In this document: in pieces, positions 1 to 23,535 of the stretch | Position numbering within the stretch: position 1 is the stretch's first letter | Layout of the letters: each line of letters begins with the position of its first letter | Virus record (IMG/VR): IMGVR_UViG_2859799533_000003 | Coordinates: 1-23,535 of that record | Length of the DNA stretch: 23,535 bases | Direction: 5' to 3' (one strand) | Source of the DNA: a virus | Taxonomy: Duplodnaviria; Heunggongvirae; Uroviricota; Caudoviricetes | Notes under the pieces: generated by a model | Told to the model about the DNA's origin: nothing | Seen by the model: only the letters and a program-made list of their open reading frames with translations | The model's database searches: none | Translations under genes and position numbers: made by a program

Positions 1-662
<662 letters not shown>

Positions 663-779
663 GTTGGCAAAAGCCGAATCTCCGCTGGCTGTTAGCTTGT
701 ATGACTATATTAATGATGCTTCGGCACTGGCCTGCCTCATAAATTTGTCGCTGAACCCTTCAGAGGTAAGGGGGCGCAA

Positions 780-1004
780 ATGATCCGGAATATTTTCAAA
801 CGGTTTACCAATCAGACTTTCCGTTGTCCTCGTCCGGGTCAGTGGTACACCACGCCTGCAGGGCATGTTCTACGTGTTAGCCTGGTTGACCGTGAATGTC
901 AGAAGGTGATTTGTGAACCGCTGGGCCGTAATTACCGCATCAGTATGCCGCTTATAGCCTTTCGCTCCGGAAAAAACATGAAGCATCTCGGAGGTGCTGC
1001 ATGA
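780..1004 (+). CDS. hypothetical small protein (74 aa), translationally coupled to downstream replication gene
   Basis: ORF with upstream purine-rich SD (aagggggcgcaaATG); stop overlaps next start (ATGA at 1001-1004). No recognisable family. Confidence 0.35.
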   Translation: MIRNIFKRFTNQTFRCPRPGQWYTTPAGHVLRVSLVDRECQKVICEPLGRNYRISMPLIAFRSGKNMKHLGGAA

Positions 1005-1825
1005 GTATGGAGCTGATGGTTAAAGCGATGAAAATTCGAGTGGGAAATCCATTGCGAAAACTGGTTCTGATTAAGCTGGCTGATAATGCCAGCGATCAGG
1101 GTGAGTGCTGGCCCAGCTACCAGCATATTGCTGACCAGTGCGAGATTAGCAAACGTTCTGTGATGAATCATATTGCGGCCCTTTGTGAGTCCGGGCTGGT
1201 AAAAAAAGTCACCCGGAAAGGTGAAAAAGGTAACTCAAGTAATATCTATCTCCTTCATCTTGATGGTGCAGGAGATTCACTAGGGGGTAGTGCAAATAAT
1301 TCACTATCTGGTGCAGCAAATTCACCAGGTAGTGCAGGAGTTGCACCAGGGGGTAGTGCAGGAGATTCACCCAGAACCAGTCACTCTTTTGAACCAGTCA
1401 AAGAACCAGTCAATGAACCAATAGCTGTTGGTGCATCAGTTGATGAGTCCGTGCGAGTTCGTTCAAACCGACCGGAATACTCTCCGGAGTTTGAGCAGGC
1501 ATGGCTGGCATATCCCAAACGTGCTGGTGGCAATTCAAAATCTGCAGCCTTCAAAGCCTGGAAAGCCCGTTTGAACGAGGGGGTAAACCCCGAAACCATG
1601 CTGGAAGGTGTGAAACGCTACGCGGGCTGGGTATCTGCGATGGGCAATAGCGGCACACAATTTGTGAAACAGGCTGTCACGTTCTTTGGTCCAGATCGTC
1701 ATTTCGAAGAATCCTGGGAAGTTCCTGCGGTATCTGCAGCCAGACGCGAGGACCCGTACTTCAAAGCCAGTTACGACAACGTGGACTACAGCCAGATCCC
1801 GGCAGGATTCAGGGGGGGATTATGA
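1001..1825 (+). CDS. phage replication/primosomal protein: N-terminal winged-HTH, low-complexity Gly/Ser/Ala linker, C-terminal DnaT-like (DUF1376/YdaU-like) domain
   Basis: 274-aa ORF; N-terminus resembles HTH replication initiators (LVLIKLADNASDQGECWPSYQHIADQCEISKRSV); C-terminus (EFEQAWLAYPKRAGGNSKSAAFKAWKAR) resembles DnaT C-terminal domain; position upstream of nin-like genes. Confidence 0.55.
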   Translation: MSMELMVKAMKIRVGNPLRKLVLIKLADNASDQGECWPSYQHIADQCEISKRSVMNHIAALCESGLVKKVTRKGEKGNSSNIYLLHLDGAGDSLGGSANNSLSGAANSPGSAGVAPGGSAGDSPRTSHSFEPVKEPVNEPIAVGASVDESVRVRSNRPEYSPEFEQAWLAYPKRAGGNSKSAAFKAWKARLNEGVNPETMLEGVKRYAGWVSAMGNSGTQFVKQAVTFFGPDRHFEESWEVPAVSAARREDPYFKASYDNVDYSQIPAGFRGGL

Positions 1826-2310
1826 GTCTTTTGAATGAAGTTCAGAAATTCATTGAAGCCCATCCGGGGTGTACTTCCGGAGACATTGCGGATGCTTTTG
1901 CAGGTTACTCACGGCAGTGCGTTCTGCAGTCAGCAAGCAAATTACGTCAGAGTGGTCGTGTGGCTCACCGTTGTGAAGGGGATACACGCAGACATTTCCC
2001 GCGCCTGACTGAGAGAGCGCAGGAGGCGGAACCGCAACCAGTTCGTGAAACCAGACCTGTGCGCAATTTCTATGTCGGCACTAACGACCCGCGGGAGATT
2101 TTGTGCCTGACCCGCCAGGCGGAAGAACTGGAGTCCAGGGGCTTATACCGTCGTGCTGCAACGGTGTGGATGGCGGCATTCCGTGAAAGCCACTCCCAGC
2201 CAGAACGAAACAATTTTCTGGCGCGTCGTGAGCAGTGTTTACGGAAAAGCAGTAAGCGCGCTGTATCGGGTGATGAGTGGTATCTGTCAGGGAATTACGT
2301 GGGGGCTTAA
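1822..2310 (+). CDS. hypothetical phage protein (162 aa); possibly a small regulator
   Basis: ORF overlapping upstream stop (ATGA) and downstream start; no confident family assignment from sequence alone. Confidence 0.4.
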   Translation: MSLLNEVQKFIEAHPGCTSGDIADAFAGYSRQCVLQSASKLRQSGRVAHRCEGDTRRHFPRLTERAQEAEPQPVRETRPVRNFYVGTNDPREILCLTRQAEELESRGLYRRAATVWMAAFRESHSQPERNNFLARREQCLRKSSKRAVSGDEWYLSGNYVGA

Positions 2311-2963
2311 TGAGTAATAAATATTGCCAGGCGCTGGTGGAACTGCGGAACAAACCAGCCCATGAACTGAAGGAAGTGGGCGATCAGTGGCGCACGCCGG
2401 ACAACATTTTCTGGGGAATTAACACCTTGTTTGGTCCGTTTGTTCTGGATCTGTTCACTGACGGTGATAACGCCAAATGTGCCGCGTATTACACGGCGGA
2501 AGACAACGCGCTGGCGCATGACTGGTCAGAACGTCTTGCGGAGCTTAAAGGTGCTGCCTTTGGCAATCCCCCGTACAGCCGCGCCAGTCAGCATGAGGGG
2601 CAATACATCATCGGCATGCGTTACATCATGAAGCATGCCAGTGCCATGCGTGATAAAGGCGGGCGCTATGTTTTCCTGATCAAAGCTGCCACCAGCGAAG
2701 TGTGGTGGCCGGAAGATGCAGATCATATTGCTTTTATTCGCGGGCGTATTGGTTTTGAACTGCCTGCCTGGTTTATCCCGAAAGACGAAAAGCAGGTGCC
2801 AACAGGTGCTTTCTTCGCTGGTGCTATTGCTGTTTTCGACAAGACCTGGAAGGGACCGGCAATCAGCTACATCGGGCGCGATGAACTTGAGGCATGTGGT
2901 GAGGCATTTCTGGCGCAGGTTCGCCAGCAGGCGGAAAAACTGGTCAGGGAGATGGTGGCATGA
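2310..2963 (+). CDS. phage Dam-type DNA N6-adenine methyltransferase
   Basis: 217-aa ORF from ATG 2310 (the six-frame ORF opens at 2277); NPPY catalytic motif (AFGNPPYSR); length and context typical of lambdoid-phage Dam MTases. Confidence 0.75.
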   Translation: MSNKYCQALVELRNKPAHELKEVGDQWRTPDNIFWGINTLFGPFVLDLFTDGDNAKCAAYYTAEDNALAHDWSERLAELKGAAFGNPPYSRASQHEGQYIIGMRYIMKHASAMRDKGGRYVFLIKAATSEVWWPEDADHIAFIRGRIGFELPAWFIPKDEKQVPTGAFFAGAIAVFDKTWKGPAISYIGRDELEACGEAFLAQVRQQAEKLVREMVA

Positions 2964-3349
2964 AGCTAATACTGCCTTTTCCGCCCAGCGTGAACACGTA
3001 CTGGCGACACCCCAACAAAGGGGCGTTTGCTGGTAAGAGCCTGATAAGCGCGGCGGGGCGAAAATTCCAGAGCGCGGCGTGCGCAGCAATAGTTGAGCAG
3101 TTACGTCGTCTGCCGAAACCAACGTCGGCACCTGCTTCAGTGGAGATCGTGTTGTTTCCTCCGGATAACCGGATCCGCGATCTGGACAACTATAACAAGG
3201 CGCTGTTTGACGCCCTGACCCACGCGGGTGTGTGGGAAGACGACAGTCAGGTGAAAAGAATGCTGGTGGAGTGGGGACCGGTTATCCCGAAAGGGAAGGT
3301 CGAGATCACTATCAGTAAGTACGAGAAAACGGCGGGTGCAGCCGCCTGA
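2960..3349 (+). CDS. rusA: RusA-type Holliday junction resolvase
   Basis: 129-aa ORF; RusA signatures (LPFPPSVNTYWR ... DLDNYNKALFDALTHAGVWEDDSQV); start overlaps Dam stop. Confidence 0.85.
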   Translation: MKLILPFPPSVNTYWRHPNKGAFAGKSLISAAGRKFQSAACAAIVEQLRRLPKPTSAPASVEIVLFPPDNRIRDLDNYNKALFDALTHAGVWEDDSQVKRMLVEWGPVIPKGKVEITISKYEKTAGAAA

Positions 3350-3368
3350 TCAAGAGGAGAAACGAAGT

Positions 3369-4178
3369 ATGAATAATCTGATGGTCATTGATGGTATTGA
3401 AGTTCGTCGTGATGCTTATGGGCGTTACAGCCTGAACGATCTGCATCGCGCAGCAGTAGCATCTGGTGCAAATGCCAGAACCAAGGAGCCGGGAAAGTTT
3501 ATTTCCAGCCAACAAACTGTTGAGCTTGTTCATGAATTGACCAACACCCAGAATTTGGGTGTTGACCCGGTGAGTATGATTCATGGGGGAAATGAACGGG
3601 GAACGTATGTCTGCAAGGAACTGGTGTATGCCTATGCAATGTGGATCAGCCCGTCATTCCATCTGAAGGTGATCCGTACTTTCGACATGGTAACCAGCGC
3701 ACCGGAAAAATTATCCGGACAGGCTGCTGACAAGATGCAGGCTGGTGTGATTCTGCTGGACTTTATGCGCCGGGAATTAAACCTGTCTAACTCTTCAGTG
3801 CTTGGTGCCTGTCAGAAACTCCAGGAGGCTGTTGGCTTACCGAATCTGGCACCGCGCTATGCCATTGATGCTCCTGCTGACGCGCCTGATGGCTCAAGTC
3901 GCCCCACGCTGTCGCTGAGTGCACTGCTGAAACAGTATGGTATCCGCCTTACGGCTAATCAGGCATATCACCAGATGGTGAAGCTGGGGATCGTCGAGCA
4001 GCGCGAACGATACAGCCGTACCGCGATTAACAACATCAAAAAATTCTGGTCGCTGACAGCGAAAGGCTGCATGTTCGGCAAGAACATCACCTGTCCTGCA
4101 AATCCGCGCGAGACGCAGCCGCATTTCTTCGAATCCCGATTCCCTGAGCTGTTAAAGCTGCTCGATACCGTTCATTGA
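3369..4178 (+). CDS. KilA-N domain DNA-binding protein (Roi/antirepressor-like)
   Basis: ATG at 3369 preceded by AGGAG-type SD; N-terminal KilA-N-like region (MNNLMVIDGIEVRRDAYGRYSLNDLHRA). Confidence 0.6.
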   Translation: MNNLMVIDGIEVRRDAYGRYSLNDLHRAAVASGANARTKEPGKFISSQQTVELVHELTNTQNLGVDPVSMIHGGNERGTYVCKELVYAYAMWISPSFHLKVIRTFDMVTSAPEKLSGQAADKMQAGVILLDFMRRELNLSNSSVLGACQKLQEAVGLPNLAPRYAIDAPADAPDGSSRPTLSLSALLKQYGIRLTANQAYHQMVKLGIVEQRERYSRTAINNIKKFWSLTAKGCMFGKNITCPANPRETQPHFFESRFPELLKLLDTVH

Positions 4179-4179
4179 G

Positions 4180-4827
4180 GTGACTGTGAGAGCACTACTG
4201 ACCCCTGAAATTGCCCCGCGTATGGGGATCGTATTGTTCAGACCAGGTTCAGAGCTGATGCCCCTGTTTATGCAGGGGCGTGTCCTGCTGGAGCCTGAGC
4301 CGGAGCGTTATTCATCTTTCGCCAGTGGTGCCGTTCCGGCGGCATCACAACCGCTGGCGGATGATCCTGCCGTTCGGGCCGTGTTCCGCAATGAGGAAGT
4401 GATCCGTCGTGCTGGTGGCGTGGAATGTCTTGAAAGCTGGTTACTTCGTGAAAAAGGCTGCCAGTGGCCTCATTCCGACTGGCACAGCGAGAACATGACC
4501 ACAATGCGACACGCTCCGGGTGCAATCCGTCTGTGCTGGCACTGCGATAATCAGCTGCGCGATCAGTTCACGGAACGGCTGGAATCAATGGCAACGGATA
4601 ACTGTGCCCGCTGGGTGTTGTCTGTTGTGCGTCGGGATCTCGGTTTTGATGACAGTCACGTTGTGACAATGCCGGAACTGTGCTGGTGGCTGATTCGTAA
4701 TGATCTGGCGGATGCCTTACCGGAAAGTGCAGCCCGTAAGGCACTGAGATTACCGAAGCCTGTTGTGCCGACTGTTACCCGGGAAAGTGACCTTGTGCCT
4801 TCGGTTCCTGCCACCAGCATCATCTAG
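4180..4827 (+). CDS. hypothetical phage protein (215 aa, GTG start; Cys/His-rich central region)
   Basis: Long ORF in nin-like region; CQWPHSDWHSENMTTMRHAPGAIRLCWHCDN cluster; start codon uncertain (GTG 4180 or ATG 4222). Confidence 0.4.
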   Translation: MTVRALLTPEIAPRMGIVLFRPGSELMPLFMQGRVLLEPEPERYSSFASGAVPAASQPLADDPAVRAVFRNEEVIRRAGGVECLESWLLREKGCQWPHSDWHSENMTTMRHAPGAIRLCWHCDNQLRDQFTERLESMATDNCARWVLSVVRRDLGFDDSHVVTMPELCWWLIRNDLADALPESAARKALRLPKPVVPTVTRESDLVPSVPATSII

Positions 4828-4842
4828 GATAAGGCGAAAAAG

Positions 4843-5175
4843 GTGCTGGCGCTGAAAGTGGATCCGGAGTCGCCGGAGTCTTTTATGTTACGCCCAAAAC
4901 GTCGCCGCTGGGTTAATGAAAAGTACACGCGCTGGGTTAAGACACAGCCGTGTGCATGTTGTGGAAAGCCCGCTGATGATCCCCACCACCTGATAGGTCA
5001 CGGTCAGGGTGGAATGGGAACAAAAGCGCATGACCTTTTTGTGTTGCCTTTGTGCAGAAAACACCATGACGAACTGCATGCGGATACCGTGGCATTTGAA
5101 GAGAAGTATGGCTCCCAACTGGAGCTGATATTTCGTTTTATCGATCGCGCGCTGGCGATTGGTGTGCTGTCCTGA
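4843..5175 (+). CDS. DUF1364 (YbcO-like) Cys/His-motif protein, putative nuclease
   Basis: Motif pattern CACCG...HHLIGHGQGGMGTKAHDLFVLPLCRKHHDELH matches recalled YbcO family of lambdoid nin regions; GTG start at 4843 or ATG at 4885. Confidence 0.55.
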   Translation: MLALKVDPESPESFMLRPKRRRWVNEKYTRWVKTQPCACCGKPADDPHHLIGHGQGGMGTKAHDLFVLPLCRKHHDELHADTVAFEEKYGSQLELIFRFIDRALAIGVLS

Positions 5176-5192
5176 TTTTGTGGAGAAAGTTG

Positions 5193-5573
5193 ATGCGTGA
5201 TATTCAGATGGTTCTTGAACGCTGGGGGGCATGGGCTGCAAGTGGTAACACCGGGGTGGACTATTCTCCGATCGCTGCCGGATTCAAAGGACTTTTACCA
5301 TCTGCCACTAAACCACGTCCGGCCTGCTGCGATGATGACGGACTTATCATTGAAAACTGTCTTGCTCGTCTGAAGCAGAAAAAACCTGAGGAGTATTCGC
5401 TTCTCATTGCTCATTATTTGTTGCGAATATCAAAAAGACAGATAGCCAGGACGAGAAAGAAAAGCGAAAAAGCAATACGAATTGAGATGCAGATAGCCGA
5501 AGGGTTTATTGACGGATGTTTGTCTGTGCTGGGGGTAAGACTGGAGATGGACGACTGGCTGCTAAAAAAGTAA
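5193..5573 (+). CDS. Q: late-gene antiterminator, Q-like (short Stx-phage/phage-21 type)
   Basis: 126-aa ORF from ATG 5193 with GGAGA SD; N-terminus MRDIQMVLERWGAWAA resembles Q of Stx/lambdoid phages; followed by terminator-like hairpin and tRNA/late region as in Stx phages. Confidence 0.6.
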   Translation: MRDIQMVLERWGAWAASGNTGVDYSPIAAGFKGLLPSATKPRPACCDDDGLIIENCLARLKQKKPEEYSLLIAHYLLRISKRQIARTRKKSEKAIRIEMQIAEGFIDGCLSVLGVRLEMDDWLLKK

Positions 5574-5645
5574 AAAATGATTAGTGCGGTCCGCAAAAAG
5601 TATGTCAGTATGTTAAGAGTGGTTACTTCGCCACACAGCTTAAAC

Positions 5646-5665
5646 CCGCCGCGAGCGGTTTTTTT
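5646..5665 (+). terminator. candidate tR'-like intrinsic terminator downstream of Q
   Basis: Short GC stem ccgc/gcgg (5646-5658) followed by a 7-T run (5659-5665), about 75 bp after the Q stop. Confidence 0.35.
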
Positions 5666-5787
5666 ATGGCTGAAATCGGTCCAGTACAGTAAACGTGCTG
5701 GTGGCGGTGAATACCTGTCTTTCAGCTTGCTGGCTTTTTCGACAAGAGTTATTGGTGTGTCACGTTAACCGGAAAAGGGAAAAAGAC

Positions 5788-5985
5788 ATGCTGAAACAGC
5801 AGGATATGACAGAAACCGCCAGAGTGGTGTTTAATGAATTAAGCGTCACCGAACCGGCGATAGTCGGGGAGATTGCGCAGAATACTTACCTTTCACGCGA
5901 ACGCTGTCAGTTAATACTGACCCAACTTGTTATGGCGGGTCTGGCAGACTATCAGTTCGGTTGTTACAGACGCCTTCAGTCCTGA
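5788..5985 (+). CDS. hypothetical small protein (66 aa)
   Basis: ATG 5788 preceded by ggaaaaggga SD-like purine run; immediately followed by a strong terminator. Confidence 0.4.
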   Translation: MLKQQDMTETARVVFNELSVTEPAIVGEIAQNTYLSRERCQLILTQLVMAGLADYQFGCYRRLQS

Positions 5986-5999
5986 AGGCTTTTTTATTT
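5972..5999 (+). terminator. rho-independent terminator
   Basis: 7-bp stem gccttca/tgaaggc (5972-5978 / 5983-5989), 4-nt loop, then ttttttattt. Confidence 0.55.
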
Positions 6000-6012
6000 G
6001 TGGTAAATGGGC

Positions 6013-6043
6013 GGCTGGTGGGTGTTAGGGGCACCCACCAGCC
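6013..6043. repeat. perfect 12-bp inverted repeat (hairpin) with 7-nt loop, no T tract
   Basis: ggctggtgggtg (6013-6024) ttagggg cacccaccagcc (6032-6043); read directly. Confidence 0.7.
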
Positions 6044-6135
6044 ATCTGCTCATGCGTTGGGTTCACAAGCAAACCTCAGGCCCACTGCTTTGCGCAAAAG
6101 CAGAATGAGCCTATCAGAGACAGGTTTAATGATCC

Positions 6136-7185
6136 ATGCTTAATACTGTAAAAATATCCAGTTGTGAGTTAATCAACGCCGACTGCCTGGAATTTATCCG
6201 GTCGTTACCCGAAAATTCTGTTGACCTGATAGTCACGGACCCGCCGTACTTTAAAGTGAAGCCTGAGGGCTGGGATAACCAGTGGAAGGGCGACGATGAT
6301 TACCTGAAGTGGCTGGAGCAGTGTCTGGCGCAGTTCTGGCGGGTGCTGAAACCTGCCGGAAGTCTTTACCTGTTCTGTGGTCATCGCCTGGCATCTGATA
6401 TCGAAATCATGATGCGTGAACGCTTCAGTGTGCTGAACCATATTATCTGAGCGAAGCCGTCCGGACGCTGGAACGGATGCAACAAGGAAAGCCTGCGGGC
6501 GTATTTCCCCGCCACAGAGCGCATTCTGTTCGCGGAACATTATCAGGGGCCGTACCGCCCGAAAGATGATGGCTATGAGGCGAAGGGCAGGGTACTGAAA
6601 CAGCATGTGATGGCCCCGCTGATTTCTTACTTTCGTGATGCGCGAGCTGCCCTGGGGATAACGGCAAAACAGATTGCAGATGCCACAGGAAAGAAAAACA
6701 TGGTGTCGCACTGGTTCAGTGCCAGTCAGTGGCAGTTGCCGAATGAAAGCGATTATCTGAAATTACAGGCGCTGTTTGCCCGGGTGGCAGAAGAGAAACA
6801 TCAGCGGAGAGAACTGGAAAAGTCCCATTACCAACTGGTCAGCACATACAGTGAGCTGAGCCGGCAGTATATGGAACTGCTGAGTGAATATAAAAATTTG
6901 CGGAGGTATTTCGGTGTGACGGTGCAGGTGCCGTACACCGATGTGTGGACGTATAAACCGGTGCAGTACTATCCAGGGAAACATCCGTGCGAAAAACCGG
7001 CAGAAATGTTGCAGCAGATAATCAACGCGAGCAGTCGTCCGGGAGACCAGGTTGCAGATTTTTTTATGGGCTCAGGTTCAACGGTAAAAGCGGCACTGGC
7101 GCTCGGGCGTCGTGCGATTGGCGTTGAACTGGAGACCGGACGTTTTGAGCAGACAGTCAGGGAAGTTCAGGATTTAATCGTTTGA
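6136..7185 (+). pseudogene. DNA methyltransferase (N6A/N4C type: DPPY motif then FxGxG SAM motif) interrupted by an in-frame TGA at 6448-6450
   Basis: ORFs 6136-6450 and 6607-7185 are in the same frame and the frame stays open from 6451; motifs VTDPPYF (N-terminal) and FFMGSGST (C-terminal). Confidence 0.7.
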
Positions 7186-7234
7186 AACGGATGAGATTGC
7201 AGAATTAATTACGCACCATTATTATTCTGCTCCC

Positions 7235-7310
7235 GGCCCTTTAGCTCAGTGGTGAGAGCGAGCGACTCATAATCGCCAGGTCGCTGGTTCAAATCCAGCA
7301 AGGGCCACCA
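7235..7310 (+). tRNA. ileZ: tRNA-Ile2 (anticodon CAU, lysidine-type; Met cannot be excluded)
   Basis: 76 nt, perfect 7-bp acceptor and T stems, anticodon loop ctCATaa, encoded CCA; closely resembles recalled E. coli ileX. Symbol by synteny with Stx-phage tRNA trio. Confidence 0.8.
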
Positions 7311-7317
7311 TCACATA

Positions 7318-7391
7318 CCGCCATTAGCTCATCAGGAAAGAGCGCCAGCCTTCGAAGCTGGTTGCGCGGAGTTCGGGTCCCCGAAGGCGGT
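7318..7391 (+). tRNA. argN: tRNA-Arg (anticodon UCG), slightly non-canonical stems
   Basis: Cloverleaf folded by hand: D stem gctc/gagc, anticodon stem ccagc/gctgg, loop ctTCGaa; one mismatch each in acceptor and T stems; no encoded CCA. Symbol by synteny only. Confidence 0.55.
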
Positions 7392-7407
7392 TCATTATCT
7401 GTATCCT

Positions 7408-7484
7408 GCGTTGTTAGCTCAGCCGGACAGAGCAATTGCCTTCTAAGCAATCGGTCACTGGTTCGAATACAGTAGAACGCGCCA
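7408..7484 (+). tRNA. argO: tRNA-Arg (anticodon UCU)
   Basis: D stem gctc/gagc, anticodon stem attgc/gcaat, loop ctTCTaa, T loop ttcgaat, encoded CCA. Symbol by synteny only. Confidence 0.7.
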
Positions 7485-7734
7485 CACTTATTTTCCCTGG
7501 CTCGCTTTTGCGGGCTTTTTTTTAAATGTCTCACAATTCAGGCGGTTGACTGTTGTCTGGTTTGCGGGGAGTTTGTTAAAAGAAACTGGCATGGTGAATC
7601 CCCCTGTGCGGAGGGGCAATCAGCAACTGGTGTTTTGTCCCGACCCTTATCCTTTCTGTGCGGGTTCAGGTGCTGATACTGAACTCACCGGGAGGCACCC
7701 GGCACCATGCAATGGCACATAGCGCCACTCTCCA

Positions 7735-7760
7735 GCCCCTCTCCGGAGGGGCTTTCTTAT
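7735..7760 (+). terminator. terminator-like GC hairpin with T-rich tail in the tRNA to nanS-p intergenic region
   Basis: gcccctc tccg gaggggc (7735-7752) followed by tttcttat. Confidence 0.4.
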
Positions 7761-7986
7761 GGACAAAAAAATCCCGCGCTGGGAGACGCGGGCGGCAAGG
7801 AATAAACAACAAAACGTGAAGTAATATTTCAGCTGGCGAATAATATCCGACAGTAATCACTCTGCGCAATAGCGCGGCCTTTTTCATATTGCGGGCTGTT
7901 GTCTATCTTCTGCCATTGTCCTGTAACTTCCGGACTTCAGCCCGCTCCTCATTTTACTCACAATATTATCCAGGCCGGGAGGATTC

Positions 7987-16757: not shown

Positions 16758-17780
16758 TTGTTTACGACCCGCCAGTTACTCGGTTATACCGAACAAAAAG
16801 TGAAATTCCGTGCGCTGTTTCTGGAGCTGTTTTTCCGCCGTACGGTGAATTTCCACACCGAAGAGGTGATGCTGGACAAAATTACCGGAAAAACGCCGGT
16901 GGCGGCCTATGTCTCCCCGATCGTTGAAGGAAAAGTGCTTCGCCATCGCGGTGGTGAAACCCGCGTGTTACGTCCGGGCTACGTCAAGCCGAAACACGAA
17001 TTTAATTACCAGCAGGCGGTTGAGCGCCTTCCTGGTGAAGATCCGGCTCAGCTGAACGACCCGGCCTACCGTCGTCTGCGTATCATTACCGATAACCTCA
17101 AACAGGAAGAGCACGCCATTGTCCAGGTGGAAGAAATGCAGGCGGTGAATGCCGTGCTGTATGGCAAATACACCATGGAAGGGGATCAGTTTGATACTGT
17201 CGAGGTGGATTTCGGGCGCTCTGAAGGAAATAACATTGAGCAGGCTGACGGTAAAAAATGGTCTGAGCAGGACCGTGATACGTTTGATCCGACGCATGAT
17301 ATTGACCTCTACTGCGATCAGGCCAGCGGCCTTGTGAATATCGCCATTATGGACGGTACGGTCTGGCGTCTGCTGAATGGCTTTAAGCTGTTCCGCGAAA
17401 AACTGGATACCCGTCGCGGCTCAAATTCACAACTCGAAACGGCAGTGAAAGATCTGGGCGCAGTGGTGTCCTTCAAGGGGTATTACGGCGATCTGGCCAT
17501 TGTGGTGGCGAAAACGTCTTATGTGGCAGAGGACGGTACCGAAAAACGTTATCTGCCGGAGGGCATGCTGGTGCTGGGGAATACGGCGGCAGAGGGGATT
17601 CGTTGCTATGGTGCCATTAAGGATGCACAGGCGTTGTCTGAAGGAGTGGTGGCTTCTTCCCGTTACCCGAAACACTGGCTGACCGTGGGCGATCCGTCCT
17701 GTGAATTCACCATGACGCAGTCCGCTCCGCTGATGGTGCTGCCGGATCCGGATGAGTTTGTGGTGGTACAGGTGAAATAA
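16758..17780 (+). CDS. E: major capsid protein (lambda gpE-like); 5' end abuts IS629, native start and RBS replaced
   Basis: 340-aa ORF collinear with recalled lambda E (FTTRQLL ... SPIVEGKVLRHRGG ... KLDTRRGSNSQLETAVKDLG ... SAPLMVLPDPDEFVVVQVK); ORF begins at TTG 3 bp after the IS629 terminus. Confidence 0.85.
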   Translation: MFTTRQLLGYTEQKVKFRALFLELFFRRTVNFHTEEVMLDKITGKTPVAAYVSPIVEGKVLRHRGGETRVLRPGYVKPKHEFNYQQAVERLPGEDPAQLNDPAYRRLRIITDNLKQEEHAIVQVEEMQAVNAVLYGKYTMEGDQFDTVEVDFGRSEGNNIEQADGKKWSEQDRDTFDPTHDIDLYCDQASGLVNIAIMDGTVWRLLNGFKLFREKLDTRRGSNSQLETAVKDLGAVVSFKGYYGDLAIVVAKTSYVAEDGTEKRYLPEGMLVLGNTAAEGIRCYGAIKDAQALSEGVVASSRYPKHWLTVGDPSCEFTMTQSAPLMVLPDPDEFVVVQVK

Positions 17781-17788
17781 TCCGTGAG

Positions 17789-17816
17789 CGGGGCGAAATG
17801 CCCCCGTGTCTTTTTT
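17789..17816 (+). terminator. terminator-like hairpin plus T6 directly after the capsid gene
   Basis: cggggc gaaat gcccc(c)g followed by tgtctttttt; lies between E stop and FI SD (aggagg). Confidence 0.45.
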
Positions 17817-17830
17817 CACAGGAGGCTGAG

Positions 17831-18214
17831 ATGGCAACAAAAGAAGAAAATCTGAATCGTCTTCGTCAACTGGCTGGCCTGCTGGGGCGCGAGGCGGATA
17901 TGTCGGGGAGTGCTGCGGATATTGCTCAACGTGTGTCTGAGTGGGAAGAGGAGCTTGCTGTTTCCCCGGAGGGCATTATGCACTCTGATGAGAGCGGGGC
18001 TGATCAAAATCACACAGACGATGGTGAGCAGTTGAACAACACGGATGCTCCGGATGATGTTAAAGCCGTCCGGGTACGGAAGTGCCTGCAAGTAATGGGG
18101 TATTGCCCGGAGACAGGTCGTCCCGTTGAGCTGGCGTTACGGGGTATGTGTGTTCTGGTGCCATCATCACTGGCAACGGCCATGATACAGCACGGAACGG
18201 CTGAATATGCGTGA
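17831..18214 (+). CDS. FI: DNA-packaging protein FI-like
   Basis: ATG 17831 with AGGAGG SD; acidic low-complexity middle and conserved position between E and FII; weak similarity to recalled lambda FI. Confidence 0.5.
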   Translation: MATKEENLNRLRQLAGLLGREADMSGSAADIAQRVSEWEEELAVSPEGIMHSDESGADQNHTDDGEQLNNTDAPDDVKAVRVRKCLQVMGYCPETGRPVELALRGMCVLVPSSLATAMIQHGTAEYA

Positions 18215-18558
18215 TTTTCAGAATGCCTTTGATGCTGCCCTCGCCGGGGTAGACAGTACGATCGTTGAAGTGATGGGGCTCTGTGCGCAGTTCACCTCGG
18301 GGCACAGTGTGGCAGCGAAGTTCAGGGGGTTTTTGATGATCCGGAGTCGCTGGGGTTTACCGGTGGCGGGGTCCGTATTGAAGGAAGCAGCCCGTCATTA
18401 TTTGTGCGGACGGATACGGTTCGTGCCGTGCGGCGTGGTGACACGCTGACCATTAATGGTGAGATATTCTGGGTGGATCGTGTTTCTCCGGATGACGGGG
18501 GCAGCTGTTATCTCTGGCTCAACCGTGGTCAACCACCCGCAGTTAACCGGCGACGATA
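18207..18558 (+). pseudogene. FII: head-tail joining protein FII-like, frameshifted (1-bp deletion in G5 run at 18325-18329)
   Basis: N-terminal frame (MRDFQNAFDAALAGVDSTI...TSG...RG) and C-terminal frame (VFDDPE...FWVDRVSPDDGGSCYLWLNRGQPPAVNRRR) both match recalled lambda FII but are offset by one base at agggggttttt. Confidence 0.7.
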
Positions 18559-18574
18559 AACGCAGGGTGAAATT

Positions 18575-19108
18575 ATGGCGATAAAAGGGCTTGATCAGGC
18601 GATTGACAATCTGAGCCGGGTTCGTAAAAACGCCATTCCGGCGGCTTCAGCAATGGCCATTAACCGCGTGGCCACAACGGCGATTAATCAGTCTTCATCA
18701 CAGGTTGCCCGGGAGACAAAGGTTCGCCGGAAACTGGTTAAGGAACGGTCCAGACTGAAACGGGCGACGGTCAGAAATCCGAATGCCAAAATTATCGTTA
18801 ACCGCGGTGATCTCCCTGTGATTAAGCTGGGGATCAGGATGCTGGGGCGTCGCCCGAACAGCATACTTAAAGCCGGTCAGCATCGGTATCAGCGGGCATT
18901 TATTCAGCGATTAAAAAATGGTCGCTGGCATGTCATGCAGCGTGTGGCCGGGAAAAACCGTTACCCCATTGATGTGGTGAAAATCCCGATGGCGGCCCCA
19001 CTGAAACAGGCATTTGATGAGAATGTTGACCGTATCCGGCGTGAACGCCTGCCTAAAGAACTGGCATACGCGCTGAAACAACAACTGAGGATTGCAATAA
19101 AACGATGA
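18575..19108 (+). CDS. Z: minor tail protein Z-like
   Basis: 177-aa ORF, near-collinear with recalled lambda Z (MAIKGL.QA..NLSR...INRVA...SQVARETKVRRKLVKER.RLKRATV...RWHVMQRVAGKNRYPIDVVKIPMA). Confidence 0.85.
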   Translation: MAIKGLDQAIDNLSRVRKNAIPAASAMAINRVATTAINQSSSQVARETKVRRKLVKERSRLKRATVRNPNAKIIVNRGDLPVIKLGIRMLGRRPNSILKAGQHRYQRAFIQRLKNGRWHVMQRVAGKNRYPIDVVKIPMAAPLKQAFDENVDRIRRERLPKELAYALKQQLRIAIKR

Positions 19109-19499
19109 AACACACTGACATTCGTGCCGCAGTGCTGGATGCGCTCGAGCAGCATGAACACGGGCGACGCTGTTTGATGGTCGCCCCGTTGTTTTTGACG
19201 AAGAGGATTTTCCTGCGATCGCGGTTTATCTGACGGATGCAGAGTATACCGGTGAAGAGCTGGATGCAGATACCTGGCGGGCCACGCTGCATATTGAGGT
19301 GTTTTTACCGGCACAGGTACCGGATTCAGAGCTTGATCAGTGGATGGAAAGCCGGATTTACCCGGCGATGACCGCGATCCCGGCACTGGCAGGACTGATT
19401 ACCACGATGGTTACGCAGGGCTATGAGTATCGTCGTGATGACGATATGGCGTTATGGAGTTCTGCAGATCTGACTTATTCCATTACATACGAGATGTGA
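19105..19499 (+). pseudogene. U: minor tail protein U-like, frameshifted (1-bp deletion in G run at 19162-19164)
   Basis: N-terminus MKHTDIRAAVLDALEQHEHG in one frame; remainder (TLFDGRPVVFDEEDFPAIAVYLTDAEYTGEELD...LTYSITYEM) in the adjacent frame; both match recalled lambda U. Confidence 0.75.
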
Positions 19500-19506
19500 G
19501 GACGAT

Positions 19507-20258
19507 ATGGCAACACCAAATCCCTTGAGCCGGTAAAAGGTGCCGGTACCACTCTGTGGGTTTACAACGGCAAGGGTGATGCTTATGCAAACCCGTTGTC
19601 AGACGATGACTGGCAGCGACTGGCTAAGGTGAAGGATCTGACGCCGGGCGAGATGACGGCAGAATCCTACGATGATAACTACCTGGATGATGAAGACGCG
19701 GACTGGACCGCGACCGGGCAGGGGCAGAAATCTGCAGGTGATACCAGTTTTACGCTGGCCTGGAAACCGGGAGAGGAAGGCCAGAAAGGGCTTATAGGCT
19801 GGTTTGAAAGCGGCGATGTCCGGGCCTATAAAATCCGTTTTCCGAATGGCACGGTGGATGTGTTTCGTGGCTGGGTCAGCAGTATCGGTAAGGCCGTGAC
19901 GGCGAAAGAAGTGATCACCCGCACGGTGAAAGTCACTAACGTGGGTAAACCTTCTGTAGCGGAAGAACGCAGCAAAATTACGCCGGTCAGTGCGATTAAG
20001 GTGACGCCGACATCCGGTACGGTGGCAAAAGGGAAAACAACCACCCTGACGGTTTCTTTTGAGCCGGAAAGTGCAACCGACAAGACGTTCAGAGCGGTTT
20101 CCGCCGATCCGTCGAAAGCCACCATTAGTGTGAAAGATATGACAATTACGGTAAACGGCGTGGCGACAGGTAAGGTGCAGATCCCTGTGGTGAGCGGAAA
20201 TGGTCAGTTCGCCGCAGTGGCTGAAGTCACCGTTACTGAAGCGGGCGCTGCAGGGTAA
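19507..20258 (+). pseudogene. V: major tail protein V-like, frameshifted near the N-terminus (1-bp deletion in C run at 19530-19531)
   Basis: MATPNPLS then stop; the adjacent frame continues [41 protein letters not shown]... matching recalled lambda V through to the stop at 20258. Confidence 0.75.
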
Positions 20259-20271
20259 ACGGAGGTAATAC

Positions 20272-20703
20272 ATGTTTCTGAAAACAGAACAATTTGAATA
20301 TAACGGTGTGTCTGTCACGCTTTCCGAATTGTCTGCGCTGCAGCGTATCGAGCATCTTGCCCTCCTGAAACGGCGTGCAGAACAGGCAGAATCCTGCGGC
20401 AACCTGCAGGTAAGCGTGGAAGATCTCGTCAGAACCGGCGCGTTTCTGGTGGCGATGTCCCTGTGGCATAACCATCCACAGAAAACGCAGTCACCGTCAA
20501 TGAATGAGGCCGTGATGAAGATAGAGCAGGAAGTGCTCACCACCTGGCCTGCCGATGCCATTGCCCGGGCGGAAGACGTGGTGTTGTGCCTGTCCGGGAT
20601 GATCGAAGCTGTTCGTCCGGATACTGATATTACTGAAGTGGCGAAAAATAACACGCTGACTGATGATGATTTTTCTGCGGGAAAGTCTTCGACGGCGAGC
20701 TGA
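20272..20703 (+). CDS. G: tail assembly chaperone G-like
   Basis: 143-aa ORF with GGAGG SD; matches recalled lambda G (MFLKTE.FE.NGV.VTLSELSALQRIEHLAL ... AMSLWHNHPQKTQ.PSMNEAV). Confidence 0.85.
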   Translation: MFLKTEQFEYNGVSVTLSELSALQRIEHLALLKRRAEQAESCGNLQVSVEDLVRTGAFLVAMSLWHNHPQKTQSPSMNEAVMKIEQEVLTTWPADAIARAEDVVLCLSGMIEAVRPDTDITEVAKNNTLTDDDFSAGKSSTAS

Positions 20704-21143
20704 ACTTTGCCCTCAGACTGGCGCGTGAGATGGGGAGACTCGACTGGCGCGCCATGCTTGCCGGGATGACATCCACCGAATATGCCGACTGGCACCGTTT
20801 TTACCGCACGCATTATTTTCAGGATACCCAGCTGGATATGCATTTTTCCGGGCTGACGTACGCTGTACTCAGCCTGTTTTTTTGCGATCCGGATATGCAT
20901 CCCTCTGATTTCAGTCTGCTTGTCCCCCGGCATGAGGAAGAGCAGGTGGAGAGGCCGGATGAGGACAAAATGCTGATGCAGAAAGCGGCAGGACTTGCCG
21001 GAGGCGTCCGGTTCGGTGGGGACGGAGGGCGCGATATTTTATCGTCTGCGGATGTGGCGGATGTCATGGTGGATGATGCCGCATTAATGATGGCTTCAGC
21101 GGGGATTCCGGGAGGTGTGAGATATGTCCCAGCCGGTTGGTGA
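20272..21143 (+). CDS. GT: G-T fusion tail assembly protein made by programmed -1 frameshift
   Basis: Slippery heptamer G GGA AAG in the G frame at 20679-20685; -1 frame continues GKVFDGELNFALRLAREMGRLDWRAMLAGM... matching recalled lambda T. Confidence 0.7.
20679..20685 (+). other. programmed -1 ribosomal frameshift slippery site (GGGAAAG)
   Basis: Heptamer in register with G codons (G GGA AAG), 6 codons before the G stop; conserved lambda-type G/GT recoding signal. Confidence 0.7.
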
Positions 21144-22873
21144 TCTTGTTATTGACCTGAGTCTGGATGCTGTCCGTTTCGATGAGCAGATGAGCCGGGT
21201 AAGGCGTCATTTTTCAGGTCTGGATACCGACGCCAGAAAAACCGCCAGTGCTGTTGAACAGGGCCTGAGCCGCCAGGCGCTGGCTGCACAAAAAGCCGGG
21301 ATTTCCGTCGGGCAGTATAAAGCGGCCATGCGAACCCTGCCCGCACAGTTTACGGATATCGCCACGCAGCTTGCAGGTGGTCAGAATCCCTGGCTGATCC
21401 TGCTGCAACAGGGCGGTCAGGTGAAGGACTCCTTCGGCGGGATGATCCCCATGTTCAGGGGGCTTGCCGGTGCGATCACCCTGCCGATGGTCGGGGTCAC
21501 CTCGCTGGCGGTGGCGACAGGTGCGCTGGTGTACGCCTGGTACCAGGGAGATTCCACGCTTTCAGCGTTTAATAAAACCCTGGTTCTTTCCGGTAATCAG
21601 TCCGGACTGACTGCCGATCGTATGCTGACTCTCTCAAGAGCCGGGCAGGCAGCAGGGCTGACGTTTAACCAGGCGAAAGAGTCACTGGCAGCCCTGGTGA
21701 ATGCCGGTGTGCGTGGTGGTGAACAGTTTGATGCCATCAACCAGAGTGTCGCGCGTTTTGCGTCTGCATCCGGTGTGGAGGTGGATAAAGTCGCTGAAGC
21801 CTTCGGGAAGCTGACCACTGACCCGACGTCGGGACTGATGGCGATGGCGCGCCAGTTCCGTAACGTGACGGCAGAGCAGATTGCGTATGTTGCACAGCTG
21901 CAGCGTTCCGGAGACGAGGCCGGGGCATTGCAGGCGGCGAACGATATCGCCACGAAAGGCTTTGATGAGCAGACCCGTCGCCTGAAAGAAAACATGGGAA
22001 CACTGGAGACCTGGGCGGATAAAACAGGGAAGGCATTCAAATCGATGTGGGATGCCATTCTGGATATCGGTCGTCCTGAATCCTCAGCGGATATGCTCGC
22101 CAGTGCGCAGAAGGCATTTGATGAGGCGGATAAAAAATGGCAGTGGTACCAGAGCCGGAGCCAGCGCCGGGGAAAGACCTCCTCTTTTCGTGCGAACCTT
22201 CAGGGGGCATGGGATGACCGGGAAAATGCCCGTCTGGGTCTGGCAGCGGCCACGCTGCAGTCGGATATGGAAAAAGCCGGTGAACTGGCGGCAAGGGACC
22301 GGGCTGAGCGTGAGGCGTCACAGCTGAAGTATACCGGAGAGGCGCAGAAGGCGTATGAGCGCCTGCAGACGCCGCTGGATAAATATACCGCCCGTCAGAA
22401 AGAGCTGAATAAGGCCCTGAAAGACGGAAAAATCCTGCAGGCGGATTGCAACACGCTGATGGCGTCGGCAAAAAAGGATTATGAATAGACGCTGAAAAAG
22501 CCGTCCGGTGTGAAGGTGTCTGCCGGTGAGCGCCAGGAAGACCGGGCGCATGCAGCCATGCTGGCGCTTGAAACCGAGCTCAGGACGCTGGAAAAACACA
22601 GCGGTGTGAATGAGAAAATCAGCCAGCAGCGCCGGGATTTATGGGAAGCGGAAAATCAGTATGTGGTCCTGAAAGAGGCCGCCACGAAACGGCAGTTATC
22701 TGAGCAGGAAAAATCCCTGCTGGCTCATGAGAAAGAGACGCTGGAGTACAAACGCCAGCTGGCTGAGCTGGGAGACAAGATTGAACACCAGAAGCGGCTG
22801 AATGAGCTGGCACAGCAGGCGGCGCGGTTTGAACAGCAGCAGAGCGCGAAGCAGGCGGCAATCAGCGCAAAAG
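21124..22873 (+). pseudogene. H: tail tape measure protein H-like: in-frame TAG at 22486-22488 and 3' truncation by the IS911-like element at 22874
   Basis: ORF 21124-22488 (N-terminus MSQPVGDLVIDLSLDAVRFDEQMSRV... as in lambda H) continues in the same frame after the TAG; the frame then runs into the IS terminus (tgaagtggtcaac...) at 22874. Confidence 0.75.

Positions 22874-23535
<662 letters not shown>

Follow-up and report, generated by a model that had tools for sequence, protein, structure and literature searches.

A probable inherited nonsense pseudogene of an M.EcoGII-type DNA methyltransferase in a decaying lambdoid prophage of Shigella boydii

Results and Discussion

The methyltransferase gene at positions 6136-7185 of the stretch of viral DNA analyzed here (23,535 nt, hereafter the window) is very probably a pseudogene of the M.EcoGII/M.EcoGI type of beta-class enzymes that carries an inherited W105* mutation and resides in a decaying, Stx-phage-like lambdoid prophage of Shigella boydii. 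A single G-to-A transition converted the codon of the invariant Trp105 from TGG to TGA, ending translation after 104 residues with the DPPY motif kept and the target-recognition region and motif I lost. No active enzyme would be expected from a fragment devoid of target recognition and the SAM-binding motif I. The lesion would have arisen once, on a haplotype with D61E, after which homologous recombination or gene conversion would have placed the allele in three or more prophage backgrounds, two of them within a single chromosome. Both the methyltransferase family and this kind of cryptic prophage are known, public records already contain the locus, and its inactivation by a nonsense mutation is unexceptional. 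The features of the gene and its surroundings are collected in Table 1.

Table 1. Positions in the window of the interrupted methyltransferase gene, its parts and neighboring features.
Feature	Position	Strand	Basis or remark
Antiterminator Q, apparently intact	5178-5573	+	PF06530 positions 1-118/118, E 1.6e-52
Conserved hypothetical ORF, 65 aa, between Q and the methyltransferase gene	5788-5985	+	E. coli prophages, Stx2 phages
Hairpin resembling a terminator (GCCTTCAG / CTGAAGGC) with a trailing T run, upstream of the methyltransferase gene	5972-5997	+	Pattern match only
M.EcoGII-family beta-class N6-adenine DNA methyltransferase pseudogene, whole	6136-7185	+	Translation, PF01555, comparison with M.EcoGII
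N-terminal ORF, 104 codons plus TGA	6136-6450	+	Motif IV kept; without target-recognition domain (TRD) and SAM-binding motif I
DPPY, catalytic motif IV, residues 35-38	6238-6249	+	Read from sequence
Codon 61, GAG (Glu); GAC (Asp) in TGG copies	6316-6318	+	Compared loci
TGA in place of invariant Trp105 (TGG), G-to-A transition at 6450	6448-6450	+	Homologues, loci
Residual C-terminal ORF, 161 aa from ATG 6700; also GTG 6607 or ATG 6610	6700-7185	+	
FMGSGST, SAM-binding motif I (FxGxG), residues 310-316	7063-7083	+	Read from sequence
tRNA trio: CAT, Arg-TCG, Arg-TCT	7235-7484	+	ARAGORN
IS3-family element	orfB 10259-11077	-	
IS110-family element	11232-12407		
IS66-family element, tnpA/B/C	12699-15088	-	
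IS3-family element	orfB 15823-16713		Rfam ALIL frameshift pseudoknot 15781-15897

An interrupted gene of the M.EcoGII family

Translation of the gene yielded 349 codons and a terminal stop with exactly one internal stop, the TGA directly following the sequence ...RERFSVLNHII. The claim of the sequence-only reading that DPPY and FMGSGST lie in one frame and are separated by this TGA only is evident from the translation, with the motifs defined as described (PMC5778455, PMC7544214). The N-terminal fragment matched positions 1-79 of PF01555 (N6_N4_Mtase) and the residual C-terminal ORF, read from GTG 6607, matched positions 111-219; the latter contains motif I and no catalytic motif. The protein with Trp restored matched positions 1-219 of 221 with an E value of 3e-44 and a score of 151.9 bits, above the curated cut-off of 26.7 bits, and is a full-length member of PF01555. 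This span indicates that the N- and C-terminal halves belong to one gene and are not a chance pair of ORFs. The order of motifs, IV (DPPY) followed by the TRD and then I (FxGxG), is that defined for the beta class (PMC7544214). An uninterrupted frame containing both the catalytic and SAM-binding motifs was not found, the TGA intervening at codon 105, and the locus is therefore a member of the M.EcoGII family by descent, yet a pseudogene. An antisense ORF of 168 aa (6205-6711) overlapping the stop had no Pfam match and was judged spurious.

M.EcoGII and M.EcoGI are non-specific adenine DNA methyltransferases from prophages of E. coli O104:H4 C227-11 (Murray et al. 2018, PMC5778455). M.EcoGII is prophage-borne and silent in the lysogen, and the expressed enzyme methylates adenine in any context (PMC5778455). 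It is a beta-class enzyme of 349 aa with an N-terminal DPPY, a central region and a C-terminal FxGxG (PMC5778455; PMC7544214). The repaired protein was identical to M.EcoGII at 331 of 350 positions (∼95%), an approximate figure since the reference copy, obtained from the supplement of PMC11551740, was machine-read and contains OCR errors. The similarity is close and full-length, and the window gene shares with M.EcoGII the length of 349 aa, the order of DPPY, central region and FxGxG, and carriage by a prophage. Unlike M.EcoGII, the window copy has W105* and D61E and resides in a defective prophage of Shigella boydii.

Carriage by lambdoid phages and prophages is likewise shared with relatives in phage 1720a-02 and other enterobacterial phages. 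Phage 1720a-02, previously noted to carry a methyltransferase very similar to M.EcoGII (PMC5778455), was the top phage match to the window gene at 92.3% nucleotide identity, and the remaining phage matches were mostly Stx2-converting phages. The DNA methylases of Stx2 phages (Stx2a phage Stx2_95, LC567838.1; phiP27) showed 84-92% nucleotide identity but, unlike the window copy, are intact (352 aa) and followed by stx2AB. The solved beta-class enzymes (8urk and 9c3u, deposited as 'Methyltransferase'; M.RsrI, 1eg2 and 1nw5; CcrM, 6pbd; M.MboIIA, 1g60) share the PF01555 motifs at both ends and the IIW segment that holds the mutated Trp. They are otherwise only distant (E values of 1e-26 to 1e-14 in two separate matching stretches), are sequence-specific and are without the long central insert found in the M.EcoGII family.

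The ancestral codon

Of 5,426 complete E. coli genomes, 2,642 contain a match to the methyltransferase gene. Among intact copies, the three closest, with nucleotide identities of 98.3-96.7% and annotated as DNA-methyltransferase without a pseudogene label, have TGG at the site of the stop, and TGG versus TGA is the sole difference across the 101 aligned nucleotides around it. Homologues were further represented by 120 clusters with 73-92% identity, drawn from E. coli, Citrobacter, Salmonella, Klebsiella, Cronobacter, Pantoea and others. The column of the stop was occupied by Trp in all 120 representatives, within an invariant or nearly invariant HIIWAKPxGRW block, and Trp105 aligned with the IIW of the distant solved enzymes 8urk, 9c3u and M.RsrI. 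The codon in the nearest copies and the residue in the 120 representatives identify the lesion as W105*, the result of a G-to-A change at 6450. The sequence-only reading had proposed a single change from TGG (Trp) to TGA, which is borne out by the three closest E. coli homologues and by the alignment, where the intact homologues carry Trp at the stop position without exception.

The stop is an inherited allele

An exact match to the 104-aa product was recorded on 134 contigs. The loci fetched among these carriers came from the complete chromosomes CP026866.1 and CP026867.1, the drafts LPTS01000149 and AMKC01000157 and four independent read-set assemblies, and TGA was present in 10 of 10 loci. 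Over the 14,450 nt that could be compared, the window and CP026866.1 were 100% identical. A megablast search of the 5,426 complete E. coli genomes returned no perfect match to the 141 nt around the stop, the best matches being 140/141 in 757 records. The exact 39-nt pattern across the stop was also not found in a one-genome-per-species collection, in which Shigella is presumably scarce or absent. The lack of a perfect E. coli match had suggested a private mutation, a view overturned by the exact protein on 134 contigs.

A sequencing or assembly error at a true TGG codon, which would leave the gene intact, is compatible with a window that is one base apart from hundreds of E. coli copies (the 757 records above). 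Against such an error, TGA was found twice in each of the two complete chromosomes, in both drafts and in the four read-set assemblies, and several of the TGA assemblies differ in flanking haplotype. The probability of an error is considered negligible. TGG in the raw data, raised by the sequence-only reading as the finding that would overturn a broken gene, is contradicted by the independent assemblies and read-set assemblies, all of which have TGA. Judged from these assembled sequences, the stop is a real allele inherited within a Shigella boydii lineage.

The assignment to Shigella boydii is a probable one based on the names attached to exact matches of neighboring proteins. Exact matches to the 564-aa esterase, PerC and phage Dam are named Shigella boydii or Shigella. 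The exact esterase was found on 123 contigs and PerC on 210, numbers of the same order as the 134 for the 104-aa product.

Consequences of the stop for the enzyme

The 104-aa product retains motif IV and is without the central region and motifs I-III, which in class beta are part of the seven-stranded catalytic sheet and the SAM pocket (PMC7544214). Restart of translation at 6607 would skip residues 105-157 containing 18 invariant positions, and restart at 6700 would skip residues 105-188 containing 29, the WAKPSGRW block being lost in this way. These omissions argue against a functional split enzyme composed of the 104-aa N-terminal fragment and a restarted C-terminal fragment, an arrangement suggested by the 161-aa ORF that gene callers predict from ATG 6700, the only one of the possible restarts with an upstream AGGA, albeit weak, and by the finding that beta-class methyltransferases act as dimers (PMC7544214). 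Furthermore, the homologues split at this position are carriers of the W105* allele only, and a split enzyme is regarded as extremely improbable.

The 91 nt downstream of the stop folded no better than shuffled sequence (z = 0.08), revealing no stimulatory RNA structure, and the stop site had no match in Rfam. None of the three phage tRNAs is a UGA suppressor. Programmed read-through or selenocysteine recoding is not indicated, in that homologues have TGG or Trp at the site and a downstream structure is absent. Among the stop codons of E. coli, UGA is the leakiest, and its near-cognate decoding by tRNA-Trp inserts Trp, here the wild-type residue. Trace amounts of full-length enzyme produced by read-through with tRNA-Trp are thus possible in principle. 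The G following UGA105 does not, to our knowledge, create an especially leaky context.

A stronger proposal is that the leaky UGA105 attenuates a harmful gene rather than killing it, with low levels of read-through by tRNA-Trp restoring the ancestral residue. In its favor, all 84 invariant positions elsewhere in the ORF are undamaged, and constitutive expression of M.EcoGII is deleterious (PMC5778455). The absence of a stimulatory structure and of a suppressor among the phage tRNAs oppose it, as does the TGG of the nearest homologues, which marks the stop as newly arisen rather than as a recoding site kept among homologues; moreover, the surrounding prophage is non-viable. Attenuation through a leaky stop is accordingly considered very unlikely, and loss of enzyme function is the best-supported reading of the sequence.

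Position in the late region

The gene lies between Q upstream and the tRNA trio downstream (Table 1), in accord with the location originally claimed for it. Gene callers place the start of Q at 5193, giving a protein of 126 aa that is common in identical form in E. coli. The 65-aa ORF that follows had no Pfam match. The hairpin upstream of the methyltransferase gene is a candidate terminator that Q may allow transcription to read through, and a scan for promoters detected no sigma-70 consensus on the plus strand between Q and the gene. The order in Stx2_95 is ydfU (DUF968), Q, the 65-aa ORF, DNA methylase, three tRNAs, stx2AB and yjhS. The order in the window is the same except that stx is missing between the tRNAs and the esterase gene (yjhS/nanS-p), and no stx gene is present anywhere in the window. 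The synteny with Stx2 phages would place the methyltransferase gene in the Q-dependent late transcript, and late expression, as put forward in the sequence-only reading, is a reasonable expectation by analogy and accords with the reported silence of M.EcoGII in the lysogen (PMC5778455).

The first tRNA (7235-7310, CAT) was called Met by ARAGORN, and the RefSeq homologue in E. coli prophages is tRNA-Ile. A full-length match to the Rfam sRNA family STnc100 (142 bits) is located at 7560-7764, just 3' of the tRNA trio, where it occupies the place of stx2AB in Stx phages. The window also encodes a second phage methyltransferase of another family, PF05869 (phage Dam), an apparently intact protein of 217 aa located at 2310-2963 in the early region.

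Decay of the surrounding prophage

Two neighbors of the methyltransferase gene are also interrupted by in-frame stops. The DUF968/ydfU-like gene (4186-5175) is cut by TAG at 4825-4827, where AMKC01000157 has CAG (Gln) as the sole difference in 990 nt. Since AMKC01000157 already contains the methyltransferase TGA, the lesion in the methyltransferase gene is the older and that in the DUF968 gene the younger. The gene for a NanS-p/YjhS-like sialate O-acetylesterase (7987-9948) is cut by TAA at 8218-8220 into a 77-aa DUF1737 ORF and a 564-aa SASA+DUF6645 ORF, the latter listed as an esterase in Shigella boydii annotations. Both Stx2a phage Stx2_95 and a sister prophage described below have TAC (Tyr) in place of this stop.

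The lysis, terminase, portal and protease genes have been replaced by IS elements between the end of the esterase gene at 9948 and the start of the major capsid gene at 16758, four internal IS elements being clustered within 10039-16713. The window is bounded by inverted copies of an IS3-family element, at 1-662 and 22874-23535, that are 99.85% identical. The right copy truncates the tape-measure gene (21124-22488 and onward). In CP026866.1 the chromosomal genes yecN-cmoA-cmoB lie directly beyond the left copy, which indicates that the immunity region is gone. On the basis of this gene content the prophage is evidently a non-viable remnant and the methyltransferase stop one lesion among many.

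Origin and spread of the allele

The chromosomes CP026866.1 and CP026867.1 each contain two copies of the TGA allele, located in separate prophages. One prophage in each chromosome has the context of the window with a PF06530-type Q, while the other has a PF03589-type antiterminator and has kept a lysis cassette. A third upstream context was found in three read-set contigs bearing the allele. The stop is accompanied by G at 6318 (GAG, Glu61) in each of the 10 loci with TGA, whereas the TGG copies have C at 6318 (Asp); Asp is the residue at position 61 in 117 of the 120 homologues. Markers upstream (5793-6125) and downstream (6555-6593) assort independently of the core formed by TGA and 6318G, and the shared block is therefore at most ∼430 bp, residing within different haplotypes. 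The results are consistent with an allele that arose once and was then transferred among lambdoid prophages through homologous recombination or gene conversion. The initial reading had also allowed that homologues might be naturally split into separate genes here; instead, the copies bearing the stop share a haplotype and represent a single allele of recent date. The stop aside, the ORF conforms to the family at the 84 invariant positions, so that one A-to-G change would restore it. The undamaged state of the remaining ORF fits a recent lesion and equally fits continued constraint.

The sister prophage with the same TGA (CP026866.1, 1863277-1879591; CP026867.1, 173034-189348) is also decaying, with DnaB split into 292 and 163 aa and DUF968 into 275 and 53 aa. 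Its PF03589 antiterminator is 166 aa compared with 273 aa in related contigs. The copy of the window prophage at 918686-935000 of CP026867.1 differs from the window by three substitutions and nine gaps over 14.4 kb, which break the ORFs for the replication protein, Q, esterase and IS66; the differences could be homopolymer indel errors of long reads or real further decay. LPTS01000149.1 joins the upstream context of the sister prophage to the downstream methyltransferase and esterase sequence of the window, and represents either a genuine recombinant prophage or a chimera of short-read assembly across the shared repeat.

The occurrence of one allele twice within a chromosome, in separate prophages, and in three or more backgrounds overall invites the proposal of adaptive silencing, in which the nonsense allele was favored and spread between prophages since the non-specific enzyme became toxic once a remnant had lost its repressor and the control of its late genes. 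The deleted immunity region together with the intact Q of the window remnant, and the toxicity reported on expression of M.EcoGII (PMC5778455), are consistent with this proposal. However, gene conversion among nearly identical lambdoid segments spreads neutral alleles as well, and the two neighboring genes without known toxicity are also nonsense-mutated, as general decay predicts. The DUF968 lesion, being younger than that in the methyltransferase gene, is uninformative on selection. Adaptive silencing is for these reasons considered unlikely. An equally low likelihood is given to the broader view that W105* is either a selected off-switch or a leaky attenuator of a toxic methyltransferase, gene-converted among Shigella boydii remnants after loss of the repressor. 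Specific evidence for a leaky stop or for adaptive silencing is limited to the reported M.EcoGII toxicity and to the allele being duplicated, and gene conversion accounts for the latter neutrally. Inheritance of an inactivating W105* in a decaying prophage is the reading preferred here.

Implications

An intact phage would produce the enzyme late, following antitermination by Q, and the enzyme would methylate adenines in progeny DNA and thereby blunt host restriction. This anti-restriction role on progeny DNA is one that the literature suggests, and would be moot in a prophage unable to produce particles. The locus should be annotated as a pseudogene of an M.EcoGII-type methyltransferase, and in methylome studies of the Shigella boydii lineage no methylation motif is expected from it. 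The importance of the finding beyond annotation is little. Nonetheless, the TGA allele and the linked D61E marker serve to follow recombination among lambdoid prophages residing together, and the otherwise undamaged gene, of a family widely used for chromatin footprinting, would be repaired by one A-to-G reversion.

Follow-up and report, generated by a model that had tools for sequence, protein, structure and literature searches.

The lesions in this stretch of DNA very probably fall into two classes of different origin: inherited decay, comprising nonsense substitutions together with insertion sequence (IS) events, and assembly artefacts, in the form of single-base deletions in G/C runs. The original prediction had counted seven gene-inactivating lesions in about 16 kb; all seven are present, although two of the coordinates were wrong and one frameshift turned out to lie in an IS transposase gene. 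The overall finding is an ordinary one, a dead prophage remnant plus probable assembly errors.

The window (the whole 23,535-nt stretch that was analysed) is an exact slice of CP026866.1, positions 1051202-1074736, with 0 mismatches across 15,329 nt in direct comparison with that record, a boydii-like Shigella chromosome of 4.68 Mb and hereafter the source. It holds a degraded lambdoid (Stx-phage-like) prophage remnant, riddled with IS elements and long dead, in a boydii-type Shigella chromosome. The remnant is flanked by two IS911 copies in inverted orientation (Table 1); these are 99.7% identical by Self-BLAST, and the boundary element carries the name IS3-like element IS911 in E. coli genome annotations. 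The replication and late-regulation genes next to the left boundary are 95–97% identical to positions 13714-19582 of an intact prophage (L001), and by comparison with L001 no integrase and repressor side was found within the window. The Met-Arg-Arg tRNA arrangement matches that of L001 and of Stx phages and, more broadly, the remnant keeps the late-region gene order common to Stx phages (Q, DNA methylase, tRNA Met-Arg-Arg, nanS-p esterase, lysis, lambda-like head/tail), and at the DNA level it is 90–97% identical to Stx2 phages and to lambdoid prophages of E. coli. Unlike those phages, it lacks the lysis and head-assembly block as well as the tail-tip genes, and it carries four nonsense codons; no stx genes were found in the window.

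Table 1. Features of the remnant, with window coordinates, strand and the comparison or tool on which each assignment is based
Feature	Position	Strand	Basis
Partial IS911 (3' part of orfB), left boundary	1..665	+	NCBIfam transpos_IS3
Replication/late-regulation genes: HTH_36, PerC, Dam methylase, RusA, KilA-N, DUF968, antiterminator Q	663..5674	+	Pfam
DUF968 nonsense codon, CAG>TAG, codon 214	4825..4827	+	TAG in source and CP026867.1
Intergenic G-run, silent 1-bp deletion, GG vs GGG in all relatives	5657..5658	+	Comparison with L015, L017, L018
DNA N6/N4 methyltransferase pseudogene, TGG>TGA at 6448-6450	6136..7185	+	Comparison with intact Stx-phage methylase
tRNA cluster Met(cat), Arg(tcg), Arg(tct), 3/3 intact	7235..7484	+	ARAGORN
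NanS-p-type SASA carbohydrate esterase, TAC>TAA at 8218-8220	7987..9948	+	Comparison with intact homologue
IS block in place of lysis and head-assembly genes	10216..15174		NCBIfam; RefSeq names under BLAST hits
IS600 remnant, orfB	10259-11077	-	NCBIfam, RefSeq names
ISSso6, IS110 family	11232-12407	+	NCBIfam, RefSeq names
IS66-family element, tnpC, tnpB, tnpA	12699-15088	-	NCBIfam, RefSeq names
Inverted 278-bp small terminase (nu1) fragment	15175..15452	-	98.2% identity to L001 26860-27137, reverse; Pfam Phage_Nu1
IS3-family, IS629-like element, 1309 bp vs canonical 1310 bp	15447..16755	+	NCBIfam, alignment
Major capsid gene (lambda E-like)	16756..17780	+	L001 alignment begins 32882; gene begins 32878
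Intergenic G-run between capsid and FI, silent deletion, G4 vs G5 in all relatives	17790..17793	+	Comparison with relatives
Head-tail joining gene FII, 1-bp deletion at 18299-18302 (G5>G4)	18207..18559	+	Sister comparison
Minor tail gene U, 1-bp deletion at 19162-19164 (G4>G3)	19105..19499	+	131 aa, intact in all sisters
Major tail gene V, 1-bp deletion at 19522-19524 (C4>C3)	19507..20258	+	250 aa, intact in all sisters
Tape-measure gene H, cut at 22873 by IS911	21124..22873	+	Alignment; junction comparison
Partial IS911, right boundary	22871..23535	-	Inverted copy of 1..665; IS911 name in E. coli annotations

All four nonsense codons (DUF968, methylase, esterase and tape measure) are genuine inherited mutations. 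Each listed case is one in-frame stop in a frame that is otherwise open, and the references carry the sense codons TGG, TAC, TCG and CAG at the four sites in gap-free alignments. The TGA, TAA and TAG at 6448-6450, 8218-8220 and 22486-22488 were found exactly where they had been proposed, by comparison with intact homologues, and the expectation that these substitutions were less likely to be artefacts was borne out, the truncated methylase, esterase and tape-measure products recurring on 134, 269 and ~10 independent contigs, respectively; it is this recurrence, on from about ten to hundreds of independent contigs, fragmented short-read-type assemblies (Logan and drafts) included, that identifies the alleles as real. 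The methylase matches are to the exact 104-aa truncated product (148 index blocks), which a second prophage of the source genome also encodes. The esterase stop is codon 78 of 653 in a span of 1962 nt, exactly the intact length, and the downstream 564-aa ORF (8254-9948) retains the SASA and DUF6645 domains; its product was found on 123 contigs and the 77-aa product on the 269, the contigs being named Shigella boydii or dysenteriae. The tape-measure TAG is a TCG>TAG change relative to the references, and its 454-aa product, seen on Logan short contigs among others, occurs with the identical IS911 junction in CP026762.1, CP026795.1, draft LPTT01000272 and several Logan runs. The DUF968 TAG, missing from the original prediction, sits just upstream of the range it covered; draft AMKC01000157 has CAG at this site and thus an intact 329-aa gene.

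The frameshifts show a different distribution. All four are indeed single-base losses in G or C runs, as had been described, and the suggestion that they could be sequencing artefacts gained support for FII, U and V, whose deletions are private to one assembly and absent from near-identical sisters. These sisters (CP026762.1, CP026795.1 and the short-read-type contig Logan SRR8186700) are other isolates than the source strain and differ from it by 0–4 substitutions in ~12 kb, sharing its tape-measure TAG and its IS911 junction; the sister assembly GCF_002950275.1 comes from an S. boydii strain of the ATCC. In the three sisters, as in every more distant relative, the runs in FII, U and V and two intergenic runs each have one base more, and FII is full-length (117 aa) in all three. 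While the U deletion was correctly located, the FII lesion exists but does not sit in the G5 run that had been named for it (given as 18325-18329, actually 18323-18327), which is intact in every relative, and the V lesion likewise exists but had been assigned to 19529-19531; in the sisters the V site reads AATCCCCTTGAG. Beyond the source, the frameshifted 80-aa FII product was seen on two Logan contigs with another phage background, and elsewhere in chromosome-scale records only (NCTC, O104:H4 C227-11 and CP027763.1). The two intergenic deletions were absent from the original prediction. We conclude that the FII, U, V and two intergenic deletions are probably long-read assembly errors rather than mutations in the DNA.

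The same pattern was observed directly in other parts of the source genome and in related assemblies. Over ~35 kb the source has eight private 1-bp deletions, 8/8 in G/C runs, with none in A/T runs and no insertions. Six of them lie in 23.8 kb in which 0/236 A/T runs of at least 4 bases were affected and in which there were three source-private substitutions, two of them within IS copies; over 12.4 kb the count is five G/C-run deletions versus one substitution, and a third region (11.4 kb) yielded two further deletions, C6>C5 and G4>G3. Such deletions are also carried by the second prophage, and one of the eight splits the core gene potA, present in 5426/5426 E. coli genomes, into 245 + 127 aa as compared with 378 aa in the sisters, so that intergenic DNA, a core gene and dispensable genes are struck alike. 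Sister assemblies in the accession block of the source have private sets of their own. In CP026867.1 there are eight private deletions, with shortened-run rates that depend on length: 3/63 (length 4), 2/16 (length 5), 2/2 (length 6) and 1/1 (length 7). Set against the Logan contig, CP026795.1 shows two private deletions and no substitutions; CP026762.1 and the Logan contig itself have no private deletions. With three assemblies pooled, 15/255 G/C runs of at least 4 bases were shortened versus 0/552 A/T runs (Fisher p = 2e-8), and all indel events (16/16) were 1-bp deletions. The short-read platform of the Logan runs is judged from contig fragmentation at IS boundaries, and the contig comparisons found no short-read contig of the source's IS-deletion lineage. 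A deletion-only pattern confined to G/C runs, with a separate private set in each assembly, points to consensus error rather than decay, and the privacy and pattern of these lesions thus probably reflect error rather than strain-specific mutation.

The accession block that includes CP026866.1 is presumably that of the PacBio Shigella announcement of Kim et al. 2018; from this block we infer that the source was sequenced by PacBio, presumably with long reads only. CP026866 itself is named in no searchable paper; a passage of PMC10132075 cites CP026832, from the same block, as PacBio, Kim et al. 2018. Errors of long reads are mostly homopolymer indels, A/T runs being affected most in a nanopore example (PMC12007338). 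As here, errors of long-read-only assemblies (PacBio RS-era or early nanopore) are single-base homopolymer deletions that rise with run length, are private to each assembly and absent in short-read-type contigs, and spuriously split core and prophage genes. In contrast to the A/T bias of the nanopore example, the source assembly, presumably a PacBio one, is affected in G/C runs only, which suggests a chemistry or consensus caller different from that of PMC12007338.

Several other readings were weighed. It is improbable that all seven lesions are genuine and that the frameshifts are strain-specific slipped-strand deletions in a dead prophage under relaxed selection, as part of Shigella decay. 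Pseudogenes do build up in Shigella genomes, slippage has real hotspots in G/C runs, the element clearly has no function and hence no selection acts against frameshifts in it, and, the sisters being different isolates, real strain-private mutations keep a small probability; however, the same type of private deletion splits potA and strikes intergenic DNA, A/T runs are spared and insertions absent, and the private deletions form a separate set in every assembly of the series but are lacking in CP026762.1 and the Logan contig. Mutation accumulation in E. coli yields more substitutions than indels and does not spare A/T runs, and such a spectrum argues against genuine mutation here, where the ratio of private indels to substitutions is ~5:1 for the source and, relative to a short-read-type contig, 2:0 for CP026795.1. 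Were the G/C-run deletions nonetheless real and private to each historical culture-collection Shigella strain, which we hold to be very improbable, they would imply a mutational process specific to G/C homopolymers and biased towards deletion, operating for example over decades of storage, that leaves A/T runs alone and yields hardly any substitutions. Also very improbable is real within-culture heterogeneity in hypermutable tracts, of which the consensus took a minor or shorter state: the FII and IS orfA runs are shortened repeatedly in unrelated assemblies, but contingency-locus tracts are typically well longer than the 3–7 bases seen here, the sites follow no functional logic, falling in intergenic DNA as well as in core and dead genes, and the direction is always deletion, with short-read-type assemblies consistently showing the longer state. 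That everything is artefactual, the three nonsense codons included, and the prophage genes intact in the real DNA has next to no probability; the source assembly demonstrably has errors, but this reading is refuted by the truncated products, seen on 134, 269, 123 and ~10 independent contigs that stem from a wide range of samples and assemblers, and the nonsense changes are substitutions, a class in which source-private changes are rare.

We also considered the FII, U, V and orfA lesions as programmed frameshift sites and rejected this, as the G/C runs lie inside single ORFs whose counterparts in relatives are one base longer there and read through without a break. Both programmed -1 sites are present and look normal, one in the overlap of IS orfA and orfB (about 15819-15826) and the other where G and T overlap (20703-20730), and 0/4 of the reported lesions coincide with programmed -1 frameshifting of the IS3-family orfA/orfB or lambda G/G-T kind, being extra G/C-run deletions.

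With two classes of lesion, then, the four nonsense substitutions would have arisen in ancestors and are now common to related strains; IS-mediated events would then have taken the integrase/repressor side and the tail-tip genes, and a further IS-mediated loss of ~10 kb in the source strain's lineage, from the lysis genes through the decoration gene, would have left the inverted nu1 scrap and a startless capsid gene. Lastly, a long-read-only consensus that under-calls G/C homopolymer length would account for the 1-bp deletions in FII, U and the other private runs.

The status of the frameshift at 15675-15678 is ambiguous. It was placed correctly (G4 instead of G5) but is in the orfA of the IS629-like element and not in a prophage gene. 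The G4 allele occurs on several IS backgrounds, in genomes that have G5 copies as well. Like the others, this deletion is probably a consensus error; it is possible, though rather unlikely, that while the FII, U, V and intergenic deletions are artefacts, the orfA G4 is a real inherited defective-transposase variant copied within the genome. In the source genome the two orfA G4 copies differ by 1 mismatch and the G5 copy by 4 mismatches in 971 nt, and the G4 allele is carried by draft AATJKE01 and by a diverged IS remnant that lies on a Logan contig of 42.6 kb common to 3 samples; the closeness of the G4 copies to each other and the occurrence of a G4 allele in a diverged remnant in short-read-type contigs fit a real inherited allele. 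On the other hand, CP027763.1 has the same G5>G4 change on an IS background of E. coli type, likewise beside a G5 copy, and the change is also found in NCTC records and same-series pINV records; this recurrence across backgrounds suggests a context-specific systematic miscall. Moreover, G5 is the run-length class most often shortened in the source assembly (3/20 runs), and an orfA-defective copy could spread only with transposase supplied in trans.

The remnant is non-functional whichever of the point lesions are real. The original prediction held that deciding among them would move the verdict from dead to partly functional; this was not borne out, since essential modules are absent regardless of frameshift correction. 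IS elements stand where ~10 kb of essential genes was (holin, lysozyme, Rz, terminase, portal, protease and decoration), the IS block showing no homology to the intact prophage, and the nu1 fragment is the sole leftover of the packaging module. The capsid gene lacks its first 4 nt, the ATG included, at the IS junction, and no tail-tip genes follow the truncated tape measure in the window. The lost modules, the missing capsid start and the truncated tape measure make the verdict independent of the point lesions, and the remnant falls short of a complete lambdoid set (integration, regulation, lysis, packaging, head and tail). These larger lesions (the ~10-kb IS replacement, the capsid start loss and the IS911 truncation) were absent from the original prediction. 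With IS911, IS600, ISSso6, IS66-family and IS629-like elements truncating or replacing prophage modules, and nonsense alleles shared by boydii- and dysenteriae-named assemblies, the remnant is a typical example of IS-driven Shigella prophage and genome decay, with nothing unusual. The two flanks of the remnant in the chromosome, torZ-cmoBA-yecN and potBA-pepT, do not lie side by side in E. coli, suggesting a rearrangement mediated by IS elements.

The original prediction had set the nonsense codons of this prophage, as less likely artefacts, apart from its homopolymer frameshifts, as possible sequencing artefacts, and our searches support this division: the stops recur widely among public contigs, and the frameshifts in FII, U and V (lambda-like head-tail joining, minor tail and major tail genes) are private to the assembly of the source chromosome (CP026866.1). 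The ORF listing, composition and BLAST matches identify the window as the late region of a lambdoid prophage of the E. coli or Shigella type, and by BLAST no E. coli complete genome covered 80% or more of it. Searches with exact protein sequences identify the source as CP026866.1 (GCA_002949955.1; 4,680,268 bp), and the two sequences agree at every one of the 15,329 bases in which they overlap; product names and one sister record suggest Shigella boydii or dysenteriae. Its layout was derived by mapping onto an intact relative, L001 (NZ_CM185152.1). By its orfA sequence, the IS3-family element at 15447-16755 is IS629-like. A Stx-phage-like remnant eroded by IS elements in Shigella is a textbook case, to which assembly errors of a well-known kind have been added here, and there is no novelty in either.

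Layout of the prophage remnant
Feature	Position	Orientation	Comparison
Partial IS911 copies	1-665 and 22871-23535	inverted relative to each other	
Replication and late-regulation genes, through antiterminator Q	663-5674		
DNA methyltransferase	6136-7185		
tRNA Met, Arg, Arg	7235-7484		
SASA esterase, NanS-p-type	7987-9948		
IS block (IS600 remnant, ISSso6, IS66-family element)	10216-15174		
Small-terminase (nu1) gene scrap, 278 bp	15175-15452	inverted	
IS3-family element, 1309 bp	15447-16755		canonical copies 1310 bp
Capsid, FI, FII, Z, U, V, G, T, truncated tape measure	16756-22873		99.5% identity to L001

All four predicted frameshifts are indeed 1-base losses in G or C runs, and their coordinates needed partial correction. 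The lesion at 15675-15678 had been correctly placed, and the gene it hits is an IS orfA and no phage gene; that of FII lies at 18299-18302, the G5 run named for it ~25 nt downstream being intact, and that of V at 19522-19524. Also overlooked were two intergenic losses in G runs, both silent (5657-5658 and 17790-17793). Three sister assemblies (CP026762.1, CP026795.1 and an 11.9 kb Logan contig from SRR8186700) have in common with the source both the TAG of the tape measure and the IS911 junction, and differ from it by only a handful of substitutions; all three encode full-length FII (117 aa), U (131 aa) and V (250 aa). Over 12.4 colinear kb, a single substitution and five 1-base deletions were private to the source. 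Of these deletions four lie inside the window, and the fifth, a G5 to G4 loss ~2.5 kb to its right, splits the chromosomal core gene potA (CP026866.1 ~1076472-1077607) into products of 245 and 127 aa, versus 378 aa in the sisters. One further private deletion, intergenic, was found in the upstream region and two in 11.4 kb of a third region of the source chromosome, a total of eight in ~35 kb, all in G/C runs (the IS orfA site excluded). None of 236 A/T runs of at least four bases was shortened in the source, and there were no insertions.

These losses are private, deletion-only, G/C-only, length-dependent and blind to gene function, with an indel/substitution ratio far above 1; taken together, such features most likely mark a long-read consensus that under-calls homopolymers, rather than mutation. 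Homopolymer indels predominate among long-read errors (PMC12007338). The accession block of the source matches that of a 2018 PacBio Shigella announcement (Kim et al. 2018), which PMC10132075 cites for CP026832, and from this block a PacBio origin is presumed for the source. In the papers searched, CP026866, CP026867, CP026762, CP026795 and their GCA/GCF identifiers are not named, except in one table that lists GCF_002950275.1 as S. boydii ATCC. Two of the G5 runs, in FII (CCTCGGGGGCACA) and in IS orfA (ACCGGGGGCGGTG), have lost a base repeatedly in chromosome-scale assemblies unrelated to the source (NCTC records, O104:H4 C227-11 and CP027763.1), which suggests context-specific systematic miscalls, and the two runs could be used to gauge quickly the quality of long-read assemblies from E. 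coli and Shigella. Outside the source, the frameshifted FII product was seen only in these records and on two Logan contigs, both with a different phage background and one bearing more 1-bp indels. An error at a Dcm site (CCWGG) of the kind made in nanopore reads was considered for the V lesion, since the first reference compared has CCCCTGGAG, and was discarded when the true sisters proved to read CCCCTTGAG, a plain C4 to C3 loss in the source. The 340-aa TTG-start capsid product made by the IS junction was likewise rejected as a marker of the source lineage: three contigs starting at the capsid-IS junction point (L025-L027) carry phages 0.4-1.3% divergent, from other genomes, and a fourth (L024) has the 340-aa call in an intact context. 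The longer runs are kept in these contigs.

The IS orfA site is the least clear-cut. The G4 allele is present at two nearly identical IS copies in the source genome, beside one G5 copy; in CP027763.1, on an E. coli-type IS background and again mixed with G5; and in NCTC records, in pINV records and, among short-read-type contigs, in an IS remnant that has diverged. That the allele turns up on several backgrounds speaks for a systematic miscall, and we consider an artefact fairly likely here, with some room left for a real orfA allele by the close likeness of the two source copies and by the short-read remnant. The programmed frameshift of the IS does not account for this site, because the orfA/orfB overlap at which it occurs is ~145 nt further downstream.

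The sibling assembly CP026867.1 has eight private G/C-run deletions of its own, and longer runs are hit more often (3/63 at length 4, 2/2 at length 6 and 1/1 at length 7); the deletions split an HTH_36 gene, Q, the esterase, IS600 orfB and IS66 tnpC, and one is in tRNA-Arg (window-equivalent 7379). Between CP026795.1 and the Logan contig there are no substitutions; two G/C-run deletions in CP026795.1 disrupt its terminase and portal genes. CP026762.1 has no private deletions. With the assemblies pooled, 15 of 255 G/C runs were shortened versus 0 of 552 A/T runs (p = 2e-8), and 16 of 16 indel events were deletions. About one G/C-run deletion per 4 kb is to be expected in CP026866.1, or by extrapolation ~1,000 or more genome-wide; to an order of magnitude, it and at least two siblings probably hold about a thousand spurious G/C-run frameshifts. 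Left unpolished, CP026866.1, CP026867.1 and CP026795.1 would overstate frameshifts, also in core genes such as potA, in pseudogene counts, core-genome comparisons and gene-decay analyses. In practice this is a matter of annotation hygiene, and short-read polishing of CP026866.1 and its siblings is advised before pseudogene analysis.

The three predicted nonsense codons had been correctly located, and each alone interrupts a frame that is colinear elsewhere: TGG to TGA in the methylase, TAC to TAA at codon 78 of the esterase, and TCG to TAG in the tape measure. A fourth, CAG to TAG at codon 214 (4825-4827) of a DUF968 gene (4186-5175), lies just upstream of the range first considered and had been missed; it splits the product into 213 and 110 aa, is shared with CP026867.1, and is absent from the draft AMKC01000157, where the gene is intact (329 aa). 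The stops were tested by searching for the exact truncated products across public contigs. The methylase N-terminal fragment was found on 134 contigs, some beside different antiterminator modules, the two esterase fragments on 269 and 123, and the tape-measure fragment on ~10, fragmented Logan assemblies and drafts among them. As exact truncated products recur on many independent contigs, the nonsense codons are real, inherited mutations; look-ups of this kind over public assemblies can tell real lesions from artefacts without reads.

The identical TGA-truncated methylase allele is also in a second, different prophage of the source (CP026866.1:1861277-1881591) and on many contigs with a PF03589 antiterminator module in place of Phage_antitermQ; evidently this dead allele is old, or recombination has carried it from one lambdoid prophage to another. 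Within the methylase, a 5-SNP patch (window 6604-6744) looks like a recombination tract. Of the claim that the esterase TAA is gene-inactivating, the stop stands and the inactivation is uncertain, because only the DUF1737 N-terminal domain is removed. A 564-aa ATG-started ORF 3' of the stop (8254-9948), annotated as sialate O-acetylesterase in several NCBI records, keeps complete SASA and DUF6645 domains; no obvious ribosome-binding site was seen before its ATG.

Contrary to what had been proposed, whether the prophage is dead or partly functional does not hinge on these point lesions. Versus intact relatives, and even versus its sisters, the source copy lacks the integrase, excisionase and repressor side, where IS911 adjoins yecN-cmoA-cmoB-torZ, and the holin, lysozyme, Rz, terminase, portal, protease and decoration genes; 4 nt are gone from the start of the capsid gene, and the tape measure, besides its real TAG, is cut by IS911, immediately past which lie potB-potA-pepT. 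Given that the sisters have both the TAG and the IS911 junction, these two lesions came first, and the head-gene deletion adjoining the IS629-like element belongs to the source lineage only. The biological weight of this is small: dead prophages of this sort are routine in a Shigella genome rich in IS elements.

The inverted nu1 piece, which sits between the IS66-family and IS629-like elements, shows that sequence was inverted as well as deleted, and not simply deleted; in CP026867.1 more of nu1 remains (139 aa), and a further IS66 copy comes after it. Inverted IS911 copies bracket the remnant, with torZ-cmoB-cmoA-yecN on the left and potB-potA-pepT-roxA on the right, and as these flanks are non-adjacent in E. 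coli, the arrangement implies that IS911 mediated an inversion or rearrangement. The source departs from the sisters to the right of roxA, with a phage integrase in place of phoQ/phoP.

Follow-up and report, generated by a model that had tools for sequence, protein, structure and literature searches.

An ileZ-argN-argO-type tRNA cassette in a defective lambdoid prophage, with an apparently sound tRNA-Ile gene and two probably impaired tRNA-Arg genes

The tRNA cassette of Stx-converting phages and its counterpart in the window

Many records of Shiga toxin (Stx)-converting phages annotate a group of three tRNA genes, ileZ (tRNA-Ile), argN and argO (both tRNA-Arg), with gene names that we take, also from the GenBank annotations, to go back to phage 933W. 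The features of this ileZ-argN-argO cassette are its gene order, its span of about 250 bp and its position between Q and the late genes, after a methylase gene. All of these are present in the stretch of viral DNA analysed here (23,535 nucleotides, referred to as the window), in which three tRNA genes were found:

7235 to 7310, + strand: ileZ, tRNA-Ile2-type, anticodon CAU, CCA encoded (ARAGORN; Rfam 72.5 bits)
7318 to 7394, + strand: argN, tRNA-Arg(UCG) (ARAGORN, which places it at 7317-7393; Rfam 43.4 bits)
7408 to 7484, + strand: argO, tRNA-Arg(UCU), CCA encoded (ARAGORN; Rfam 53.4 bits)

ARAGORN predicts these three tRNA genes and no others in the 23.5-kb window. All of them lie on the + strand, and each exceeds the gathering score of 29 of the Rfam tRNA family RF00005 (E-values of 2e-14 for ileZ, 2e-6 for argN and 4e-9 for argO). 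Given these calls and scores, chance can be dismissed as an explanation of the three matches. An earlier note on this DNA, made by reading the letters, had described three phage tRNAs packed within 250 bp, with the anticodons CAU, UCG and UCU. The positions and anticodons agree with ARAGORN and Rfam, and the phage origin agrees with the identity of the trio, above 90%, to the annotated ileZ, argN and argO of Stx-converting phages. For the middle gene, ARAGORN, Rfam and RefSeq all give tRNA-Arg(UCG), with neither another anticodon nor a pseudogene call.

In a megablast search, the region 7150-7560 matches 297 phage records, most of them of Stx1- or Stx2-converting phages. The same query matches 3194 of the 5426 complete E. 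coli genomes, with at most 13 copies per genome, and the CAU/UCG/UCU trio is present in 103 of the 123 regions that we scanned (the window and 122 loci). A prophage of E. coli H3 matches at 100%, and RefSeq labels its three genes tRNA-Ile, tRNA-Arg and tRNA-Arg, without pseudogene flags. The trio of the window is thus almost certainly the ileZ-argN-argO cassette of lambdoid, Stx-type prophages. As identical sequences are annotated in RefSeq, it is already known, and the allele-level decay, the damage to argO and the anatomy of the cassette described below are refinements and no discoveries.

The cassette of phage Stx2a_1447 (AP012536.1) matches that of the window in gene content, order and spacing, in the methylase gene upstream and in the terminator. 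Cassettes of this type are 91-93% identical to that of the window over 373-411 nt, and their ileZ is identical. The argN genes differ at 8 of 77 positions, including G52A, A58G, U67A and C74U in the window, and the argO of the window carries C61A and C67G. In contrast to the Stx-converting phages, the window has no stx genes after the trio and its host prophage is defective. The neighbouring features are the following:

5178 to 5573, + strand: antiterminator Q gene (Pfam PF06530, Phage_antitermQ, E-value 1.6e-52)
5972 to 5997, + strand: terminator-like hairpin plus T run (terminator scan; stem 5972-5989, tail TTTTTTATTT)
6136 to 7185, + strand: N6/N4 DNA methylase pseudogene (two open reading frames, 6136-6450 and 6607-7185, both matching PF01555)
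7560 to 7764, + strand: STnc100-family sRNA element, neighbour of the trio (Rfam RF02076, 142 bits)

The description of the trio as lying downstream of Q, also made in the earlier note, is correct as to order but loose, since Q is 1.66 kb away, with the terminator-like hairpin in between, and it is the split methylase pseudogene that stands directly upstream. The hairpin, located between Q and the methylase gene, may have a tR'-like role. The methylase is intact, with 349 amino acids, in the related loci L132 and L134-L136, and is split in the same way in L133, which is 100% identical to the window. The genes upstream comprise a replication-type gene, PerC, Dam, RusA, KilA-N and a split DUF968 gene, followed by Q and the split methylase gene. 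On the other side, the STnc100 element directly follows the terminator of the cassette in the window, and lies just after stxB in another locus (L002). As stxAB is found between the cassette and STnc100 in Stx2 phages, the window corresponds to a stx-less version of the locus.

After STnc100 come a DUF1737 gene and a SASA/nanS-p-type esterase, and then four IS elements (IS3-type, IS110, IS66, and an IS3-type element with an ALIL frameshift pseudoknot). This block stands where the lysis, terminase and portal genes would be expected, and is followed by capsid and tail genes; IS3-family copies also bracket the window. The host prophage is defective, as IS elements stand in place of the lysis, terminase and portal genes and both the methylase and the DUF968 genes are split. 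The window is 100% identical to GenBank CP026866.1 over 6.7 kb, a match reached through the esterase; the fragment of the split methylase returned no record. As a whole, the window is contiguous in none of the 5426 complete E. coli genomes, and this absence and the number of IS elements would suggest a Shigella-type chromosome.

Constraint and decay in the three tRNA genes

In order to compare alleles, we gathered 119 loci on viral contigs by an exact 17-nt match to the anticodon arm of argN. These loci are not independent samples, and the columns of the argN anticodon arm were left out of the diversity figure, because the choice of loci is biased there. Plain minimum free energy (MFE) folding did not return the cloverleaf as the MFE structure even for canonical ileZ and argO, and is thus not diagnostic; cloverleaf energies were therefore evaluated explicitly.

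Among the K-12 tRNAs, ileZ is 89.5% identical to ileX, versus 68.4% to metT/metU. The two genes share the CAU anticodon, the loop CUCAUAA, the pairs C4:G69 and C5:G68 (U4:A69 and A5:U68 in metT), A73, U12:A23 and C29:G41, and A37 and A38 can also be read in ileZ from the alignment. The T stem is the same in both, whereas the T loop differs at position 59, pair 27:43 is A.C in ileZ and G.U in ileX, and pair 6:67 is U-A in ileZ and C-G in ileX, both sides having changed with pairing kept. Unlike the K-12 gene, ileZ is prophage-borne and part of a three-gene cassette. Pairs 4:69 and 5:68 are major identity elements for the TilS of E. coli (PMC11947777). The Ile2-type identity proposed for the CAU tRNA in the earlier note is thus supported by the closer identity to ileX, by C4:G69 and C5:G68, and by the RefSeq label of the identical gene, tRNA-Ile. 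Apart from the A27.C43 mismatch, which is conserved, ileZ is canonical in all cloverleaf features. It scores 72.5 bits in the window and in the compared loci alike, the window allele is identical in 95 of 115 copies on viral contigs, and the nucleotide diversity (pi) is as low as 0.004. By these measures ileZ appears to be under very strong constraint and looks intact, and it is very probably a functional tRNA-Ile2.

A different picture is seen for argN. The earlier note had pointed to a non-canonical T loop and to mismatches in the acceptor and T stems of the middle tRNA, and had doubted its function on these grounds. The T loop UUCGGGU (with G58), A52.C62 and A6.A67 are all there, and the doubt is reinforced by the Rfam score, which at 43.4 bits is about 12.5 bits lower than that of canonical alleles (around 56 bits), and by a cloverleaf energy of -20.0 kcal/mol, about 8-11 kcal/mol weaker than that of canonical alleles (-28.3 to -31.3 kcal/mol). 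The cloverleaf lies 7 kcal/mol above the MFE structure, versus 1.5 kcal/mol for the commonest allele. The Rfam tRNA consensus shows high conservation of A58 and C61, and it is the former that is replaced in the argN of the window. The first pair, C1-G72, is also unusual. Beyond the oddities previously listed, the gene has U73 as discriminator and UCA where CCA is expected. The ArgRS identity elements of E. coli are A20 and C35, together with G or U at position 36 and A or G at position 73; argN has A20, C35 and G36, but U73.

In contrast, the argN of Stx2a_1447 is fully canonical, with paired stems, a UUCGAGC T loop and CCA. Across the 119 viral copies there are 37 alleles, with three main T loops (UUCGAGU in 60 copies, UUCGGGU in 29 and UUCAAGU in 24), and 79 of the copies have no stem mismatch. 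The diversity of argN (pi 0.074) exceeds that of ileZ by a factor of about 18 and that of argO by a factor of 3; relative to the spacers and flanks in the same set of loci (0.15-0.22) it is lower, by a factor of 2-3. In its stems, G-C to G-U changes that preserve pairing are common, whereas changes that break a pair are rare outside the lineage of the window. A covariation test on 36 alleles detected no pair with changes at both of its positions, nor any excess relative to shuffled sequences. The argument for selection on the argN structure is thus one from conservation, since no compensatory double substitutions were found; the divergence is too shallow for covariation to either prove or disprove such selection.

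The T arm of the window type (A52.C62 and G58, together with A6.A67) defines a distinct lineage, comprising 23 of the 119 viral copies and present in about 850 of the 5426 complete E. coli genomes, O157:H7 strains included. It is annotated as tRNA-Arg everywhere it occurs in these genomes, and given this and its frequency the degenerate argN may be tolerated rather than dead. This allele, found in about 15% of the complete E. coli genomes, combines three mutations that occur together, weakening the T arm and favouring a shifted hairpin. An exact 36-nt scan of genome contigs with this T arm gave a single match, in a contig binned as 'uncultured Collinsella', which is probably mis-binned. The same lineage gathers further damaging changes, namely C74U, G10U and G50A. 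For a different allele, the argN5 of O157:H7 carried on pRARE2 in BL21, a preprint mentions in passing that tRNA-seq detected only fragments (10.1101/2025.08.20.671396), which fits weak constraint on argN. From its sequence, the argN of the window is the widespread degenerate allele with one further change, the loss of the encoded CCA, and on balance we favour the view that it is impaired as a decoder.

The UCU tRNA is more conserved as a family (pi = 0.024), and its main allele, with 51 copies on viral contigs, is canonical. The allele of the window is a rare one, found in 5-6 viral copies and in 23 of the 5426 E. coli genomes. Its substitutions C61A and C67G create the mismatches G53.A61 and G6.G67, and relative to the canonical allele they go with a decrease of the Rfam score from 70.1 to 53.4 bits and a weakening of the cloverleaf from -22.0 to -15.6 kcal/mol. 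Virtually all elongator tRNAs are known to have G53-C61 as the closing pair of the T loop. At the ArgRS-relevant positions, argO has A20, C35, U36 and G73. The K-12 counterpart argU shares with argO the anticodon loop CUUCUAA, the D stem GCUC/GAGC, A20, G73 and CCA; it differs in the acceptor, anticodon and T stems, with 72.7% identity overall. The T loop of argU is shared by the canonical argO allele but is absent from that of the window, which, unlike argU, has the 53:61 and 6:67 pairs broken. At these positions the argO of the window shows damage, with two pairs broken in a rare allele, and the balance of evidence inclines us to regard it as impaired in decoding too. In both tRNA-Arg genes, such deviations from the consensus do not in themselves prove a loss of function. 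The earlier note had overlooked the damage to argO.

The nearest widespread relative of the window cassette is that of the ATCC 11775 type, from which it differs only by argN C74U, argO C61A and argO C67G. All three window-specific substitutions fall at critical tRNA positions; this gives a rough p of about 0.1 and is only suggestive, because more than half of the positions of the cassette are structurally relevant.

The reading that we consider likely overall is that of a known, self-contained cassette in a defective prophage, in which ileZ is sound and argN and argO are probably impaired. The view that all three tRNAs of the window are functional decoders, with their non-canonical features (G58, the A.C pair, the purine-purine mismatches at 6:67 and the missing CCA) tolerated, appears rather doubtful to us, although several observations speak for it. 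All three genes pass the Rfam gathering score and are called by ARAGORN, and the RefSeq label for the identical sequence is tRNA-Arg with no pseudogene flag. The T-arm allele of argN is common (in the approximately 850 genomes, 96% exact over 37 nt), G58 occurs also in argN alleles with perfect stems, and the anticodon arm, the D arm, A20 and C35 are intact; on this account, the A.C mismatch could be a protonated wobble pair and the missing CCA could be repaired by the CCA-adding enzyme. Against it stand the Rfam scores, 12-17 bits below those of the canonical argN and argO alleles, the high conservation of A58 and C61, and the near-universal closure of the T loop by G53-C61. The position of the argN cloverleaf well above its MFE structure, the accumulation of pair-breaking changes in the degenerate argN lineage and the fragments reported for the O157 argN5 point in the same direction.

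An even more radical possibility is that argN of the window type is no longer a tRNA, but a different structured RNA with a register-shifted hairpin built by its three lineage-defining mutations, such as a processing signal or a tRNA-derived small RNA. The predicted MFE structure pairs U54-A67, U55-A66, C56-G65, G57-C64 and G58-C63, G52A weakens the T stem, and one extra pair of this alternative hairpin comes from A58G and another from U67A, in an allele that is widespread. However, the self-complementarity of the T arm already gives canonical alleles four of these five pairs, the predicted structure gains nothing in MFE over shuffled sequences (z = -0.6), MFE folding misses the cloverleaf of good tRNAs as well, and covariation lends the hairpin no support; we regard this possibility as very improbable. 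Across the family, about 29% of the argN copies break universally conserved T-loop positions; with this, the high polymorphism of argN, the widespread T-arm allele and the argN5 fragments in view, it is conceivable, if improbable, that argN as a whole is no conventional decoder but a processing spacer, a tRNA-derived RNA or a decaying gene.

A promoter-like site, a predicted terminator and the probable exchange of the cassette

Two further elements frame the three genes:

7197 to 7225, + strand: candidate sigma-70 promoter (-35 TTGCAG at 7197-7202, 17-nt spacer, -10 TATTAT at 7220-7225)
7499 to 7524, + strand: predicted intrinsic terminator, GGCTCGC-TTTT-GCGGGC(T) plus T run (terminator scan)

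The -10 element of the candidate promoter, as read from the sequence, ends 9 nt before the mature 5' end of ileZ. A consensus promoter scan missed this site, because its -35 element is weak and matches the consensus at only 3 of 6 positions. The TATTAT element is invariant in all 28 distinct upstream contexts (113 loci), and a TTGnnn -35 element at 17-nt spacing could be followed through the main families of upstream context, including one in which the DNA further upstream is unrelated. One family reads TTGATT-17-TATTAT, and another has a different terminator just upstream. At the other end, the hairpin and T run after argO are kept in nearly all of the 41 distinct downstream contexts. Homology stops right after the T run, and is followed by unrelated families of sequence, including the stx2 upstream region, the STnc100 type and others. 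We consider it fairly likely that the cassette is a unit with its own promoter and terminator. It behaves as a unit exchanged among prophages, since the promoter-like site, the terminator and the boundaries are constant and the flanks vary.

In lambdoid phages, morons are autonomous promoter-gene-terminator inserts, and the cassette resembles them in having its own promoter-like site and terminator, constant boundaries and variable flanks. Unlike morons, it encodes tRNAs and no protein, and the likeness is known here from sequence conservation.

The conservation of the cassette exceeds that of its flanks. Relative to the ATCC 11775 type, the cassette is 99.1% identical (0.9% difference) and the flanks about 94% (5.8% difference); the window and E. 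coli H3 have the same cassette (100% identity) in flanks that are about 95% identical; and in five related chromosomes the cassette is 100% identical, with a difference of around 0.3% in the flanks. This pattern fits recombinational exchange as well as selection.

Codon usage and the proposed role of the cassette

The codons read by these tRNAs were described in the earlier note as rare in E. coli, which our control of 39 K-12 chromosomal genes bears out for AUA, AGA and AGG (3.3, 1.1 and 0.5 per 1000 codons; CGA and CGG reach 3.3 and 3.6). Its suggested check, for enrichment of the cognate codons in neighbouring late genes, comes out positive in phage genes for part of the set: AUA, AGA and AGG are 2-16 times more frequent in phage genes, but CGA is flat in those of Stx phages, where it is CGG that is increased. 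Relative to K-12, the odds ratios in the phage gene sets are 1.8-2.8 for AUA (with the exception of the late gene remnants of the window, 0.8), 4.4-8.6 for AGA and 8-16 for AGG. In stx2AB, AUA reaches 36.8 per 1000 codons (68% of the Ile codons) and AGA 14.7 per 1000. CGA, which pairs with argN by Watson-Crick rules, shows no significant enrichment in Stx phage genes relative to the 39 K-12 genes (odds ratio 1.1-1.5) and a modest one in the early genes of the window and in the H3 prophage (1.8-2.4), and CGG is increased 3-4 times in late genes, and 4.3 times in Stx late genes. The K-12 tRNA-Arg genes examined here are argQ/V/Y/Z (ACG), argX (CCG), argU (UCU) and argW (CCU), among which none has the UCG anticodon, and thus argN would add a new one.

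We also considered the rare codons as evidence of a specific co-adaptation between the tRNAs and the phage, and rejected this, as the IS genes of the window show an equal or stronger bias; the enrichment is therefore a general property of mobile DNA.

We infer every functional step of the following scheme from sequence. The host RNA polymerase would transcribe a tri-tRNA precursor of about 300 nt from the cassette promoter, ending at the intrinsic terminator, and RNase P and the 3' trimming enzymes would cut it into tRNAs, with the argN of the window needing addition of CCA. C34 of ileZ would be lysidinylated by the host TilS, and the tRNA, charged by IleRS, would read AUA. Charged by ArgRS, argO (UCU) would read AGA and, to a lesser extent, AGG, like argU of the chromosome, and argN (UCG) would read CGA and CGG. 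The trio would thereby add to the supply of tRNAs for codons seldom used by E. coli core genes but used several times more often by phage, stx and other mobile genes. If the phage were intact, Q-modified polymerase starting at pR' would, in addition, transcribe the cassette and continue past its terminator, into stx or the late genes. The prophage is dead here, and therefore only the autonomous unit can matter. In the window, ileZ probably still supplies AUA decoding, and decoding by argN and argO is probably impaired or lost.

Two other accounts question this role as such. The cassette could be a silent relic, untranscribed and contributing nothing to its host: the lysis, terminase and portal genes are lost, there are split genes beside the cassette, late transcription from pR' is pointless here and the promoter is only predicted. 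We find this improbable, as the window has kept intact promoter-like elements and an intact terminator, the same as in many other loci, and ileZ is the consensus allele. The cassette is also better preserved than its flanks, both in the five related chromosomes and in the comparison with ATCC 11775. Alternatively, the tRNAs might mainly counter an attack directed at tRNAs, as replacements or decoys for anticodon nucleases, for example toxins that cleave tRNA-Arg, rather than compensate for codon usage. Phage tRNAs are known to counter anticodon nucleases in other systems, the trio contains two Arg isoacceptors, and the argN anticodon is absent from the host. Yet nothing in our data points to such a role, and the anticodons are a good fit to the codon bias of the phage and stx genes; nor is evasion of a nuclease evident for argO, since its anticodon loop is identical to that of K-12 argU. 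We therefore hold this account to be extremely improbable, and retain that of a self-contained cassette for codon supplementation, of which the window holds a partly decayed copy.

The window and the family picture open no new question. For annotation, the message is that the window has one good tRNA-Ile2 gene and two possibly non-functional tRNA-Arg genes in a dead prophage. The picture of the family, with very strong constraint on ileZ, weak constraint on argN and three genes that go together with a conserved promoter-like site and terminator, may interest those who use argN, which is present in pRARE2/Rosetta 2, and those who work with phage tRNAs. The cassette is a textbook case of tRNAs carried by mobile elements whose own AT-rich genes overuse the corresponding codons, and in Stx phages it lies immediately upstream of the Shiga-toxin genes.

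Signs of prophage decay and insertion sequences

The gene that adjoins the tRNAs and a second gene upstream are both interrupted, which points to a decaying prophage. The first of them encodes a DNA methylase, for which the close relatives L132 and L134-L136 have an intact protein of 349 aa. In addition, the lysis, terminase and portal genes have been replaced by a block of four IS elements, and the window ends in transposase ORFs.

6136-7185, + strand: DNA methylase gene, split into two ORFs, adjoining the tRNAs
4180-5175, + strand: DUF968 gene, also split
10259-16713: block of four IS elements (IS3-type, IS110, IS66 with three ORFs, and a second IS3-type)
15781-15897: ALIL frameshift pseudoknot in one of the IS3-type elements
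1-654 and 22882-23535: near-identical IS3-family transposase ORFs, mutually inverted, at the window ends
19599-20933, - strand: 444-aa ORF with no Pfam match

The last of these runs antisense to the tail genes, in the region of tail assembly chaperone G, and is probably spurious.

Variant tRNA genes in the cassette

The widespread degenerate allele of argN, the middle tRNA gene, is defined by three mutations, G52A, A58G and U67A, which together favour a register-shifted hairpin (7371-7384 in the window) running from U54-A67 to G58-C63 with the loop GUCC. In the folding prediction this hairpin is the minimum free energy structure, and the cloverleaf lies 7 kcal/mol above it. That all three mutations favour the same predicted hairpin may be a coincidence.

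The degenerate T arm is also borne by the argN of a 56-kb contig (L003, UQIB01000015.1) that carries an E. coli-type ileZ-argN cassette and is labelled uncultured Collinsella sp.; in all likelihood this contig comes from an enterobacterial prophage and was mis-binned. In another locus (L055, IMGVR_UViG_2667527592_000004, about 7130-7210), the first cassette gene is ileZ-like and has the anticodon CGU (A35G), which leads ARAGORN to call it tRNA-Thr. In the T arm and the 3' strand of the acceptor stem it agrees with ileX and not with ileZ, and it is possibly an anticodon-shifted or recombinant variant.

Borders and probable exchange of the cassette

7197-7225, + strand: promoter-like site TTGCAG-17-TATTAT, conserved, 5' border of the tRNA trio
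7499-7524, + strand: intrinsic terminator, conserved, 3' border of the tRNA trio
7560-7764, + strand: STnc100 sRNA family element (Rfam, strong match, 142 bits)

The STnc100 element, a family linked to PasD sRNAs in a 2026 preprint, lies directly 3' of the cassette terminator in the window. In the Stx2 phage Stx2a_1447 the same element sits just 3' of stxB, so that the cassette and the element are in effect separated by an stxAB insertion.

In the comparison of cassette loci, homology begins at the promoter-like site and ends at the terminator, and the three tRNAs with their bracketing elements thus look like a portable transcription unit. Over 7150-7560, the tRNA cassette is 100% identical to that of E. 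coli H3 (L001) and 99.1% identical to that of ATCC 11775 (L131), whereas the 2 kb flanking it show only 94-95% identity to both. This difference indicates that the cassette has been swapped between prophages in a mosaic fashion.

Follow-up and report, generated by a model that had tools for sequence, protein, structure and literature searches.

The stretch between the last phage tRNA gene and the gene that starts at 7987 raises the question of what about 500 bp do at the position where Stx phages carry stxAB. We addressed this question in a window of 23,535 nt (positions 1 to 23,535 of the IMG/VR virus record IMGVR_UViG_2859799533_000003, Caudoviricetes), in which the original prediction, made from the letters alone, had read 7485-7986 as an empty stx-equivalent locus with several GC-rich hairpins and had proposed a small RNA or a terminator region there. 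We found that the region very probably represents the cargo slot and small-RNA pair that are standard in the late regions of lambdoid Stx-type prophages, with the slot empty.

The order Q, tRNA trio, nanS-p is present as described, except that Q (5178-5573; Pfam PF06530) is not adjacent to the tRNAs: the interval contains a small ORF, which has a terminator of its own (5972-5989), and a DNA methylase gene (Pfam) interrupted by a stop codon (6136-6450 and 6607-7185). ARAGORN and Rfam tRNA matches place the trio on the plus strand at 7235-7484, with anticodons CAT, TCG and TCT (ileZ/argN/argO type); its third member is a tRNA-Arg that ends at 7484 (ARAGORN), and the annotations of Sakai Sp5 and Sp4 name the identical trio ileZ/argN/argO. 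Directly from the sequence we read a predicted tRNA operon promoter, TTGCAG-17-TATTAT (7197-7225, plus strand), which is conserved in Sp5 and fits a published start site ahead of the Sp5 tRNAs (PMC7547250). The tRNA operon thus probably has its own promoter in the lysogen.

On the other side of the region, the esterase is present, but the ORF that starts at 7987 encodes a 77-aa DUF1737 protein (7987-8220, plus strand; Pfam PF08410), and the SASA/DUF6645 esterase of nanS-p type is a separate ORF (8254-9948, plus strand; Pfam PF03629 and PF20350). The leader of these two genes (7885-7986) is 90-97% identical across locus types, is kept even where the neighbouring segment differs and is more conserved than its neighbours. 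Farther downstream, where lysis and head genes would be expected, there are four IS elements instead, and the tail genes start again near 18.5 kb; the prophage is degraded. Window positions 5254-12948 are 100% identical to CP026866.1 (GCA_002949955.1).

To place the boundaries of the slot, we used blastn against Sp5, a Stx1 phage, PhiR5_1 and two cargo-bearing E. coli loci. Window 7084-7522 matches Sp5 3615-4054 at 89.6% and ends at the base before the stx2 cassette; similarity resumes at window 7527-7711 (Sp5 5390-5571, 71%), which starts 41 bp past the stx2B stop, and again at window 7862-8094 (Sp5 5710-5942, 90.6%), and the segment 7712-7861 is unrelated to Sp5. The flanks of the slot are thus homologous to the flanks of stxAB, and the 1335-bp stx2AB cassette of Sp5 corresponds to 4 bp here (7523-7526). 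Neither stxA nor stxB is in the slot, and alignment with Sp5 revealed no stx fragment left there. What remains of the slot is a junction at about 7519-7527, in which the T-run of the terminator-like hairpin after the last tRNA (T1) meets the TTTTAAAT box that starts the small-RNA module. Alignment with stx-positive relatives, which had been suggested as a way to define the toxin-cassette boundaries, therefore fixes them to this junction.

The slot is empty, as predicted, but the roughly 500 bp are not the space left by stx. About 460 bp beside the slot are a conserved module, and stx-positive phages carry this module too, downstream of stxB and ahead of nanS-p (the Sp5 counterpart is 486 bp). 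Hence, the remaining stretch is not vacated space. Conservation extends beyond the tRNA-proximal terminator and covers the whole region. Other relatives carry unrelated cargo at the same point: the UPEC-245U locus has a TerB-family protein and DUF3927 (about 758 bp), and in E. coli strain 48 the point is occupied by a SAM-dependent methyltransferase, with two STnc100 modules in tandem after it. The locus thus shares with the moron sites downstream of the Q-dependent late promoter of lambdoid phages its conserved flanks and interchangeable cargo, which elsewhere is stx2AB, stx1AB, TerB-family plus DUF3927, a methyltransferase or nothing; at this locus the slot is empty, and IS elements have displaced the lysis and head genes of the prophage.

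The GC-rich hairpins named in the original prediction are present in the sequence. A consensus terminator scan of 7100-8300 returned five terminator-like sites, compared with 1.1 ± 1.0 in shuffles; these represent four distinct sites, at 7499-7516 (plus), 7734-7753 (plus), 7792-7773 (minus) and 7862-7877 (plus), and one nested site (7738-7751, inside 7734-7753). Each of the four distinct sites has a GC-rich hairpin and a U-run on the transcribed strand. T1, on the plus strand at 7499-7523, is GGCTCGC-TTTT-GCGGGCT then T8, and is kept in Sp5, directly ahead of stx2A. The first of the predicted hairpins is real, although the 7735-7752 stem originally given is only the inner 7 bp of the full hairpin at 7734-7753, AGCCCCTC-TCCG-GAGGGGCT, then TTTCTTAT; it is the terminator of the STnc100-family RNA described below. 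The second, at 7773-7792, is CCCGCG(T)...(G)CGCGGG and is preceded on the plus strand by A7 (7765-7771). Hence, the second hairpin is a terminator of the minus strand.

The fourth site, H3, is on the plus strand (7862-7884, stem 7862-7877), reads CTGCGC-AATA-GCGCGG then CCTTTTT, contains the -35 box of the minus-strand promoter and is retained in each of the four locus types that we aligned. One STnc100 subtype (cluster L024) is without its own terminator and without a minus-strand partner, and there an H3-like hairpin is the first terminator past the core. T1, the STnc100 terminator and H3 on the plus strand, and the single minus-strand hairpin, are therefore predicted intrinsic terminators by their terminator-like features, and the proposed terminator region takes the form of three such plus-strand hairpins, lying after the tRNA genes and before the esterase gene.

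The small RNA that had been proposed as the other possibility is also there, and it is not alone: the region holds an STnc100-family RNA and a convergent RNA on the minus strand. In a search with Rfam covariance models, STnc100 (RF02076) matched 7560-7764 on the plus strand with 142 bits (E 1.9e-32; gathering score 47 bits), and the match is full-length (model positions 1-206 of 206), not truncated. We found the same family 75 nt past stx2B in Sp5 (207.7 bits), 79 nt past stx1B in the Stx1 phage (176.7 bits), in Sakai Sp4 (138 bits) and in phage PhiR5_1 (143 bits); the window copy scores below the Sp5 copy (142 vs 208 bits). Its prophage late-region context, downstream of Q, just past the cargo slot and ahead of the sialate esterase gene, is that of the family and is matched in Sp5, Sp4, Sp15 and PhiR5_1. 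In EHEC, STnc100 is multicopy and Hfq-associated; RNA-seq of EDL933 shows transcription of 11 copies, and a northern blot confirmed one of these (PMC5331693). PasD of EPEC E2348/69 and STnc100 have been reported as structurally related and directly upstream of an esterase gene (bioRxiv 10.64898/2026.05.13.724894).

Since single-sequence folding gave z-scores of only -1.3 to -1.8, we used comparative evidence for structure. To gather further STnc100 copies, we searched public contigs with the invariant 29-mer taken from the first hairpin; the scan of one genome per species gave 5 loci only, and the diversity came from the viral-contig scan. We aligned 31 distinct variants, which gave 29 consensus pairs; the elements preserved are the terminator, the CCGGG...CCCGG hairpin, the GGGTTCAG...CTGAACTC stem, hairpin 1 and the outer helix. 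The outer helix and hairpin 1 are invariant among these variants, and both sides change at pairs 158:181 (AU to GC, 11 sequences) and 162:177 (8 sequences). Hence, the window copy shares with the STnc100 family its conserved hairpins and core as well as the full-length model match.

The gene (EcOnc05/EcOnc27/sRNA103 type; 7531-7764, plus strand) can be divided into a 5' hairpin with compensatory changes across variants (about 7534-7564), the invariant hairpin (7589-7617), a hypervariable segment between hairpin 1 and the core (7618-7661), the conserved core (7662-7711) and the terminator (7734-7753). The variant of the hypervariable segment found here is common to phage PhiR5_1 and some IMG/VR contigs, and this segment suggests itself as the candidate site of target recognition.

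From the northern sizes reported for EcOnc05 and EcOnc27, we put the 5' end of the window RNA near 7531-7535, where the conserved module begins on its left side and approximately 30 nt upstream of the Rfam model, as seems to be the case for the E. coli prophage STnc100 RNAs. The compensatory changes in the 5' hairpin agree with transcription of the stretch at about 7534-7564. The consensus scan of 7100-8300 did not find a consensus sigma-70 promoter for this RNA, and the only conserved box at the expected place is TTAAAT (7522-7527), which is without the canonical A at -11. Across copies, the left edge of the module carries TTAAAT, TGTAAT or TATGTT, a box that fits the northern sizes and is non-canonical here. 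Hence, the 5' end could come from processing of read-through tRNA transcripts.

Convergent to this RNA, we found a predicted sRNA of EcOnc08 type on the minus strand, about 70 nt long (7834-7765), with the layout AGCUGAAAUAUUACUUCACGUUUUGUUGUUUAUUCCUUGCCG-hairpin-U7. Its terminator comprises the stem at 7792-7773 and the U-run at 7771-7765, and its promoter (7840-7869) has a -35 TTGCGC (7869-7864), an 18-nt spacer and a -10 TATTAT (7845-7840); the consensus scan missed this promoter because its -35 matches only 3 of 6 positions. We place the start at 7834 by analogy with the RACE-mapped AsxR start, which would give the 70 nt. Hence, the cargo slot is accompanied by a predicted RNA that is convergent to an STnc100-type sRNA and has its own predicted promoter.

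We aligned 15 variants of the minus-strand unit, namely the window type, five divergent relatives and AsxR-, AgvB- and EcOnc03-like loci. The TTGCGC-18-TAnnAT geometry is kept in 14 of the 15, including the AsxR, AgvB and EcOnc03 types, and the spacer and transcript sequences differ. Common to the variants are the -35 TTGCGC inside H3, the 18-nt spacer, the TAnnAT -10, a variable body, a UUGCC motif and a GC-rich hairpin with a U-run. In this hairpin, 89.9% of the cells of the alignment are paired, compared with 17-50% when the partners are slid, and there are 11 both-side changes. Hence, the hairpin is conserved as a structure.

The minus-strand RNA matches no Rfam family. The AsxR and AgvB models have no match at E ≤ 1 in window 5500-10500, and a comparable search on Sp5 finds AsxR at 88.1 bits, on the minus strand, immediately after STnc100. 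With AsxR (RF02703) and AgvB (RF02702), the window RNA shares its position, its orientation, its convergence on the 3' end of STnc100, the promoter layout with the -35 inside H3, and the order of UUGCC, GC-rich terminator and U-run. However, AsxR and AgvB are marked by a conserved 3' region of about 42 nt (GUAUCUCAUGC...CCCGAACCCACUCGGGC) behind a variable 5' end of 14-18 nt, and this 3' region is absent from the window RNA, which has the UUGCC only and a terminator of different sequence. The window RNA is also predicted to be longer (about 70 nt vs 51-60 nt), and its body is U/G-rich in place of the CACAACA GcvB-target mimic of AsxR and AgvB.

Given this shared position, promoter layout and terminator architecture, the different conserved body (ACUUCACGUUUUGUUGUUUAUUCC) and the lack of an Rfam family, we tentatively raise the idea, which is more likely wrong than right, that the RNA of about 70 nt might be a third class of prophage anti-sRNA, maybe acting on a different host RNA. 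A version in which the U/G-rich segment mimics the GcvB seed that recognises C/A-rich sites was set aside as weak: it matches the GcvB site in the dppA leader perfectly over 10 nt, but the duplex energy of the seed alone with dppA (-12.3 kcal/mol) is reached by 15.6% of shuffles. Pairing with the dppA and oppA leaders, AgvB, AsxR and GcvB was likewise rejected, since the duplexes are not better than those of shuffles (z -1.7 to +1.1). Across the rest of the window, perfect complementarity of 9-10 nt or longer to either RNA is at chance (15 ten-mers vs about 10 expected), so local targets were not found.

The same arrangement has been described in EHEC. Tree et al. (2014) reported convergent Hfq-bound sRNA pairs, flanked by the cargo gene and the downstream conserved ORF, in eight Sakai prophages (PMC4104026); later work repeated the description (PMC7547250), and a review called the units 'dyads of Hfq-binding sRNAs' (PMC7873438). 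By Hfq crosslinking and northern blots, Sp4 yielded EcOnc05 (plus, ~222 nt) and EcOnc08 and EcOnc21 (minus, ~271 nt) (PMC4104026, Table S2); EcOnc27 of Sp5 gave ~235/247 nt on northern blots and is Hfq-dependent, and EcOnc42 of Sp15, 3' of stx1B, is a homologue of EcOnc08/21 (PMC4104026). We found that Sakai Sp4 has the empty junction seen here and is about 98% identical over 7700-7986. The region is essentially the same DNA as the EcOnc08/EcOnc21 (Sp4) and EcOnc42 (Sp15) loci, with about 5 differences in ~290 nt for Sp4, and we found nothing at the sequence level that would set it apart from them. Expression, Hfq binding and RNA sizes are taken by analogy from the literature on the near-identical Sp4 locus.

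To place the published peaks on the window, we used inferred offsets between genome versions (0 for Sp4; about +135 to +142 for Sp5 and Sp15). On these offsets, the EcOnc05 peak maps to ~7635-7743 (plus), the EcOnc08 peak to ~7767-7839 (minus), within a few bases of the predicted 70-nt unit, and the EcOnc21/EcOnc42 peak to ~7842-7930 (minus), on the minus strand of the leader. The published northern size of ~271 nt for EcOnc08/21/42 does not match the 70-nt unit deduced from promoter and terminator. Hence, a longer, co-terminating minus-strand transcript may be the main species. A further Hfq-binding RNA of the Stx-phage late region, StxS (EcOnc15; Sy et al., 2020), is a short late-promoter transcript ended at tR'; StxS and the sRNA pair bracket the toxin genes (PMC7547250), but StxS itself is encoded from the late promoter to tR', ahead of the tRNAs and the toxin genes, and so falls outside 7485-7986.

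The size of the longer transcript bears on whether minus-strand transcription chiefly provides an antisense regulator, of the DUF1737/esterase leader and start codon or of late-operon read-through, and not a trans-acting sRNA. A ~271-nt RNA implies a start near or inside the DUF1737 start, overlapping the ribosome-binding site; the consensus scan found a minus-strand promoter-like site, ATGCCA-17-GATAAT, at 7993-7965; and the leader, as described above, is more conserved than its neighbours. However, no recognisable promoter lies near 8036, where the 271-nt RNA would need one, the EcOnc08 peak fits the short unit, and the conservation of the leader could reflect plus-strand function alone. We regard this reading as rather unlikely, and it is compatible with the main explanation. 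Somewhat less likely still is that the hairpins are a cis-only terminator stack that insulates the cargo slot and the late genes, with the RNAs as by-products that have no trans function. Such a stack is consistent with three plus-strand and one minus-strand terminator-like hairpins within 400 bp, with the absence, in the literature consulted, of an established target for STnc100, EcOnc05 or EcOnc08/21/42, and with the view of review authors that there is no clear reason for the pairing (PMC7873438). Yet the STnc100 core, which lies between the terminators, is conserved, compensatory changes included, and an insulator would have no use for it; the minus-strand unit is served by a conserved promoter of its own; AsxR and AgvB, with the same position and promoter layout, have demonstrated trans targets; and the RNAs are Hfq-bound, with several dependent on Hfq for stability (PMC4104026).

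Two further readings concern what the DNA encodes and how the slot came to be empty. The original prediction saw no credible ORF, and this is borne out: the region's ORFs, 20-73 aa long, have no Pfam match and none is conserved. ORFs do exist, namely one of 73 aa on the minus strand (7887-7666) and one of 43-58 aa on the plus strand that contains MVNPPVRRG; some phage records annotate a 'hypothetical protein' over the stretch, and some STnc100 copies in EDL933 show ribosome footprints (PMC5331693). However, every other copy compared has ACG in place of the ATG of the 73-aa ORF, and this ORF runs through two convergent terminators. The ORF from the conserved ATG in STnc100 hairpin 1 varies from 11 to 50 aa among the 31 variants and does not keep its frame relative to the core (19, 6 and 5 sequences in three frames), which argues that the STnc100 RNA is non-coding. 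We therefore rejected small-protein coding, whose probability we consider negligible. Nearly as improbable is that the junction is the scar of a recent deletion of the stx cassette from a toxin-converting phage. The flanks do align with Sp5 on either side of stx2AB, and Stx1 phages share 97% identity with the part that starts at 7681, but no stx fragment is left, the junction lies in a T-run common to both flanks, the identical direct junction of tRNA terminator and STnc100 is shared by Sakai Sp4 and by 35 of the 123 copies sampled, and unrelated cargo sits at the same point in other relatives. Hence, modular exchange at conserved flanks fits the junction, and specific loss of stx does not.

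The reading we prefer, a standard cargo slot with a small-RNA pair, would work as follows. The tRNA operon would end at T1 (7499-7523), and the slot for stx2AB, stx1AB or other cargo would be reduced to the junction at about 7519-7527. Past it, an STnc100-family sRNA of ~230 nt would be made from the plus strand and end at its own terminator (7734-7753), and the sRNA of ~70 nt would be transcribed towards it on the minus strand, from 7834 to 7765, with its promoter partly inside H3. H3 (stem 7862-7877) would act as a second plus-strand terminator past the slot, ahead of the conserved leader and the DUF1737 and esterase genes.

In the lysogen, both sRNAs would be made independently of the late promoter, and the three plus-strand terminators would keep tRNA and sRNA transcription out of the esterase gene and of the lysis genes that follow it in intact relatives. 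Both RNAs may bind Hfq and base-pair with host RNAs in trans; the hypervariable segment would give STnc100 its specificity, and the 5' body would do so for the minus-strand RNA. We propose trans action because AsxR and AgvB, at the same position and with the same promoter layout, act on host RNAs. Upon induction, Q-modified RNA polymerase of lambdoid phages reads through terminators, so polymerase that starts at the late promoter would be expected to read through T1, the STnc100 terminator and H3. Since IS elements have taken the place of the lysis and head genes, so that the downstream late operon is gone, this read-through may no longer operate in this copy.

The feature is already known: the module is in Rfam and in the EHEC literature, and a near-identical empty locus is published for Sakai Sp4. 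Hence, it matters little as a discovery. The minus-strand RNA of EcOnc08 type, which has the promoter and terminator architecture of AsxR and AgvB and yet no Rfam family, is a loose end of some interest. For annotation, the boundaries of the cargo slot are now fixed to within a few bases, and an 'empty' stretch beside phage tRNA genes is to be read as two sRNA genes plus terminators, not as spare DNA.

In the window, the STnc100 small RNA (Rfam RF02076, 7560-7764, plus strand) is separated from H3, a plus-strand terminator-like hairpin at 7862-7877, by a predicted convergent minus-strand sRNA unit of ~70 nt (7834-7765). Comparison with public loci revealed an STnc100 subtype (e.g. L024, L025 and L100) with neither its own terminator nor the minus-strand partner, in which an H3-like hairpin (GGCTGCGCATGGCGCGGCC followed by T8) is the first terminator 3' of the STnc100 core. 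This arrangement in the L024-type loci suggests that the minus-strand unit was inserted between the STnc100 core and H3. We also found loci with more than one copy: the IMG/VR contig L031 has two, and E. coli strain 48 (L141, NZ_CP166879.1) has two tandem STnc100 modules (locus positions 2467-2706 and 2963 onward) downstream of a methyltransferase cargo gene, with ~250 bp of other sequence between them.

Upstream, two structures could be the late-promoter-proximal terminator: a short GC hairpin with T7 directly 3' of the antiterminator gene Q (~5643-5665) or the clean terminator GCCTTCAG-TCCT-GAAGGC plus T6 (5972-5989), which follows a small ORF 3' of Q (ORF and terminator together, 5788-5989). 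Between Q and the tRNAs lies an N6/N4 DNA methylase gene (6136-7185) that an in-frame TGA at 6448-6450 splits into ORFs of 104 and 192 aa; the methylase is intact (349 aa) in the near-identical loci L131 and L133-L135. The first tRNA gene (7235-7310) was called Met (anticodon CAT) by ARAGORN, its equivalent in E. coli O157 Sakai is annotated as ileZ (tRNA-Ile, CAT), and RefSeq genomes disagree, with Ile in some and Met in others.

Downstream, IS elements are crowded into 10259-17780, in place of the lysis and head genes: an IS3-family orfB (10259-11077, minus strand), IS110 (11232-12407), IS66 (12699-15088, minus strand) and a second IS3-family element with an ALIL frameshift pseudoknot at 15781-15897. 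In the intact relative L136, the esterase gene is followed by DUF1378, DUF826, holin, lysozyme and Rz genes. Another compared locus, the 888-bp L010 (NZ_JPLE01000080.1, 'Xanthomonas pisi DSM 18956 Contig_80'), is 99.8% identical to the Sakai Stx2 prophage Sp5 from the stx2B 3' end to the esterase gene start, and looks like Stx2-phage DNA contaminating the Xanthomonas pisi DSM 18956 assembly.

DUF1737 (7987-8220, stop at 8218-8220) and the SASA esterase (8254-9948) are two ORFs in the window, whereas Sakai prophages Sp4, Sp5 and Sp15 have them annotated as a single fused protein. Many public contigs show the same split (77 aa plus 564 aa), which may therefore represent a normal allele rather than damage.

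What the first reader, a model, noticed from the sequence alone, without database searches (positions are those of the whole stretch)
21124..22873. Tape measure gene carries an in-frame TAG and is then truncated by the IS911-like element
The H-like ORF is open from 21124, interrupted by TAG at 22486-22488, continues in frame (TLKKPSGVKVSAGERQ...), and is cut at 22874 by the IS terminus. That is two independent inactivating events in one gene; the tail cannot be assembled.
Basis: seen in the sequence. Interest (0 to 1): 0.4.

Follow-up and report, generated by a model that had tools for sequence, protein, structure and literature searches.

The report
Dead phage tape-measure gene remnant
This is the broken front two-thirds of a lambda-type phage tail "tape measure" gene, stopped early by a point mutation and cut off where an IS911 mobile element replaced the rest of the tail genes; it is ordinary prophage decay in an IS-rich E. 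coli/Shigella chromosome.

Summary
Window 21124-22873 is the 5' part of a lambda gpH-type tape measure gene. It is 99.7% identical in DNA to intact 857-codon genes in E. coli prophages. Codon 455 is TAG where the intact relatives have TCG (Ser), a single C-to-A change at 22487. Homology to H ends exactly at 22873 (codon 583 plus one base), and 22874 is the first base of the right inverted repeat of a complete 1249-bp IS911.

The window matches GenBank CP026866.1 at 100%. Reading past the window edge there shows this is not a simple insertion. The far side of IS911 abuts the last 22 codons of a tail-fibre-assembly gene remnant, then potB. There is no target-site duplication. So about 12.6 kb has been lost: the H 3' third, M, L, K, I, J, lom, stf and tfa.

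The same TAG occurs in about ten independent assemblies. The H/IS911 junction is seen in every one long enough to reach it, and both IS911 junctions are identical in the five that span the element. None of 5,426 complete E. coli genomes has the H/IS911 junction or an identical copy of the 101 bases around the TAG. The lesions are therefore real, inherited mutations, not sequencing errors.

Novelty is nil and interest is low.

The parts
21124..22488 (+). 5' part of the lambda gpH-type tape measure gene, codons 1-454 plus a premature TAG (codon 455, 22486-22488). The mutation is C->A at 22487 (TCG Ser -> TAG).
   Evidence: Pfam TMP_2 (PF06791) at residues 54-256, E 6e-69
22489..22873 (+). In-frame continuation of H (codons 456-583 plus 1 nt). 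It is untranslated downstream of the TAG and still nearly identical to intact H (1 difference, 22506, from the DA33133 gene in these 385 nt).
   Evidence: weak TMP_4 match
22510..22947 (+). Chimeric 145-codon ORF (GTG start). It consists of H residues 463-583 fused to 24 codons read out of the IS911 right end. It is a by-product of the junction and is called as a gene in six assemblies.
22874..23535 (-). Right end of IS911 (IRR starting TGAAGTGGTCAACAAAAACTGGCCACC at 22874, and the 3' 217 codons of orfB on the minus strand). The element continues 587 bp beyond the window, 1249 bp in all.
   Evidence: (rve domain)
20272..21143 (+). Tail assembly chaperone genes G (20272-20703) and T (20730-21143), with the -1 slippery heptamer GGGAAAG at 20679-20685. 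They lie immediately upstream of H and overlap its start, which fixes the identity of the gene by position.
1..662 (+). Second copy of the IS911 right end, inverted relative to the first (1 mismatch in 662 nt). Its outer flank in the source chromosome is yecN-cmoA-cmoB, not the H remainder.

Best explanation
The region is a pseudogene remnant of the tape measure gene (lambda H orthologue) of a lambdoid prophage integrated at potB in an IS-rich Escherichia/Shigella chromosome (record CP026866.1). Two separate mutations hit the gene. The first is a C-to-A transversion that turned Ser455 (TCG) into an amber stop. The second is an IS911-associated deletion that joined H codon 583 to the last 22 codons of the tail-fibre-assembly gene remnant next to attR, removing about 12.6 kb of distal tail genes. 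The deletion probably arose in one of two ways: recombination between two directly repeated IS911 copies, or an adjacent deletion made by one copy. That step is inferred from the missing target duplication and the collinear orientation of the two flanks. Both lesions were present in the common ancestor of a small lineage and have been inherited since. The remnant has no role in virion assembly. At most it encodes a 454-residue N-terminal fragment lacking the C-terminal domain and the C-terminal helix that, in lambda, anchors gpH in the tail tip.
For: Shown directly:
- TAG versus TCG, and the exact end of H homology at 22873.
- The IS911 identity of the adjoining sequence, and its complete structure with IRL, IRR, orfA, A6G and an open orfB.
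- The window is 100% identical to CP026866.1.
- The far flank of IS911 is GGTGTTGCTGAACCG..., encoding VLLNRVDTSTAPDIEWPTSPAE*, which matches the last 20 positions of Pfam Caudo_TAP. It is followed by potB, potA, pepT and roxA.
- The flanking triplets are AAG and GGT, so there is no target duplication.
- Identical left and right junctions occur in CP026866.1, CP026762.1, CP026867.1, CP026795.1 and AMKC01000100.1. The left junction also occurs in drafts LPTH01000245.1 and LPTT01000272.1 and in a Logan assembly of SRR8186700.
- The exact 454-aa product is also found in assemblies of SRR8186739, SRR5312219 and SRR5312128.
- An intact prophage of the same type at the same potB site in E. coli TUM1586 carries H-M-L-K-I-J-lom-stf-tfa between the two breakpoints, spanning 12,621 bp.
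- The intact relative has TMP_2 plus Tape_meas_lam_C (residues 631-705) and aligns 1-857 to lambda gpH 8iyk_H.

From the literature: lambda gpH residues 818-842 form the coiled coil held by gpI in the tail-tip lumen, and gpH sets tail length (PMC10721106). IS911 is one of five IS expanded in all Shigella species and drives pseudogene formation there (PMC7373316).
Against: - The order of the two events cannot be determined, because every assembly found carries both.
- The mechanism of the deletion (two-copy recombination versus one-copy adjacent deletion) is inferred, not shown.
- I could not scan the whole source genome. A displaced copy of the H 3' part next to some other IS911 copy is not formally excluded.
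- The organism name of CP026866.1 was not retrievable with the tools. Shigella is my inference, based on the IS content (IS911, IS600, ISSso6), the absence of the junction from all complete RefSeq E. coli, and my recollection of that accession series.
Confidence: 0.93

Rival explanations
1. The TAG is a sequencing or assembly error, and the gene is interrupted only by the IS.
For: The record does contain four single-base homopolymer deletions (17789, 18298, 19161, 19521) that sister genomes lack. These could be long-read errors.
Against: The TAG is a substitution, not a homopolymer indel. It is present in four complete genomes, three drafts and several independent short-read (Logan) assemblies.
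Confidence: 0.01
2. This is a simple IS911 insertion into H: the 3' remainder of H lies immediately beyond the IS, and the gene would be restored by precise excision.
For: The window alone shows only one IS end, so from the window this reading is possible.
Against: In the source chromosome and four other assemblies that span the element, the far flank is the last 22 codons of a tfa remnant followed by potB. There is no 3-bp duplication.
Confidence: 0.01
3. H was split by an inversion between inverted IS911 copies, so the H 3' part and distal tail genes survive elsewhere in the chromosome rather than being deleted.
For: The window is bounded by two inverted IS911 copies. In this strain the left copy joins the prophage to a distant chromosomal neighbourhood (yecN-cmoA-cmoB-torZY), so IS911-linked rearrangement has happened here.
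Against: - The left copy's outer flank is yecN, not H.
- The tfa remnant beyond the right copy is collinear and in the same orientation as in intact prophages at potB, as expected for a deletion.
- Sister genomes with unrearranged head genes upstream have the identical H/IS911/tfa junction.
Confidence: 0.04
4. The 454-residue N-terminal fragment is a functional, selectively retained product (for example a domesticated prophage protein) rather than junk.
For: The fragment, with intact G and T upstream, is unchanged in several genomes of the lineage.
Against: - The lineage is very shallow, with 0-2 substitutions in the H region between the assemblies compared (CP026867.1 also has two 1-nt deletions), so conservation carries no weight.
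- CP026867.1 already shows further indels inside the fragment.
- 3 of the 5 differences from the nearest intact gene are non-synonymous or nonsense.
- Neighbouring phage genes are decaying too.
Confidence: 0.02

Closest known systems
Bacteriophage lambda gpH (tail tape measure protein; PDB 8IYK chain H; Pfam TMP_2 + Tape_meas_lam_C)
   Same: The intact 857-aa relative that is 99.7% identical in DNA to the window aligns over its full length with lambda gpH. The gene order Z-U-V-G-T-H, the overlap of the H start with T, and the G/T slippery site are all as in lambda.
   Different: The window copy stops at codon 455, and its DNA ends at codon 583. The Tape_meas_lam_C domain (residues 631-705) and the C-terminal helix that sits in the tail tip are absent. 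It is equivalent to a classical lambda H amber mutant combined with a deletion. That comparison rests on my own knowledge of lambda genetics.
IS911 (IS3 family), as expanded in Shigella genomes (Hawkey et al. 2020, PMC7373316)
   Same: It has terminal repeats beginning TGAAGTGG, a 100-codon orfA, an A AAA AAG frameshift site, orfB with an rve DDE domain, and a length of 1249 bp. It is 100% identical over the 403 nt compared to regions annotated as IS911-family transposase. Its role as an agent of gene inactivation and deletion matches what is described for Shigella.
   Different: This copy lacks a flanking target duplication because it marks a deletion junction.
Cryptic or defective lambdoid prophages of E. 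coli and Shigella truncated by IS elements (e.g. the K-12 cryptic prophages; comparison from my own knowledge)
   Same: It is a lambdoid prophage at a standard integration site (potB) that has lost its distal tail genes and is accumulating IS insertions, nonsense mutations and frameshifts.
   Different: Nothing of kind. Only the particular breakpoints and the host lineage differ.

Membership tests
Lambda gpH-type tape measure protein | N-terminal TMP_2 domain (PF06791) | tested here: met
   Residues 54-256 of the 454-aa product, E 6.2e-69, 232 bits against a cut-off of 30.2.
Lambda gpH-type tape measure protein | C-terminal Tape_meas_lam_C domain (PF09718) and the C-terminal tip-anchoring helix | tested here: not met
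   The domain is present at residues 631-705 of the intact relative. The window's H DNA ends at codon 583. Lambda residues 818-842 sit in the tail tip.
Lambda gpH-type tape measure protein | Uninterrupted reading frame of about 850 codons | tested here: not met
   TAG at codon 455, and truncation after codon 583. It is therefore a pseudogene of this family, not a functional member.
Lambda gpH-type tape measure protein | Position directly downstream of the G/GT chaperone genes in the tail module | tested here: met
   G is at 20272-20703 and T at 20730-21143, with the H start at 21124 overlapping T. The order matches the annotated relatives.
IS911 (IS3 family) | Nucleotide identity to annotated IS911 | tested here: met
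   100% over the 403 nt compared, to regions that PGAP annotates as 'IS3-like element IS911 family transposase'. The full 1249 bp was not compared with the ISfinder reference sequence.
IS911 (IS3 family) | Imperfect terminal inverted repeats, orfA and orfB in the 0/-1 frames with an A6G slippery site, and a DDE (rve) domain | tested here: met
   The ends read TGAAGTGGCACAC...(IRL) and ...GTTGACCACTTCA (IRR). orfA has 100 codons, AAAAAAG is at nt 324, orfB is open, and rve scores E 7.5e-32.
IS911 (IS3 family) | Short direct target duplication flanking a simple insertion | tested here: not met
   The flanks are AAG and GGT in all five assemblies that span the element. This marks the copy as a rearrangement or deletion junction. 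It does not affect identification of the IS itself.

The most novel reading that the evidence does not exclude
The most novel reading not excluded is this. The 454-residue N-terminal tape measure fragment is still translated, since its start remains overlapped with intact G/T chaperone genes. It has then been co-opted by the host, for example as a decoy or trigger in phage-host conflict. Nothing observed here points to this. It is only not excluded.
Probability: 0.02. Interest if true: 0.4.

Novelty: already known. Interest (0 to 1): 0.08.

Why it matters
It matters little beyond annotation. The region should be labelled as a tape measure pseudogene (nonsense plus 3' truncation) at an IS911-bounded deletion junction, inside a defective prophage at potB. 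The chimeric 145-codon ORF should not be annotated as a gene. The shared TAG and the two shared IS911 junctions are usable as lineage markers for the small clade that carries them. The case is one more example of IS-driven prophage and genome decay of the kind documented in Shigella.

Tried and rejected
- **Organism name.** I looked for the names of the assemblies (CP026866, CP026762, CP026795, the GCA numbers, and the LPTT/LPTH/AMKC prefixes) in the paper library and in the supplements of Hawkey et al. 2020. There were no hits. The listing of cluster members gave no accession or name for the exact 454-aa and 145-aa products.
- **The TAG in a different context.** I searched for a 35-nt exact string around the TAG in GTDB species representatives and in JGI metagenome contigs. 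There were no matches in either. I therefore found no genome with the TAG but without the IS, and the order of events stays open.
- **Shared junction or TAG in complete E. coli.** No place covers the junction query. No place is identical over the 101 nt around the TAG, and the best four have intact 857-codon genes. The roughly 500 places at 95-97% identity were not inspected base by base.
- **Sequencing error for the TAG.** Considered and rejected; see the rival explanations.
- **Amber suppression or read-through.** Considered and set aside, because the gene lacks its 3' third in any case.
- **Searches not run.** I did not run the large protein searches or structure prediction. The DNA-level evidence was already decisive.

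Full report
**1. The observation**

The ORF list and the raw sequence show an ATG-initiated ORF at 21124-22488 of 454 codons. It ends in TAG at 22486-22488. The same frame then continues open as TLKKPSGVKVSAGERQ....

A megablast of 21124-22873 finds this stretch under annotated tape measure genes throughout E. coli and its lambdoid phages. It matches 144 phage records. It also covers at least 80% of its length in 3,694 of 5,426 complete E. coli genomes, with best identities of 99.5-99.7%.

I compared the window base by base with two intact genes: E. coli DA33133 (L001, 857 codons) and phage PhiR12_1 (L002). They differ from the window at 5 and 8 positions of 1750.
- One of those differences is A22487 versus C, which converts TCG (Ser455) into TAG.
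- The others against DA33133 are K185R, C442Y and two synonymous changes.

Homology ends exactly at 22873, which is codon 583 plus one base. The relatives continue GCCCGCGGCC..., whereas the window continues TGAAGTGGTCAACAAAAACTGGCCACC.

**2. What the gene is**

- The 454-residue product carries the Pfam TMP_2 domain (E 6e-69).
- The intact relative additionally has Tape_meas_lam_C at residues 631-705.
- The intact relative aligns over residues 1-857 with lambda gpH of PDB 8IYK (1423 bits).
- Upstream lie Z, U, V, G and T in lambda order. The H start overlaps the end of T, and the G/T slippery heptamer GGGAAAG is at 20679-20685.

This is a true lambda H orthologue.

**3. What the IS is**

The sequence from 22874 onwards is 100% identical, over the 403 nt included in that query, to regions that PGAP annotates as "IS3-like element IS911 family transposase". 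The 217-codon ORF on the minus strand carries the rve DDE domain.

Reading past the window in the source record gives a complete 1249-bp element. It has both terminal repeats, a 100-codon orfA, the A AAA AAG slippery site at nt 324, and an open orfB frame.

**4. Source and surroundings**

An exact-sequence look-up of the 454-aa product places the window in CP026866.1 (GCA_002949955.1). Window 11124-23535 equals that record at 100%.

Beyond the IS911 the chromosome reads GGTGTTGCTGAACCGTGTTGATACATCAACTGCACCTGATATTGAGTGGCCGACTTCACCTGCAGAGTAA. This encodes VLLNRVDTSTAPDIEWPTSPAE*, which matches the last 20 positions of the tail-fibre-assembly family Caudo_TAP. It is followed by potB, potA, pepT and roxA.

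The triplets flanking the IS are AAG and GGT, so there is no target duplication.

In E. coli TUM1586 an intact prophage of the same type sits at the same potB junction.
- The 701 nt spanning the tfa remnant, attR and potB are 99.1% identical.
- It carries H, M, L, K, I, J, lom, stf, tfa and a methyltransferase between the two points that IS911 joins here.
- That interval is 12,621 bp.

The IS911 therefore marks a deletion junction, not a simple insertion. The 3' remainder of H is not on the other side.

The window's other end (1-662) is a second, inverted IS911 right end. Its outer flank is yecN-cmoA-cmoB-torZ-torY, again not H.

**5. Are the lesions real?**

The exact 454-aa product, which requires the TAG, was found in:
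- three complete genomes: CP026866.1, CP026762.1 and CP026795.1;
- the draft LPTT01000272.1;
- Logan assemblies of SRR8186700, SRR8186739, SRR5312219 and SRR5312128.

The chimeric 145-codon ORF created by the H/IS911 junction was found in six assemblies. These include two further records, CP026867.1 and AMKC01000100.1.

All five assemblies that span the element have identical left and right junctions.

By contrast, no complete RefSeq E. coli genome has the junction. None has an identical copy of the 101 nt around the TAG either. The four best matches are intact 2574-nt coding sequences, and the one read base by base has TCG.

A 35-nt string containing the TAG is absent from GTDB species representatives and from JGI metagenome contigs.

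The TAG is thus a genuine mutation inherited within a narrow lineage. Sequencing error is excluded.

**6. How it works, or rather does not**

In lambda, gpH forms a trimer inside the tube, sets tail length, and ends in a C-terminal coiled coil (residues 818-842) held by gpI in the tip lumen (PMC10721106).

The window's gene can yield at most residues 1-454. Even with read-through it would lack everything after residue 583. The partner genes M, L, K, I and J are also gone. No tail can be built from this prophage.

The likely history is as follows.
- A lambdoid prophage integrated at potB. This is shown by the shared attR junction with 918 E. coli genomes.
- During the IS expansion typical of Shigella-like lineages (PMC7373316), IS911 became associated with a 12.6-kb deletion from H to the terminal tfa remnant. 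This arose either by recombination between two direct copies or as an adjacent deletion. That step is inferred.
- Independently, a C-to-A change created the amber codon.

The order of the two events is unknown, because every genome found has both.

Decay is continuing.
- CP026867.1 has extra indels in H.
- CP026795.1 has split terminase and portal genes.
- The window's own record has lost the terminase-to-decoration genes to an IS cluster: IS600, ISSso6, an IS66-family element and another IS3-family element.
- The window's record also shows single-base deletions in FII, U and V.

**7. Comparison with what is known, and verdict**

Everything here belongs to well-described categories: a lambda gpH orthologue, IS911, and a defective lambdoid prophage in an IS-rich Escherichia/Shigella chromosome.

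The organism name could not be retrieved with the tools. "Shigella" is my inference from the IS content, from the absence of the junction in complete E. coli genomes, and from my recollection of the accession series.

The finding is correct but ordinary, so I score interest at 0.08 and novelty as "already known".

Noticed in passing
window 1-662 and 22874-23535; L013 1-9700; L003 12413-21365: The window is bounded by two inverted copies of the IS911 right end (1 mismatch). Outside the left copy lies yecN-cmoA-cmoB-torZ-torY-cutC-yecM-argS. Outside the right copy lies the tfa remnant followed by potB-potA-pepT-roxA. Sister genomes have intact phage head genes upstream instead, so this strain carries an additional IS-linked chromosomal rearrangement.
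   Followed up: partly
window 17789, 18298, 19161, 19521: Four single-base deletions in G or C homopolymer runs, relative to two sister complete genomes and an E. coli reference prophage. One is intergenic (E/FI). The others frameshift FII, U and V. They could be real decay or long-read homopolymer errors in this record.
   Followed up: partly
window 9950-16755: A cluster of insertion sequences: IS600, ISSso6 (IS110 family), an IS66-family tnpA/tnpB/tnpC unit and a second IS3-family element, with an inverted Nu1 fragment. The terminase, portal, protease and decoration genes present in sister genomes are missing here.
   Followed up: partly
window 22510-22947: A chimeric 145-codon ORF made of H residues 463-583 plus 24 codons read out of the IS911 end. 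Gene callers report it as a protein in six assemblies. It is a junction artefact.
   Followed up: yes
window 20679-20685: The lambda-type G/GT -1 frameshift heptamer GGGAAAG is retained near the end of gene G, and G and T are still intact although the gene they serve is dead.
   Followed up: no
window 4180-5175 and 6136-7185 (L013 13186-14175 and 15136-16185): Other phage genes in the window appear split compared with relatives. The DUF968 protein is 213 + 110 aa against 329 aa. The N6/N4 DNA methyltransferase is 104 + 161 aa against 352 aa. Just outside the window, potA is split (245 + 127 aa against 378 aa).
   Followed up: no
L020 (CP026867.1), window-equivalent 22169 and 22203: This sister genome has two further 1-nt deletions 34 nt apart inside the H remnant. 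They break the 454-codon ORF into 363 + 73 codons, showing either ongoing decay or assembly error.
   Followed up: no
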